Source: an uncultured delta proteobacterium
Lineage (GTDB): Bacteria > Myxococcota_A > Polyangia > Fen-1088
Direction: 5' to 3'
Length of the DNA: 64,000 nt
Assembly (NCBI GenBank): GCA_963767925.1
Contig: CAVYGB010000001.1
Span: forward strand, 320,001-384,000
Part shown: piece after piece, positions 1 to 64,000 of the stretch
Layout: each line of letters begins with the position of its first letter
Position numbering within the stretch: the first letter of the stretch is position 1
Program-made: the position numbers and the translations under genes
Notes under the pieces: generated by a model
Databases searched by the model: none
What the model was told of the DNA's origin: nothing
The model's input: only the letters and a program-made list of their open reading frames with translations

Positions 1-137
1 ACCGAAGTAGTGCCCTTTTCAAGCTGCGCGGCGGCGCTCGGGTGGGGCACCTCCGTCGGGACGCAACGTCGAACCCGGCGGGTAGCATCGACGTCAGTGA
101 CCCGCAGCTGCGATCCCGGGCGATCACCCCGGGCGGG

Positions 138-890
138 TCACTCCGGGCAGGTGCCGGCGGGGCAGCTGGTGGTGCCGGGTTCGCCTTCGAGGCCGGGGCA
201 GCCCAGGTCGGGGAGCTCGTAGCGGGTGCCTTCGCAGGTGAGGATGAGGCGGTCGGTGGTCTTGTTCCAGGTGCCGGTGAGCAGGACGGCGCCGGTCGGG
301 GCGGTCCAGGCCAGCGTCTCGATGTTGCTGGCGTCGGTGCCGCTGACGTCGAGGGTGTAGCAGGCGCTGCCGTCCTGGCGGGACACGCGCATGCTCGTCA
401 TGTAGCCCGTGTCGGTGGAGGTGGCGATCGACAGCTTCTTCACGCCGTTGGCGAGGCAGTAGTTGGTGCGGACCACCTCTCCCTGGGTGACGATCTGCGA
501 CTGGCACATCTCGTCGTCGCCGATGCAGGCGGCGGCGGCCAGGAACAGCCCCTGGCAGGGGAGCTGAAAGCAGGAGGTCGCGACGACGACGCCGGGCTCG
601 GGCGGCAGGCGGGTGTCGGGCGGCACCAGGTCGCGGGCCTGGGGCGGTCGGTCGGGCGGCAGGTCGGGCGCGAGATCGATCGGGCGATCGACGAAGACGG
701 CGCTGCTCGCGTCGACGATCTGTCCGCCGCGGCCGCCGTTGCCGCTGGGCCCGCTCGTGCCGCCGGCGCCCCCTTCGCCGCCGTCCTCGGGGGACGTCGG
801 TTCGAGCGCCGGGGAGCCGCCACAGGCGGCGAGCGCTCCGGCGAGGAGCAGCAGGATCGGGTGACGGAAGGACGAAGGCAGGCGTGTCAT
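138..890 (-). CDS. Cys-rich hypothetical lipoprotein
   Basis: Signal peptide with lipobox (LAAC), Gly/Pro linker, Cys-rich C-terminal domain; purine-rich SD upstream. Confidence 0.75.
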   Translation of the reverse strand: MTRLPSSFRHPILLLLAGALAACGGSPALEPTSPEDGGEGGAGGTSGPSGNGGRGGQIVDASSAVFVDRPIDLAPDLPPDRPPQARDLVPPDTRLPPEPGVVVATSCFQLPCQGLFLAAAACIGDDEMCQSQIVTQGEVVRTNYCLANGVKKLSIATSTDTGYMTSMRVSRQDGSACYTLDVSGTDASNIETLAWTAPTGAVLLTGTWNKTTDRLILTCEGTRYELPDLGCPGLEGEPGTTSCPAGTCPE

Positions 891-908
891 CAGAAGTGTT
901 TCCTCTCC

Positions 909-922
909 CTACCCGCGGGTAG
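909..922. promoter_or_regulatory. Perfect 14-bp palindrome CTACCCGCGGGTAG, possible operator
   Basis: Self-complementary sequence abutting the SD of the 138..890 gene. Confidence 0.35.
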
Positions 923-967
923 TCTAGGAGACGCCCCCCATGCGGCAACGGCAGACCGCCGCGCGGT

Positions 968-1127
968 GGGGCCGTTCGCGGGTTTTCGCCGCCTGCCCCT
1001 CCCGCGCTAACGCGGAGCCGCCGGGGGCCGTTCGCGGGTTTTCGCCCGCCTGCCCCCTCCCGCGCTAGGCGAGCCGCGCGGGGGGGCCCGTACGCGGGTT
1101 TTTCGCCCGCCAATCCCCCTCCCGCTG
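968..1127. repeat. Three degenerate ~43-bp intergenic repeats (REP-like)
   Basis: GGGGCCGTTCGCGGGTTTTCGCC(C)GCCTGCCCC(C)TCCCGCGCTA at ~968, ~1024 and, more diverged, ~1083. Confidence 0.8.
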
Positions 1128-1432
1128 ACGCGGGTCGCACGGATTGCAGGCGGTACCGCCCGGGCGACGGCTGGTCCGCATGAACGTGCTGATCCAGCAG
1201 ATGCCAGCCTCCTCCAGTCAGGGAGCGGGATGGTCCGCATACGGCCCGGTTCGAGTCGGGTGGTGCGCGGAGACACGAAACTCGGCACAGAGATGAAATC
1301 TTTCCGAGATCGAGGCGTTGTGAAGTTGACCCACACGAGACTGGGTCGATGATCGGACTCCTGTGACGCCTGGCGGCCGCCAGGTGCCGGACGCTCCCGG
1401 AACCAGCCACGCCCGCGAAAGGCACTGCCGTC

Positions 1433-3856
1433 ATGCCGAGACCACGCACGCGTATCCTCCTCCCGCTCCTGGTCGCGCTCGCCCCGCTGGCGCAGTGTCA
1501 AGGGCCCGCCTCCGACGGGGAAGAGTCGGAGCTGGTGGCCCAGCAGGCGCTGACCGCCTTCGCGCCCGCGGTGGCGGTGGTGCTGTGCCGGGAGAGCTAC
1601 GATGCCTCCCCGCGCCCGTCGCAGATGAGCAGCCAGGCGCTGGTCGGCCTGGCCGGGCTGGTCGGGACGCCCTACGACACCGTGACGCTCGATCAGCTCC
1701 TGGCGCTCCCGGCCGGCTCGCACGCCAGCATCTGGCTCAGCCAGTGCGCGGTCCTCTCGGACGGCAAGCTGGACGCGCTGGCCGATCGCCTGGCCGACCA
1801 GCTCGAGCGGGGCGGCTCGGTGCTGCTCGACGGGCCCGTCGGCACCTACCGCCCGGGGTCCAGCGGTCCGACCTTCCGGGGCTCGGGCGACACCGAGGAC
1901 ATCTTGCAGGTCGAGGCGCGCGGGTGGGCCAGCGTGGGGGGCTTCACCGTCCGCACGGCCGAGGGATCGCACCCGCTGGCGTCGCTGCCCGGCTGGACCG
2001 CCGGCACCACCTTGACCCAGGGGCTGGACGAGGGGAGCGAGATCCTCGGCATCAACGGCGGCTCGCAGCCCGGCGCCCACACCCTGCTCCAGCTCGCCAG
2101 CGGCTCGACCCGCCACCCCTACGCCGTGATCACCCGGCCGGACGCCGGGCGGGTGCTGGCCATCTCCGGCTACGGCCACGACGCCGGTCCGGCCAGCCCG
2201 TTTCGCAACGATTCGCCGCGCGGGTTCTTCGACAACCTGCTGTTGCCCCGCCTGATCGACGCCACCACCTGGCTGCTGGGCGGCGGCGCCCCCACCGTCG
2301 GGCTGCAGCTCTCCCACGCCCCGATGACCGCGGTCGTGCGCCTCGACGGCGACGTCAGCGGATCGCCCTCCAGCAGCGAGGCCACCGTCGACTACCTGGT
2401 CGACCTGGGCCGCCAGACCGGCGTCACGACCGCCTACGCCATCGTCAGCGACCTGGCCGAGGGCGTCGACTGGGACGGCTTCTCCTCGTCGCAGATGAAG
2501 GAGCTGGAGCGCCTGGGCGGCTCGATCGGCTCGCACTCGCACACCCACGAGAACGACATGAGCAACGAGCTCGACGCCGCCGGCTGGGACGCCGAGGTCC
2601 GCCAGTCGCTGCAGATCATCCGCGCGCACTTCACCAGCGGGTCCTTCCGCCCCGCGGTCGACGTGTTCATCAACCCGGGCGACACCATCGCCTGGCACGA
2701 TTACCGCCGCTTCTTCAAGGACATCCGGGCCTATTTCACCCACGGCTTCGAGCTGTCGGCCCCCTACACCTCGGGCGTCTCGGGCTTCGATCTGCCCGCG
2801 GGGACCGCCCCGGTGGCCATCTTCGGCAACACCCCGGTGCCCGACTTCCACTGGTTCTACGATCCCACCTGGAGCTTCGGGCTGGCCGAGGCGACCGACC
2901 TGCAGCGCAAGATCCTCGGGTACTTCCAGCGCCGGGTGGGCCGGGGCGCCCTCTACAACCAGATGTGGCACGACTACGGCATCGCCGGCAGCCCGCCCGA
3001 CCACAACCCCGAGGGGGGACCCTTCGACGCGTTCTACGACGCCGTCCGGGCCCACTTTGCCAGCGAACGCGTGTACGCCCCGGCGATCGCCGAGGTGATC
3101 AGCAAGCTGGCCCTCGCCCAGCGCAGCCGCTTTTCCGCCCAGTGGAACAGCAGCAACACGGTGGTGACGACGAGCCTGGATCTGTCCCGCCTGTCGTCGG
3201 CCGATCGCCTGCACCTGGCCGGCATGGGCCTGCGGGTGAACAAGCCGGGCGCCACCATCATCGCCGCCCAGGTCGACGGCGCCGCCCACCCCGCCTTCAC
3301 CGCCGACACCGTGATCCTCCCGCCGCGGACCAGCGCGACCTCCCTGGTGACGATCACGACCGGCGACCCCGCCGCCGCCGCCCGCCCCCGCCTCACCTAC
3401 CTCTCCAAGGCGCCGGCCGCGATGACCGTGTCCGGCGGCAACCTGCGCGTCCAGCTCGCCCGGGCGGGCCTGCCCACCCGCTTCTGCCTGGTCCCTCCCA
3501 CCCGCCACGTCCTCATCGGCGCCGACCGCTACGCCCCCGAGGCCGCCGAGACCTGCGGCCGCCTGGTCGACGGCTCCTCCTCCACCGCGATCGAAGCCCG
3601 CACCCTCGCCGTCACCGCCGACCTGTCGATCACCGCCGCCGACCGCCGCATCCTGTCCCACAGCGCCAGCAGCTCCGAGCTCACCCTCGAGCTCGCCGCC
3701 GGCAAGAGCGAAGACCGCCTCACCTTCCGCGCCACCCGCGCCCCCGAGGCCGTCTACGTCGACGACGAGGAGGTGACCCCCAGCGCCCAGTCCGGCGGCG
3801 TCTACACCATCCGCCTCGACACCTTCTCCGCCACCTCCGTCACCATCGAGCTCTGA
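1433..3856 (+). CDS. Secreted polysaccharide deacetylase (NodB-like) domain protein
   Basis: Signal peptide; RLDGD and GSHSHTH metal-binding motifs; beta-rich C-terminus. Confidence 0.7.
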   Translation: MPRPRTRILLPLLVALAPLAQCQGPASDGEESELVAQQALTAFAPAVAVVLCRESYDASPRPSQMSSQALVGLAGLVGTPYDTVTLDQLLALPAGSHASIWLSQCAVLSDGKLDALADRLADQLERGGSVLLDGPVGTYRPGSSGPTFRGSGDTEDILQVEARGWASVGGFTVRTAEGSHPLASLPGWTAGTTLTQGLDEGSEILGINGGSQPGAHTLLQLASGSTRHPYAVITRPDAGRVLAISGYGHDAGPASPFRNDSPRGFFDNLLLPRLIDATTWLLGGGAPTVGLQLSHAPMTAVVRLDGDVSGSPSSSEATVDYLVDLGRQTGVTTAYAIVSDLAEGVDWDGFSSSQMKELERLGGSIGSHSHTHENDMSNELDAAGWDAEVRQSLQIIRAHFTSGSFRPAVDVFINPGDTIAWHDYRRFFKDIRAYFTHGFELSAPYTSGVSGFDLPAGTAPVAIFGNTPVPDFHWFYDPTWSFGLAEATDLQRKILGYFQRRVGRGALYNQMWHDYGIAGSPPDHNPEGGPFDAFYDAVRAHFASERVYAPAIAEVISKLALAQRSRFSAQWNSSNTVVTTSLDLSRLSSADRLHLAGMGLRVNKPGATIIAAQVDGAAHPAFTADTVILPPRTSATSLVTITTGDPAAAARPRLTYLSKAPAAMTVSGGNLRVQLARAGLPTRFCLVPPTRHVLIGADRYAPEAAETCGRLVDGSSSTAIEARTLAVTADLSITAADRRILSHSASSSELTLELAAGKSEDRLTFRATRAPEAVYVDDEEVTPSAQSGGVYTIRLDTFSATSVTIEL

Positions 3857-3993
3857 CCCCCACGCCGTCGTCCAGGAAGAGCTGGCCCGCCCCCCGGATT
3901 CTTGCTGCGTTGCACCGTCCGGTGCCCGGATTCGGGCCCGAGCAGGTGGGCACCCAGGGCGATATAGCTGGGTGGTCCCTCGAGGATGCGCCG

Positions 3994-4392
3994 GTGGCCA
4001 CGATCGAAGACAAATTGCGGGATTTCTTCGGGCCGAGCGCGCCCGGCATCGCGGCCGTCTACCTGTTCGGCAGCGTGGCCCGAGGAACCGCCCGTGCCGA
4101 CAGCGATGTGGACGTGGCGGTGCTCTACGAGAAGGATCCGCCCCCCACCCTCGAGGGACTTCCGCTCGATCTGGAAGGCGACCTGGAGCGACTGCTCGGC
4201 CTCGCCGTCGACGTCGTCGCGCTCAACCGAGCGCCGGTGGATCTGGTCCACAGGGTGCTACGGGACGGATTGCTGGTCGTGGACGCCGATCGGCAAGCGC
4301 GCATCCTCTTCGAGGTGAAGGCCCGCAACGAATACTTCGACCTCCTGCCCACCCTCGAGCGGTACCGCCGCATGGAGGGCCAGCTCCGATGA
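3994..4392 (+). CDS. MNT nucleotidyltransferase antitoxin (MntA-like)
   Basis: YLFGSVARGTARADSDVD matches GS-x10-DxD; GTG start at 3994. Confidence 0.85.
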   Translation: MATIEDKLRDFFGPSAPGIAAVYLFGSVARGTARADSDVDVAVLYEKDPPPTLEGLPLDLEGDLERLLGLAVDVVALNRAPVDLVHRVLRDGLLVVDADRQARILFEVKARNEYFDLLPTLERYRRMEGQLR

Positions 4393-4523
4393 CGGAAGCG
4401 CATCTCGTCGCCAAGAAGCTCGCGCTGATCGAGACCTACCTGCGCGAGCTCCGCAGCGAGGGACGACCGGAGCTCATCACCAAGGACCTGCGCGAGCTCC
4501 GTTTCACCGAACATACGTTGCAG
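4389..4523 (+). pseudogene. Truncated HEPN/DUF86 toxin (N-terminal ~45 aa only)
   Basis: ATGA overlap with the MNT stop; MTEAHLVAKKLALIETYLRELR...RFTEHTLQ, then runs into antisense selO; no RxxxxH motif. Confidence 0.7.
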
Positions 4524-4540
4524 AGGCCTGCCGGGTCCGG

Positions 4541-6171
4541 TCAGGAGCTGCAGGAGAGCATCGAGCAGCCGGCGCGGTGGCGGGCCCATTCGGGGCGCTT
4601 GCGCGGCGAACGCCTCGCGGCCGGGTTGCGTCGTCGTAGGGGTGGCGCAGGACCTCGAGAGCTCTGCTCGAGGCGGGCGTAGTCGCCCTGCTCGGCGTCG
4701 TCGATGGCCAGCTGGGCCAGGTAGTTGCGCAGGACGTAGCGCGGATTGACGGCGTTCATGCGCGCACGGCGGCGGTCGTCGGGCAGGTCCGCCGCTGCGC
4801 ACCCGGTCGCGGTAGCGGCGCAGCCAGCGCACCGTCGCCTCGCGCTGGACCGGGCCGCAAGGCCGCGGCGACGTAGTAGGCCCCGGCCAGCGGGGCCAGC
4901 AGCGCCTCGTCGGAGGCCTCGCCGCCGACCGGGGCGACCGCCAGCGGCAGGTCGGCCAGGCCCCGGAAGAACAGGGTCATGTCGGTCTCGACCACGGCCA
5001 GCAGCTCGCAGCAGATCGTCGCCCAGGACGCGGTCCTGCGTCGCGCTCGGCCACCGGGCGGTGATCCTGCCCGGGCTTCGATCAGCCCGAGCTTGGCGGC
5101 CAGCATCGCCTCCTGCGCCGCCTCGAACGGCTCGGCGTAGGCGTCGAGCGCCTCCTGCAACGGCTGGCGGTCTCCTCGGTCAGCGGCAGCAGGGCGTTCG
5201 CGAGCCGGACCAGGTTCCAGTGCGCCACCCGCGGCTGCTCGCCGAAGCGGTAGCGGCGGCCGCTGGCGTCGGTGGTGTTGGGCGTCCAGCCCGGGATCGT
5301 AGTCCTCCAGCCAGCCGTAGGGGCCGTAGTCGATGGTCAGCCCCAGGATCGACATGTTGTCGGTGTTCATCACGCCGTGGACGAAGCCCACCCGCATCCA
5401 GTGCACCATCAGCTCGGCCGTCCGCCGGCAGACCTCGGCGAACCAGCGGCCGTAGACCTCCTTGCCCGGCGGGCCCAGGTCGGGAAAATGGGTGGTGATG
5501 GTGTAGTCGGCCAGCGCCCGCAGGATGTCGCAGCTCGCCGCGGGCGGCGAAGATCTCGAAGTTGCCGAAGCGGACGAACGAGGGGGCCACCCGGCAGACG
5601 ATCGCGCCCGGCTCGGGTCGCGGGTGGCCGTCGTAGAACATGTCGCGCACCACCTGCTCGCCGGTGGCCACCAGGCTCAGCGCGCGGGTGGTCGGCACGC
5701 CCAGGTGGTGCATGGCCTCGCTGCACAGGAACTCGCGCAGCGACGAGCGCAGCACCGCCCGTCCGTCGGCGCGTGCGCGAGTAAGGCGTCGGCCCGGCCC
5801 CCTTGAGCTGCAGCTCCCAGCGCTGCCCGCCGCGGCTCGAGGACCTCGCCCAGCGTGATGGCCCGCCCGTCGCCGAGCTGGCCGGCCCAGCTGCCGAACT
5901 GGTGCCCGCCGTAACAGGCGGCGTAAGGCGACATGCCCGGCAGCAAGCGGTTGCCCGCGAACACCTCGGCGAAGGCCGGATCGCGCCAGTCCTCCTCGGT
6001 CAGCCCGAGGCTGCTGGCCACCTCGCGCGACACGGCGCCCAGCCGCGGAGCGGTCACCGGGGTGGGATCGACCCGGCTGTAAGCGGCGCCGGGCACCTGG
6101 CGCACCCGGTTGCCGGACACGGGATCGGCGGGCAGGGCGCGGATGAAGCTGTCTTCGAAGTGGAGGCGCAT
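4541..6171 (-). pseudogene. selO: Protein adenylyltransferase SelO/YdiU, multiply frameshifted
   Basis: [67 protein letters not shown] and GCSMLSCSS are spread over several frames. Confidence 0.9.
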
Positions 6172-6307
6172 CTGGCGCTCGTATCTGTAGCAGGCTGGCG
6201 CCCCACCGCCCGGACGGCAGTTGCGGAGCGAGGACGCGCTGCGCGAAGGGAAATCGCGGTCAACGCCGCCGCGAACCTGAGGGGGGCTCGTCCGTCCGAC
6301 GGGGTGC

Positions 6308-7606
6308 CTACGACGGCGACCAGGTCGCGTCGAGCGAGGGGCCGGGGCGGGCGAAGTGATAGCCCTGCATGAGATCCGCCCCCAGCTCGAGCAGCGCGTT
6401 CCGCTCCTCGGCGGTCTCGACCCCCTCGGCCACCACCTGGATGCCGAGCTCGTTGAACGCCTCGTAGAGCGAACGAACCAGCCGGATCCGGCTGCGGCTC
6501 TCGTGCAGCCCCCGGATCAACGACATGTCGAGCTTGACCACCTCGGGCTCGAGGTGGGCGAAGGCGCTCAGGCCAGCGTAGCCCGCGCCGAGATCGTCGA
6601 TCGCGACGCGGAACCCGAGCGCGCGCAGGCGGGCGATCCGGGCGCTCGTGTCGGGGATGCTGTCGAGCGCGGTCCGCTCGGTCAGCTCCAGCACCACCCG
6701 GGTGGCCTCCCGGGACAGGGGCGCGTCGCTCGCGAACAGATGTTCGTCCAGCAGGTCCTGGGCGCTGAGGTTGACGAACATGGTGTCGCTGCGACCGGCG
6801 ACGTCTCGCGCCACCTGGTCCCGGATCCGCTGGCCGAGGTCGAATTGCGTCCCCAGCCGTTCGGCGGCCTCGATGACCGCTCCGGGGTTGGGGAGGGAGG
6901 CCTCGCGCGTCCGCAGCAGGGCTTCGAAGGCGTGGATCCGGCGAGCCTGCCAGCTCACGATGGGCTGGTACGCCATCCAGAGCGAGTCGAGCGCGCGCTG
7001 GAAGCTGGCCTCGAGGGCGGTCCGGTCGCCGATGCCGCGGGCGCCCGTCTCACCGCTGAGCGCCAGGGCCTGGCGCTTCAAGCGGGCGATGTGGTGCAGG
7101 CGAGCGGCGGTCCGGACCGCCCGGTGCAGCGTCTCGGGATCGACCGGCTTGACCAGGTAGCGGAGCGCGCCGCACTCGACCGCGTTCACGGCCGTCTCCA
7201 CGTTTGGCATGCCGGTCATGAGAATGACCGGGACGTCGACGTCGCGCAGGCGGATCGCGCGCAGGAGCTGCAAGCCGTCGAGGCCAGGCAGGCAGATGTC
7301 GCTGACGATCACGTCGAAGTTGCGCTGCTCGAGCAGGCTCGTAGCGGCCGCCGCGTCGCCCGCGACCAGGACCTCGTAGCCCACCCGGGTCAAGGAGCGA
7401 GAGTACGCGCGCTGGATCATGTCGTCGTCGTCGACCAGGAGCACCGCGATGGGCCGCTGGCCCCACTCGGCGATGGGATCCTTCTGGGCGACGCTGGGCG
7501 GGTCCTTGCTCGCGGGGGCCGTGGTCGGATCGGGCACGGGACAATTGTGCGCGTCGAGAAACTGGCCCGAAAGCGGGACGATTCTGAATGACGCCACGGA
7601 TATCAC
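6308..7606 (-). CDS. REC-EAL c-di-GMP phosphodiesterase
   Basis: REC (LLVDDD, SDICLP, KP) plus EAL motifs [32 protein letters not shown]; true start uncertain. Confidence 0.9.
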
Positions 7607-7793
7607 CCGGTGGTATCGTCACGTTTTGTCCTACAAAACATCAGGCCCCGACGCCGCCTCGATATTACGACCCATTACACGGTACCCGCCGGTGGTACCC
7701 GCCCGTTGACAGCGGGCCCGGTCCCCCGGAACACTCGGGAGCGCCGGCTCGATGCCTGCCCTTGCGAATCGTACTGCTGCCGAGACGAACCCT

Positions 7794-8429
7794 ATGCCCC
7801 TGCGCATTCTGCTGGCCGACGACCACGCGGTCGTCCGGCGGGGCATCCGGTCCCTGCTGGCCGAGGAGTTCCCGGACGCCGAGTTCGGGGAGGCGGAGAA
7901 CGGCGCCCAGGCGGTCCAGCAGGTCGATCAGAACCGGTGGGATCTGGTGCTGATGGACGTGGGGATGCCGCAGCGGGGGGGGATCGAGGCCCTGACGGAG
8001 ATCCACAGCCGCCACCCGCGGCTGCCCCTGCTGGTGCTCAGCCAGCACGACGAGGACCAGTACGCCTTCCGGGCGCTGCGGGCCGGGGCCCTGGGATACG
8101 TGACCAAGCAGATGGCGCCCGAGGAGATCGTCGCCGCCGCCCACAAGGCCCTGGCCGGTCGCCGCTATGTCAGCCCCGTCCTGGCCGAGGCGCTGGCCGC
8201 GCGGCTGGGGGCCGACTGGGCCGGGCCGCTGCACGCCTCGCTGTCCAATCGCGAGTTCCAGATCCTGCGCCTGCTCGCCTCGGGAAAGAGCTCCAAGGAG
8301 ATCGCCGCCGTGTTGTGCCTCGGCGCGAAGACCATCGGCACCTATCGATCGCAGATCTTCAAGAAGATGGGGATGAAGACCAGCGCGGAGCTGATCCGCT
8401 ACGCCCTCAAGACCGGGCTGTGTGACTGA
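7794..8429 (+). CDS. NarL/LuxR-family response regulator
   Basis: LLADDHAVVR REC domain; LSNREFQIL...KEIA HTH. Confidence 0.92.
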   Translation: MPLRILLADDHAVVRRGIRSLLAEEFPDAEFGEAENGAQAVQQVDQNRWDLVLMDVGMPQRGGIEALTEIHSRHPRLPLLVLSQHDEDQYAFRALRAGALGYVTKQMAPEEIVAAAHKALAGRRYVSPVLAEALAARLGADWAGPLHASLSNREFQILRLLASGKSSKEIAAVLCLGAKTIGTYRSQIFKKMGMKTSAELIRYALKTGLCD

Positions 8430-9631
8430 TGACGGAACCTGGCGAACCCCGCACGAGCGCCGGTGCCGAGGCGGCCTCGATCGTCGAGCACGCGCTCGTG
8501 CGCGCGCAGACCGCCTTGCGGGCGAGCGAGGACCGGCTGCGCCGGCTATGGCAGTCCGACGTCATCGGGCTCGTCATCGGCACCTTCGACGGCCGGGTGA
8601 TCGAGGCGAACGATGCCTACCTGCGGCTGGTGGGCTACACCCGCGACGAGCTGGAGCGCGGCGAGCTGAACTGGCGTCGCATCACGACGCCCGAGACCAT
8701 CTGCGGGGGGGAGACCGCCATCGCGAACCTGTCTCGATCGGGCGCCGCGCCCACCTTCGAGAAGGAGTACATCCGGCGCGACGGCACGCGGGTGGCGGTC
8801 CTGATCGGGGCGGCCCTGCTGGAGACCACGCCCGGGTGCGCCATCTCCTTCGTCCTCGACAACTCCCAGCACAAGGCCGCCGAGGCGGCGGTGGCGCAGC
8901 TCAACCGCGAGCTGGAGCAGCGGGTCCAGACCCGCACCGAGGAGCTGCATCAGACCGAGCAGCGGATGCGCGCCCTGGCCGCGCACCTGCAGACCGTGCG
9001 GGAGGAAGAGCGGACGGAGCTGGCGCGGGAGATCCACGACGTGCTCGGGCAGGAGCTCACCGGGCTCAAGCTGGACGTGGCCTGGACCCTGCGCAAGCTC
9101 GGCCAGCAACCGACCGCCCTGGCCCCGGTGGTCCAGCGCCTCGAGTCCATGCAGCAGCTCATCGACTCGACAATCGGCACCGTCCGGCGCATGGCCACCG
9201 ACCTCCGGCCCGGCGTGCTGGACGACCTGGGGCTGGTGCCGGCCCTCGAGTGGCAGGCCCGTGAGCTCGAGCGGCGCGCCGGACTGCCCGTCCGGTTCCA
9301 GGCGTCGGCCGACGACATCCCGCTCGACCGGGCCCGGGCCACCGCCATGTTTCGCATCTGCCAGGAGCTGTTGACCAACGTGGCCCGCCATTCCGGCGCC
9401 CGCGCGGTCGCCATCGACGTGCGCCTGGAGGACGGGGCGGTCGTGCTCGAGGTGACCGACGACGGCCGCGGCTTCGAGGAGCGGGACTGCTCGACCAGCA
9501 ACTCCCTGGGCCTCCTCGGCATTCGCGAGCGGGCGGCGGTCTTCGGCGGTTCGGTCGCCATCCGCTCGGTCGAAGCCGGTGGCACCAGCGTTGTGGCGCG
9601 GCTCCCCTTGCCCCTGCCCGACCCGAGCTGA
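8429..9631 (+). CDS. PAS sensor histidine kinase (HisKA_3)
   Basis: PAS domain; EEERTELAREIHD, QELLTNVARH, DDGRGF, GLLGIRER; overlaps the regulator stop. Confidence 0.92.
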   Translation: MTEPGEPRTSAGAEAASIVEHALVRAQTALRASEDRLRRLWQSDVIGLVIGTFDGRVIEANDAYLRLVGYTRDELERGELNWRRITTPETICGGETAIANLSRSGAAPTFEKEYIRRDGTRVAVLIGAALLETTPGCAISFVLDNSQHKAAEAAVAQLNRELEQRVQTRTEELHQTEQRMRALAAHLQTVREEERTELAREIHDVLGQELTGLKLDVAWTLRKLGQQPTALAPVVQRLESMQQLIDSTIGTVRRMATDLRPGVLDDLGLVPALEWQARELERRAGLPVRFQASADDIPLDRARATAMFRICQELLTNVARHSGARAVAIDVRLEDGAVVLEVTDDGRGFEERDCSTSNSLGLLGIRERAAVFGGSVAIRSVEAGGTSVVARLPLPLPDPS

Positions 9632-9736
9632 GCGCGGCACCCGCCCGCTCGCTGGATCGGCAAGGACGCCCTCGCCCAGCTCTCCCCGCGCTCGAGACGA
9701 TGACCCGCGAGCAGTTCGGTCGGCGACCGCTTCACC

Positions 9737-12700
9737 TCAGGACAGGAGCATCTCCAGGGTCTCGCGGTCCAGGCCGCGGACGAAGCCCTGGTCCTCGTTG
9801 ATGATCGACTCGGCCAGGCCGCGCTTCGACTCCTGCAGCGCTGCCACCTTCTCCTCGACGGTGTCCCGGCAGAGCAGGCGGTAGACGAAGACCTGGCGCT
9901 GCTGCCCGATGCGGTGGGTGCGGTCGACGGCCTGGGCCTCCACCGCCGGGTTCCACCAGGGATCCAGGATGAAGACGTAGTCGGCGGCGGTGAGGTTCAG
10001 CCCGGTGCCGCCGGCCTTGAGGCTGATCAGGAACAGCGGGCAGTCGGGATCGTTCTGGAAGCGGGTCACCCGGGCCGCCCGGTCCTGAACCTGCCCATCG
10101 AGGTATTCGTAGGTCACCCCCTCGGCGTCCAGCCGCGCCCGCACCAGCGCCAGGAAGCTCGTGAACTGCGAGAACACGAGGGCCTTGTGCCCCTCGGCCC
10201 GCAGCTCCGCCAGCCGCGGCAGCAGCACCTCCAGCTTGGCGCTGGGCTCGTTGGCCCGCGCGGGGTCGATCAGCCCCGGATGGCAGGCGGCCTGCCGCAG
10301 GCGCAGCAGCGCCTCCAGCACCTGGATCGCGTTCTGCTTCCCCTCGCCGCCGGCGCCAGCGCCGGCCCCGGTCTCCTTCAGCAGGCGGGCCCGGTAGTGG
10401 TCGCGCAGCTCCCGGTAGTGCTTGGCCTGCGCCGGCTCGAGCTCGCAGAAGATTGTCTCCTCGTGTTTGGGCGGCAGCTCCGGCGCGACCTGGGCCTTGG
10501 TGCGGCGGAGGATGAACGGCCGCAGCGCCCGCGCCAGGCCGATCAGGGACTCCTCGCCCGGGCGCCCGCGCCCGGTGATGGCCTCGAAGGCGCGGGTCGA
10601 CCCCAGCATGCCCGGGTTCAGGAACTCGAACAGCGACCACAGCTCGCCCAGGTGGTTCTCCACCGGGGTGCCCGACAGGGCCAGCCGGTGCTGGCCGCGG
10701 AGCAGGCGCGCCGCCTTGGCCGACTCCGACGACGGGTTCTTGATCGCCTGGGCCTCGTCGAGGATGAGGTAGTCGAACTCCATCCCGGCCAGCAGGCCGA
10801 CGTCGCTGCGCAAGATCCCGTAGGTGGTCAGGATCAGGTCGGCCCCGGCCAGGCCCTCCAGCCGGGGGGTCCTCCCCGGCCCCACGTGCGCCAGGCAGCG
10901 CAAGCTGGGGGCGAAGCGGGCCGCCTCCTGCTGCCAGTTCCAGACCAGCGACTTGGGCACCACCACCAGCGAGGGCGTCTTCACCTCCGTGCGCCGCTGC
11001 TCCAGCAGGGCCAGGATCTGGATGGTCTTGCCGAGGCCCATGTCGTCCGCCAGGCAGCCCCCGAACCCGAAGCGGCGCAGGAAGCTGAACCACCCCACCC
11101 CCACCTCCTGGTAGGGACGCAGCTGGCCGAGGAAGCCGGGCGGGGCCGGCTCGGCCGCCACCCCCTCGAAGCGGGCCACCTCCTGGCGGGCGCGCGCGAA
11201 GATCTCGTCGACCTGCGCCTCTGGCTGGGCCGACACCAGGGCGTCCAGCAGGCCGGTCTGGCTGCGCTTGAAGCGGAGCTGATCGCCGTCGATGGTGCCC
11301 ATCTCCGCCAGCAGCCCGTACCGGGCCAGCCACTCCTCGGGCAACATCCCCAGGCTGCCATCGCCGAGCACCACGGTCTTCTCGCCCCGGCGCAGCGCCC
11401 GCAACAGATCCGGCAGCGAGGCGCTCACTCCGTCGAAGTCGACCCTGGCGCTGAGGTCGAACCAGTCGATCCCGCTCTGCACGCTGATGTCGAACCGGCC
11501 CGGCCGCCGGTGCAGGCGTCCCTGCGCGTGCACCTGCCAGCCCTCCGCCAGCAGGATGCGCACCACCGCCGGCAACCGCGAGGCGGCGATCTCGAACACC
11601 CCCTCGTCGTCATCGGCGTGATACGGGATGCGAAAGCCCAGCTCCAGCAGGCGCTCGGCGGCCGCCCGCTCCGCCGGGCGATCGCGCCGGATCAGCAGCC
11701 CCTCCTGGGGCACCACCATGCCCGCGCGACGGTCGCCGGCTTCGATGCGCCGCCCCTCGTAGGAGAAGGCCAGGTGAGCCAGCGGGCGCTCCCCCACGTT
11801 CCGGAGCTGCATCGTGCCCGGCCAGCGCACCGGCGGCTCGGCCTCCGGTGGCCGCACCGTGATCTCGGGCCGCGGCGCCGCCACGACCTCGGTCATGGCC
11901 AGGCCTTCCGGGAGCGACAGCGGGGGCAGGGCGTGCTGGGTGAGCAGCTCCTCGAGGAACGGCTGCACCTCGGTGGCGGCCACCGGAATCGACTTCACCC
12001 GGCCCAGCAGCTTGGCCAGCGGGAAGGCCCCGAAGTCCCGGAAACGGGCCAGCCGGTCCCCCAGGATCATCCAGCCCTCCGGGCTGAGCATCTTGACCGC
12101 CGCCAGCTCCACCTGCTCCGCCTCCCGCCGCGCGCCCCCCAGCATGGCCAGACCATCGCCGCCCCGGTCCTCCATCTGCACGACGAGCTCCCAGGGCGCA
12201 CCCGGGTCGTAGCGCAGCGGCGACAGGGCGCGCCCCTCGGCCTCGATGAGAAAGAAGCGACCGGTCGCCGACACCAGGGGCATGAGCTGATCGGCCATGC
12301 TCACCGGAACCGGGATGGTGGTGAGGAAGTGGGCGCCGTCGCCGTAGCCCCCGGTGTCGGCGATCGTGGCCGCCCCCTGCAACAGGGGCAGCAGCCGGCG
12401 ATCGTGCTCGTCCTCCAGCAGCGCGAGCGTGTCGAAAGGAATGCGCGCCGCCCCGGGCAGCGTACGCCTGGCCGGCCTGGCCGGCGCTGCCACCCGCCCC
12501 GGTTTTGCTGCCCTGGCCCGCTTGCGTCCCAGGATGCGCAGGGTCAGCGGTCCCACCCCACTCTGCATGGCGTCCACCGCATAGAGGATCTCACCCCGGA
12601 ACGGCTTGCCGTGCCGGCGCGGCCCCTCCGCCCGCGAGCGGGCCTCGTCGAGCAGCTTCTTCCAGGCCGGTGGCGCCACCATCGACGGAGGCGGCTGCGA

Positions 12701-13036
12701 GGCGCGGCCGCCGGCGCCGGGCGGGCGCTCACCGGGTCGCGGCCAGCGCTCGAACTCCGGCAGCCGCCGCAACAGCCCCTCGCCGTTGGCCGCCAGCACG
12801 GTGGCCCACAGGTGCTCGCAGGTGCCGGTCGCCCGGGAGGCGGCGCAGGTGCAAGCCAGGACGAGGTCGCCGCCCAGCACCTCGATTCCGGTCTGCTCGA
12901 TCGCCCCCCGTCCCACCTCCGCCAGCACGGCGTGCCCCGACGAATGGAGAATCTTCACCACCCCCGCCCGGTACAGCGCCGCCCCGGGCGCCCGCACCGC
13001 GCCCGGGAACTGGGCAATCAGATCGGCGAAGACCAC
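9737..13036 (-). CDS. SWIM zinc finger + SNF2-family helicase
   Basis: CTC...CEH SWIM; LADDMGLGKT, DEAQ, SGTPVEN, WWNPAVEAQAVDRTHRIGQ. Confidence 0.93.
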   Translation of the reverse strand: MVFADLIAQFPGAVRAPGAALYRAGVVKILHSSGHAVLAEVGRGAIEQTGIEVLGGDLVLACTCAASRATGTCEHLWATVLAANGEGLLRRLPEFERWPRPGERPPGAGGRASQPPPSMVAPPAWKKLLDEARSRAEGPRRHGKPFRGEILYAVDAMQSGVGPLTLRILGRKRARAAKPGRVAAPARPARRTLPGAARIPFDTLALLEDEHDRRLLPLLQGAATIADTGGYGDGAHFLTTIPVPVSMADQLMPLVSATGRFFLIEAEGRALSPLRYDPGAPWELVVQMEDRGGDGLAMLGGARREAEQVELAAVKMLSPEGWMILGDRLARFRDFGAFPLAKLLGRVKSIPVAATEVQPFLEELLTQHALPPLSLPEGLAMTEVVAAPRPEITVRPPEAEPPVRWPGTMQLRNVGERPLAHLAFSYEGRRIEAGDRRAGMVVPQEGLLIRRDRPAERAAAERLLELGFRIPYHADDDEGVFEIAASRLPAVVRILLAEGWQVHAQGRLHRRPGRFDISVQSGIDWFDLSARVDFDGVSASLPDLLRALRRGEKTVVLGDGSLGMLPEEWLARYGLLAEMGTIDGDQLRFKRSQTGLLDALVSAQPEAQVDEIFARARQEVARFEGVAAEPAPPGFLGQLRPYQEVGVGWFSFLRRFGFGGCLADDMGLGKTIQILALLEQRRTEVKTPSLVVVPKSLVWNWQQEAARFAPSLRCLAHVGPGRTPRLEGLAGADLILTTYGILRSDVGLLAGMEFDYLILDEAQAIKNPSSESAKAARLLRGQHRLALSGTPVENHLGELWSLFEFLNPGMLGSTRAFEAITGRGRPGEESLIGLARALRPFILRRTKAQVAPELPPKHEETIFCELEPAQAKHYRELRDHYRARLLKETGAGAGAGGEGKQNAIQVLEALLRLRQAACHPGLIDPARANEPSAKLEVLLPRLAELRAEGHKALVFSQFTSFLALVRARLDAEGVTYEYLDGQVQDRAARVTRFQNDPDCPLFLISLKAGGTGLNLTAADYVFILDPWWNPAVEAQAVDRTHRIGQQRQVFVYRLLCRDTVEEKVAALQESKRGLAESIINEDQGFVRGLDRETLEMLLS

Positions 13037-13138
13037 GCGCTCACGGACCGGGACGTCATCGAACCGGATACCCTACCTCATCGCGCGCCGCTCACCCACG
13101 GGATGAGGCCGTTCGCAGCGGTTGAAACTGAAAGGCGG

Positions 13139-13564
13139 TCAGCCGGCTGGCGTCGCGTCGGCAGAGGCGGCCAGCTCGTCCAGGAAGCGGCTGGCGGCGG
13201 CGAGCCCGACGGGCGCCTCGCGCACCATCCGGACCGGATCGAGGTCCCCGTAGGCGTGGGCGATGCGGTTCCTGAGGGAGGAGAGCAGGGCCATGGCCCG
13301 GGCGGCGTCGGGCGTGATCGAGCCCGAGCGCGCCAGGATCTCGAAGGCCTCCCGGTGCGAAGCCGGGATCCCCAGGCCCCGCTCCGAGATGAGGTGGGTC
13401 GCCAGATCGAGCGCGTCCTGGACCAGGAGAAACAGGTTGAAGGCGATGAAGGCCTCCGTGCGCTCGTCCTCGAGGACCGCCTCGGCCCGGGCCGGCAAGG
13501 CCTTGCGGACCTTCTCGATGCGCTCACGGCATTGCAGCAGCTTGCGAAGGAGCAGCTCGTTCAT
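13139..13564 (-). CDS. HEPN/DUF86 RNase toxin (HepT-like)
   Basis: RNRIAHAY = RxxxxH plus adjacent Tyr; overlaps the MNT stop. Confidence 0.88.
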   Translation of the reverse strand: MNELLLRKLLQCRERIEKVRKALPARAEAVLEDERTEAFIAFNLFLLVQDALDLATHLISERGLGIPASHREAFEILARSGSITPDAARAMALLSSLRNRIAHAYGDLDPVRMVREAPVGLAAASRFLDELAASADATPAG

Positions 13565-13971
13565 GCCCGGCGGGCCTCGGCTTCCCGGGCCAGGCGGCGG
13601 CGCACCCCTTCGGCGCAGCGGGTGACCATGGGAGCGAGATCGAAGTAGCGGAGCGCCGATTCGGCCCGGAAGCTGGTCCAGGTGGCCGGCTCGCGTTCGT
13701 GGAGCAACAGCCCGTCGCGCGCGATCTCGAACCGCAGCCAGTCAGAGGCGGTCTCCAGGCTCACCACGTGCGGCTCGCGCTCCATCAACCCGCCCACCTC
13801 GGTGCCGACGTCGAGCTGCTCCCAGAAGCCGCCGCCCAGGACGCCCACATCGGCGTCGCTGTCCGGCCGGCCGCTGCGCCGAGCCAGCGAGCCGAAGAGG
13901 ACCACCAGGCGCACGCCGGGCCAGCGTCCTGCCAGACGCGCCAGGGGAGCGGCCAGCTCGGAAGGCTCCAT
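13561..13971 (-). CDS. MNT nucleotidyltransferase antitoxin (MntA-like)
   Basis: LFGSLARRSGRPDSDAD matches GS-x10-DxD. Confidence 0.88.
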   Translation of the reverse strand: MEPSELAAPLARLAGRWPGVRLVVLFGSLARRSGRPDSDADVGVLGGGFWEQLDVGTEVGGLMEREPHVVSLETASDWLRFEIARDGLLLHEREPATWTSFRAESALRYFDLAPMVTRCAEGVRRRLAREAEARRA

Positions 13972-14129
13972 CGGCCCGAGGATAGCCTGCGCGGCACGCC
14001 TCTGCACGGCGGGCCGCCCGGCGGCGCCGGGCGGCTCCCTGGCCAGGAGCCGCCGGCGCGTTTCGCGGTCAGCTGCGGCAGAGTTCTACGACAGAGTCGC
14101 CGGGGCGCTCGGCCGCCGTGGTTGCCTCT

Positions 14130-17100
14130 TCAGGAGGGGGCGTGGGCGACCGAGAGGGGCGGGGTGCCCAGCGAGGCGCTCGGGGCGGCGGGGAGCCTCG
14201 CGCTGGGCCGCAGGGAAGGGGGCGTATCCAGGTGCGCCTCCACGCGCTTCTGACTCTGCAACCAGGCGTTGTCGGGCAGGGCCAGCGCGTTGACGAAAGG
14301 CGCGCTCTGCTCGGTGACGAACACCTGCTCGGGCGTGGGGGGCGGCTTGCGGTGGATGAACATCTCGATGAACGCGACAAGGATCCCGACGATCGCCGCC
14401 ACCACGCCGACGATCGGGATGGCGCTGAGGACCTCGATCCCGACCAGGGCGGCGATGCCGATGCCACCCTCCACCAGGAAGGCGACCCCGTTGGCCACCT
14501 CGCCCAGGATGTCGAACACCTTGATCGCGGTCGGCTGGCCCGAGGCGAAGTCGGCCGCGATCTGGAAACCGGTCGCGACACAGGCCGCCCCCATGGCGAT
14601 GATCGTGATTCCCCTGGCCATCACCTCGGTCACCTGGGCAAATTTGGTCCAGCGCGAGGCCGCCGCCGCCAGGCCCTCCGCGTTCGTGAGCGCCACGCCG
14701 GCGACCTCACCGGCCCGGGCCAGCGCGGGGGCCGCCAGGTCATCGAGCTCGATGTCCACCTGGACCGCGATCTTGTCTGCCGCCTCGGTCAGGCGGGTAA
14801 AATCGAGCTCGGTCTGGATCTGACCGGTGGCCTCCATGAGATCCTCGAGGGAGGAGGTGGCGGTCGCGAGCTTCTGGGCCGCGGTGTAGGTGACGACGTC
14901 GTTGAAGATGTTGATGGTGACGTCGAGGATCTGCGTGACGGTCTGCACCTGCTCCGCTGGCTTGAGCTGTCCCCAGCCGAGCAGCGCCTGGATCGACTGC
15001 CAGATCCCGAAGCCGTAGACCGCGATGGACAGGCTCCCGGCGATGAACTTGCTCTTGCGCGGGTTGTTGTCCGCCCAGACCTTGAGCCGCGCTGGCATGA
15101 TCCCCTTGGCCGTCCGCAGGACGTCGACCATGTCGGCGATCATGTTGCCCATCCCGTCGACCAGGGCATTGACGTTGTCGACCTGGTATTCGGCCATGAG
15201 CGCCTGGAGGTCGGCGACCGCCTGACCCCGGATGGCGTCGCCCCACTTGCCGTCGACGAGCAGGGAGGCGAAGTACTGGCGGAAGAACTCGGTCAGGAAC
15301 CCGACGAAGTCCTCCTTCGTGCCGGCGCCGACGAACTTGAGCACCTCGTTGAGGCGGTAGTCCATCACCCGCTCGTACAGCGAGGTGGCGTAGGAGACCG
15401 ACTTTCCGTCGGGCTTGACCACGCGGGCGGCCGGGTCGAGCACGTGCAACAAGGTGGACAGGTGGGTGAGCCGCTGCCGGTTGTCGACGGTGTTCTGCAG
15501 GGCCAGGCCGGTGAGCTCGAGCGGGTCGGTGCAGTATTCGTACAGCTTCTGGGCCCAGCCGACCGGATCGCTTTGCAGGTACGGGGCGAGCTCCGGCACC
15601 GTGTCGGAGTAGGAGCTGTCGAGCAGCTTCGCGGTCACCTGGCTGTAGGCCTTGCTCTGGGAGAACGAGGTGGTGCCGTCGCCCTTCCAGAAGTAGCCGA
15701 GCTTGTCGTCGACGCTGGACAGCTTCGCGAACTGGGCCTGGATGTTCGGGTCGGTGCTCTTCGAGAACGCCTGGGTCAGGTAGCCGATGGCGAACTTGTC
15801 GACCAGGAACGCGTTGACCTCGTCGGTCTGCAACATCGCCGCGTCGCTGTCGCTGAGGGCCTGCCCCTGGCCGACCGCGGGCGCGGTCTCGCCGAACCAC
15901 TGCAGCCACTGGGTGCCATTGGCGGCGTCGCGCTTGCTGAGGGCCAGCAGCATCAGGCTCTTCAGCTTGCCGAAGCTCAGCTCGTGCACGTTGGTCATGT
16001 CGGGCGGGGGCACCAGGAAGAGCTGCTCCGCGCTCATCGGCAAGGCGCCGGCGAGCTGCATGGCCTGCGCGATGGGGGCGGGGACCGGCGCCGAGGCCGG
16101 GTTGGGGCGCAGCAGGGCGCTGTCGATGGGCTGGGCCAGCATCCGGGAGGTGGAGCCGGTCATCATCGCCTGCAGCTTTGCCAGGTCCTTGCAGGTGCCG
16201 TGCACCGCCACCCCGTCGCCGCGGAAGCCCGGCTTGGTCTGATCGAAGGGGTAGATGGTGCCGGCGAAGGCCCGGTAGTCCATCGTGAAGTCGAGCTCCG
16301 CCGCGACCCAGGCGCTGCCGCCGAACTGGCAGAGCTGGGGGTCGACGTTGAGCTCCGCGTGCAGCACGGTCAGCGACTGCTTGTTGGTGGCGACCGAGAA
16401 CACGACGGTGGAATACTTCTGCAGGTTGGCGGTGGCGGTGGCGTCTCCGGGGACGGTCACCTCCCCGAGCGCGTGGAGCAGCCCCTTGTCGTCGCGGGTG
16501 AAGCCCATGTCGAACTCGTACCAGGGGGTGCGGTCGGAGCCGGCTTCGGTCGTGTAGCCGACCAGCCCGGCCGCCGTGAACAGCAGGGGGGCCCCGCCGT
16601 AGCTGACCGCGCCGTGGCCGAGCAGCCCGTGCGCCGCCAGGCGGAGCGCGCCGGTCTCCTCGACGCCGGAGTCGAGGCGCCGGTGCCAGTAGAGGTGGTC
16701 CCCGTCGGCGTGGCTGGCGACCGGCTCGCCGTCGACGAAGAGCCGGCCCTGGTAGACCCCGAGCTGGTCGAACGCCCGGCCGGGCGCGCTCGCCCCGTGC
16801 GCCTCGACCTTCATGGTCGGCAGGACCAGGTGGGCCGCGCCGGCGACCGCGCGCCGGCGCACCCCGTGGGCGTCGGTGTGGGCGGCCCGGGCGGCCGAGC
16901 GCCTGGGATCGCGCAGGGCGGAGGCGACCGCGCTCACCACGCCCTTGCCGAGGGCCTTGCTCAGCATCGGCTCGATCTCGCCGAGGGTGCGGCCGAAGGC
17001 GAGCTGCTCGGCGTTCGACATGTTCGAGACCATGTTCGACGTGATGTGCTGGACGGTGATCTCGGGGTAGTTGACCAGACAGCAGTAGCCGCGAGCGTGG

Positions 17101-18398
17101 TACGAGTGGTGCCCGCGCAGGTGCAGGTCGTAGCCCGTGGGCCCCTTGCCGGCGGCGAAGGTCTCGACGTTGATGCGCTCGACGACGATCTTCTCGTACT
17201 CCGTGCGGTCGTCGCCCTTGCTGGCCAGGCGCCAGACGACGTCGCCCACGTCCAGGCGCTTGACCGCGTGGTGCGGGACGAAGCTCATCGTCACCTCGGG
17301 CGCCAGGCTGCACCAGCCCCGCTGGGTCATGACCGCGTGCTCGAACGACATGAAAGGCGGGTCGTCGTTGAAGCTGTACAGTCCGGTGAGCTGGTCGTTG
17401 ACCACCAGCTCGGCCGAGCAGACCGAGACCGCCCCGCCGCCGCTGGCCACCTCGTCGCCCTCCTGCAGCCGCTCGACCGGCGTCGTCGATCCGTCCGCCA
17501 GCAAGATGGGTGTCCCCGCGCGCACGCAGCCGTTGCTCTGGCGGACGTCGGTGACGTTGCTGGGCGCCTTGCCCGACGCCAGGCCGAAGGCGGGCGGCCC
17601 CCCGCTCGAGTTGACCCACTGGACGACGCCGGCGCCGTAGGTCGTGCGCACCCAGGTGCTCAGCGTGCCGAACCCGTTCATGTCCGGCACGTCCCGCGAG
17701 TAGATCGTCTGCGCGCCACAGGCCACCGCGACCGCCTGGAACACGGCGCCGAAGGCCGGCGCGCCCTGGCGGAAGCTCGGCTCGACGGCGTCGAGCCAGG
17801 GGTAGCGGTCGAAGCCCTCGAGGTCGGTGCTCCAGCGCGGGTTCACCACCCAGGCCTGGAGGACCCGCTTGAAGTTCGGCCCGTCGTTGTCCAGCAGCCG
17901 CAGGGTCAAGAGGAGGACCTTGGCCGGCAGGCTGGATCCGATGGTGTCGCACTCGACAAGGAGGCCGGTCAGGAAGTCGCTGCTGGCGGCCTCGTCGGCG
18001 ATGGCCTTGGCGTTGGTTGCCCCGTCGGTGAAGAAGGGCCCCAGCACGCTCGGCTGCATCAGGTAGTCGGTGAAGATGTCCTGGCCGACCGTGTTCGTGT
18101 TGATGCTGAACCAGCTCTGGATCGTGCCGTAGGAGATGTTCTGGACGGTGGCGTTGAAGCCGAGGGAGGTGTTGGCCGAGAGCGCGAAGCTCAGGTACTC
18201 GACCGCCAGTTGCCGCAGGTTCTGGGCGTCAGCCGCCTCGTGTGTCGTCAGGAACGGCTCGACCGGCTGGCCGGCGAAGAACGTCGCGTGAACGCCGGCA
18301 TCGGCGCTCGTCACCGCATCCAGCAAGCGCGCCTGCAGGAAGGTCTCCGGCGGCGACTTGATCGCCTTCACACTGTTCATGAATTGGTCGAAGTTCAT
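14130..18398 (-). CDS. Large Hint-domain protein with hydrophobic C-terminal helices (putative self-cleaving toxin)
   Basis: Start MNFDQFM with GAGG upstream; Hint G/CVRAGTPILLADGSTTPVERLQEGDEV...YDLHLRGHHSYHARG..LVN; C-terminal hydrophobic hairpin. Confidence 0.75.
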   Translation of the reverse strand: MNFDQFMNSVKAIKSPPETFLQARLLDAVTSADAGVHATFFAGQPVEPFLTTHEAADAQNLRQLAVEYLSFALSANTSLGFNATVQNISYGTIQSWFSINTNTVGQDIFTDYLMQPSVLGPFFTDGATNAKAIADEAASSDFLTGLLVECDTIGSSLPAKVLLLTLRLLDNDGPNFKRVLQAWVVNPRWSTDLEGFDRYPWLDAVEPSFRQGAPAFGAVFQAVAVACGAQTIYSRDVPDMNGFGTLSTWVRTTYGAGVVQWVNSSGGPPAFGLASGKAPSNVTDVRQSNGCVRAGTPILLADGSTTPVERLQEGDEVASGGGAVSVCSAELVVNDQLTGLYSFNDDPPFMSFEHAVMTQRGWCSLAPEVTMSFVPHHAVKRLDVGDVVWRLASKGDDRTEYEKIVVERINVETFAAGKGPTGYDLHLRGHHSYHARGYCCLVNYPEITVQHITSNMVSNMSNAEQLAFGRTLGEIEPMLSKALGKGVVSAVASALRDPRRSAARAAHTDAHGVRRRAVAGAAHLVLPTMKVEAHGASAPGRAFDQLGVYQGRLFVDGEPVASHADGDHLYWHRRLDSGVEETGALRLAAHGLLGHGAVSYGGAPLLFTAAGLVGYTTEAGSDRTPWYEFDMGFTRDDKGLLHALGEVTVPGDATATANLQKYSTVVFSVATNKQSLTVLHAELNVDPQLCQFGGSAWVAAELDFTMDYRAFAGTIYPFDQTKPGFRGDGVAVHGTCKDLAKLQAMMTGSTSRMLAQPIDSALLRPNPASAPVPAPIAQAMQLAGALPMSAEQLFLVPPPDMTNVHELSFGKLKSLMLLALSKRDAANGTQWLQWFGETAPAVGQGQALSDSDAAMLQTDEVNAFLVDKFAIGYLTQAFSKSTDPNIQAQFAKLSSVDDKLGYFWKGDGTTSFSQSKAYSQVTAKLLDSSYSDTVPELAPYLQSDPVGWAQKLYEYCTDPLELTGLALQNTVDNRQRLTHLSTLLHVLDPAARVVKPDGKSVSYATSLYERVMDYRLNEVLKFVGAGTKEDFVGFLTEFFRQYFASLLVDGKWGDAIRGQAVADLQALMAEYQVDNVNALVDGMGNMIADMVDVLRTAKGIMPARLKVWADNNPRKSKFIAGSLSIAVYGFGIWQSIQALLGWGQLKPAEQVQTVTQILDVTINIFNDVVTYTAAQKLATATSSLEDLMEATGQIQTELDFTRLTEAADKIAVQVDIELDDLAAPALARAGEVAGVALTNAEGLAAAASRWTKFAQVTEVMARGITIIAMGAACVATGFQIAADFASGQPTAIKVFDILGEVANGVAFLVEGGIGIAALVGIEVLSAIPIVGVVAAIVGILVAFIEMFIHRKPPPTPEQVFVTEQSAPFVNALALPDNAWLQSQKRVEAHLDTPPSLRPSARLPAAPSASLGTPPLSVAHAPS
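17070..17528 (-). other. Hint (intein-like) domain, ~153 aa
   Basis: Cys1 block A, SFEH block-B-like motif, YDL..GHHSY block F, terminal Asn followed by Tyr. Confidence 0.8.
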
Positions 18399-18597
18399 GG
18401 AAGTACCTCGGGATGTTCGCGACGGTGGGGGTCGGACGTCGGGGTCGGACGGACCTCGAGCGGCGCCATCGTACACCCTGGCGCGCTCGTCGCTCTCGCC
18501 AGTCGGGCCCGGCGCTGATCTCCGGGCAGGTCGCCGCTGCTCAGGCCCTCACGCGTTTTCGGCTTCGTGGTTCGGCTGCGTGGTAAAGAAGGCCCCC

Positions 18598-19311
18598 ATG
18601 TTGCCCGTGCGGACCATCGACAGCGTCCTCACGCCCGAGGGGCGGCTGGAGCTGCGGCAGCGGGATGATGGGCAGGCCTTCATCACCATCGACGGGCGGG
18701 TGCTGATGACCAGCGCCGCCCACCGGTCGGAGACCGAGCTGGCCCGGCTGGCCTGCGCGCCCCTGGCCGGCCGCCCGCGCGCCCATGTGCTGATCGGGGG
18801 GCTGGGCATGGGCTACACCCTGCGCGCGACGCTGGATGACCTGCCCGCCCGCGCGCGCGTGACGGTCGTCGAGCTGAACCCGGTCGTCGTCACCTGGTGC
18901 CGGGGACCGCTGGCCCGGCTCACCGGCAACGCCCTGGCCGATCCTCGGGTGAAGGTGATCGAGCGCGACGTCGCCCGGGTGATCGGCGACGCCGCCGGCG
19001 CCGCCGGCGCCGCCTTCGATGCCATCGTGCTCGACCTCTACGAAGGCCCCCACCAGGCGACAAACCGAGCGACTGACCCCCTGTACGGCCGCGCCGCCCT
19101 CGAGCGGACCGCCAAGGCGCTGCGCCCCGGCGGCATCCTCGCCATCTGGTCCGAGGAGCCCGACCGCCCCTTCGAGGCCCGCCTGGCCGCCGCAGGCTTC
19201 GAGGTCCAGCGCCACGCCCGCGGCAAAGGCGGCCGCTCCCACACGATCTACCTCGGCGTCTTGCTCGCCGCCCCCCGCCCCCGCCCCACCCGCGGACGCC
19301 GATCGGGATGA
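18598..19311 (+). CDS. Spermidine synthase-like SAM-dependent transferase
   Basis: VLIGGLGMGYTL, VVELNP, FDAIVLDL, LRPGGILAIWS. Confidence 0.85.
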   Translation: MLPVRTIDSVLTPEGRLELRQRDDGQAFITIDGRVLMTSAAHRSETELARLACAPLAGRPRAHVLIGGLGMGYTLRATLDDLPARARVTVVELNPVVVTWCRGPLARLTGNALADPRVKVIERDVARVIGDAAGAAGAAFDAIVLDLYEGPHQATNRATDPLYGRAALERTAKALRPGGILAIWSEEPDRPFEARLAAAGFEVQRHARGKGGRSHTIYLGVLLAAPRPRPTRGRRSG

Positions 19312-19631
19312 CAGCGGCGATCAGGTACGAACAGGCCGTTCCATGCGACCTTCATCGTTCGACGGGCCTGACCGCCAGGTGCCCGTTCGGGACCGTGGAT
19401 ACGCTCCTGGCAGACGGCCGCCGGTTCCATAACGACCAACATATTGACCGTTAAAGCCGATATGAGCCTGTAGCGACCAGCATTTTGGCCGTTGAGTATG
19501 CCGGCGGCGACCCTCGCCGACCGCTTCAACCTTCTCGCGTCCGTCGCAGCCTGACTCGTTGTGTGGCCGTCGAATCGCATCGGCGCTCTCCACTCGCCCG
19601 CCAGCTCCGACCGCTGGCGATTTGCTGCGGC

Positions 19632-21853
19632 TCAGCCGCCGCGTGCGGCTGCCTTCACCCGTTCGAGGACGGCCACGAGATCCTTGACCTGGGTCTCGTT
19701 GAAGATCCCTTCCGGCCCCCGGGGCGTGATGTCGGTGAACGGCGACTCGTAGAGCAGCGACGGGGTCATCACACCGTGTTCGGTCAGGTGATCGACGATC
19801 AGGTTCACGAACACGATCTGATTGGCCCCTGGGGTCTTGCCGCTGAGAAAGCCGCCGAGCGCTTCCTTGGCTGCCTCCCGATCGAGGCCCACCAGCGAGC
19901 GTACGAAGAGTCCCAGTCCCTCCGAGGCGGTCCGGGCATGATCCAGATCCTCCCGGGGGCCGACGCCGCTCTCGGCCAGCATGCGCTCGAGCTCGACCAG
20001 ATCCGCTCCGGTCAGCGGCCGGTTCATCCGCAGTTTGGCGATGGCCACGTGGTCGGTGTGAGCCCTCAGGAACACGCGGGCCTTGTCCCGGAACTTCTGA
20101 AGGTCCCCGGCGCAAGCAAAGACCGGCAGGGCCACTTCCACGCTGTCGCCCTGCTCGTCGGGGATATTCGTGTAGAGGACCGTGCGTTGTTGCTTCTCCA
20201 GGAGCTTGACCAGGCCGCGCAGGCGCCGGCGTACCCGCTCCAGCATGGGCACCGTGACGTCCTGCCACCACCCATCGGTCTGTATCTCGGCGATGATCGG
20301 CAACTGCTCGCGGATCATGGGAATGCTCGACTGTCCCTCAAGCAGAACGGCGATTTCCTCGACTTGTCCCCTCAGGCGCGCGAACGCCGGCTGGGCCTTC
20401 AATCGAGCCAGCATCAGGCTGAACATCAGCAGGTCGAAGCGCTTGGCCTCCTCGGGCTCGGAAGGTTGCTCGGACGGCAACCCGGCCACCTCTTTCGCCA
20501 GCTCGGCGCGGGCTTCGGCCGGCAACTTCACCCACGCAGCGCTATCACGATAGGCCTCGATAACGCGCCGGCGAGGCCGGACCACGAAGTTGTCCAGGTT
20601 CATGGCGGCGACCTGACCGTGCAGGTCCATGGCGAGCGCATCCCGGACCTCCACGTCGGTCACGGGATCTCGGAGGGCGGCCAGGTCTGGCTCGGCTGCG
20701 CCGGCCGGGTGCTTGTCGCGCTCTCGCTTTCGATCGAGCTCGGCGATGACGTCCAGCCGTCTGGTGAAGAGCCGCTTGCCCAGGGATGGGCTCGCCGTTC
20801 CGTCGGTGGTCTCGGGATTGGCGCTGAAGAACTCCAGGTTCTGACAGTAGTCGAACAGATAGAAGAACTGCTTGTGCTCCCCGGGTCCGAACAGCTCCCG
20901 ACAGAGCCGGGTCCCGCGGCCCACCATTTGCCAGAACTTGGTCCTGGACCGGACGATCTTGAAGAAGACCAGATTCACCACTTCCGGAACGTCGATGCCG
21001 GTGTCCAGCATGTCCACCGAGATCGCGATGTGCGGCGCCTTGCTGGGGGTCGAGAAGCTGTCGATCAGGCTCTGCGCGTACTCGACCTTGAAGGTGATGA
21101 CCCGGGCGAAGTCACCCTTCATCTTGGGGTAGTTGACGTTGAACCGATCCTCGATGAAGTCGGCGTGCTTCTGGTTCTTGGCGAAGATGATGGTCTTGCC
21201 CAGGCGATCGCCCCCGTCGACGTGGACCCCCCGGGTCATCAGGTGGGCCAGCGCCTTGTCGACGGTATCGGTGTTGAACAGCCAGGTATTGATCGCCTCG
21301 GCCTCCACCGCGTCCGGGGACCCGTCAGGGTCGTCCCATTCCAGGGCGTCCCACTGATCCTTGGCCTCCTCCGTTAGGTCGCTGTAGCGGATCCCCTCGC
21401 GTTGAAACTTCAGCGGGACGGACACCGCGCGGGTGGGCACCAGGAAACCGTCGCGCACAGCCTCGTCCAGGCCGTAGGCATCGGTGGGGACGCCTTTCTC
21501 CAGATCGAACAGTGTGTAGGTGTTCCGGTCGATGTCCTCCTTGGGGGTGGCGGTCAGGCCCACCAGCAGCGAGTCGAAGTACTCGAAGATTGTCCGGTAC
21601 TTCTGGAAGACCGACCGGTGCGCCTCGTCGATGATCAGCAGGTCGAAGTGGCCCACGCCGAAGCGCCGCTGCGCCTCGTTCGCTGGCAGCCTGGCCTCGT
21701 TGATCATCCCCATCATGGTGGGGTAGGTGGACACGAAGACCCGGCATAGAAGCAGGCGGTCCGGGGATCGGCGCGAACCGATGAGGCCGCCTTGCTGGCC
21801 GCCTCGTGAACGTCCGGCCACTCCTCCCGGAGGAAGCTGAACTGGTCGCTCAT
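19632..21853 (-). pseudogene. hsdR: Type I restriction subunit R, large internal deletion with frameshift
   Basis: N-terminus MSDQFSFLREEWPDVHEAA..DPRTACFYA (21853-21743) is joined out of frame to RVFVSTYPTM..DEAHRS..GLTATP..QMVGRGTR; nuclease domain and Walker A absent. Confidence 0.85.
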
Positions 21854-21930
21854 GCCACCACCCTCTCCTGGTCGTGCCGCCGGCCTTCACGCATCCGCTG
21901 ATCTTGCGTCGCGGCAAGCCCTGGAGCCGT

Positions 21931-21975
21931 GTCGCAAGTTTTGGCGCAAGTTTGTCGCAAGTTCTGTCGCCAGTT
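21931..21975. repeat. Four direct repeats G(T/G)CGC(A/C)AGTT at 11-12 bp spacing
   Basis: Copies at 21931, 21943, 21954 and 21966, 80-120 bp upstream of the hsdR start. Confidence 0.75.
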
Positions 21976-22147
21976 CGGCGAGCGGCCTGGAGGGCCTGCA
22001 CCCCGCCTTGTCGCGAGAGCCTCGTACAGGGCTGTTGCCGATGACCCCCTTTCCCGCCGCCTTCGGCTGGGACGTCCTGTCCGGTTCCGGCTCACCACTT
22101 GCCTTCGGGCAGATAGGTGAGGTTGTTGGTGTCGCCCTCGTGGCGGA

Positions 22148-22491
22148 GCGGGATCGGCCGCGCCGGGTTTCACCCTCAGTCGAACAAGATAGCCCGCAAA
22201 AGCAAACTTTTCGTCTCGGTTCCAGACGCCCGTCTTACCGACGAGCTCGTGGCTGTTCGTACGATTGAAGAGGAGGTCTCCCCGTCGGACTGAATAGCGC
22301 TCCAGCTCACTATCAGGCAGCTCGACATGTTTCACGTCCCGGAGGTCAAGCGATCCCGAATACGTGATGTTGTTCATCCGAAGGACCGGGACCCCCCGGC
22401 CCGATTCGTTCGCCTTTACCGATGTTCCGTACTGAGTGTCGTCGATGACGTCCCCGAGTGGCACGACAGGCCAGCGGCTGATAAGGCTCAT
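22148..22491 (-). pseudogene. hsdS: Type I specificity subunit S, truncated within the first TRD
   Basis: WPVVPLGDV..QYGTS..VPVLRMNNI..GDLLFNRTNS.ELVGK..FAGYLVRLR, then unrelated sequence. Confidence 0.85.
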
Positions 22492-24024
22492 GCGATCATC
22501 TCTCGGAGCTGATCCAGATCTCGCTTGATAGCCGCCTCGAGCTTGTCGAGATCGAGTATCAGGTCGCGGGGTGCTCGGTGCTCAACCTCCTCGTGCACCA
22601 CCTCCCTGTACCGGTTGATGCCCAGATAGTAGCCTTGGGCCACAAGGTCTGACTTTGACACGCAGAAGCTCTGGGCGGTCCGCGGCCGCTCCCGCTCCGG
22701 CCCATTCCGCTGTTCCCATCGCCCGAGAATATCTGGCAGGTTGTTCTTCGCGTGCTCCTCCTTCGTCAGGATCACGTCCGGAACAGCGCCCAGCTTGTCC
22801 TCCCCCAGTAGCGGCGTGCGCTTGTCGTCCAGGCTCCAGCCGTCCGCGTCGCAGTCATAGAACCAGACGTGGTCGGTGCCGCCAGAGTTGGTCTTGCTGA
22901 AGAGGACGATGGCCGTGGAGACGCCAGCGTAGGGCTTGAACACGCCGCCGGGCAGGGAGATCACCCCCTCCAGCTTCTGCTCCTCAACCAGCATCCGGCG
23001 AAGCTCCTTGTGGGCCTTGCTCGACCCGAACAGCACACCGTCGGGCACGATCACCGCCGCCCGGCCACCGGGTTTCAGTAGCCGTAAGAAGAGCGCCAGG
23101 AACAGCAGTTCCGTCTTCTTGGTCTTGACGATCTGAAGCAGGTCCTTGGCGGTGTTCTCGTAGTTCAGCGAGCCGGCAAAGGGCGGGTTAGCCAGCACCA
23201 GGGTGTAGCGCTCCTCCTCGCCCGCGTGATCCTGGGCCAGCGAATCCTGGTAGCGGACGTCGGGGTTTTCCACCCCGTGCAAGAGCATGTTCATGCTGCC
23301 TATGCGTAGCATCGTGCTGTCGAAGTCGAAGCCGTGAAAGGCCTGCTGGTGGAAGTGCGCTTTCAACTCAGCGTCGCGCAGGATCTCTGGGTGGCGCCGC
23401 CGCAGGTACTCACCGGCCGCCACCAGGAACCCGCAAGTGCCGCTGGCGGGATCGCAGATGACATCCTTGGGCTGCGGAGCAGTCATCTCCACCATGAGGC
23501 GAATGATGTGGCGAGGGGTGCAACTGACCGTTCCTTCCAGCGCTGGCGATCTTGCCCAGCATGTACTCGTAGATGTCGCCTTTTGTGTCCCGGTCATCCA
23601 TGGGAACGTCATCTAGAAGGTCCACCACCCTGGACAGGAGGGCCGGCGTGGCAATCGACAGCCGAGCGTCCTTCATGTGGTGTGCATACGTCGAACCATC
23701 GCCGCCCAGCGTTCTCAGGAAGGGGAAGACATGTTCTGCCACCAGGTTGTACATCTCCGCAGGGGGCATGTTCTTGAACCTCGACCAGCGTAGATCTGCG
23801 TACGGACGTCCTTTCGAATCCTTCCCTTCCGGGAAGACCCTTCGCGCCATGGGCGTCTTCAAGGTGTTCGCCCTGTTCTCCTCCCTCAGCTGTTGCTCGT
23901 TGAGGCGTCGGAAGAAGATCAGATAGGTGATCTGTTCAATCACCTCCAGCGGGTTTGAGATGCCACCTGCGGCAAAAGCATTCCAGATAGCATCAACCTG
24001 ATTCCGTAGCTCGCCGGTCAGCAT
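22488..24024 (-). pseudogene. hsdM: Type I methyltransferase subunit M, frameshifted
   Basis: MLTGELRNQVDAIW, DPASGTCGFL, ANPPF; the expected GQFRTPRHII is broken near 23520 (CAGTTGCACCCCT, apparently 2 nt short). Confidence 0.9.
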
Positions 24025-24048
24025 CCCGTGGTCTCCGTGTTGCCTTGC

Positions 24049-25572
24049 CTATACAGGCTTCGTGCCAGCTTTGACATCGTACCTTTGCAGCCAGTTCGTG
24101 AGGGTCTGGTAGCTGGGGAGCCCCAGCAGCCCGGCCGCGCGCGTCTTGTTCCCGTGGGCTTCCTCCAGGGCGCGAGACAGGTAGTGGCGGGCCACCCCGC
24201 TCATGAGGTCCTGAAGGTCCAGTCCCTCCCCCAGGCTCCGGCCCAGGATCTCCGGCGTGGCCGCTCGACCTACAGGCAACAGGGCCTCCCGGGCGTCCTC
24301 GGCCGAGATCGACTCCCCGTCGCTCCAGATGACAGCGCGCCGGAGGGTGTTGTGCAGCTCGCGCACGTTGCCCGGCCAGCCGTGAGCCAGCAGGACATTG
24401 CGCGCCCCTGCGGACAGCTTCTTCGGCCGCGCGCCCAGATCGCCTGCAGCCTCCTGGTTCAGTCGGTCGAGGATGTGGTCCACGAGCAGGCCCAGATCCC
24501 CGGTGCGTTCGCGCAGCGCGGGGATCTTCAGCACCGCCACCGCCAGCCGGTAGAACAGATCCTCGCGGAAGCGCCCGCCGGCGATCTCCTCGGTCAGCGT
24601 GCGGTTGGTGGCGGCCAGGATGCGCACGTCCACCTTGTGTGAGCGGGTGGAGCCCAGTCGGACGATCTCCTTCTCCTGCAGCGCCCGCAGCAGCTTCACC
24701 TGGGCGGGCAGCGGTAGCTCTCCCAGTTCGTCCAGGAACAGCGTGCCCCCGTGGGCGTCCTCGAAGTACCCCTTGCGGGCCCGGTCGGCGCCGGTGAAGG
24801 CACCCCGGTCGTGACCGAACAGCTCCGACTCGATGAGCTCGGTCGGGATGGCGCCGCAGTTCACGGTGATGAAGGGCTGATCCTTGCGCAGGCTGGACTG
24901 GTGGATCGCTCGGGCCAGCATCTCCTTGCCGGTCCCTGACTCGCCCTCGATCAGCACCGGCACGTTGTGCACGGCCACCCGGCGGGCGCGCTGTACCAGC
25001 CGCTGCATCACCCGGCTGCGGTGCACGATGTCCGCGAACTCCGGCGTCGCGGGCGGCGCGGCGGCGCTGCCCTGACGCAGGCGTTCGTCCCGCTCACGCA
25101 TCAGGTCGGGCAGGAAGTCCGCGGAGATCTCGAAGGGTACGGAGGCCACGCGAACGCCGTGCTCCTTCGATGACTCGATCAGGTCGGCAGGGTGGCGGGT
25201 TTTGCCGAGGATTATCCAGACTGCCGCCATGGCCGGCGTGCCGGGACTGAGGTGGAAGCAGAGCGACGTCTCCCGCGCTGGCCGTCCCCCGAGCGCTCGC
25301 GCGCAGCCGCGCAGAGCTGCTTCGTAGATCTCGCCGAAGTTGGTGGGGCCGGTCAGTCGTTCCGGGATGACCTCGAGGGGGACCTTGGTGCGTCCCTTCA
25401 GCCAAGAAAGGTAAGGCGTCACGAGCTCTTCCGCGTAGTCCGAGAGCAGGAAGATCTCGTCGAAGGGCAGGGCGCCGAGCGCCTGGGCTATCGGTCCGAG
25501 GCCCACGAGCGCGCCCTCCGTGGGCGCACGCAGGTCGGTCCGGCCAAGCCAGGCCAGGAGCACGCGGCGCAC
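24049..25572 (-). CDS. Sigma-54-dependent activator with RtcR/CARF-like N-terminal domain
   Basis: GESGTGKE, ESELFGH..GAFTGA, FLDELGE, WPGNVREL, Fis-type HTH; N-terminal LLAWLGRTDL..FHLSPGTPAM with no REC/PAS/GAF. Confidence 0.88.
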   Translation of the reverse strand: MRRVLLAWLGRTDLRAPTEGALVGLGPIAQALGALPFDEIFLLSDYAEELVTPYLSWLKGRTKVPLEVIPERLTGPTNFGEIYEAALRGCARALGGRPARETSLCFHLSPGTPAMAAVWIILGKTRHPADLIESSKEHGVRVASVPFEISADFLPDLMRERDERLRQGSAAAPPATPEFADIVHRSRVMQRLVQRARRVAVHNVPVLIEGESGTGKEMLARAIHQSSLRKDQPFITVNCGAIPTELIESELFGHDRGAFTGADRARKGYFEDAHGGTLFLDELGELPLPAQVKLLRALQEKEIVRLGSTRSHKVDVRILAATNRTLTEEIAGGRFREDLFYRLAVAVLKIPALRERTGDLGLLVDHILDRLNQEAAGDLGARPKKLSAGARNVLLAHGWPGNVRELHNTLRRAVIWSDGESISAEDAREALLPVGRAATPEILGRSLGEGLDLQDLMSGVARHYLSRALEEAHGNKTRAAGLLGLPSYQTLTNWLQRYDVKAGTKPV

Positions 25573-25585
25573 GGATGAGAAGGGT

Positions 25586-25619
25586 ACAAGAAAACTTGTG
25601 AGGCCGCAAGACTACTTGT
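25586..25619. promoter_or_regulatory. Tandem inverted repeats RCAAG-N4-CTTGT, candidate enhancer (UAS)
   Basis: ACAAG-aaaa-CTTGT at 25586-25599 and GCAAG-acta-CTTGT at 25606-25619, 20 bp apart. Confidence 0.6.
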
Positions 25620-25674
25620 CTCTCCCCGCAGGCGTCAGTTCGGGCAGGACGGCGAGCGTACGCCGCGCTTCTCG

Positions 25675-25689
25675 TGGCATGGAAGGTGA
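25675..25689 (+). promoter_or_regulatory. Possible sigma-54 promoter with non-canonical -12
   Basis: TGGCATGGAAGGTGA = GG-N10-GA instead of GG-N10-GC. Confidence 0.35.
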
Positions 25690-25702
25690 AATGGGCACAT
25701 CC

Positions 25703-27394
25703 ATGACAAACCGAATACCGGGAGGCATCACCGTCTCCGTGGACTGCTCCGATGAGCTGGTCGCCGCCGAGGTCAGGGATCTCCGACCCGCCAGCATCAC
25801 CCTGTTCGCCCACCTCGCCAGCGACCAGCGCGAGGAGCTGGCGCACGATGCCTGGACAATCGGCCTGCGCGCCCTCGGCAACGCTTACGCCGCAGGCCAG
25901 GAGGCGCGGCTGGCGGACGTGGGTGGCCAGCTCATCGCCGACATCGACCAGCAACTTCAGCGTCACATCCAGAGTCAGCAGCAGACCATGACCTCGGTCA
26001 TGGCGCGCTTCTTCGATCCCAGCGATGGCCAGGTCACCCAGCGGCTGTCGGCCTTCGTGGATGACCAGGGAGTCCTGGCGCGGCTGCTCGACCGGTTCCT
26101 TTCACCGCGGAATGGCGTCCTGGCCGAGGCGCTGGCGCGGCAGGTGGGGGAGAGCAGCCCTCTGTTCAAGAAGTTGAGCCTGACCGACAGCGAGGGGCTG
26201 GTGAAGGTCCTCGAAGGGCAGCTCCGTTGCGTTCTTCACGAGGGCCGTGCGGAACTGGTGCGGGCTCTGGACCCGCTGGCGGAGGATGGCGCTGTCGGGC
26301 GCCTGCTCCGGAGTCTCCGGAACGAGATCGAAGAGGCGAACCACGACCGGTCGCGCCAGCTGGCCACCGCCTTGTCGGCTCTTGACGCCAACGACGAGGA
26401 GTCGTTGCTAAGTCGCCTCATCCGGGAGACCAGCCAGGCCCGTCAGGAGGTTCTGAATGCCGTCAATCCCGAGTCACCGTTGTCCCCCATGGCCATCTTG
26501 AGGACCAGCCTCACCGCGCTGCTGAAGGAGCAGGGGGCTCTACAGCTGGACGCCATGCGCCAGCAGCGCGAGCGGCAGGAGCAGTTCGAGAAGGAGATCC
26601 GCGAAGCATTGGCCCGGATCGAGACCCGGCGGACTCAGGAGCGGAGGTCCACTTGGGGCGGCCTCGTCTTCGAGGATGCGGTGGTGCACTTCCTGGGCGA
26701 CGTGACGAAAGGGGCTCCCTGCGTCTTCGAGGTCACCGGCTGCAGCGTGGGGGAGGTCGACCGCTGCAAGAAGGGCGACGCGGTCCTTCGCTTCACCGCC
26801 GAGAGCGCCTTCGCCGGCGCCGGCGTGGTCTTCGAGGCCAAGCGCGAGCACGGGTATACCGTGCAGAAGGCGCTCGACGAGCTGGACCTGGCTCGCAAGA
26901 ACCGGAATGCCGTGGCCGGCGTGTTCGTCCTGGCGCGATCACACGCCGCCGAAGGGTTTCCCACCTTCGCCCGCTACGGTAGCAACGTCCTCGTCACCTG
27001 GGACGACGACGACCCGGCGACCAACGCCTACCTGCGGGCTGCCACCCTGCTCGGCATGGGCCTTGTCACCCGGAATCGGAACACGGGCGGCGCCAGTGAC
27101 GTCACCGCCCTTCGCGACGTCGGAGGTCGGATCGAGGCGGAGGTGAACCGCCTGGAGAAGATGGACCGGTGCAACGCCGCCATTCGCCGGAACTCCGACG
27201 GCATCGGGGAGGAGACCCGCAAGGCGCGCAAGGCGCTCGACATCTTGCTGCGCAAGACCAAGGAAACCCTCCAGTCGCTGAACGTCGAGCTCCGGGACGA
27301 AGAAGCGGAGAGGAATTCACCGCTGACGCTGACCGAGTCGAGTCACCCAGCGCCAGCAGGTGTAGCTGATGACGACGAAGGCAAGGCGGCGTGA
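25703..27394 (+). CDS. Coiled-coil protein with C-terminal PD-(D/E)xK-like nuclease (DUF2130/RmuC-like architecture)
   Basis: Long helical region followed by GLVFEDAV..KKGDAVL..VVFEAK; start 25691 or 25703. Confidence 0.6.
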   Translation: MTNRIPGGITVSVDCSDELVAAEVRDLRPASITLFAHLASDQREELAHDAWTIGLRALGNAYAAGQEARLADVGGQLIADIDQQLQRHIQSQQQTMTSVMARFFDPSDGQVTQRLSAFVDDQGVLARLLDRFLSPRNGVLAEALARQVGESSPLFKKLSLTDSEGLVKVLEGQLRCVLHEGRAELVRALDPLAEDGAVGRLLRSLRNEIEEANHDRSRQLATALSALDANDEESLLSRLIRETSQARQEVLNAVNPESPLSPMAILRTSLTALLKEQGALQLDAMRQQRERQEQFEKEIREALARIETRRTQERRSTWGGLVFEDAVVHFLGDVTKGAPCVFEVTGCSVGEVDRCKKGDAVLRFTAESAFAGAGVVFEAKREHGYTVQKALDELDLARKNRNAVAGVFVLARSHAAEGFPTFARYGSNVLVTWDDDDPATNAYLRAATLLGMGLVTRNRNTGGASDVTALRDVGGRIEAEVNRLEKMDRCNAAIRRNSDGIGEETRKARKALDILLRKTKETLQSLNVELRDEEAERNSPLTLTESSHPAPAGVADDDEGKAA

Positions 27395-27536
27395 GTTGGC
27401 CTCGACAGGAGCGACGGCGCCGTATCGTCGTTTCGGGTCGGCGGTGCATGAGACGCGGCTCCGCCCCGTCGACCGCGCAGGAACGCATACGGGGCCGGTC
27501 GAACGGAGCCTCGAAGGTGCAGGCCCGGGGAACGGG

Positions 27537-28247
27537 TCAGGGGAGGGGGCGGGTCGAGAGCTCGATCCAGCCGAGGATGCCGGGGGCGGCGCCGGCGGGT
27601 ACGACGGCGAGGATGGGGTAGCGTTTCTGGCCGAGCTCGACGGTGTCGCCGGCCGCCAGGTCGACGTCGCGCTCGGCGCTGGTGAAGGTGCCGTCGGCGC
27701 GGACGGCGCTCTCGTTGACGTGAAAGCGGGCCCGGCCGGCCTCGATGGTGATGGCGCTGAACTCGAAGGGGGCCAGGCTGGCGCGCCCGCCGACCGGGAG
27801 CACGAGGCCGTCGGCGGCGAGGGTGACGCCGGGGGCGCTGACGGCGCGGCCGTCGAGGACGACGCCCGGGATGGGGCTGCCGCTGGCGGCGCGGATGTCG
27901 CCGACCTCGACCACCCGGTAGAGCCCGCCGCAGGCGAACAGGTCTCCCTTGCCCACCGTCTGGCGGCTTCCGCCGTTGCGGGTGCCGAGCAGGGTCGCCG
28001 CTCCGCCGCTCACCGAGACCACGCCGACCGAACAATCGGCCAGGCGTCCCTGGGTGCCCTGAAGGATCGCCACGGTGTTCGCTGGATCGAGCGCCCCGGA
28101 GGGCTGGGTTTCAGTCATCGGATTCTCCATCGCGCCTGCAGGGGTCATCGTCATTCGCGCCGGCTCGGCGCCGCAGCCGACCAGGCAGGCCGAGCTGCTG
28201 CAGGCGGCGACCAGGGTGGCCAGGGGAAGCAAGATCTGTCTCTTCAT
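27537..28247 (-). CDS. Hypothetical lipoprotein (possible immunity/inhibitor partner)
   Basis: MKRQILLPLATLVAAC signal/lipobox; 11 nt downstream of the protease gene, GAGGA SD. Confidence 0.7.
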   Translation of the reverse strand: MKRQILLPLATLVAACSSSACLVGCGAEPARMTMTPAGAMENPMTETQPSGALDPANTVAILQGTQGRLADCSVGVVSVSGGAATLLGTRNGGSRQTVGKGDLFACGGLYRVVEVGDIRAASGSPIPGVVLDGRAVSAPGVTLAADGLVLPVGGRASLAPFEFSAITIEAGRARFHVNESAVRADGTFTSAERDVDLAAGDTVELGQKRYPILAVVPAGAAPGILGWIELSTRPLP

Positions 28248-28258
28248 GGCAGTCCTCA

Positions 28259-29260
28259 TCAACCGAAGATGCGCCCGAACGGGGCGCGGAACCGGTCGAG
28301 CAGGTGACTCTGCCCCACCTGCCAGCCAGCGACCACCCCGGAATCCACCAGCTTCTGGTAGGGAACCCAGCCGCCGTCGCTCTCCTTGGGGCTGCCCGGC
28401 TGCACGTTGGGGTCGTCGTCCCAGGGGTTGTAGAGCTTGACCATCGGCACGCCGTCGCGCACCTGCGCGTCGACAACCGAATAGCTGTGCCACCACACCA
28501 GATCCATGTCACCCAGGGCCTTCTGCTTCTTGTCGTCGGCGCCGCCCTTCGGGTCGGCGATCATGTCCAGCACCACCGGCGCGCTGAAGGCCAGCTTGCC
28601 CTGGAGCTGCTCGAACGAGAGATTCCGGGCCGGGGTGAAGGTGGCCTCGCGCCCGGTCAGCTCTTCCATGGCCGCCTCCGCGTTGCCGCCGTTGCCGATC
28701 TTCGAGTAGCCGCCCTTCATCTGGGCGTAGGCCTTCTCGATGATGCGCGGCCACAGCTCGGTCGTGCCGCCGACAACGTCGCCGGGCCCGGCCGCCTGCT
28801 GCGAGAAGCTGCTGGCGTCGACGACCTGATCCTTGCGCTCCAGCCGGCCCGAGGCCGGGTTGCGCTCGAACAGCTTGACGTTGAAGGTGCCGTCGCCGTT
28901 GTCGGTGATCATGTTCCGCACGAAGGTGGGGTCCGCCCTGGCCAGGGCCCCCATCGTGCCGACCAGATAGCAGTTGGACAGCCCTTCCTGGTCGATGTCG
29001 TCCCAGTCGACGACGTGCCCATCGCCGGCCCCGAGGACGAAAGCCGCCGTCGGCCCCGACACCGGCACCTGGACATCCTGCGGGGAGGGCGCCGCGGCCG
29101 CCCCGAAGGCCGCCCAGTCGATCTCGTCGAGCCACCGCGACGCCCCGCCCTCGTCCCGCTCGGTGACGGCCGGCGAGAAGCCCGTCGTGTGGTCGAAGTC
29201 TCCCGCAGGGGACGCCCCCGCAAACGGTTCATATCGAGACGAGATGGAATCCAGACGCAT
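28259..29260 (-). CDS. Calpain-like C2-family cysteine protease
   Basis: DIDQEGLSNCYL (Gln, Cys), ELWPRIIEKAYA, HSYSV (His), LYNPW (Asn). Confidence 0.85.
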   Translation of the reverse strand: MRLDSISSRYEPFAGASPAGDFDHTTGFSPAVTERDEGGASRWLDEIDWAAFGAAAAPSPQDVQVPVSGPTAAFVLGAGDGHVVDWDDIDQEGLSNCYLVGTMGALARADPTFVRNMITDNGDGTFNVKLFERNPASGRLERKDQVVDASSFSQQAAGPGDVVGGTTELWPRIIEKAYAQMKGGYSKIGNGGNAEAAMEELTGREATFTPARNLSFEQLQGKLAFSAPVVLDMIADPKGGADDKKQKALGDMDLVWWHSYSVVDAQVRDGVPMVKLYNPWDDDPNVQPGSPKESDGGWVPYQKLVDSGVVAGWQVGQSHLLDRFRAPFGRIFG

Positions 29261-29422
29261 GGGGCTCTCCTGCAGGCTGAGTGTCACCGGCCGTCGACGC
29301 GACCGTCCCCCCTGCTTCGGCCCCTCATCGGGCAAGTTGCGTATTCTTCGAGCCTCACCAGCTCCCCCCCGCCCAGCGTGTCCCGGCGCACGCCGCAGAC
29401 TTGTCGATGAATGCTCGCGGGG

Positions 29423-31058
29423 CTAAAGCGCGGCGAGGAAGGTGTGGGCGCGGTGGAGCTGGGCGAGGGTGGCGATCCGTTCGGGGGTGGGGCCGTCGGT
29501 GGTGAGCAGGGCCGGGAGCTCGTCGCAGAGGGCGGCGAGGTGGGCGAGCTGGGGTTCGTCGAGGGCGTCGGCCAGGGGGTCGAGGCGGCTGGCGAGGGTG
29601 GCGGGGCGGTCCTCGTGCAGGGCCTTGCGGGCGGCCAGCGCGAGCTGCTCGAGGGGTGTCCGGGTCCGCGGCGTGGCGGCGGCGCTGGCGAGACGCGTGG
29701 CGACCCGCTCCACGGCGGCAGCGGCCGGACGCGACACCTCATCGTGGAGGAGCCGCCAGCCGATCCGGAATAGGAGGTCGCAGCTCAGCGCCTCGAGGCG
29801 TTTCACGGCGCTTGCTCCTGCCGGCGCGCGGCCGCCTTCGTGTTCATCCTTGCGTTCGCCGTCGCGACCCTGGCGCGGGTGGGGGTCGCTGAGCGCGTGC
29901 TCGAGGCCCAGGCTGCAGATCGCCAGCGCGGCCTGGGCGGCGTCGACCGGGCGCAGGCGCGCGCCGCGTGCGCCGACGCCGGCGAGGAGCACGTTGGCGA
30001 GGTAGCCGAGCTCGCGCATTCGATCGGCGTGGCGGTCGACGTCGCGCGCGGCGAGGTCGACGAGGGCCCGGGCGAGCAGGGTGTGCGCCCGCCGGCTGCT
30101 CTTCCCGTCCCGATTCGAGGAGCCGCGCCGCCGGCGCGTCGCCCGCCAGCTCGTCGAGCAGCGCGCGCAGGCTGGTAGGCTCGGGCGCGCTCGGTGCCGT
30201 GCCGGCCGACCGGGTGGTGGTGGCCGCGAGGGGCGTCGCCTGGTATTCGCGAAAGAACGCCGCCGTGACCGGATCGCGTGAGGGCGCCTGGAGCAGGCTC
30301 GCCACGTCGCCGGTGCGGGCCAGCGCGAGGAAGCTCCGGGCCGACGCCGCAGCGACGAATCCGGAGCGCGCGCGGCTGTCCTCGCGATCGGCGGCGGCAT
30401 CGGCCTGGAGCATCTCCTCGGAGGTGAGCACCTCCCACAGGCCCCCCTGGCCGTAGACGTAGTCGCTCGTCACGCGCCACAGCCGCTCCAGCATCGGCTG
30501 CAGGGCGTTGCTGTGCCGCTCGTCGAGGGCGGTCAGCACGGTGGCGACCGCCTCCCAGCTGTCGGCGCGCCGCCCGATCACGCAGTAGTCACCGAGCTCG
30601 AGGTACGGACTGTCCTCGACGACCTTCTCCAGCGGCACCTGGCCTTCGCCCTCGGAGATCAGCAGCGCCAGCTCCTCGAGGCTGATCACCAGGATGTGAT
30701 GGTGCAGGGCGAGCTCGACCATCTCCTCGGGCAGCTCGGCCAGCTTGTCGGCGGCGAAGCGCTCGCCGGCCTCGAGCATGACCTCGAGCCACAAGGTGAA
30801 GCGCGCGGCGTCGAACCGCTCGTCCTCGCCGGGGCGCTCGCTGCGCCAGAGGTCCTCCTCGAAGACCCGGCGGAGCTGGTCGACGGTGGCCAGCGCCACC
30901 AGCTCGCCCGCGTCTTCCAGGCCAATGCGATCGATGAGCCCCAGCAGCGCCGCGGGCGGCAGCGCCTGGACGGCGCCGACCAGGCCGGGCTGGTCGAGGA
31001 TTCGCGCCAGCAGGTTCTGGGGATTCGCGGGCGTTCGCGGCGCCAGTGGTTTTGTCAT
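29423..31058 (-). pseudogene. DUF6178-like protein, frameshift near 30100
   Basis: IGLEDAGELVALAT.DQL..DLW N-terminus; [21 protein letters not shown] continues in another frame. Confidence 0.55.
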
Positions 31059-31428
31059 GGGGTGGTACCCCGGAGGACCGGACAGAAGGGATCTCCGGGT
31101 ACAGGTGCCTGTACTGCAGGGGCGCCAGCACTTTCAAGCTTCCGCCGGACCGAGCTTGGAGGTAGTCTTGCTGTCAGGTGGCGCGGTAGGCGCCGAACCT
31201 CGGCGCATCGGGGGAACCGACGTGACGGCGCCGCGGGCGTACACTGGACCGGCGATGGCCAGCAGCCCCACGCCCCCGCCTTCGCCCTGCGGGTGGTCTA
31301 CGCCCAGCCGAGGCGCCGCACCTCGGTCAAGCTGCTCGCCTTCGTCGCGAGCTACGCCCTGCTCCTCGCCCTGACCCTGGCCGGCACGGCGATCTTCAGC
31401 GCGCTGTGATTATCTGGGGAGCCCCCGG

Positions 31429-32748
31429 TCACGGGGACAGGCGCTCGAGGTCGCGGGGGAAGGTGGTGGCGAGGCGGATGTTGGGGAGGCGGCAGAGCTG
31501 CATCAGCAGCCGTTCGAGGCCGATGGCGAAGCCGCCGTGGGGGGGCATGCCGTGGCGGAAGGCCGCCAGGTAGGCCTCGAACGGTGCCTGCGGAAGGCCC
31601 GCCCGCGCGAGGGCGGCCAGGTAGTCGGCGTGGCGGTGCAGGCGCTGGCCGCCGGTGACCAGCTCGGTGCCCCGGAAGAGCAGGTCGAACGAGTTCGAGT
31701 GCTCGGGCCGGGCCGGGTCGGGGTGGGTGTAGAACGGCCGCCTGGACATCGGGTAGCCCATCACGAACAGGAAGTCGCTGCCCTGGGTCTCCTTCGCCCA
31801 TTGACCGAGAGTGCGTTCCTCCTGGGGCGACAGATCGGGCTCGGCGCGGCTGTCCACGCCCGTCAGGCGGAGCGTCAGCTCGTGCGCCTCGGTGAAGTGC
31901 AGGCTCGGGATCGTGGCCGGGACGGCAGGCACCTCGACGCCCAGCAGGGCGAGGTCAGCGGCGTGGTGCGCGGCCAGGCGGGCGAAGATGCCGGCCAGCA
32001 CCTCGCGCAGCAGGGCCATGACCTCGAGGTGGTTTCGGATGAAGCCCAGCTCGACGTCGAGGCTCACGTATTCGTTGATGTGGCGGGTTGTGTCGTGGGG
32101 CTCGGCCCGGAAGACCGGAGCCACCTCGTACACCCGCTCGAACACCCCCACCATGATCTGCTTGTAGAACTGGGGGCTCTGCGCGAGGTAGGCGGTACGC
32201 CCGAAGTAGTCGACGGCGAACACGTTGGCCCCTCCTTCGGTGGCCGAGGCGACGAGCTTGGGGGTCTGGATCTCGGTGAAGCCGGCCTCGTCGAGCGTGG
32301 CCCGGAAGCCGGCCATCGCCCCGGCGCCCAGCCGCAGCAGCGCGCGCCGGGAAGGGTGGCGGTTGGCCACGACGGCGTGGTCGAGCAACACGGGCAGGCT
32401 CGCGCGCAGCTCACGCTTGTGCAGCGCCAGCGGCGGCAGCTCGGTGGCGAGCGAGAGGACCTCGATCTTCAGGTCGTGCAGCTCGGCGCCGCCGGGCGCC
32501 TGGGGGGCGGCCAGCAGCCGGCCCTCGACCTGGATCACCGTCTCCAGCGCGGCGCCGGCTTCGATCAGGACGTGCACCTCGGCTTCCGACTCGGCGACGG
32601 CCTGCACGAGGCCGCTGCCATCGCGCACCACCAGGAAGTTGAGGGCGCCCATGCGCCGCCAGGAATGCAGCCAGCCTTGTACGCACACGCGCTGGCCAGC
32701 GTGCGTTTGCACCAGCGCGTACACCTCGGCCAACCGGACCCGTTCCAT
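31429..32748 (-). CDS. aspS: Archaeal-type (short, probably non-discriminating) aspartyl-tRNA synthetase
   Basis: 439 aa with no GAD insert; YLAQSPQFYKQ, FRAEPHDTTRH, GGQR, GMPPHGGFAIGLERL, FPRD. Confidence 0.92.
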   Translation of the reverse strand: MERVRLAEVYALVQTHAGQRVCVQGWLHSWRRMGALNFLVVRDGSGLVQAVAESEAEVHVLIEAGAALETVIQVEGRLLAAPQAPGGAELHDLKIEVLSLATELPPLALHKRELRASLPVLLDHAVVANRHPSRRALLRLGAGAMAGFRATLDEAGFTEIQTPKLVASATEGGANVFAVDYFGRTAYLAQSPQFYKQIMVGVFERVYEVAPVFRAEPHDTTRHINEYVSLDVELGFIRNHLEVMALLREVLAGIFARLAAHHAADLALLGVEVPAVPATIPSLHFTEAHELTLRLTGVDSRAEPDLSPQEERTLGQWAKETQGSDFLFVMGYPMSRRPFYTHPDPARPEHSNSFDLLFRGTELVTGGQRLHRHADYLAALARAGLPQAPFEAYLAAFRHGMPPHGGFAIGLERLLMQLCRLPNIRLATTFPRDLERLSP

Positions 32749-32763
32749 CGAGAGCCTCCAGAA

Positions 32764-32810
32764 CAGCGGGTCTGCCGTGGACGCGAGAAGACGCGCCGGC
32801 AGACCCGCTG
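32764..32810 (-). promoter_or_regulatory. Perfect 14-bp hairpin between the leader peptide and the aspS SD
   Basis: CAGCGGGTCTGCCG / CGGCAGACCCGCTG, followed by TTCT-GGAGG-N6-ATG. Confidence 0.8.
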
Positions 32811-32811
32811 G

Positions 32812-32850
32812 TCAGGCGCGCTTCTCGAGATCGTCGTCGTCGTCAGGCAT
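32812..32850 (-). CDS. Asp-rich leader peptide MPDDDDDLEKRA
   Basis: ATG CCT GAC GAC GAC GAC GAT CTC GAG AAG CGC GCC TGA, GGAG 7 nt upstream, directly 5' of aspS. Confidence 0.8.
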   Translation of the reverse strand: MPDDDDDLEKRA

Positions 32851-32978
32851 GTGTGTGCTCCGGCGAGAATTCAGAATAGCGCAGCCGCGGGAACGCGCGA
32901 CTGTTTTTGAGGACGGATCCGGCCCGGCCGCGTGGGAAAAAGCAACAACTCGGCCGGCGCATCGTAATCATTGGGGTG

Positions 32979-34151
32979 ATGACAAGCGCTTCGCTGATGC
33001 GGCTGGTTACGGTATGTGCGCTCGGCTCCGGGCTGATCGCGCAGAGGGCACAGGCCCAGGAGAGCGCCGGCGCCGGAGCGGGCGCCGCGCTGAAGCCGGA
33101 GAGCGACCTCATGAAGCGCATCGACAAGGCCGTCGTGGGCGGCGGCTTCGAGATGGAAGGCTACTGGATCTGGTGTCCCACGGTGACCAAGGGGGACGAC
33201 GGCCTCTTCCACATGTTCGCCTCGCGCTGGCCCAAGCGGTTGCCGTTCCACCCGGGCTGGATGGTGGCCTCCGAGGTGGTTCACGCCACCAGCAAGACCG
33301 CGGAGGGGCCCTACCGGTTCAGCGAGGTGGCGCTGCCCGCGCGCGGGCCCCAGTACTGGGACGGGCGCTCGACCCACAACCCCAAGATCGTGCGCCACGG
33401 CGCCACCTGGGTGCTCTTCTACATGGGCTCGACCCACCCCTTCGACGAACCGAAGCCGGAGCAGCTCACGCTCGATTCGCACTTCACCACGCTGGCCCGG
33501 GCCAGCAAGCGGGTCGGGGTGGCGACCGCCCGGAGCCCCTTCGGCCCCTGGACCCGCAAGGACGTGCCGGCGCTGACCACCAGGCCGGGGACTTACTACA
33601 GCTTCCTCACCTCCAACCCGGCGCCCTGGATCGAGAAGGACGGCAGCGTGGTGATGGTGTTCAAGTCGCGCGCCTACAAGGACAAGTACCCCTTCCAGAC
33701 GCCGATGAACCTCGGGGTGGCGCGCGCGCCCCACTTCGACAAGCCGTTTTCGGTGGTGACCGAAAAGCCCATCTTCGGCGTCGGCCACGGGGGTGAGGTC
33801 GAGGACCCGTACATCTGGAAGGACGGGCAGGGCTTCCACATGATCGCCAAGGACCAGCGGGGCGACGTCACTGGCGAGCGCCACGGCGGCCTCCTGGCGC
33901 ACTCTCCCGACGGCGTGGCCTGGAAGGTGGACCCGGCCCCCCGGGCTTACAGCAAGACGCTCACCTTCACCGACGGCAAGGTCCAGGTGATGGGTCAGCT
34001 CGAGCGCGCCTCGGTGCTGGTGCAGGACGGGGTTGTGACCCACATGTTCTTCGCGGCGATGGACGGCTCGGGCGGCTTCCAGAACGGGACCCGCACCTGG
34101 GCCCAGGTGGTGCGCCTCAAGCCCCAGCGCCCGACCGCCGCCGCCCGCTGA
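32979..34151 (+). CDS. Secreted five-bladed beta-propeller glycoside hydrolase (GH43-like clan)
   Basis: Signal peptide; YWIWCP, FHMFASRW, THNPKI, SNPAP, EDPYIW, LER. Confidence 0.75.
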   Translation: MTSASLMRLVTVCALGSGLIAQRAQAQESAGAGAGAALKPESDLMKRIDKAVVGGGFEMEGYWIWCPTVTKGDDGLFHMFASRWPKRLPFHPGWMVASEVVHATSKTAEGPYRFSEVALPARGPQYWDGRSTHNPKIVRHGATWVLFYMGSTHPFDEPKPEQLTLDSHFTTLARASKRVGVATARSPFGPWTRKDVPALTTRPGTYYSFLTSNPAPWIEKDGSVVMVFKSRAYKDKYPFQTPMNLGVARAPHFDKPFSVVTEKPIFGVGHGGEVEDPYIWKDGQGFHMIAKDQRGDVTGERHGGLLAHSPDGVAWKVDPAPRAYSKTLTFTDGKVQVMGQLERASVLVQDGVVTHMFFAAMDGSGGFQNGTRTWAQVVRLKPQRPTAAAR

Positions 34152-34352
34152 CGCCCTCGGGTTGACCCGGGTCGGGCGGGCACGGATCCTCGTCGGGAAG
34201 GACGGGGCGGGGATCGGGCGCGGTTGCTCCCCGGGGCGGTGGACGCCGGCTTCTCAGCGGTCATCCTTCGAGCGAGCATCCCCCACGGGTTCGGCGGGAG
34301 TCTTGCTCCCCGTTGTCCGGGCGAGGAATTTTCGGTCAAGCCGTTCGGTGCG

Positions 34353-35186
34353 CTACGCGGCCTTGCGGGTGGCGGCCTGCTCGGATTCGGCGACTTCGCG
34401 CAGGAACTTCAGGAGGCCGAGCTTGCGGGCGAGCCAGAGGGCCAGACGGGGGGACAGCACCCGGATCAGCAGCAGCGGGGTGGGGGGCTTGCCGCTGACG
34501 AGGATCTCGGGCGCGCGGGTGGCGAGGGCGCGCAGGACGCCAGCGGCGACGGCCTGGGGGGTCACCTCGCCGACGGCGCCGGGGGCCGGGCGGCCCTTGC
34601 GGGCGAACATCCCCGCGTCGCGCACGAAGCCCGGGCAGACCGTCGAGATCGCCACCCCGCTGCCGTCTAGCTCGCCGGTCAGCGAGGCCCCGAAGCCCAC
34701 CAGCGCCGCCTTCGTCGCCGAGTAGACGCTGGCGAACGGCATCCCGAGGACACCCGCCATGGAGGCGATGTTGACGATGTGGCCGCGGCCGGCCGCGAGC
34801 ATGTCGGGCAAGACCAGACGCGCGAGGTGCAGCGGAGCGGTCACGTTGGTGGCCACCAGCCCGTCGATGCTGGCCGGGTCCTGCTCGTGGAAGGGGGCCA
34901 CCACCTCGAGACCGGCGTTGTTGATCAGCACGTCGAGGGCGCCGAACCGCTCGCGCGTGCGGGCCACCAGCGCGCGCCGCGAGCCCTCGTCGGTGACGTC
35001 GGTGGCGACGACCTCCACCTCGGCGCCGCCTGCGCGCAGCTCGGCGGCCACCGCTTCGAGCTTGTCGCGCGAGCGCGCCGCCAGCACCAGGCGCGCGCCC
35101 TGCCCGGCGAGCGCGCGGGCGATGAAGGGACCGAGCCCCTGCGAGGCGCCGGTGAGCACCACCACCTGACCGTTCAGCCTGGACAT
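34353..35186 (-). CDS. Short-chain dehydrogenase/reductase
   Basis: TGASQGLG, NNAG, YSATK. Confidence 0.92.
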   Translation of the reverse strand: MSRLNGQVVVLTGASQGLGPFIARALAGQGARLVLAARSRDKLEAVAAELRAGGAEVEVVATDVTDEGSRRALVARTRERFGALDVLINNAGLEVVAPFHEQDPASIDGLVATNVTAPLHLARLVLPDMLAAGRGHIVNIASMAGVLGMPFASVYSATKAALVGFGASLTGELDGSGVAISTVCPGFVRDAGMFARKGRPAPGAVGEVTPQAVAAGVLRALATRAPEILVSGKPPTPLLLIRVLSPRLALWLARKLGLLKFLREVAESEQAATRKAA

Positions 35187-35479
35187 CGCCGCAGTCTAGC
35201 CCGCTGCGGCCGATCGACCTACGCGCCGTGTTCACTCCCGGCTTGGGGCGAGGGCGAGCGGAAAACGTGTCCACGAAGGGCGAGGTCACGAACAGGGCCC
35301 CTTCGCGGGCGCGACCACTCGTCGGGCGCCGACCGGGCGCGGGTGGGCCGCGCGGGTCCCGCGCTCGGGTCCTGACGGAGCGCGCGAACGTTTTTCCTCG
35401 GGCTTTTCCGGGGAGGTGGATTGGTCTAGTGTGCCCCCGGGGCCGGCCCCATTTTCGGGCTCCCCGGTGGAGGATTCAG

Positions 35480-36745
35480 ATGCGACCAGTTGCACCGGTA
35501 TTCGCTTCGTCTGTCCTGGCCGTCGCGGCCTTTGTCTGTTTGGGGGGGTGCTCCTCCGAGGCGGAGCCGGGGCCGGGTGGCACGGCTGGCACCGGCGGCG
35601 CGGGGGGCTCGGCCGGCTCGGCCGGGGGCTCCGGCGGCGCTACCCCACCGAGCGGCGGCGCACCTGCGCCAACTGCGGGAGCGGCCGGGGGCGCGCCGAG
35701 CCCGGGCAGCGGCGGCTCGGGCGGGGGCAGCGCCGGCAGCGGCGGGGGCAGCGCCGGCAGCACCGGCAGGGATGGCTCGTCGTCGGGGTCGCGGGCGGAC
35801 GCAGGTGCGCGGGATGCCAGCGGCGGCGGCGCTGCCGACGGACCGGTGGCGGTGCCGGCCGAGGGGTGGATGGGATACAAGGGCGTGGCGGACCTGTCGG
35901 TCGTCGACAGGACCGCGGGCTGTGGCAAGCCGGCGGGCATCGGGCTCAACACCTTCGTGCAGTTCGAGACCAGGGTGGCCATCCCGATGAACCACAACGG
36001 GCCGGGTGGCGACGGGACGCGCCGGTACTTCGTCAAGCTGCCGCCGAGCTACGATCCCGCGAAGGTCTACAAGCTCGTGGTCAGCCCCTCTGCCTGTGTG
36101 AACCAGGCGACGCGCCCCGCGGGCATCGACTATTCGGGGGCGACAAACCCGTCGGGCGGGGTCATCCAGATCACCCCGATCGTCGAGCCGGGCGTCCTGC
36201 AGTTCGGCGACTACATCTGCTACGACGACCACGACACGAACTCGATCGAATACCCCCTGCTCGAGACGATGCTGAAGGAGGTCGGGGACAAGTTCTGCTA
36301 CGACCGGAACAAGGTCTTCGTCCAGGGGCACAGCAGCGGCGGCTGGTACGCCAACATGGTCGGGTGCGTGTACGGCAGCACGCTGGTCCGGGCGGTCACC
36401 TCCAACGGCGGCGGCCTGGCGAACAAGGCCGGCGAAGCGCCCCCCTGCAAGGAGACGCCGACCGCCGGGATGTGGATCCACCCCACCGGTGACGACGAGG
36501 AGCCGGACGCGACGAAGCGCGCGATCGACCGGGCCCTCAAGCTGAACAAGTGCGAGGGCGGCGGCGCCGCCGGGGCCTGGCAATCGGCCCCCACCGAGCC
36601 CTACACCCTGGGCGGCGCGCGCAACTGCCGGAAGTACAAGTGCCCGGCCGCCTTCCCGGTCGTCTTCTGCGAGCCCCCCGGCGGCCACGCCCCCATCTCC
36701 TGGCACCCGGCCGCGGCCTGGGCGCTGTTCGACGCGCTCCCCTGA
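35480..36745 (+). CDS. Lipoprotein alpha/beta-hydrolase (polymer esterase-like)
   Basis: Lipobox LGGC, Gly/Ser linker, GHSSGG nucleophile elbow, C-terminal GGH. Confidence 0.75.
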   Translation: MRPVAPVFASSVLAVAAFVCLGGCSSEAEPGPGGTAGTGGAGGSAGSAGGSGGATPPSGGAPAPTAGAAGGAPSPGSGGSGGGSAGSGGGSAGSTGRDGSSSGSRADAGARDASGGGAADGPVAVPAEGWMGYKGVADLSVVDRTAGCGKPAGIGLNTFVQFETRVAIPMNHNGPGGDGTRRYFVKLPPSYDPAKVYKLVVSPSACVNQATRPAGIDYSGATNPSGGVIQITPIVEPGVLQFGDYICYDDHDTNSIEYPLLETMLKEVGDKFCYDRNKVFVQGHSSGGWYANMVGCVYGSTLVRAVTSNGGGLANKAGEAPPCKETPTAGMWIHPTGDDEEPDATKRAIDRALKLNKCEGGGAAGAWQSAPTEPYTLGGARNCRKYKCPAAFPVVFCEPPGGHAPISWHPAAAWALFDALP

Positions 36746-36909
36746 CGCGCGCGCGAAGCCAGGCATCCTCGACTGCGACGGCGGCCGTCCTGCTGCACCC
36801 GGGCAGGACCGGCCGCCGTTTCGTTTCCACGCGCGCCCCGCTTCTGCGAGAACGCGGGCGCCAGCGGCAGGTAATCCAATGGTTTTCCGGGCTGGCCCGA
36901 ATATCAGGC

Positions 36910-38514
36910 ATGCGCCTCCGCCTGTCGCCGATCGCCGCTTCCGCATTCGTGTTCCTGGCTGCCGCGTGCAGCCCCGACCCCGGAGCGCCGATCGACCCGG
37001 GACCCGGCGCCGCCGCCCCGCCCACGCAGCCCGGACGGCCGGCTCCGACGCCCCCCGCGCCGTCCCCGGGCGACCCGCCCGAGCCGGGACCTTCCGGCCC
37101 TCCCCCGGGCGTCGCGCCGCCGGCACCCGACCCCGGCCCGCCGCCTCCCAGCACGACGCTGCCTCCCGGCCCGCCTCCGTCCGGCGCGCCGACCGACCCG
37201 CCCCCGGCTGCCCCGCCTTCCAACCTGGCGGCGACGCCCCCCGACGAGCCGTTGCCGCCTTGCAAGCGCACCGTCCAGGTCGGCGGCGGCGGCCTCGGCG
37301 GCGCGATCGCCGCGGCCGCGCCCGGTGACTGTCTGATCGTCGCCGACGGCAACCACAGCGCGCCGACCATCACCGCCAAGGGGACCGCCGAGGCGCCCAT
37401 CGTCATCCGCGCCGCCAACCGGCTGCAGGCGGTGTTCAACGCCGGCAGCCTGCAATTCTCGGGCTCCGCGTACGTCGTCGTCGAGGGGTTCCGCTTCAGC
37501 GGGGGCGGCGGCATCCGCTTCGACAACAGCCGGAGCTGCCGGCTGAGCCGCTCGCGCGTCACCCTCGGCGGCGGCCACTGGATCGTCGTGGACGGCAACA
37601 GCGAGGGCAATCGCATCGACCGCAACGAGCTCGGGCCCAAGAACAGCGACGGCAACATGATCGGACCCACCGGGCAGTCGACGAAGACCCGCATCGACAG
37701 GAACTACCTCCACGACGTCAGCCCCGGCGGCAACGGCCGCGAGACCTTGCGGCTGGGCTGCTGCGGGGCCCAGGCCGACGCCCACGACACCTTCAACGTC
37801 GTCGAGCACAACCTGCTGGTCAACTGCAGCGGCGAGGCCGAGATCATCACCGTCAAGAGCTCGAGCAACACCATCCGCTACAACACCTTCCGCAACTCGC
37901 GCGGCAACGTCACCCTGCGCGCGGGCAAGCGCGGGACGATTCACGGCAACTTCATGTTCGGCAACGGGATCCGCCTCTACGACGAGGACCACAAGGTGTT
38001 CAACAACTACGTCGAGGGCTCGCCCGGCCCGGCGATCATCGTCGGCAGCGGCCAGCCGCCCACCAACGCCCAGACCCGGCGGGCCTTCATCGTGCACAAC
38101 ACCCTGATCGGCACGGGCGCCCTGTTCGGGCACGGGCGCCGGCCGCTCGGCGATCTCGACACGACCTTCGCCAACAACATCATCCAGGCGCCCGGCGCCG
38201 CCATCAGCTACGCCACCCCCTCGCTGAGCCCGAAGTACCTGGGCAACATCGTGTTCGGCGGTCCCGTCGGGGTGGAGGCCGGTCCCGAGGCCTTCCGCGT
38301 GATCGACCCGCAGCTCGCGATGGGCGCCGGCGCCCTCGCCCCCGGTGCCGGCAGCCCGGCCCTCGACGCCGCCAGCGTGACCTTCCCCTTCGTCACCGAC
38401 GACGTCCACGGCCAGCCCCGCGCCCAGCCCGACGTCGGCGCCGACGAGCTCTCCTCCGCGCCCGGCTCCAGCCGCCCCCTCACCCCCGCCGACGTGGGCC
38501 CCGACGCCCCCTGA
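36910..38514 (+). CDS. Polysaccharide lyase family 6 (chondroitinase-B-like beta-helix) lipoprotein
   Basis: LAAAC lipobox, Pro linker, APGDCLIVADG, NGRETLRLG, GEAEIITVKSSSNTIRYNTF, VGADE. Confidence 0.8.
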   Translation: MRLRLSPIAASAFVFLAAACSPDPGAPIDPGPGAAAPPTQPGRPAPTPPAPSPGDPPEPGPSGPPPGVAPPAPDPGPPPPSTTLPPGPPPSGAPTDPPPAAPPSNLAATPPDEPLPPCKRTVQVGGGGLGGAIAAAAPGDCLIVADGNHSAPTITAKGTAEAPIVIRAANRLQAVFNAGSLQFSGSAYVVVEGFRFSGGGGIRFDNSRSCRLSRSRVTLGGGHWIVVDGNSEGNRIDRNELGPKNSDGNMIGPTGQSTKTRIDRNYLHDVSPGGNGRETLRLGCCGAQADAHDTFNVVEHNLLVNCSGEAEIITVKSSSNTIRYNTFRNSRGNVTLRAGKRGTIHGNFMFGNGIRLYDEDHKVFNNYVEGSPGPAIIVGSGQPPTNAQTRRAFIVHNTLIGTGALFGHGRRPLGDLDTTFANNIIQAPGAAISYATPSLSPKYLGNIVFGGPVGVEAGPEAFRVIDPQLAMGAGALAPGAGSPALDAASVTFPFVTDDVHGQPRAQPDVGADELSSAPGSSRPLTPADVGPDAP

Positions 38515-38642
38515 TCGGCGGCCGGCCCGGGATCGCGGCGTCGAGGGGGCCGCCGCGCGCGCCCGGGTGGGGCGACCGGCTACTCACCGCCCCTCGGCCC
38601 GCCGGGCCATGTGCTCGTGGGTCCCGGCGGGGCGACCGACTT

Positions 38643-39068
38643 TCACGACCCCTCGGCCCGCCGAGCAGCGTGCTCGCGGAGCAAGGCCGCCGTCTCGGTG
38701 TGGCCCTTCTCCTCGGCGATGTCCAGGGCGGAGCGGCCGTCACCCGCCAGGCGGGCCGGATCGGCCCCGCCGTCGAGCAGCCGCCGCGCGAGGTGGGTCC
38801 GGCCCAGGTACGCCGACCAGTAGAGCGACGTCGACCAGGGCACGTGCCACTGATCGATCGCCCGGTCGACCGAGCCCGGATCTTCGGCCAGCCGCGCCTC
38901 GACGTGCTCGGGCAGGTCGAAGCAGACGGCGTCGTCCAGGTCGACCGGGCAGTGGGCCCGCATCCACGCCGCCGGCCGCAGCCCGGCCCGGTGCGCCCCC
39001 CGCAGCTCCCTGGCTTGCCGCCTGAGCTGCTCGAGATCAGGTCGCTCGGGAAGAGCACGAAGCGCCAT
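38643..39068 (-). CDS. Short ankyrin-repeat protein, possibly internally deleted
   Basis: LPERPDLEQLRRQAREL N-terminal motif joined to ~2 ankyrin repeats (LLDGGADP, GRSALDIA). Confidence 0.6.
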   Translation of the reverse strand: MALRALPERPDLEQLRRQARELRGAHRAGLRPAAWMRAHCPVDLDDAVCFDLPEHVEARLAEDPGSVDRAIDQWHVPWSTSLYWSAYLGRTHLARRLLDGGADPARLAGDGRSALDIAEEKGHTETAALLREHAARRAEGS

Positions 39069-39116
39069 GTGCCGCTCCTTTCACAGCACCTGCCGTCCGC
39101 AAGCTCGGGCCAACGT

Positions 39117-39740
39117 TCAGCTCGTCGCAGCGGGGTGCCCGAGGGCCTGTCGCTCTTCCGGGCGGAGGATGCGGGGTTCGACGCGTGGGGTACGGGTCTT
39201 GTCGTCGAAGAACGGTGAGGGGGCACCGGCGCCTGTGAGCCACCATTTTCCGAGCAGCCTCACGGTCCGTCCGATGACTCTCGGCAGGGAGGAGCGCGGG
39301 CCGGCGGACGGAGCTGGCCCGGTGGCCGACTTCGTCTGAACGTGGGCGAGGGGAGCGCCCAGCACCTCGTCGCGGGCCCGGCCGTCGCGGCCATGGTCCA
39401 TGAACGTGTGCACCAGTCCGATGAAGGGGATGCGGGGGCCGAGGGTATTTCCGAGGGGCGTCCGGCACGACCCGCAGTACCAGCGGTACATGCCCTTGTC
39501 CGAGAGGCGCACGCAGCTCAGCGCGCCCAGGCCGCTGGTGATGCGCACCTTCGCCGGCGCCATCTGGAAGACGTCGGTGCCTCCCCGATCGTTGGTGATC
39601 CCGGGCCGCGCGAGGAAGCGGGCATAAGCCTGGCAGTCCTTGCAGTAGCAAACCACACGACACCCGGCGCGGGGATGGACGTCGAGGGCAGCACCTTCGA
39701 GCGCGCCACAGGTGCACCGGAGCGGGATCTCGGTCGGCAT
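39117..39740 (-). CDS. DUF6151/GFA-like zinc-binding protein
   Basis: CTCG, CYCKDCQ, RWYCGSCRTPLGN. Confidence 0.75.
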   Translation of the reverse strand: MPTEIPLRCTCGALEGAALDVHPRAGCRVVCYCKDCQAYARFLARPGITNDRGGTDVFQMAPAKVRITSGLGALSCVRLSDKGMYRWYCGSCRTPLGNTLGPRIPFIGLVHTFMDHGRDGRARDEVLGAPLAHVQTKSATGPAPSAGPRSSLPRVIGRTVRLLGKWWLTGAGAPSPFFDDKTRTPRVEPRILRPEERQALGHPAATS

Positions 39741-39843
39741 CGCGCGAAGCTACCACGGTCCCGAACCCTGCGGCCGTGGGGGGCCTCGCCAGGTCGAGCT
39801 CCACCGACTTCGGCGCTGCCGGCCTCGGCGCTGCCGGCCTCGG

Positions 39844-40317
39844 TCACACGCCGCAATCGATGGGGGGGTCTGGATATTCGCCGCGGATGATCGAAGGCAA
39901 GAGGATGGCCAGGCGGCGGGGCGCGAACTCTTCGCTCGATTGCTCGATCTCGGCGAGTCGCCACCAGCGGTGGCCGACGACGTAGGAGTCGCCCAGGACC
40001 GGGTCGAGGAACGGCTCTTTCGCCCGGGCGATGAAGAAGCGCTCGTACTGGTCGTGGCGCCGTCCTCGCCAATCGAAGACGTGTCGCCGCGTCCAGACCC
40101 ACCGCTCGATCGGAAGCACCAGCCCGGTCTCTTCAAAGAGCTCCCGCTGCGCGGCCGCCTCGAAGCTCTCGCCCGCCTTCAGGCCCCCGCCGGGCGCCAC
40201 CCACCAGCGATGCCCGCCAGGCCCGTCCTGCGCTTCGAGCAGGAGGAGCCGACTCTCCTCGTCGAACAGGAGGACCCGGGCAGCAGCTCGCGCTCCCTCT
40301 GGAATGGGGAATTCCAT
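39844..40317 (-). CDS. NUDIX hydrolase
   Basis: GGGLKAGESFEAAAQRELFEETG Nudix box. Confidence 0.9.
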   Translation of the reverse strand: MEFPIPEGARAAARVLLFDEESRLLLLEAQDGPGGHRWWVAPGGGLKAGESFEAAAQRELFEETGLVLPIERWVWTRRHVFDWRGRRHDQYERFFIARAKEPFLDPVLGDSYVVGHRWWRLAEIEQSSEEFAPRRLAILLPSIIRGEYPDPPIDCGV

Positions 40318-40340
40318 GATGGCTCGGGTCGATCTGACGA

Positions 40341-40975
40341 CTACCGTTGCTGCCGAGGTAGAGGCTCTTCGATGAACTCGACGGCGACACGCGTGTCGCC
40401 GTTCACCGTGAACGTACAGTTGAGGACCCTGCCACTGCAGACTCCGCTCCACCCAGCGAAGATCGAACCGGCTATCGGCATGGCCAGCAGGCTCACGCGC
40501 GTGCCCGTCAACACGTCGACCTGGCAGTTGCTCAGGCAGCGGAGGGGGGTGTCGGTGGCGGCAACCACGCCCATGCCGGTGCCCAGGAACTCGATGCGCA
40601 TCACCACCCTGACGACCGGGGCGCCGCCGTCAGGAGAGGGCGAACCGGCGCTGCCATCGGACGCTGGGGAGGCGCGGACTCGCCGCCGTCGCGACCGATG
40701 AGGTCCGGAAGACTCCCGTCGAGCGCCTGAGAGGCGACGTCGGGGCGCGACTCCGGCCCGCCGCCGTCACGGCCCGGGACACTCCCGTCGAGCTCGCGCA
40801 GCGAAGCCGGTCGGAAGCATCGACCCCGCGCGAGCACGAACCCGTCGGGACACTCTCCGCTGGTCGCTGCCAGGAATCCATCTACGGCAACGTCGGAACA
40901 ACCGGGCGCCGAGGCTGCCACGGCCAGCACCGCGCCCGCCACCCGCGCAATCTGAAAGGAAGAGCGTTGGATCAT
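40341..40975 (-). pseudogene. Lipoprotein with InlB B-repeat-like domain, frameshifted near 40670
   Basis: Signal ending APGC in one frame; GTGMGVV..GTRVSLLA.P..GSIFAGWSGVCSG..CTFTVNGD in another. Confidence 0.55.
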
Positions 40976-41074
40976 GGTGAGCGCCGCGGACCCGAGAGTA
41001 GCCCTCCTCGCCCGGCGTGTCAGGTCGAAATGCCGCTGCCAGCGGCGGATCACGGCCCGCGTGGGCGACGGCCT

Positions 41075-42460
41075 TCACCGGCGCTTGCTGGGAGGCGGAG
41101 CGAGCAGGGTGAGGTCGACGGAGTGGGCCATGGCCTGGTAGCCGAGGCGGTTGGGGTGGATTCCGTCTCCGGCGCCGCCGACGGTGGTGTCGTGGGTCAT
41201 CTCGGGGCGGAGGCGGCCGGTCGCGGGATCCAGGACGGCGCGGTCGAAGTCGAGGACGGCGTCGAACAGGCCGGAGGTGCGGATGAAGCGGTTGAGGGCC
41301 TGGCGGCGGGCGTCTTGCTCGGGGTGGCCGTAGCGGCCTTCTTCGGCGCCGAGGGCGGTGGTCACGGTGGCGCCCAGGACCCGCAGGCCGGGGAGGCGCG
41401 CCTTCATGGCGGACACGCCGGCCTTCAGCGCGGCGGTCACCTCCGCGACCGAAGCGTTGCCCGAGCCGAAGTCGTTGATCCCCTCGAGCCAGATCACGCC
41501 CGCCACTCCGGACAGGGAAAGGACGTCTCGCTCGAGCCGGGCCAGCGCCGAGGGCCCGCCGGACATCGGCTTGCTCGGGGAGTACGCCTTGGGGCCGCTC
41601 ACCTGGTTGCCGCCGATGCCGGCGTTCACCACCGCCACGTTGTCGCCGTAGGCTGCGCGCAGGCGCCGCCCGAGCACGTCGGGCCAGCGATCGTCGCCGT
41701 TCAGGGTGGAGTTGGTGCCGTCGGTGATCGAGTCGCCGAGGGCCACGATGGCGTAGGCCGCGGCCGGCGCTCTCATCTCCAGGGCATCGAGGAAGTACCA
41801 GGAGGTCGTGCTGAAGGGAAAGCCCGCCTCGGCTTCCTGGGCCGCGCGGGAGCCGGCGCCGGGGGCGGTCAGATAAGACGTCTGCAGCGCCTTCGCGTGC
41901 CAGGTCATCGGCCCGCTCTCGGCGGGCACGTGGAAGCTGACCGCCAGCTTTCGACCGGCCAGCGAGGCGGCGCGCCCGCAGGCGAACGGCAGGTCCACGG
42001 GGTCGCTCCAGACCTGGTCGCTGGCCGGGACGGTGACGCGGGTCTTCCCACCAAAGCGGGCAGGGCGGTTGGTCCCCGGCACGACCGCCGAGCCCGCCTC
42101 CTGCAGGCCGACGTGGACGTCCGCGAAGGTCACCGGCTGGCTCCCGAAGGCGTTGCTGAACCGCAGCCGCGCCTGGCAGCCCCAGATCTCCGGCCGCACG
42201 ACGAGACGAAAAGACTGGTCGCGGGCGCCGCTGGCCGGCTTCGGAAGGGCGCGCGTCAGCTCGGGCTGGGCGAGGTCGTTGCCCGACGGATAGGGCCCGT
42301 GCGCCGAGCCGACCCAGCTCACGACCCACTTGGTGCCGCCCGCTGCCGGCGCCGCGGCCGCCCCCGCCGTCGAGAGAGCGGCCAGGAAGACGAAGGACAC
42401 GGCGGCGGCCATCGCCCGCCAGAACAGCATCGGACTCGAGGTGGTCAAGCGAAGCGGCAT
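41075..42460 (-). CDS. Secreted SGNH/GDSL hydrolase
   Basis: LGDSITDG, NAGIGGN, EGIND, DGIHPN. Confidence 0.9.
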   Translation of the reverse strand: MPLRLTTSSPMLFWRAMAAAVSFVFLAALSTAGAAAAPAAGGTKWVVSWVGSAHGPYPSGNDLAQPELTRALPKPASGARDQSFRLVVRPEIWGCQARLRFSNAFGSQPVTFADVHVGLQEAGSAVVPGTNRPARFGGKTRVTVPASDQVWSDPVDLPFACGRAASLAGRKLAVSFHVPAESGPMTWHAKALQTSYLTAPGAGSRAAQEAEAGFPFSTTSWYFLDALEMRAPAAAYAIVALGDSITDGTNSTLNGDDRWPDVLGRRLRAAYGDNVAVVNAGIGGNQVSGPKAYSPSKPMSGGPSALARLERDVLSLSGVAGVIWLEGINDFGSGNASVAEVTAALKAGVSAMKARLPGLRVLGATVTTALGAEEGRYGHPEQDARRQALNRFIRTSGLFDAVLDFDRAVLDPATGRLRPEMTHDTTVGGAGDGIHPNRLGYQAMAHSVDLTLLAPPPSKRR

Positions 42461-42539
42461 CGGGCGACTTTGCCCCAGCGCCACCTCGTTGCAAAGCCGT
42501 CCTCGGAAGGGCGCGCCGAGCACGCAGGCGGGGATGCGA

Positions 42540-42887
42540 TCAGGGAAGGGCGGGGTCGGCCGCGTCGCCGGGCGGGGGGACCGGGTTGTCGGGGGCGGGC
42601 GGCGCCTTCTGCCTGGCGAGCTCGCGCAGCGTGGCCAGCGGGACCGACAGGATCACGGCGTCGCGGGCGGCGGCGACCATCTCGATGGGGATCTCGAGGA
42701 GCGCGCTCTGGAAGATGCTGCCGGAGGCGCCAATCTCCCTGGCGATCTCTCTTTTCACGCGGAGGCGGATGGCGGTCACGGTCCAGGAGTCCATGTCGAC
42801 GAGGAGCTCGTCGAGGGTGCCGACCACCTGACCGCCGGCCTCGAGGACCGTCATTCCCTTCAATTGTGCTGTCGACGCGATCGGCAT
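42540..42887 (-). CDS. PRC-barrel domain protein
   Basis: LKGMTVL..GQVVGTLDELLVD..W.V..I pattern. Confidence 0.7.
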   Translation of the reverse strand: MPIASTAQLKGMTVLEAGGQVVGTLDELLVDMDSWTVTAIRLRVKREIAREIGASGSIFQSALLEIPIEMVAAARDAVILSVPLATLRELARQKAPPAPDNPVPPPGDAADPALP

Positions 42888-43173
42888 GGGCTTCTCCGTT
42901 CGGGTACCCGAAGGGGCTCGCTCGGCGCCCCACCCTGGCACCCTGGCGCTCCCCCCGTCCTCGAATATGCGTTCGCGGCGCGCCCGGGAAAGCCCCCGTC
43001 CGGACCGACGCTCCTCCCTCGATCGCAGGGGGGTGACCTGACGTGGGGAGACAACGCCGCTGGCCGGCGCTGCCGGGAGCACCGGCGCGAGATTTCGCCA
43101 ACGTCGGGGGCATTCTGAGGCATGATCGCCCCCGGTCGTCGGGCGTCGGTCGCGAGCTGAAAGGAGTCTCTCC

Positions 43174-43731
43174 ATGGCTTTAGCGAAGCTGGATCTTGCA
43201 GGAGATGGGTTTTTCCACTTGGTGGATCTGCTGGAGCTGGCAAAGGCGGACCTGCCAGAAGAGGTGCCCGCCCCGCTCGACAGCGAGTTCCGGGAGCTTG
43301 CGCGCGCCTACCGCAAGGCAGATCCGGCGCTGCGCCAGCAGGTGCGCGATCAGATCCCGGACGAATACTGGTTGCCGCTGCTCAAGCTGGCCGATCGGTG
43401 CGCCGAGTGGGCCCTGGCCGACCGGGACCCCGCCCACATCGAGGACGGGCTGACCGCCTATTGCCTCGAAGACTTTCGCTTCGACGCGCACGAGAACCTC
43501 GTCCACCTCAGCCTGCTCTGGTACGCCGGCAAGACCCTGCACGCCGACTCGGCCATGCTGTTCAACCAGATCGGTCGCTACGGCTCGGCGCAGGGGCTGC
43601 AGGCGCTGAGCGCCTTCTCGGCGCGGCCCGACGAGGCGAAGTCTCCCTGGAGCATGGGGCTCGAGACCTACGAGAAAGCCGGCCACACCCGCTTCCGACC
43701 CCGGCGCCCCAAGGCGACAAAGACCGCGTAA
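43174..43731 (+). CDS. Hypothetical helical protein
   Basis: AAGGAG SD and protein-like composition. Confidence 0.65.
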   Translation: MALAKLDLAGDGFFHLVDLLELAKADLPEEVPAPLDSEFRELARAYRKADPALRQQVRDQIPDEYWLPLLKLADRCAEWALADRDPAHIEDGLTAYCLEDFRFDAHENLVHLSLLWYAGKTLHADSAMLFNQIGRYGSAQGLQALSAFSARPDEAKSPWSMGLETYEKAGHTRFRPRRPKATKTA

Positions 43732-43739
43732 CAGTCCGT

Positions 43740-44663
43740 TCAGGACGGGCGAGTCACGTCGCAGGAGGGGACGGCGCGGTCGTTGATCCGGTAGGGGTCG
43801 TAGCGGGCGTCGCGGAACAGGTCCAGGATGGAGGCGGCCAGGCGCGGGTGGGTGGGCTCCAGGAACCGCAGGGTGGCGAGGCGGCCCTCCTGGTCCAGGC
43901 ACAGCCGCACCGGCGGGCGGGCGCCCTGCAGCCCGGCTCCGAACTCCACGGGGGTGCGGAGCGGATCGGCCTTCTCGAGGCGCGCCTTCTCGAGCACCGG
44001 GGGCGGACGGCTCGGCCGCGCGGCCAGCGCGGCGGCGTCGGAGCGTCGCCGCGCGATCGGCACGGCCTCGACCTGCGGCAGGATCTCCAGCGAGGGCGCC
44101 CCGCCGTCCGCGCCCGGGACCTCGGCGATCTCGAGCGTGATGATCGCCTCGGGCTCGAAGGGCACCTCGTAGCGGCGCTCGATGCGCAGCAGAGGCCCCG
44201 GGCGGCCGTCTTCGAAGCGGATGGCCTCCACCTCGACCAGCACCGGCTGCGGGGTGGTCGCTCCGGAACCGGCGGTGGGCATCAACCGCGCGCCGATCGA
44301 AGCTGACACCCAGTAGAGCCGCACGGCCGGTGACAGCCGCGCGCGGTAGGCCACATTGAGCACGCGCCGCCCCACCGTCAGCCCCTGCGCGTCCCCATCC
44401 GGCGCCGGGATCGGCCCGCTCCCCCGGGCACCCGGCGAAACCCGCCCCGGGGCCCGCACCGCCGCCGCCGCCTCGCCCCGGAGCGCCGGGCAGGCCAGCG
44501 CCACCTCCTGCCAGCGCTCAGCGGCGCGCGCCGTATCCCCGGAGCCGGCGGCCGCGCGGGCCGCCTCCACCCGCTCCGCGCAGCACCCCGCATCGTTCGA
44601 TCGACACACGACCGCCGCCATCCGCGCCTGCAGGTACGTGGGCCGGCCATGGCGGTGGCAGGC
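43740..44663 (-). pseudogene. Protein with TonB C-terminal-like domain, 5' end lost
   Basis: VRLCLDQEGRL..ARYDPYRINDRAVPSC; begins at AC-HRH fused to the AraC fragment. Confidence 0.5.
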
Positions 44664-44886
44664 CCAGGGTGCCGCGGCCGTAGCGACGTGTGCCCTCGCG
44701 CCACAACGCGGCGAGCTCGGCCGCCGGCACCAGGGTCTCGCGCCTGTCGAGGTCGGTGCGGGACAGCCCCACCGCCCCGCACAGCGCCGCGACGTCGAGG
44801 CCCGCGGCGCCCATGCCCTCGAGGACCGCCAGCACCGACGCCGGCGATGAGCCGGTCCCGTCGCCGCGATCGAGCTCGGCCTCCAT
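44660..44886 (-). pseudogene. N-terminal fragment of an AraC-family regulator
   Basis: GLDVAALCGAVGL..LVPAAELAALW..GTLGL ligand-domain start; no HTH follows. Confidence 0.6.
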
Positions 44887-45030
44887 GTCGCCAGAGTGGC
44901 CTCGCGGTTGGCCGGGATCAACCCCCCGCCTGCGGCGCCTGGCGGGATCTGCCAAGACGTTGGCGCCCGGGGACCATGTCCCGACGCGCGCGTGGCGGTA
45001 CCAGTGAGGGGACCAGAAGGAGGTCCTTCA

Positions 45031-45501
45031 TTGGAAAAGATCGCAACCGTCGTCCTGTGGCTCCTCGTCGTCGCGTCCGGCATCCTGGTGGGCGGGTCCA
45101 TCTACGAGACCGTCGTCGTCAACCCGCTGTGGGCCGGCGCCCCACCCGCGTCCGTGACGGCCTGGCCCTACGTGTCCATCCAGCGGAAGTTCTTCATGGT
45201 GGCGACGCCCGGGTGGGCCCTGCTCGCCCTCGTGACCTTCGCGCTCTCCTTCTCGATGCCCGGACCGGCGCCCTTCTGGGCCCGAGCCGCCGGCGTCATC
45301 GGCGTGGGCGTGATGATCTGGACGACGGTGTTCTTCATTCCCCGGGTGACGAAGACCGAGGGCAACCGCGGCGCCGGCCTCACCGGCGAGGAGATCACGC
45401 GCTTCACCCTGCAGTTCGTGCACTGGGGATACCTCCGCACCGCCCTCGCGTTCGGAGGCTGGCTCGCCGCCATCCGCGCCCTCATCCTCACATCGCGCTG
45501 A
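45031..45501 (+). CDS. DUF1772-like membrane protein
   Basis: TTG start with GGAGG; four hydrophobic segments; GGSIYE..VVNPLW. Confidence 0.65.
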   Translation: MEKIATVVLWLLVVASGILVGGSIYETVVVNPLWAGAPPASVTAWPYVSIQRKFFMVATPGWALLALVTFALSFSMPGPAPFWARAAGVIGVGVMIWTTVFFIPRVTKTEGNRGAGLTGEEITRFTLQFVHWGYLRTALAFGGWLAAIRALILTSR

Positions 45502-45641
45502 GGCGCCCGCGGTCGACCGCTGACGGCGCCAGGGCACCGGAGTGTGTGACACAATGAAACAGGCGCCGATCTCGACGTCGGCTCCGAGTCGGCTCCGAGT
45601 CCGCGGGTACAGGTGGGCAGCGTTCACGGGGGGGAGGGTTC

Positions 45642-47414
45642 ATGACCGGTTCCGGCGTTCGCCAGTCGGCAGGTGCGGCGGCCACGCTCGTCGTCGCAGG
45701 CGTCCTCCTCCTCCCGAGCTGTTCCGCTGGCGGCGAGAAGGTTCCGGATCCCGGGCCCGCGGTGCGGGCGGTGATGGACAAGGCGGGGGACGTGGCGGCC
45801 ACGTTTCCGGTGCGGGCCTACGCGGGCAGCATCCAGGGGGCGCGGGGGGCCGTGCCGCTGTATTTTCCCGAGTGGACCACGCTGGCCCAGGGGGGAGCCG
45901 AGGCCCGGGCCGCGATGCTGGCGGCGTTCACCGGCAAGGCCAGCTACCCGTCCGACCTCCGCCTGGCGCTCTATGCCTACGCGCTGGACGGCCAGCTCGA
46001 CGCAGCAGGCGCGGCCCGGCTGCGCGGCTTTCTCACCGACAACCTGACCAGCGATCTGGACTGGACGCCTCACTTCATCACCCACGCCTTGCGCCGGGCG
46101 CCGGGGGCGTCGGGGCCGGGCGAGCCGGGCTGGTACAGCGGCCTTGAGATCACGGCGGCCGCGGCCGGCCCGTCCAGCGCGAGCGCGCGGACCGCGCCGG
46201 GCGATCGGGGGTCGCTGGCCCAGACCGAGGTCCCCCCGCGCTGCAAGAAGCGCTGGCTGCTGGTGGGGGCGGACGGCAAGCCGCTGACCTACGTCGATCC
46301 CGGCGACGGCAGGACCAAACCGGTCGCCATCGAGGGGGACGAACACGCCAGCCCGACGGTGCCCAGCGATCTGGCGGCCCACTGGCGCAGCGAGGTGTCC
46401 AGAGGAGGGGGCATGTACGTGAACGACGACCCCGAGTTCGTCGGCATGCCGTCCAAGCAGTTCAACTGCGGGGGCTACGCCTTTCGCGAGCTGAACGGCG
46501 GCAAGCGCTGGACCCTCGACCCGCACCAGGCCCACGCCACGCTGGTGGCGGCCGGCATCCTGGAAGAGATCCCCGCCGCCATGGCCCGGCCGGGCGACAA
46601 GGTCTTCTTCATGGGGGTCGAGGAGCCCGACAAGGTCGCGCACGTGGCCGAGGTGAAGAGCGTGGGCGGCCTGCTCAGCACCAGCATCACCCTGCGCAAC
46701 GCCGACCAGGCCAGCGGCCTGTGGGAGACCGACCTCGCATCGAAGTATTACACCGGCGCCTTCCTGGGGCTGGGCACCAAGGCCCACTACGCGGGACACA
46801 AGATCTACCGGTACAAGGCGGGCGCGCCGCCCAGGGTCATCGTCGATCCCGCCTCGCTGACCAACCCGGCCTATTGCGGGGGCAAGCAGGTGCCCGGGCA
46901 GGGCACCCTCGAGGTCACCATCGACGTGCCCAGCCGGCTGCTCTCGTTTCGGCCGACCACGTCCTTCGCCACCCGGGAGACCGACTGCCCGGTGGCGGTC
47001 ACCATGGTCGCCTGCAAGATCGCCGCGATCCAGGGCATCGAGACCGACCTGGCGGGGGCCCTGCAGGAAGCGTTCGAGCTCGCCTTCGACGCGACCTCGA
47101 TCCGCGGTCCGGGCAGCTACGCCGTGGGCGACGCCGCCGGCTGGAACAAGCACGACGGGTCGGTGCCGGTCGTGATCAACTTCCTGTCGAAGGACTTCAA
47201 GGACGCCGACGGCATCGAGCCCTTCTTCTGGTCCAGGTCGGGCACCGTCGACCTGACCACCTGGAACCCGGCCGCCGGGGGGCGGATGGCGGGCACCTTC
47301 CAGGCCAGCGTGGCGGTCTCCTTCTGGGCCACCGGCAAGGCCGCCAACGGCGACAGCATCATCGAGGAGCTGACCGGCACCATCAGGGGCTCGTTCGATC
47401 TGCCGGTGCCGTAG
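45642..47414 (+). CDS. Secreted lipoprotein with papain/NlpC-P60-like Cys-His motif
   Basis: LLPSC lipobox; FNCGGYAF..PGDKVFF..AHVAEV. Confidence 0.55.
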   Translation: MTGSGVRQSAGAAATLVVAGVLLLPSCSAGGEKVPDPGPAVRAVMDKAGDVAATFPVRAYAGSIQGARGAVPLYFPEWTTLAQGGAEARAAMLAAFTGKASYPSDLRLALYAYALDGQLDAAGAARLRGFLTDNLTSDLDWTPHFITHALRRAPGASGPGEPGWYSGLEITAAAAGPSSASARTAPGDRGSLAQTEVPPRCKKRWLLVGADGKPLTYVDPGDGRTKPVAIEGDEHASPTVPSDLAAHWRSEVSRGGGMYVNDDPEFVGMPSKQFNCGGYAFRELNGGKRWTLDPHQAHATLVAAGILEEIPAAMARPGDKVFFMGVEEPDKVAHVAEVKSVGGLLSTSITLRNADQASGLWETDLASKYYTGAFLGLGTKAHYAGHKIYRYKAGAPPRVIVDPASLTNPAYCGGKQVPGQGTLEVTIDVPSRLLSFRPTTSFATRETDCPVAVTMVACKIAAIQGIETDLAGALQEAFELAFDATSIRGPGSYAVGDAAGWNKHDGSVPVVINFLSKDFKDADGIEPFFWSRSGTVDLTTWNPAAGGRMAGTFQASVAVSFWATGKAANGDSIIEELTGTIRGSFDLPVP

Positions 47415-47523
47415 CCTCGCTCCTTGCTGCGCTGTCGGGGGGCGGGCCCAGCCCGACCCGTGCAGGTGGCAGGCGCGTTCACCGGGTACTCACTTTCATC
47501 CGGATTTGGCATAGTGGAGAGGC

Positions 47524-47964
47524 ATGCCCCCACTGACGGGACTACGAGTAGTTCGTTCGAGCATTCACGGCTACGGCGTGATCAGCACGCGGCCCTTCGC
47601 CGCGGGCGAGATGATCATCGAGGTCGACGGCGTGGCCCAGCGCCTCGAAGAGATCGTCGATGACGAGTACTGCCTGTGGATCACCGACGAGCTCTACTTC
47701 GACATGGTCGACCAGACCCGCTGGATCAATCACTCTTGCACCCCCAACGCCGAGGTCGACACCGAGGTCGACGAGCAGGGCAACGTCAGCGCCTGCATAA
47801 CCGCCGCGCGCGACATCGACGTCGGTGAAGAGATCACCTACGACTACGATTTCCCCACCCAGTTCGCCATTCCCTGCCACTGCTCCTCGCCCGAATGCCG
47901 CGGCCTGATCATCAACGCTGACTTGCTGTCGCCGGCGCGCCGCCAGGCGAATCGCAACGGCTGA
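47524..47964 (+). CDS. SET-domain protein-lysine methyltransferase
   Basis: IHGYGV, INHSCTPN, GEEITYDY, post-SET CHCSSPECRG. Confidence 0.9.
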   Translation: MPPLTGLRVVRSSIHGYGVISTRPFAAGEMIIEVDGVAQRLEEIVDDEYCLWITDELYFDMVDQTRWINHSCTPNAEVDTEVDEQGNVSACITAARDIDVGEEITYDYDFPTQFAIPCHCSSPECRGLIINADLLSPARRQANRNG

Positions 47965-47978
47965 CCTAGCCGGGAGCT

Positions 47979-48129
47979 TAGCCGCTCGCGCCGGGGTCGC
48001 CGGGCGAGCGTCCCGCTAGCCGCCCGCGCCGGGGTCGCCGGGCGAGCGTCCCGTCCCCCTTGCAGGATCGCCTGGCGTCGCTGCCAGCGTGAAAGCCCGT
48101 AGGGCACCCGCGGCCCGTAGGGCACCCGC
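47979..48129. repeat. Two REP-like tandem repeat pairs
   Basis: 37-bp TAGCCGCYCGCGCCGGGGTCGCCGGGCGAGCGTCCCG at 47979 and 48017; 17-bp GCCCGTAGGGCACCCGC at 48095 and 48113. Confidence 0.8.
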
Positions 48130-48167
48130 CCGCCCATACCCAGGCCAGATGGGCGAGATCCGCCCGC

Positions 48168-48200
48168 TTGACAATCAATAAGTAATTACTTATGTATTGA
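48168..48200 (+). promoter_or_regulatory. TTGACA -35 plus palindromic ArsR operator
   Basis: TTGACA at 48168; perfect 16-bp ATAAGTAATTACTTAT at 48178-48193 directly upstream of the ArsR gene. Confidence 0.75.
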
Positions 48201-48202
48201 TC

Positions 48203-48532
48203 ATGCAGAGCGCGGCCGCGGCCGAAGACCGGATCTTCCAGGCGCTGGCTGACCCCAGCCGCCGGGCGATCTTCGAGTCGCTAACGCGCGGCGAGGCGGC
48301 GGTGAAGGACCTCACGGGCCGCTTCGACATCTCGCAGCCGGCCGTCTCGCAGCACCTCGCCACCTTGAAGGAAGCCGGCCTGGTGAACGGCCGGCGCGAG
48401 GGGCGCTGTGTCTATTACCGGGTGGAGCCGCGCGGGATGAAGCCGCTCATCGATTGGATCGCCCACTACCGCGCCTTCTGGACCGAACACGTCGATCGCC
48501 TCGAGCAGCTCCTGGAGAAGATGGACAAATGA
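48203..48532 (+). CDS. ArsR/SmtB-family regulator
   Basis: IFQALADPSRRAI, ISQPAVSQHL..L.EAGLV. Confidence 0.9.
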   Translation: MQSAAAAEDRIFQALADPSRRAIFESLTRGEAAVKDLTGRFDISQPAVSQHLATLKEAGLVNGRREGRCVYYRVEPRGMKPLIDWIAHYRAFWTEHVDRLEQLLEKMDK

Positions 48533-48719
48533 CTCTGCTCGGCGATCGCGGCCACCCACCCGCTTCAGCAGCCGGGGCCCCACCGCCGGCGGCCACCAGA
48601 AGACCGCCCGGGCAGGGGGTGCCGCCCGCCGACCGGACCGTCGAAATTTTCACCAAGCCGTCCGCTTGGACGAACGGCCGCGTCGCCTGCGGCCATGCCC
48701 CAACCAAGGAGCCAGCACC

Positions 48720-49094
48720 ATGAACGTTCTCTTGTGGGTCCTCCAGGTCGCGCTCGCCCTGCTCTACATCGCGGGCGGAGCGTACAAGTTGACCAGCTTC
48801 GACCAGCTCGCGAGCCAGATGACCACGCTCCCACCCGGCGGGTGGCGCGCGCTCGGCGTGATCGAGATCCTGGGCGGGATCCTGCTGATCGTCCCGGCCG
48901 CCACCAGGTGGATGCCGTTCCTCACCCCCGCCGCCGCCGTCGTGCTCGCCGTGGAAACCCTGGCCCTCGCCGCCCTCTACGCGAGCTATTCGCTCAAGCT
49001 GACCGGCACCAACCCCCTGATCTGGGCCGCCGTGATGGCCCTCCTGGTCGCCTTCGTCGCCTACGGTCGCTACGCGATCCGCCCGCCCGCCTGA
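48720..49094 (+). CDS. DoxX-family membrane protein
   Basis: AAGGAG SD; LWVLQVALAL..GAYKL, LGVIEILGGILLIVP, VAYGR. Confidence 0.8.
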   Translation: MNVLLWVLQVALALLYIAGGAYKLTSFDQLASQMTTLPPGGWRALGVIEILGGILLIVPAATRWMPFLTPAAAVVLAVETLALAALYASYSLKLTGTNPLIWAAVMALLVAFVAYGRYAIRPPA

Positions 49095-49142
49095 CCACCC
49101 AGGTGCGCCCGCCAACCTCCGGAGCCGGTGGCTCGTCGAGCT

Positions 49143-50564
49143 CTAGCGCGCTGGCGTCGGGGCTGGCGCGCGCAGGGACTCGACCTGCCGGCGCGCTTCG
49201 GCCTCGCGGTCCTTGCGATCTTCGCCCGGGGGCGCGTAGCGATTCGCCTTCACGTAGGCCTCGAGGGCAGCCTCCCAGCGACCGAGTCGGCGATGGGCGC
49301 CGGCGGCCGTTCGGTAGTAGTCGAAGCGAGCGTCGCTGCCCGCGATCGAGGCCCAGCAGAGCAGCTCCGCCAGCGCCACGCTGAGGATCGCCACCCGCGC
49401 CGCCTCGAACCGCCGCTGCCGGACGGCGGTCACGGTGACGAGCAAGATCCCCCCGCCCGCCACCTCCCCGGCGGCGAGCGCACCCGGGAGATCGACGATC
49501 AGCCCGAGCCCGGCCAATCCGGCCGCCCCCAGAACGGCCAGCGCAATCGTCGGCAAGCGCCGGTCGCCAAGACCGGCAGACCGGCGTTGCCAGCGGGCCG
49601 CGGCCCAGCGGGAGGGGGCGGTGAGCGTGCGCCCGAGCGCCTCGAGGGTCGGGGCAGGCAAGAAGAAGACCAGCGCGATCCAGATCATGTAGTAGCTGAA
49701 CCAGCCAATGCCCAGCGAGAGGCCCTCGGTGCCCAGGTGAAAACCGAGCGGTGCGAACATCGCCAGGGTCAACGCGACCCGGGTCCAGCGCCCGCGCAGG
49801 CGATCCCGCTGGGTGGCCAGAACGTAGCCCAGGCAGGTCACGATCTGCGCCGCGATGGCGCCGGCCCCGAGTATCGCCCAGAACTGGCTCGCGCTTCCTC
49901 CCGCCCCCAACCAGCCCCGCTCCCATTGCGGGAAAAAGTCCGCGCCCGCGAGCGCCCGCAGCGGATTGCCGGCCCGCCAGGCCGGGCTGAGCTTGGTGAC
50001 CGCCGTGAAAAGATAGACAATCGCGCAGCTCAGACCGAAGAGGACATGGGCCCATGCCGCTGGAGCGGGGTGGTCGCGGCGGGCGGCCCCCTCGAGCAGG
50101 CGGCCGGGCCTGCGGCGGTTCGGCTGAGCGCCCGGTGGCCCGAACACCTCGGTGGCGGTCCGGTGCGGGGCGAAGATGAGGGCAAACAGCAGCAGCGAGA
50201 GCAGATAGTGGTGCTGGTAGCTGTCGAGCATGCTCATCAGCCAGGCGTAGGTGTAGGCGACCAGCAAGACGGCCAGGCCGAGCCGCGATGGGCGGCTCAG
50301 GGCCATGGACAGGGCGAGCAGTCCGGCGCCGAGCACGAGCGTGACGTAGAGCGCGGGGCTCGGCGCCGGCTGGATCGCGTCCAGCCAGGCGAAGTGGGCG
50401 ACGTTGAAACCGCTGACGTAATAAGCGCCGCGGGGCACGAGGCCGAGCCAGCAGTCGAAGGAGAGCAGGAAGAGCAGGCCACGGGTCAGCAGGTAGGGCC
50501 GCGCCGGCGCCACGGGCGTGAAGAAGAAGCCGTAGAGCGCCTGCACCACCCGGCCTCCGCTCAT
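49143..50564 (-). CDS. HTTM-domain (gamma-carboxylase-like) membrane protein with C-terminal TPR
   Basis: YQHHYL, VYLFTAVTKL..W..G, FHL, IGWFSYYM; TPR-like tail. Confidence 0.7.
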   Translation of the reverse strand: MSGGRVVQALYGFFFTPVAPARPYLLTRGLLFLLSFDCWLGLVPRGAYYVSGFNVAHFAWLDAIQPAPSPALYVTLVLGAGLLALSMALSRPSRLGLAVLLVAYTYAWLMSMLDSYQHHYLLSLLLFALIFAPHRTATEVFGPPGAQPNRRRPGRLLEGAARRDHPAPAAWAHVLFGLSCAIVYLFTAVTKLSPAWRAGNPLRALAGADFFPQWERGWLGAGGSASQFWAILGAGAIAAQIVTCLGYVLATQRDRLRGRWTRVALTLAMFAPLGFHLGTEGLSLGIGWFSYYMIWIALVFFLPAPTLEALGRTLTAPSRWAAARWQRRSAGLGDRRLPTIALAVLGAAGLAGLGLIVDLPGALAAGEVAGGGILLVTVTAVRQRRFEAARVAILSVALAELLCWASIAGSDARFDYYRTAAGAHRRLGRWEAALEAYVKANRYAPPGEDRKDREAEARRQVESLRAPAPTPAR

Positions 50565-51094
50565 CGCGCGGTCGCCCGGCTGGTCGTGGCGCCTGCAGCA
50601 TCACCGGCGGTCTCGTCGGCGCCTGGCTGGGTGGGCTCCCGGACCGCCCCGCTGGCGCAGTCGATTGCATACTGCCGGGGCGGCAGCGGCGTGCGATCCG
50701 CGGCGACGCACCGGTTGACCAGCCTGACCTCGGACACACCCGCCTGTTCACAGCGCCACTCGAGAAAGCGACGGACGACGGGCCTCCGGTTGCGCTCGAG
50801 CTGGCTGACCCAGGCCTGGTGGACGGTCTCGTCGAGCGCAAGCAGCCGGGCGCGCTTGTGGCCTCCGGCGGTCACGACTTCGACCGCCCTGCTGCGGCAG
50901 TCGTGCATCCGCTCGGCAGAGAACATCCGCCAGGCGAAGCGCTCGTCGTACCGATCATCGCCGAGGTAGTAGGTCAGCGGCACGACGAGCTGGATCACGA
51001 GCACAGCGAGGGCGAACGCCAGCACCCGCCGTCGGCCCCGGGGGAAGTCGAGGAAAGATGGGGCCGCTGCACTCCTGTCGGTCGTTTCTGCCAT
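50561..51094 (-). CDS. HTTM-associated small membrane protein
   Basis: One TM segment, DERFAWRMFS motif, 4-nt overlap with the HTTM gene. Confidence 0.65.
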   Translation of the reverse strand: MAETTDRSAAAPSFLDFPRGRRRVLAFALAVLVIQLVVPLTYYLGDDRYDERFAWRMFSAERMHDCRSRAVEVVTAGGHKRARLLALDETVHQAWVSQLERNRRPVVRRFLEWRCEQAGVSEVRLVNRCVAADRTPLPPRQYAIDCASGAVREPTQPGADETAGDAAGATTSRATAR

Positions 51095-51743
51095 CGGACG
51101 CGTACTCTCGGGGACGGCGATGGGTCAATGACGCGGGCTCGCAGGATCAGCAAGCCTTCAACGAACGCGCCAACGTGGCCGGGCGGTCACAACCTGGCGG
51201 CCCTGCGACCGAGCGGTGCTCCTGGACGCGAATCCGGGCAGAGCCAGCAGCGCCCCGCTCTTGCAAAAGGCGCGACCCACGCGTGAAAAGTGCAAGGCTC
51301 CCGGGCGCTGCTTCGCCGACCCGGACATCGGCCTGGTCGGTTCTCCGGGGAGTCGCGTCGGGTGTGGGGGGGCCGGGGGCGGGGCACGATGGCGCTTCCG
51401 CCGGTCGGGTCGATTGCCGCGCCTCGTGAGCTGGTTCGCGCGCCACTATGAAGAAGCGGTGCGAAAGGCGGCGAGGTCCCAGGCGGCAGATGGCTTTCGA
51501 GCTCGTGCGGGGCCGTTGAGGTTCACGCTCGCCCCCGGTGGCTCTTCTGAATACGAGCAGGCGGTCGTAGCCCGCGTTCGCCCGGCGACGGTGTGGAGAT
51601 GGGCGACCGGTGGGTGCGGTGATCACGGCACCGACATCCGGAGCTGGTCACCGCGCACGGCCCCGTGAGCAAGCGCTCGCACCGAATGGGCCGAGAATCT
51701 CCGCCGGTAGGTACATCGTCAGCGAGGTGGGGTGGAGCCATAA

Positions 51744-52805
51744 TTGGACGTGGCGCGGGACGATGTTTCGGCTTTCGAGCCGCCGGCGGTGCTCGAGGCG
51801 GTGCTGGAGCTGGAGGGGCGCGCGCCGGGGGTGCGGCGCCGAGAGGTGAGCAACGCCGTGCCGGCGGAGCCGGCGGGTGTGTACCGGGCCGTGGCCGCGG
51901 GGCCGCGGTGCAGCCGCCATCCAGGCGTGGCGGCGGGATGGCGCTGCGACGGGTGCGACGCCCTCCTCTGCCCGGCCTGTACGAAGCTGCAGCGGCTGTC
52001 GGTGAGCAAGACCATGCAGGTCTGCGCGACCTGTGGTCGGGCCGTCCCGGCGATCACCGTGCCGCGATCGGCGGCCGAGCCCCTGTCGCGGCTCTTGCGA
52101 CAGGCCATACGCTGGCCCCTGCGACCCCCGACGCTCGTGATGATCGCAGGGCTCTCCGTCGTGGGAGCGGTTCCCATCGTCGGCTGGATCGCCCAGGCGG
52201 CGACCTGGGCTTATCTGTTCGCCGTCGTGCGGAGCACGGGGGAAGGGGCCCGAGGCGTCCTGCCGTCGGACTCCCTGAGTGAAGGCCCGGAGGATCTCCT
52301 CAAGCCCGCCTTCCGAGGGATCGCTGCTGCGGGCTGGCTCTGGATCCCCAGCGCCCTTTATCTCGAGCACCGCTACGAGTTCATCTCCGGGGGCGCCTCC
52401 ATCCTCGAGATCGCCCGCGATCCGGTCCTCTGGCTTCTTCCCCTGGTCGGCGTTCCCTCTCTCCCCATCGCCGCCATGGCCGCCGCGACGGAGGTCGCCC
52501 TCATCGATCTCTTCAACCCGGTGTTCCTCGCCCGCGCCGTCTCCCGCATCGGCCGCGACTACTGGCGGGCCGTCGCCACCATCGGCGCGCTCTGCCTGAG
52601 CGCCGGCGTCCTCCAGATCCTGGTCGCGGCCCTGGCCGGTGAAGGCTTCGTCGCCGCCGTGCTGCGGGGCCTGGTCCTCACCTATGCCTGCCTGGCCGGA
52701 GCCCGCGCCGCCGGCAGCGTCCTCTATCTCCACGGGCACGTGATCGGCTGGGGGGACGAATCGGCCTACCAGGTTGCCGTGCTCCAGCCCATCTCCGATC
52801 GATAG
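51744..52805 (+). CDS. B-box-like zinc finger + multi-pass membrane protein
   Basis: CSRHP..CDGC..LCPAC..CATCG, followed by several hydrophobic helices; start uncertain. Confidence 0.6.
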   Translation: MDVARDDVSAFEPPAVLEAVLELEGRAPGVRRREVSNAVPAEPAGVYRAVAAGPRCSRHPGVAAGWRCDGCDALLCPACTKLQRLSVSKTMQVCATCGRAVPAITVPRSAAEPLSRLLRQAIRWPLRPPTLVMIAGLSVVGAVPIVGWIAQAATWAYLFAVVRSTGEGARGVLPSDSLSEGPEDLLKPAFRGIAAAGWLWIPSALYLEHRYEFISGGASILEIARDPVLWLLPLVGVPSLPIAAMAAATEVALIDLFNPVFLARAVSRIGRDYWRAVATIGALCLSAGVLQILVAALAGEGFVAAVLRGLVLTYACLAGARAAGSVLYLHGHVIGWGDESAYQVAVLQPISDR

Positions 52806-52899
52806 CGTGCCGCGAGGCCGACCGCCCGGGGCCGGCCACGCTGCGCGCCGCCGCGCCCGGGATCCTCCTCGTCGCGCAACACGCACACCACCCTCGGTG

Positions 52900-53035
52900 G
52901 GGGAAGCGGTGGTCCAGCGGCCGGAGCTATTCGGTGCGGTGGTGCCGGTGGTCGGCGTGCACGACATGATGCGCTTCCATCTGTTCGGGCAGGGGGCGGG
53001 CTGGCAGGCGGACATGGGCGCACCCGACGATCCCT
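52900..53035 (+). pseudogene. Prolyl oligopeptidase internal fragment
   Basis: QRPELFGAVVPVVGVHDMMRFHLF..G.GW...G.PDDP. Confidence 0.65.
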
Positions 53036-53288
53036 CAGCCTCGCCGCCCGGGACCCCCACGACGATCCGTCGGGCGCCCCTGTCCCCCCACCGCCACCGC
53101 CTTCCAGCGACCCCAGCTTCTGACCGGCACGCCCTCGGGAGCGCGGCGGGAGCCCGCGCGGGGCTCGGGCGGATGGCGCTCTCCGCTCGCCGGGCTTCCC
53201 GGAGGGGCGGGGGGCTCCCGGCTGGAAACTTCAGCGCCGAGCAGCGGGCCCATCTGCGCCTTGCCTGCTCAGCCTCCGCTTCAGCCTT

Positions 53289-54126
53289 GGGTGTAGATCC
53301 CAAACTGACGCGAAATCATTGGGGATTTCGACGACGCGCCGAGGGCCGGCTCGCCAAGGGACCGGCAGGCTACAATGAGGCCGCTGCGGAACGCTCACCC
53401 TGTACGACGAACAGGGCCAGCCCCTCCACACCGTGCGCCTGGGGCGCATGCCGGAGAAGGGCAAGGCCACCCTCAAGGAACAGATCACCGCCGAGCTCAC
53501 GGCCCAGCTCCGCCAGCGGCCCGACCTGCGGGTGGTGGGCCTCGCCGATGGTGTCCACGACAATTGGGCATTTCTGGCCGAGCTGCCAGCGGGTCGGTGC
53601 GAGGCGCAGATCGTCGATTTCTTCCACGCCGCCGAGCACCTCGATGAGGCGCTCGCCGTCGCCCACGGCGAGGCAAGCGTGCGGTGCGCGGCGGAATTTA
53701 AGAAATACCGCCACCTCCTCCGCCACGACACCGACGGCGTCGAGAAGGTCATTCGACACCTGTGCTATCTGCGCGACCAGCACCCGCGTCGCAAGAAGAT
53801 TGCGAGCGCCCTGAAATACTTCCGGCACCATCGAGGGCGGATGCGCTACGCCAGCTTCGCCCGCAGGAGGATGCCCATCGGATCCGGTATCGTTGAGGCC
53901 GCGTGCAAAACCTTGGTCACCCAGCGCCTCAAGCGCTCGGGCATGCGCTGGCGGCACCCGGGCGGCCAAGCGATTCTCACATTGCGTGCCCTCGAGCAGA
54001 GCGGCCGTTTCGATCGCGCCTGGAAGATCCTCGCGGCCACCTACCGGCACGATGTCCGACTGCCCGAGAACATCGTCGACATCCGCTCAGGCAAGAGACC
54101 CAATTGACCCGTCAGGACCTACACCC
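53289..54126 (+). mobile_element. Internally deleted ISKra4-family-like insertion sequence (838 bp)
   Basis: TIRs GGGTGTAGATCC (53289) and GGACCTACACCC (54115), 11/12 match; transposase C-terminal half ADG..NW, DFFHAAEHL, PIGSGIVEAACK..RLKRSGMRW. Confidence 0.8.
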
Positions 54127-55267
54127 AGAGCAGAAGCTCGAGTATCTGCTTTGGGTCGATCCGGCGGCGATACCAGACCACGCGGGCCCCCGCCGGCAGA
54201 TCGCCGTCGGCGCAGCGGCGTTCCTCGTCGATCGCCAGGATCAGGTTCTGGATGCCCGCCGCACGCAGTCCCGCGAGCTTCTTCTGGATGTAGTCAGCCG
54301 TCCAGAAGCCGACGATCTCGAGCAGATGTTGTCGCCTCTGATCGAGGCGGTGGCGCAGCAGGAAGTCGGGGAACACGAGGGCAGCACCGGCCCGTAAAGG
54401 CTCGGGCTCCCGAATCAGGTCCCAATCGGGGGCGGCCTTCTTGAAGTCACGGGCGAAGCGTTCCTCCAGCTTGCTGTCGAAGGTTTTCGACTCCTCGGCC
54501 GGGAAGATGACATCGCCCGAACGCAGCCGGAGCTCAGCCTCGTCGGTGCCGAGGGTGCAGCGGGCCACGAGCTCGAAGCGGGCCGTCCGCGCAAGGAACG
54601 GCAGTAGCTGGCCCAGAGCACGACCGTAGAGCAGCGTCCGCCGAAACAGGGCGAACGGACCGGAGACTTCCAGCAGGGGAGGGGGACCCGACCAGACGGT
54701 GCACAGGAGTCCACGCAGCCGAGCCTGCCGAACGACGGGGCGCATGGCGCCTTCGGCCTGGATGCCCACGACGCTGGCCCGGAAGAGCAGGCTCTGGGCG
54801 ATAGCCAGGTTGACTCGACATGCCGCGTCCTGGACCGAAGGAATCTCGGCCGGGGGCCGGACGATGCGCTCGCCGGGTAGATCCGCGAATAGAGCCGCTG
54901 CGAGCGCCTCGGTGGTGATGCCGAGCTGGGCCGCGGCCGCCGCGATCGCGCGCGAAGGCGGGCGGCTGCCGAGCTCTGTCGCCATGGTGAACAGAGCCTC
55001 GCGCGCCCTTGGCGGATCCACCGGCGGGTCGGCCACACTCCGCCACAGCCGAAGCAGGACGGCCGTCGCCGCTCGACACTTTCGCAGCGGAGCCGCGCAC
55101 GGCAGGGGTGCGCGCAGGCGTTCCTCCAGTTCGCGGCGTGGTCGCCCCCGGAAGCGGTCGATCTCCTCCATGAGGATGCCGAGCCACGGGTGATCCTGCG
55201 GACCGAGGAATGCGGGCAGTATCTGCCCACGTTCGACCCGTGCGGGGATGGCCTTGTCAGCCAGCAA
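54119..55267 (-). CDS. DUF790 (Bax1-like) endonuclease-fold protein
   Basis: VNLAIAQSLL, SGP.ALFRRT..YG, FDSKLEERFARDF, REPEPL, FPDF, LEIVGFWT.DY..KK; stop supplied by the IS end. Confidence 0.82.
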   Translation of the reverse strand: MLADKAIPARVERGQILPAFLGPQDHPWLGILMEEIDRFRGRPRRELEERLRAPLPCAAPLRKCRAATAVLLRLWRSVADPPVDPPRAREALFTMATELGSRPPSRAIAAAAAQLGITTEALAAALFADLPGERIVRPPAEIPSVQDAACRVNLAIAQSLLFRASVVGIQAEGAMRPVVRQARLRGLLCTVWSGPPPLLEVSGPFALFRRTLLYGRALGQLLPFLARTARFELVARCTLGTDEAELRLRSGDVIFPAEESKTFDSKLEERFARDFKKAAPDWDLIREPEPLRAGAALVFPDFLLRHRLDQRRQHLLEIVGFWTADYIQKKLAGLRAAGIQNLILAIDEERRCADGDLPAGARVVWYRRRIDPKQILELLLWV

Positions 55268-56624
55268 GGGCCCGCCGCCTTCGTCTCGAATCCCGTACTT
55301 CTTGGGTGCCTCGTACGACCAACTCGTACACGAGCGCTCGTTTGCCCGGGCGAGGCCGCAGCACGCGTCCGATGCGCTGGACGTGCTCGCGCTGTCCGCG
55401 GCGACCGGCGACGACGATGCCGACTTCCGCGTCGGGGACATCCAGACCTTCATTCAGAACCTGGGCCGAGACGAGCGCCCGCAGCTTTCCTTCGCGGAAG
55501 AGTGCCAGCGCTCGCTCTCGTTCCTTGCGGCCGATGTCACAGGTGAGCGGCATGACGAGGTTCTCGCGGGCGACGGCGTAGGCAGTCTCGTTGTCGCCCA
55601 CGAATATGAGCGTACGCGACTGCCGGTGGTGGTCGAGCAAGCGGCCGAGCGCGGTCCGCTTCGCCGCCGGGAAGGCGAGCAGGCTGCGGGCGCGATGGAA
55701 GGCGGCGATCGCCCGGCGTCCTTCGTCGGTTCGGCCAGCCGCCCGGACAAATTCCTCCCAGGGGGCGCCGGGGTTGAATCGGCAGAAGCGGGTCATCACC
55801 TCGCGGAAGGTGCGGGTCAGTCCGTCGTGCTCGGCGCGCTCCGCCGGATCCAGATCGACGTGAATGACGACGTTGTCGAAGGGCGCAAGGAACGTTCCAG
55901 CGAGATCCGAGACCGACAGCTTGTACACGACAGGCCCGACCAGCGTCGCAAGTCGCTCGCCAGCGGCCTCCCTCGGGGGTGTCGCCGTCAGCCCGAGCCT
56001 ACGGTCCGCGGTGCACATCTCCAGGGCTTCGTCCCGGACGCCGCTGCCGAAATGGTGCGCCTCGTCCACCACGAGAAGGCCGAACCGGTGTCCGATGCGA
56101 TCCATGTGGCGCCAGGCGCTTTCGAAGGTGGCAACCGTGAGCGGCGCCAGGGTCCGCTCGCCGTCGCCGAAGATGCCGGGTGAAAGACCGGTATGCTCCT
56201 TGATTGAGCGCACCCACTGGTCGAGCAGAACCCGCGTGGGCACCAGGCACAGTGCTGCCACCCCGGTTTCGACAATCGCCCCCAGCGCAAGCCGGGTCTT
56301 CCCGCTGCCCGTGGGCAGCACGACCATGCCTCGCTGCCCAGCCAGCTGCCATGCCGTGAGAGCGGCCTGCTGGTAGGGACGGAGCGTGACCGGCCCGGAT
56401 GCAGACTGTCCGAAGTTCGGTCGCTCGAGACGCCCGCTGGACACCTCGTCCGAGAACGAGACTCCGGCCGAAGCGAGCGCCGCGGACAGCCGCTCCATCA
56501 CATGCGCTGGGCAGCGAAAGGCTCCTACCCTTGAATCCCATAAGGCGCCAGGCAACCCGCGAGGATTGGCTGCAGGTGGCGGATTGAGTAACAGGAGCGT
56601 GCCACGGTCGAAGACCAGACGCAT
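55257..56624 (-). CDS. XPB/Ssl2-like SF2 helicase
   Basis: LRPYQ, LPTGSGKT, DEAHH, GLTATP, VLNEGLDVPDA, QRIGRVLRP. Confidence 0.88.
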   Translation of the reverse strand: MRLVFDRGTLLLLNPPPAANPRGLPGALWDSRVGAFRCPAHVMERLSAALASAGVSFSDEVSSGRLERPNFGQSASGPVTLRPYQQAALTAWQLAGQRGMVVLPTGSGKTRLALGAIVETGVAALCLVPTRVLLDQWVRSIKEHTGLSPGIFGDGERTLAPLTVATFESAWRHMDRIGHRFGLLVVDEAHHFGSGVRDEALEMCTADRRLGLTATPPREAAGERLATLVGPVVYKLSVSDLAGTFLAPFDNVVIHVDLDPAERAEHDGLTRTFREVMTRFCRFNPGAPWEEFVRAAGRTDEGRRAIAAFHRARSLLAFPAAKRTALGRLLDHHRQSRTLIFVGDNETAYAVARENLVMPLTCDIGRKERERALALFREGKLRALVSAQVLNEGLDVPDAEVGIVVAGRRGQREHVQRIGRVLRPRPGKRALVYELVVRGTQEVRDSRRRRRALAG

Positions 56625-56638
56625 GTCGGTGCTCGTAC

Positions 56639-56654
56639 GCAGGGGACGTGCCAA
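56639..56654 (-). promoter_or_regulatory. Sigma-54 -24/-12 promoter
   Basis: TTGGCACG-TCCC-CTGC, exact GG-N10-GC spacing, 14 nt before the helicase ATG. Confidence 0.7.
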
Positions 56655-56797
56655 CTCATGAAGGAGGGCCCGCCACGTCCGAGAAAGTGCGTGGTTCGGT
56701 CGGCGCCCGCAGGAGTTTTCAGCTGTCGACAGCTCCCGACCCGTCGATGCGGCGAGGGCCTTGCTTGCAGGGGCCTCCCTGCGCTACGACGGCCGAC

Positions 56798-56989
56798 ATG
56801 TCCATCTTTGACAAGCGCGCTGGCTTCGACCCGGGCCCCTGGCTTCGAGAGAAGACCGTCTCGTGTCTTCGCGACGTTGCCGAACTTGTCGACCTCGCGA
56901 ACGAGCCAGACACCACACCCTGGTATGCCCGCCGGCTGCGGCGAGCGGCGTCCGGGCTCGTAAGCCGTCTTGCGCCCCTCACGCAGTAA
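56798..56989 (+). CDS. Small hypothetical protein (63 aa)
   Basis: MSIFDKRAGFDPGPW..., protein-like composition. Confidence 0.45.
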   Translation: MSIFDKRAGFDPGPWLREKTVSCLRDVAELVDLANEPDTTPWYARRLRRAASGLVSRLAPLTQ

Positions 56990-57223
56990 GTTCACGGCGC
57001 AGATCAAAAGGCGCTTGAGGACTCCGAGTGGAACGCCATCACCGAGCACGGTACGTTCGCGCTTGCCGCCTGGTGCGAGCGATGGCGTATCGCGGGCGCG
57101 TCGAAGTTCCTGGGGCGCACCTCGGCTCTCGACGACGATGGCGACGACAAGGACACCGCGCCCGAGGACCGGCCCCAGACGGACGACGATCTCACCAGGA
57201 CTCTCGACCGGCGTCTGGAGCTG

Positions 57224-57883
57224 ATGGGCCTGCTTGCACGCCGCATGCTCAACGAGGATCTCCCGGATGGGGCTCGGCGGCTGCTGCTGTTCTTGATGGG
57301 CCACCTTCGGTACTCCCGGCATGCGGATATCGTGCTGGTCTCGAAGCGGTTCCTCCCCGGGGACATCGGCGTTTCGGCCGCCGATGCCGCCGACGCCTAT
57401 CGCGCGCTTTACGAGTCCGAGTTCATCGAACGCGTGGACGCGCTGACCGAGGGCGCGGAGGACGGCCTGGCGTTGAGGCTGCTCGTCGAGGGGTTCAATG
57501 ACCGCAAGCAGGCGACCGCGTACCGGGAGGAGACCTTCGGCTTTCCGGGCGCCCGGATTGGCGGAAAGCCGACGATGGGCAATATCCTCAGTCTGCCCGT
57601 CTCCGGCTTCGTCCAGCAGTCGTTGAAGGGCTGGCCAGCGCTCACCGACGAAGATCGCCAATCCCTGCGGCAGTGGCTTCAGGAGGCAGTCGGCGCGGAG
57701 CGGGCGTTCATCGAGGAGACGAAGCTGGTCGGCGATGGCGCCGCCGGAATCCTGGAGGTGAAGCTGCGGGTTCCTCTGGAGGAATCGGACGACGAGATCA
57801 GGATTCTGCTCGCGCCCGCGGCGGACGCGTGGTTTCGAAAGCACGTCGCCGGCCTTCACGGCGACGATCGCTCGGCGTCATAG
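57224..57883 (+). CDS. Hypothetical protein
   Basis: Protein-like ORF; the frame stays open upstream with an acidic stretch, so the true start may be ATG 57082 across a 1-nt frameshift. Confidence 0.6.
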   Translation: MGLLARRMLNEDLPDGARRLLLFLMGHLRYSRHADIVLVSKRFLPGDIGVSAADAADAYRALYESEFIERVDALTEGAEDGLALRLLVEGFNDRKQATAYREETFGFPGARIGGKPTMGNILSLPVSGFVQQSLKGWPALTDEDRQSLRQWLQEAVGAERAFIEETKLVGDGAAGILEVKLRVPLEESDDEIRILLAPAADAWFRKHVAGLHGDDRSAS

Positions 57884-57893
57884 CTTGTGGGCT

Positions 57894-58361
57894 TCAGTCG
57901 TTCTCGTGCTGCGAACTGGCCGGCCCGATCGCGCGCGGCTCCTCGCGTACCTCAGCCTCCGTGGTGTCCTGCTCGAAAACCACCTTCAGCACCTGGTCCG
58001 TGGCCCGTTCGAGCGTCTCCTGGAGCGCCTTCGAGAGCTCGAGGTATTCCGGCCACAGGGTCTCGTCGACGAAGCGCTTGGGCACGCGCAGCATGATGGT
58101 CGTGTAGCGCTGCCCGCGGTAGCGGAAGGGCTTGAGGCCGTATCTTCGCGCGAGTGCCATGAAGAGCTTGCGCGACCAGTGATCCGCGAGCGTGAACTTG
58201 TACTCGACCGGCGGCGCTTCTTTCTCGGCAATCGCGAGGCGCTGCTGTATGTGGCGGATGGCGTTGGCGGCGGCGTCGCGCTCGCCTGGGGTGGTGGCGC
58301 CTGCGTGGAGGGCCTCAATCCGGCGGAGCTTATCGAGCAGGGCTTTCTCGTCGAGATTCAT
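57894..58361 (-). CDS. Hypothetical protein with DUF2786-like N-terminus
   Basis: LLDKLRRIEAL..ATTPGERDAA; LFMALARRYGLKPFRY..QR.TT. Confidence 0.65.
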   Translation of the reverse strand: MNLDEKALLDKLRRIEALHAGATTPGERDAAANAIRHIQQRLAIAEKEAPPVEYKFTLADHWSRKLFMALARRYGLKPFRYRGQRYTTIMLRVPKRFVDETLWPEYLELSKALQETLERATDQVLKVVFEQDTTEAEVREEPRAIGPASSQHEND

Positions 58362-58544
58362 GGTACGTGGACGGTCTCCTAGTCGAGGACCGGTCTCCTC
58401 GCCGAAGAGGTCGGCGCGGACGTCGAACATGCGGTCGGTCATGGTGTGACGGCGACCTACCATCTCGCCGTTCAAGACGACCGCTCAGACGGGAAGGCAA
58501 TTCAGACGGCGGCCAGCGTGACCTGGTCGGCGGACAGCCGAGGA

Positions 58545-58632
58545 GCGAGCAAGCCGTGCTGGAACTAATGGGCGGCAAGGCGACGGTGGACCAGATCGCC
58601 CGCCGCCTGGGCGTCCACGCATCAACCGTGTT
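58545..58632 (+). pseudogene. IS3-like transposase HTH remnant
   Basis: QAVLELMGGKATVDQIARRLGVHASTV with no start or catalytic ORF. Confidence 0.45.
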
Positions 58633-58704
58633 TATGGACGACCTGGATTCCTGATCGCGGCTGGCCAGCGTGACGGGCGCCGTTCGCGGCAGGTGCCGCG
58701 CGCC

Positions 58705-59414
58705 CTACTCCCAGTAGAGGCAGCGCAGCTCTCGTGGTCCTCGGTGCACCTTGCCGTAGGTGACCGTCGCCGCGGTATCGCCCGAAGCGTTCTTACAGAG
58801 GTCGGTCGAACTGGATAAGGGCACCGTGCGCACCTGCTCGTAGACCCAGAGGATGTCGGAAACGGACTTCCGCGACAGCGTCCGCACCAGCGTGGCATCG
58901 CATATCCCCGCCGTGCTGATCGAGCGCCAGGTGTTCGCGTTGAGCTGCGTGAACTCGACGCGTTCAGGGAAGACGGAGAGCTTGCAGGTCCGGTCCTCGA
59001 TTTCCTCTTGCCACCAGCGGAGGGCGCTCCAGAGGGCCGGGCATCGTTGGCCGCGCACGCGGCGTGCATTCGTTGAAGGAACTGCTTCTCGTAAGGGGCC
59101 CTTGGTGGCGACGGCTTCTCCTTCTTAAGATTCATGCAGCTCTTCTTGAACTCGGCGTCGCCCTCTTTTGAGCGGATGAGCTTGTCGAACTCGGCAAGCT
59201 CTTTCCCTCTCTCTGCCGGGTCGACGTTGGGCTGCCTGACGATGACTTGGATGATGTTGCAGACCGCCTTCCGCGGGGCCGTCCGTTCGCACTGGACCGA
59301 GAGCGTCGAGTCCTCGGTCTCGTGGCCCACGCTGAACATCTTGGGAAGGTCGTCCGCCGCAGTGGCAAAGCCGGCGCGGCCTACCACCAGCGCGATGCAG
59401 AGAATGGGACGCAT
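58705..59414 (-). pseudogene. Secreted Cys-containing hypothetical protein, frameshift near 59045
   Basis: MRPILCIALVV..ATAA signal; continues as ALRWWQEEIEDRTCK in a second frame. Confidence 0.5.
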
Positions 59415-60012
59415 GCTCACCATGGCCCCCATCGTACACGGGACCCGGCGCCGGTCCCAGGCGGTGAGGTCGCTTGATGCTCGCGCGTGCGCAGGCGATC
59501 CGACGCCGACGCCGACGAGGTCGATGCTGTGCTCGCTGGCCCTGGTCTCTGTGGGCTTCGACCGCTGCGTCCGGGCCGGCGTTCCATCGGAAAATCGAGC
59601 GGTACTCGACTGGCGAGGGCACTGTTGAGGGTCGTTCACGGGCACGCGCCTCAACGCCCGCGTGAAGAAGACGACCTCGGTCGTGGAGGGCGCGATTGGT
59701 CTCAACCTGACCATCACCTTGTGGGCGGCGCCGTCGAAGAAGTTCATGCCGTGGGACGTGCTCGACTTCGTCGGAGGGCTTCACCACCACATACGATGAC
59801 GGGCGCGTGGTGACCGTCGACTTCGTACCGCTGCGCCCGACGAAGTTCGCACACGTGAAGCTCGACTGCGTGGTGTACTGGTCGCCGATGGCCATGACCC
59901 CGGATAGCAGGTCAATCTTCGCGGCGCGCCGGGTCCGGGCTGGCGTGGACATCGTGAAGAGCCGGCGCCAACGTCTGAGCGTCCAGACTCCGGACTTCCC
60001 GGCGGAGGCGAA

Positions 60013-61047
60013 ATGTTCAAACTCCTGATCGACACCTGCGTATGGCTCGACCTCGCAAGACGGATGGAACTGCGGCCGATCCTCGGTGCGGTCGAAGAGA
60101 TGCTGAGGCACGACATGGTCGCTCTGATCGTGCCTCGCCTCGTGCTGGACGAGTTCAAGCGAAACCGGGAGCGCATTGAGAGGGAGAGCGCCAAGGGCCT
60201 GTCAGCGCATTTCCGCGTGGTGAAGGAAGCCGTCAGCCGGGCTGGCGGCAGCAAGCGGAGGACAAAGACCCTGCTCGCGAAGCTGGACGACGTCGACCAC
60301 AAGATCCCGCTCATCGGCGGCGAGGCCGTCGGCGTCCTCAACCGCATCGAAAAGTTGGTGGCGGCGGTCCCGGTCGTGGAGGCCTCCGACGCGGTCAAGC
60401 TGCGTGCCGTGGAGCGGGCCGTCGACAGGCGAGCGCCCTTCCACTCGGGCAAGAACGCCATGGCGGATGCGCTGCTGATGGAGATCTATGCCGAGTGCAT
60501 GCGGGACAAGGCCGCGGCCGGCGACCGCTTCGTGTTCGTCACCCACAACAAGGCGGACTTCAGCTTGCCGAATGGGGACCAGCGCCTCCCTCACCCCGAC
60601 TTCGCCGGCTCGTTTTCGCGCATCAAATCCCTTTACTTCATCAACCTCGTCGAGGCCCTGCGGCGCGTGGCCCCCGCGATGGTGACGGACGTGATGCTCG
60701 AATACTCGATCGTCGAGGAGCCGCGCGGGCTCTCGGAGATCCTGGAGGCGGAGGACTTGCTGTTCCATCAGGTCTGGTACACGCGCCACCTCATCCTCAT
60801 GCACGGGGTGAAGACGGGGCGAGTGAAGGTCGTCGAGAAGGAGACCTATCCCCGCCCGCCAGGAGCGCCCGAGACCATCACGGGCGACACGCTGAAGGTG
60901 GCGCGGGCCGCCGGTCGCCGGGTGCTCAAGAAGTACGGCAAGAAGAACCTCGGGCCGTGGGACGACTTTTACTGGGGGATGGTTAACGGTAAGCTGTCGG
61001 CGCTCCGGTGGGTGCTCGGCAGCGAATGGGACTTCCTCGACACGTAG
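60013..61047 (+). CDS. PIN-domain ribonuclease-like protein (DUF4935-like)
   Basis: LLIDTCVWLD, VLDEF, ADALL, FVTHNKADF; GGAGG SD. Confidence 0.78.
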   Translation: MFKLLIDTCVWLDLARRMELRPILGAVEEMLRHDMVALIVPRLVLDEFKRNRERIERESAKGLSAHFRVVKEAVSRAGGSKRRTKTLLAKLDDVDHKIPLIGGEAVGVLNRIEKLVAAVPVVEASDAVKLRAVERAVDRRAPFHSGKNAMADALLMEIYAECMRDKAAAGDRFVFVTHNKADFSLPNGDQRLPHPDFAGSFSRIKSLYFINLVEALRRVAPAMVTDVMLEYSIVEEPRGLSEILEAEDLLFHQVWYTRHLILMHGVKTGRVKVVEKETYPRPPGAPETITGDTLKVARAAGRRVLKKYGKKNLGPWDDFYWGMVNGKLSALRWVLGSEWDFLDT

Positions 61048-61113
61048 GCCCGGCGATCGACTCGTAGTCGACCGCCCCTGCTCGGAGATACCGGACGCCC
61101 CGATCCTGGTGCG

Positions 61114-61140
61114 CACTGAACTAACTTTCAGTGTTAGACT
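61114..61140 (+). promoter_or_regulatory. Inverted repeat plus -10-like element upstream of the AlbA_2 gene
   Basis: CACTGAA-ctaact-TTCAGTG followed by TAGACT. Confidence 0.45.
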
Positions 61141-61149
61141 GGGAGCACT

Positions 61150-62337
61150 ATGGAGCTGGTGGAGTCGACACGTTCGGCCCTCGACGACGGGGTGAGGGTG
61201 ATTGTCCGTGAGCTTACGGAGAGCGCCCACAAGGACATCGGGCGCAAGATTATCGAGGCGCGGGTCAACCGTGGCTTCGCCTACCGCGAGGGCCTCCGCG
61301 AGCTGCGCGAGCGCCTGCCGGAGTACGAGAGAAGACTCATCGACCTCCATCTCGACCTCGGCGCGCGAGACCCCGAGGCCATCGCCGAGAGCATCTCCGC
61401 GGAACTTCGGCAGCACGTGTCCACGGTGGGCAGGAGCATCGCGTGCTCGTTCCGCGGGCGCGATGTGGCGTGGGCGGGACGAGAGGCGATGCAATTCGAA
61501 GCCGACATCGGGGGCTACGCGGCCGGTGTCGCGGGTCGGGTGCGCGTGGCGGTTGAGTTACAGCGGCGGAAGGATCAGGCGGGTGCGATGAAGGCGCTGG
61601 AGACACAATACCTCCCTATGACTCGAGCGCGCACGTTGGCCGAGCTGCTCACCTACGGGGAGTCGGCGTGGCTCGACTGGAAGGGCGACTTCTGGGCGGG
61701 CGTTGTCGACAGTAAGCACGTGCACCGTGAAGAGCATCGGGGCAAGCTGCTGAAGGCGATCGTCTCGATCGCGAACAGCATCGTTGATGAGCGCGGCTAC
61801 CTCGTCTTCGGTGTCGAAGACAAACCCGACGGTCGGAACGTGGTGGGCGTGAAGACCTCCTTCGACGACGCCACGTTCCAGGACTGGAGCGCGAAGGCGT
61901 TCAACCCCCCTGTGCAGTTCCGCTACCTGCAGGAAGAGCGCGAGGGCAGGCGCGTAGGGTTCTTCGAGATCATGCCGTCGTCGGACTACCCGCACGTCTG
62001 TGCCCAGGAGTTCAAGGGCGAGATGCATGTCGGACAGGTCTGGCTACGCCGCGGAACCCGGAACTCCATTGCCGCATACTCCGACTTCAAGCGCATGTTC
62101 GCGCCGGCCGAGCCGCTGCGGGTTCCTGCCCTTGAGGGCGCGGTAGTCGCTCAGGTCAAAGCGCTGTGGGAGCCCGAGGGCTGGGAGGTCTGCGGGCCTC
62201 GCCTGGACGAGCGCGACGAGAAGCTCGCGCAGGGCTGGCGGTTGGCCTACGAGCCGGGGCGCCGTCGCGAGATTCGCCTTTGCCAGGGCAACGTCGACCA
62301 CCACGTGCTGATGCTTCGCCGAAAGCGGAGCCGATGA
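61150..62337 (+). CDS. Schlafen/AlbA_2-domain protein with N- and C-terminal extensions
   Basis: GESAWLDWK..LLKAIVSIANS..GYLVFGVED..VVGV..WLRRGT. Confidence 0.75.
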   Translation: MELVESTRSALDDGVRVIVRELTESAHKDIGRKIIEARVNRGFAYREGLRELRERLPEYERRLIDLHLDLGARDPEAIAESISAELRQHVSTVGRSIACSFRGRDVAWAGREAMQFEADIGGYAAGVAGRVRVAVELQRRKDQAGAMKALETQYLPMTRARTLAELLTYGESAWLDWKGDFWAGVVDSKHVHREEHRGKLLKAIVSIANSIVDERGYLVFGVEDKPDGRNVVGVKTSFDDATFQDWSAKAFNPPVQFRYLQEEREGRRVGFFEIMPSSDYPHVCAQEFKGEMHVGQVWLRRGTRNSIAAYSDFKRMFAPAEPLRVPALEGAVVAQVKALWEPEGWEVCGPRLDERDEKLAQGWRLAYEPGRRREIRLCQGNVDHHVLMLRRKRSR

Positions 62338-62879
62338 CGGTAACCGACCGCGTCGGTCACTCCGATCAGAAGCTGCGTCGAATGTTCGATGAGTTGCGCG
62401 CTCGGCACGAGAACAAGATCGAGCGCGGCAAGAAGCTGCTCATCGTCATCAACGGAAGGCTCGGCGGCTACGAGGCTCAGCTGGGCGGTATGTTCTCGCC
62501 GCCGAAAAATGGCCGCGATAGCTGCGTTCGCGTGCGCTTCTACCGTGATCACCAAGCCGTTCCGGGGCCGGCCCTCGACGAGGTGTGGACTCTTGCCGAC
62601 GAGCTGGGCCACTGGCGATCGTGGGCCGGGAATGAGCGGCCGTCGGGTTACGACGAGTTGGTCGCCGCGGACGCTCGCGAGCGATGGAGCGACCTACCGG
62701 AGGTCAGCCGCATGGTGATCTTCGACGAGGTCCGGGCATGGCAACACGGCAGGAGACTTGCCGCCGAAGTCGGATTCGAGGATTGGGTTGCATACGTGAA
62801 GAGGGCTCAGCAGAGCCTGCGGACGTATTGCGAGAAGCTCGGCCTTCCGCCGGAGCTGGCGGACGGCTTCGAGACGTGA
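62334..62879 (+). CDS. Zincin/IrrE-like protein with degenerate motif DELGH
   Basis: ATGA overlap with the AlbA_2 gene; WTLADELGHW..DEVRAW..G..LA. Confidence 0.55.
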   Translation: MTVTDRVGHSDQKLRRMFDELRARHENKIERGKKLLIVINGRLGGYEAQLGGMFSPPKNGRDSCVRVRFYRDHQAVPGPALDEVWTLADELGHWRSWAGNERPSGYDELVAADARERWSDLPEVSRMVIFDEVRAWQHGRRLAAEVGFEDWVAYVKRAQQSLRTYCEKLGLPPELADGFET

Positions 62880-63017
62880 GGTGCCCCATCGGGGCGGCTG
62901 CGACGGGACAACGCTCACGTTGTCGCCCGGCGACCCTGTGCACCCTCCCGCGCAGGGGCCTCCGCAGGCCCGCCGCACCCCCTCGGCTCAGTGCAGGAGC
63001 GCGCGGGCGCGAGCGCA

Positions 63018-63114
63018 GGGTTCCGCATTCTGGGCGACCCTCGGCCGGGTGATGCCCGACTACGAACAGCGCCGGGGGGACCTGCGCCGGGCGGGGGCGA
63101 GTTTCCTCTGGTGA
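63018..63114 (+). pseudogene. C-terminal fragment of a YgjP-like metallohydrolase
   Basis: SAFWATLGRVMPDYEQRR..LR..G...W stop. Confidence 0.55.
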
Positions 63115-63230
63115 AGGGCGAGCAGCTCGGGCGCGGACCCCTCGATGCGGGCCGATCCCAGGTTTTCGCGGTCGCTCCGCTGGCGTCACGAGATCCGTCA
63201 CGCACGGAACGCCTGTGCCACAATGCCTCC

Positions 63231-64000
63231 GTGCCCGCTGATTCCGACCTCTTGACCAGCCTTTTGCAGGCGATTAGCCAGCGCCGCTGGGAAGATGCTG
63301 TGCGTTATGGAGAGCAGATTGCCGATCGCGAAGCCACGAAGGGCCACGCCCGTGTTGCCCGGAAGCTTCGGGGTGCACTTGCGTCCCACGACGCGGACGG
63401 GGGCGCGGCATCGTCGGTCACCCCGGTGGGAGCCTCGCTGGCGGGGGCGCTCCTGCAGGTCGACCCGGTGGACGGTCTGGATGCGGTTGTCTTGCCCGCC
63501 GACCGGGCGCGCCCGTCTGGCCGAGCTCGTTCAAGAGTGGCGCCTGCGCGATCGCCTGGGGGCTGCGGGGGTCGAGCGCCGAACGAAGCTCTTGCTCCAT
63601 GGCCGCCCAGGCTGTGGCAAGACGCTGACCGCCCGGGCGCTGGGCGGCGAGATGTCGTTGCCGGTGCTCGTCGTCAGGTTCGATGGGGTGGTCGGCTCCT
63701 ACCTCGGCCAGACGGCGGCTCGGCTGCGCGAGCTCTTCCGTTACGCCGAGGCCGTACCGTCGGTTCTGGTGCTCGACGAGATCGACGCGCTCGCGCAGCG
63801 CCGGGGAAACCCGCGCGACGTGGGCGAGGTCGATCGCGTGGTCATCTCGTTGCTACAGGAGCTCGAGCACTCCCGGCCCCGGGGGCTCATCGTCGCCAGC
63901 TCCAATATCCCTCGCGCCCTGGACGAAGCGCTCTGGCGGCGGTTCGACCTGGTCCTTGGCCTTCCCTCACCGTCCCGCCCGCAGATTCATTCCTTCGCGC
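63231..64000 (+). CDS. AAA+ ATPase (IetA-like), frameshift near 63505, runs off the window
   Basis: Translated by hand: LLHGRPGCGKT, VVGSYLGQT, LDEIDA..RR..DVGEVDRVV.SLLQ, LDEALWRRFD. Confidence 0.8.
   Translation, partial: MPADSDLLTSLLQAISQRRWEDAVRYGEQIADREATKGHARVARKLRGALASHDADGGAASSVTPVGASLAGALLQVDPVDGLDAVVLPADRARPSGRARSRVAPARSPGGCGGRAPNEALAPWPPRLWQDADRPGAGRRDVVAGARRQVRWGGRLLPRPDGGSAARALPLRRGRTVGSGARRDRRARAAPGKPARRGRGRSRGHLVATGARALPAPGAHRRQLQYPSRPGRSALAAVRPGPWPSLTVPPADSFLR

Follow-up and report, generated by a model that had tools for sequence, protein, structure and literature searches.

The window (the whole 64,000-nucleotide stretch of DNA analysed here) carries on its minus strand an aspartyl-tRNA synthetase (AspRS) gene, aspS, preceded by a very short open reading frame (ORF) rich in Asp codons and by four RNA segments able to form two interleaved helices (Table 1). 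The protein scores 523 bits with the NF003483 profile (cut-off 353) and 377.1 bits with TIGR00458 (cut-off 368.4), so that by sequence the controlled gene is an archaeal-type, nominally non-discriminating AspRS predicted to charge tRNA-Asn. Its GC3 is 0.94. The neighbouring upstream gene is divergent (32907-34151, plus strand), and the intergenic space measures about 158 nt.

Table 1. Coordinates, in the window, of aspS and of the elements found ahead of it
Feature	Position	Strand	Remarks
-10-like hexamer TATTCT	32873..32878	minus	weak promoter candidate only
Leader Shine-Dalgarno GGAG	32858..32861	minus	7-nt spacer to the leader ATG
Leader ORF MPDDDDDLEKRA + TGA	32812..32850	minus	12 codons and stop
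Five-Asp codon run (GAC x4, GAT)	32830..32844	minus	proposed sensing site
Segment 1 CGAGAAGCGCGCC	32815..32827	minus	leader codons 8-12; 5' arm of helix 1:3
Segment 2 CAGCGGGTCTGCCG	32797..32810	minus	5' arm of helix 2:4; inside the loop of 1:3
Segment 3 GGCGCGTCTTCTCG	32784..32797	minus	3' arm of helix 1:3; inside the loop of 2:4; G32797 common to segment 2
Segment 4 CGGCAGACCCGCTG	32764..32777	minus	3' arm of helix 2:4; followed by TTCT, then by the aspS GGAGG
aspS Shine-Dalgarno GGAGG	32755..32759	minus	6 nt ahead of the ATG; partly paired in the full-length MFE structure (probability 0.70)
aspS (archaeal-type AspRS)	31429..32748	minus	439 aa; NCBIfam name aspartate--tRNA(Asn) ligase (NF003483, TIGR00458)

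A preliminary description of this DNA had proposed a Shine-Dalgarno (SD) sequence, a 12-codon ORF, a 63-nt spacing to the synthetase gene and two helices, and every one of these elements was found again at its minus-strand position. The leader encodes the peptide M-P-D-D-D-D-D-L-E-K-R-A, from an ATG at 32850 to a TGA at 32814-32812, and the 63 nt between its stop codon and the synthetase ATG span 32811-32749. Segment 4 ends, as described, 4 nt ahead of the aspS GGAGG, the two being separated by TTCT. The -10-like hexamer TATTCT that had been pointed out upstream of the leader is also present, and a TATCGT lies at a similar distance in the locus of a same-genus genome; a promoter at this place fared less well, as a consensus scan of the window between 32600 and 33100 called none and the hexamer matches only four of six consensus positions.

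Helix 1:3 comprises 13 bp with one bulged U and helix 2:4 comprises 14 perfect bp. The 1:3 duplex has a predicted energy of -24.7 kcal/mol, equalled by none of 500 shuffles of segment 3 when windows of 17-20 nt were compared; longer windows made the duplex test too noisy (as many as 114 of 200 shuffles matched the real duplex). The minimum free energy (MFE) of the 146-nt region is -67.4 kcal/mol (z = -3.5), and none of 200 shuffles was as stable. Because the linkers between these stems of 13 and 14 bp are only about 4, 0 and 6 nt long, the two helices should exclude each other in the window.

Conservation of the leader and of the two helices

We consider that this arrangement does not result from chance because relatives keep both the leader and the helices, rather than on the evidence of the window alone. 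The same-genus genome (G001, locus L002) retains the GGAG, the ATG and a leader, MPDDDDDPEKRA. More distant relatives were surveyed at the 155 homologous loci whose upstream sequence extends for 150 nt or more, by searching the 300 nt ahead of the gene for ORFs. At 16 of these loci a short ORF has four or more Asp within six codons, against none of the 155 reverse complements; when Asp or Asn was counted, the figures were 24 and none. Runs of at least three Asp/Asn residues were likewise present at 24 loci, against 1 of the 155 reverse complements, and no other pair of residues gave a comparable excess of runs upstream of the same loci. No Asp/Asn leader was found within 300 nt in 129 of the 155 loci, which were counted as misses. 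The 42 distinct leaders collected have 6-20 codons, with 35% Asp and 11% Asn; GAC, GAT, AAC and AAT are all used. An SD-like 4-mer stands ahead of 40 of these 42 leaders, and their other two frames contain 0% Asp/Asn, with 75 stops among 1250 codons.

A MAFFT alignment of the whole leaders gave RNAalifold only 6 pairs, and a trimmed core combined with a covariance model was required. The model, built from 16 trimmed core sequences, matches 19 of 162 homologous loci at E < 1e-5, and in four further loci (L091, L097, L148 and L073) the same arrangement of segments 1-4 is recognisable by eye. In the Chloroflexota class to which the Dictyobacter alpinus locus belongs, 55 of 151 sampled genomes are positive (a tally that includes the unpublished genome G183, left out of the later analyses), 54 of them with a single match. 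The window's own 9.3-Mb genome likewise has one significant match; a search for a second copy there gave nothing significant, the next match scoring 21.9 bits (E = 0.014). When 45 instances of the motif were aligned, an ATG-started leader rich in Asp/Asn was present in 44, and an AspRS gene lay 14-178 nt downstream in 44, the remaining locus ending after 127 nt. As judged from these loci, the motif is linked exclusively to this synthetase gene.

Covariation was counted on the 43 distinct rows of this alignment. Over both helices, 90.0% of the cells are paired, compared with 33.9-47.2% when the partner strand is slid, and double changes occur in 17 of 23 pairs. The compensated cells number 121, against 44.7 +/- 5.3 in shuffled alignments, and none of 500 shuffles reaches 121. 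Taken separately, helix 1:3 has 87.4% of its cells paired and double changes in 7 of 12 pairs, and helix 2:4 has 92.9% and 10 of 11 pairs, figures to be read with the alignment having been fitted to 2:4 by the model, so that it leans towards 2:4, and with 1:3 lying outside the model. In an alignment-free check on 13 non-redundant sequences, from which five near-duplicates had been dropped, the cognate 1:3 and 2:4 duplexes were better than duplexes of swapped partners, and none of 20,000 permutations was as good. The comparative test set out in the preliminary description, namely that related taxa should keep a poly-Asp ORF ahead of their short aspS orthologues and that helices 1:3 and 2:4 should covary, is thus positive.

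The motif corresponds to no leader family of Rfam 15: on the window, neither a leader family nor a T-box was returned at E <= 10, the only hits being miRNA and snoRNA families at chance level and far under their gathering scores, and over 20 loci of the motif class no family matched at its gathering score. A search of sequencing runs for the sequence yielded no RNA data set, only two soil DNA runs sharing 0.05 of its words.

The order 1-2-3-4 with pairing 1:3 and 2:4 is also the topology of an H-type pseudoknot, and the two helices could coexist as a static structure that stabilises the 5' UTR or acts as a roadblock, the ORF being incidental. The linkers are long in some members: the loop of 2:4 can reach 38 nt, and segment 2 can lie 7-22 nt from the stop codon. 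However, linkers of about 4, 0 and 6 nt as in the window cannot span the grooves of stems of 13 and 14 bp, a limit set by general pseudoknot geometry, and a static fold would leave unexplained the conservation, in 40-44 of 42-45 instances, of the ORF with its SD and its Asp/Asn bias. We regard this explanation as very improbable.

Folding of the nascent leader and possible read-outs

The distances in the window from the first and the last Asp codon to the start of segment 1 are 15 and 3 nt, respectively; the stop codon starts 1 nt beyond the end of segment 1, and its first base lies 7 nt ahead of the start of segment 2. Folding with the ribosome footprint masked, an approach recommended in the preliminary description, was carried out on 18 sequences, as equilibrium folds only and with a footprint assumed to reach 12 nt beyond the A-site codon. 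When the nascent RNA stopped short of segment 4, helix 1:3 was part of the MFE structure in 16 of the 18 sequences with the ribosome at the first Asp/Asn codon and in 15 of 18 with the ribosome at the second, against none of 18 with the ribosome at the last Asp/Asn codon or at the stop. Once segment 4 was present, 2:4 was the MFE structure in 14 of 18. It can be argued from this geometry and from the modelled folds of nascent RNA that a stall would favour 1:3, which gives the switch a direction on which the preliminary description had taken no position.

We propose that the leader works as a two-state RNA switch, read by the ribosome, reporting the decoding of Asp codons (Asp and Asn codons in relatives) and setting the output of the archaeal-type AspRS, a reading to which we assign a probability of about 0.7. 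When Asp-tRNA is scarce, the first ribosome would stall on the early Asp codons, its footprint ending short of segment 1. Segment 1, being free, would pair with segment 3 as the latter leaves the polymerase, ahead of the synthesis of segment 4; segment 2 would then be locked in the loop of 1:3 and the more stable hairpin 2:4 blocked, which would be the ON state. With ample Asp-tRNA, the ribosome would reach the stop codon and cover segment 1 and part of segment 2, preventing 1:3 from forming. Without 1:3, hairpin 2:4 with its outward extension would form and give the OFF state. Stalling would in this way induce aspS. Helix 1:3 is taken as the ON state because the T-box that stands in series with the device in relatives (see below) raises expression when tRNA-Asp is uncharged, as T-boxes do with their tRNA. 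A co-transcriptional decision is favoured by the folding models, because 1:3 is thermodynamically unreachable once 2:4 exists; as 2:4 is the MFE structure in most sequences carrying segment 4, helix 1:3 would rely on a predicted kinetic trap.

How the OFF state acts was addressed by searching for a terminator and by comparing the exposure of the ribosome-binding site (RBS) in the two states. A scan of 32600-33100 called no intrinsic terminator, and no U-tract follows segment 4 in the class members inspected by eye, the window having TTCT at this position. A canonical terminator read-out was rejected on these two grounds. The T-boxes of the same organisms, and a second class of leaders discussed below, end in clear terminators. 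The caution expressed in the preliminary description about a weak U-tract was well placed, and a classical attenuator based on a terminator is therefore not established here. Sequestration of the SD as a read-out received no clear support: predicted accessibility is nearly alike in both states, the SD pairing probability in the free fold and with 1:3 forced being 0.70 and 0.55 in the window and 0.59 and 0.52 on average over the 18 sequences (lower in 11 of 18), and segments 1-4 have no conserved complementarity to the RBS (permutation fractions 0.13-0.37). The outward extension of 2:4, in which the linker pairs with the stretch that follows segment 4, is conserved (none of 20,000 permutations).

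Within the proposed switch, the read-out of 2:4 could be a co-transcriptional stop or pause that operates without a U-tract, possibly assisted by a factor, which is a serious candidate at somewhat below even odds. Hindered initiation at the nearby RBS is tentatively retained as a second candidate of slightly lower rank, and a long duplex that is cut or that destabilises the mRNA appears unlikely, though credible.

An output that is purely translational would resemble that of ermC or of the mycobacterial poly-Cys short ORFs: 2:4 with its extension, together with the 3' half of the leader paired to the spacer ahead of the aspS ATG, would hide the RBS, and exposure would come from a stalled ribosome or from helix 1:3. 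Several observations are in line with it. The MFE structure of the window pairs the 3' half of the leader with the stretch from the SD to the ATG, and the ATG is paired with a probability of 0.39, which drops to 0.01-0.07 once a ribosome occupies the middle or last Asp codon; the SD has a pairing probability of at least 0.55 in 14 of 18 free folds; the extension is conserved and the U-tract absent; and stalled ribosomes that unblock an RBS have a precedent in one report (10.1101/834739). However, the two states differ little in SD accessibility and the four segments lack conserved complementarity to the RBS; in the L128 group the SD is open in both states (0.09-0.30). Segment 4 is separated from the gene start by 16 to 96 nt, depending on the member, with 68 and 96 nt in L087 and L101. 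Moreover, stalls occurring after 2:4 has formed cannot reach 1:3, and the conserved 1:3 helix would be of little use. We consider this explanation rather unlikely.

A third possibility is that 2:4 serves in the processing or stability of the mRNA, for example as the substrate of a double-strand-specific RNase, and that the fold chosen by the ribosome sets the half-life of the mRNA. With its conserved extension, 2:4 reaches about 20-30 bp in many members, exceeding the terminators of the neighbouring T-boxes, and such an effect would be independent both of the variable distance to the start codon and of a U-tract. Against this, the helix core in the window itself is only 14 bp, and no more than conjecture links the duplex to an RNase; we hold this explanation to be improbable.

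T-boxes in series, leader codons and origin of the locus

Motifs of the type GGTGGTACCACGA are visible in the upstream regions of relatives, and they prompted a search for T-boxes. A T-box adjoins the leader device on its upstream side in 4 of the 7 class members scanned (the misses being L002, L124 and L165) and precedes it in 18 of 20 further loci (the misses being L207 and L219), all seen only in the E-value mode of Rfam, with 37-88 bits against a gathering score of 93 at which they are missed. Several relatives devoid of the leader have a T-box directly before the synthetase gene. The position that we take to be the specifier, from general T-box anatomy, reads GAC in all three alignments inspected; the Chloroflexota locus therefore appears to be tuned to the charging of tRNA-Asp. 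No T-box was found in the window between 32000 and 33600 at E <= 10, nor in L002 at E <= 0.01, and there is no room for one in the window because the intergenic space is so short. In these sequences, the device usually lies behind an apparently Asp-specific T-box in Chloroflexota, and is stand-alone and restricted to Asp in the window's genus.

The window's genome, which also contains a bacterial-type aspS matched piecewise in several frames, encodes a full AsnRS (633 bits), three asnB-type genes and gatB in three pieces. Apart from G001, of the same genus (79% identity), no genome examined in the family or class has a close homologue of the archaeal-type AspRS, the best identity being 28-36% in 23 genomes of other genera of the family and 16 genomes of the same class. 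The nearest relatives elsewhere, with 55-71% identity, are almost all from Chloroflexota, and a FastTree phylogeny of 160 proteins groups the window and G001 as sisters with support 98, nested among metagenome and Chloroflexota rows. Because of this genus-restricted homologue, of the Chloroflexota affinity of the remaining kin and of the nesting in the tree, the gene looks horizontally acquired in the window's genus. The window would then illustrate that a gene and its sensor can travel jointly between distant lineages.

Chloroflexi are reported to lack AsnRS (PMC2494555), and of 33 carrier genomes no more than 5 had an AsnRS above the cut-off. Leaders with at least two Asn codons occur in 10 of 27 carriers lacking AsnRS and in none of 6 bearing it (the window included), a difference that, with related genomes and small numbers, we treat as a trend only between the Asn-codon content of the leader and the absence of AsnRS. 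A second class of aspS leaders, Asn-dominated (NNNDND) and found in L117, L177, L185 and L188, carries a canonical terminator.

The acidic run might act through the nascent peptide instead of through codon supply. In this explanation the leader reports ribosome stability, for instance in response to Mg2+, by intrinsic ribosome destabilisation as in mgtL, translation aborting before segment 1. Destabilising sequences are defined in one study as negatively charged with intermittent prolines (10.1101/2021.02.02.429294), the leader of the window begins M-P-D-D-D-D-D, and 70 of the 583 codons of all leaders encode Glu. However, 67 of these 583 codons encode uncharged Asn, interspersed among Asp, and the related leaders of the second class are dominated by Asn. 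The device is moreover found only before the enzyme that charges tRNA-Asp and tRNA-Asn, and is located behind an Asp-specific T-box. Because of the interspersed Asn codons and of the strict link to AspRS, we argue that codon supply would be the main signal, an effect of the acidic run notwithstanding; destabilisation as the signal appears quite improbable, even a little more so than the RNase-based explanation.

A broader and frankly speculative extension of the proposed switch, which we think doubtful as a whole, would account for both sensors. The terminator-less leader and the Asp T-box would provide two-sensor control, the T-box watching tRNA-Asp only and the Asn codons of the leader adding Asn-tRNA-Asn, the end product of transamidation. 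The module, being portable, would have reached an unrelated genus bearing AsnRS together with its gene and there have lost the T-box and the Asn codons to become a stand-alone Asp sensor. As read-out it would use a topological lock acting on a stop without U-tract or on an RNase-sensitive duplex, a mechanism undescribed for leader peptides. If true, this would amount to dual control of a synthetase serving both tRNA-Asp and tRNA-Asn.

The class is common, as its frequency in one Chloroflexota class illustrates (55 of 151 genomes), and its cultured carriers, among them Dictyobacter alpinus, D. aurantiacus and Tengunoibacter tsumagoiensis, make direct tests possible. It raises the questions of how a ribosome-set RNA switch acts without a terminator, why a leader peptide follows a T-box ahead of one and the same gene, and whether the codon make-up of the leader follows the Asn-tRNA route of the host.

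Comparison with known systems

Taken together, the conserved leader, the covarying helices and the link to one gene describe what is very probably, on comparative sequence grounds, a real and conserved ribosome-sensed RNA switch and a sensor of Asp/Asn-tRNA supply. Leader-peptide attenuation is textbook knowledge for Trp, His, Leu, Thr, Ile/Val and Phe, and for pheST. In the literature covered, which did not extend to subscription journals and supplements, we found no description of an Asp/Asn leader peptide for aspS. Within the portions of the sources available, the aspS gene of Shewanella is listed merely as 'tRNA synthetase leader' (PMC2659441), and no such element is reported in Actinobacteria (PMC1262725).

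The closest logic is that of E. coli pheST with its pheM leader, in which leader codons are read in the same way and the target is also an aminoacyl-tRNA synthetase, a parallel already drawn in the preliminary description. In pheST (pheM) and in the trp, his, leu and thr attenuators, a leader contains cognate codons and the position of the ribosome picks between exclusive folds. The window shares with these classical attenuators a leader ORF with an SD, whose translation is predicted, a cluster of cognate codons and two alternative structures, one of which involves the 3' part of the ORF; the intrinsic terminator of the classical systems was not found in the window. Two further differences concern topology and specificity: classical attenuators share a strand between their alternative helices (2:3 versus 3:4), whereas 1:3 and 2:4 are interleaved in the window and have one base in common; and the aspS leaders would sense Asp/Asn, with no U-tract after the second hairpin.

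The leaderless short ORFs with poly-Cys runs of mycobacteria (Canestrari et al., 10.1101/834739) resemble the window in their high-GC host, in a codon run for a single residue and in control by stalling that requires no terminator. In the mycobacterial ORFs, however, the ribosome held up in the tract itself stands in the way of an RBS-hiding duplex, whereas the leader of the window has its own SD, a second conserved helix (1:3) and no conserved pairing with the RBS.

In related genomes this gene is under the control of a T-box with an Asp specifier (RF00230), which also reports the charging of tRNA-Asp. The T-box reads uncharged tRNA directly and uses a canonical terminator, whereas the leader device uses a ribosome and could read both tRNA-Asp and tRNA-Asn. 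The NNNDND leaders, finally, end in a terminator; the class to which the window belongs is terminator-less and interleaved, and the window itself has neither Asn codons in its leader nor a T-box.

Surroundings of the synthetase gene and its own genome

The gene divergent from the window's AspRS gene gave no match in a Pfam search, and among protein-atlas clusters its 414-aa product showed likeness to those of glycoside hydrolase family 43 (score 0.97). Two minus-strand genes downstream of the AspRS gene, at 28259-29335 and 29844-31058, encode a protein with a calpain-family cysteine protease domain and a DUF6178 protein; this neighbourhood is accessory in look and is consistent with an acquired region.

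Outside the window, the same genome carries a bacterial-type aspS (contig C8, 1370744-1372538), whose model was matched by six or more separate pieces lying in different frames, and gatB (contig C10, 1195492-1196933), whose model was matched in three pieces. This fragmentation reflects either frequent indel errors in the 13-contig assembly or real pseudogenes. Should the bacterial-type aspS prove to be a real pseudogene, the AspRS under leader control would be the sole one of the genome. The only other match of the leader model in this genome, at C8:1668657-1668745 on the minus strand, is weak (21.9 bits, E = 0.014).

A second class of leader before AspRS genes

At four loci with homologous AspRS genes, which form one clade in the protein tree (support 100), the gene is preceded by a second class of leader. 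These leaders have longer ORFs with the C-terminal end ...NNNDND-P-G-A-P-P-G-R-P-A-M, and a canonical GC-hairpin with a U-tract lies 3' of the ORF.

Features at the AspRS loci
Feature	Locus	Position	Strand	Remark
Divergent neighbour	window	32907-34151	+	414 aa, GC3 0.93
Second-class leader ORF	L117	1258-1341		approximate
Second-class leader ORF	L177	1352-1432		approximate
Second-class leader ORF	L185	1324-1410		approximate
Second-class leader ORF	L188	1354-1407		approximate
T-box leader	L229	1635-1887	-	Rfam, below gathering score
T-box leader	L223	1662-1952	-	Rfam, below gathering score
T-box leader	L043	1139-1457		Rfam, below gathering score
T-box leader	L134	1170-1458		Rfam, below gathering score
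tRNA gene	L047	2931-3003	-	
tRNA gene	L056	2914-2986	-	

T-boxes and other RNA elements

In both Dictyobacter loci (L047 and L056), a tRNA gene lies just 3' of the AspRS gene on the opposite strand. At positions 41-116 of locus L233, a near-perfect palindromic hairpin was matched on both strands by the mir-5928 model (58.6 and 57.0 bits; gathering score 59); in a bacterial host, such a long inverted repeat surely resembles the model only by chance.

The T-box leaders tabulated are examples from a larger set at the Chloroflexota AspRS loci, where they scored 37-88 bits, every one below the Rfam gathering score of 93, and were therefore overlooked by standard annotation. In all three alignments inspected, GAC occupies the position that we take to be the specifier, as placed from T-box anatomy.
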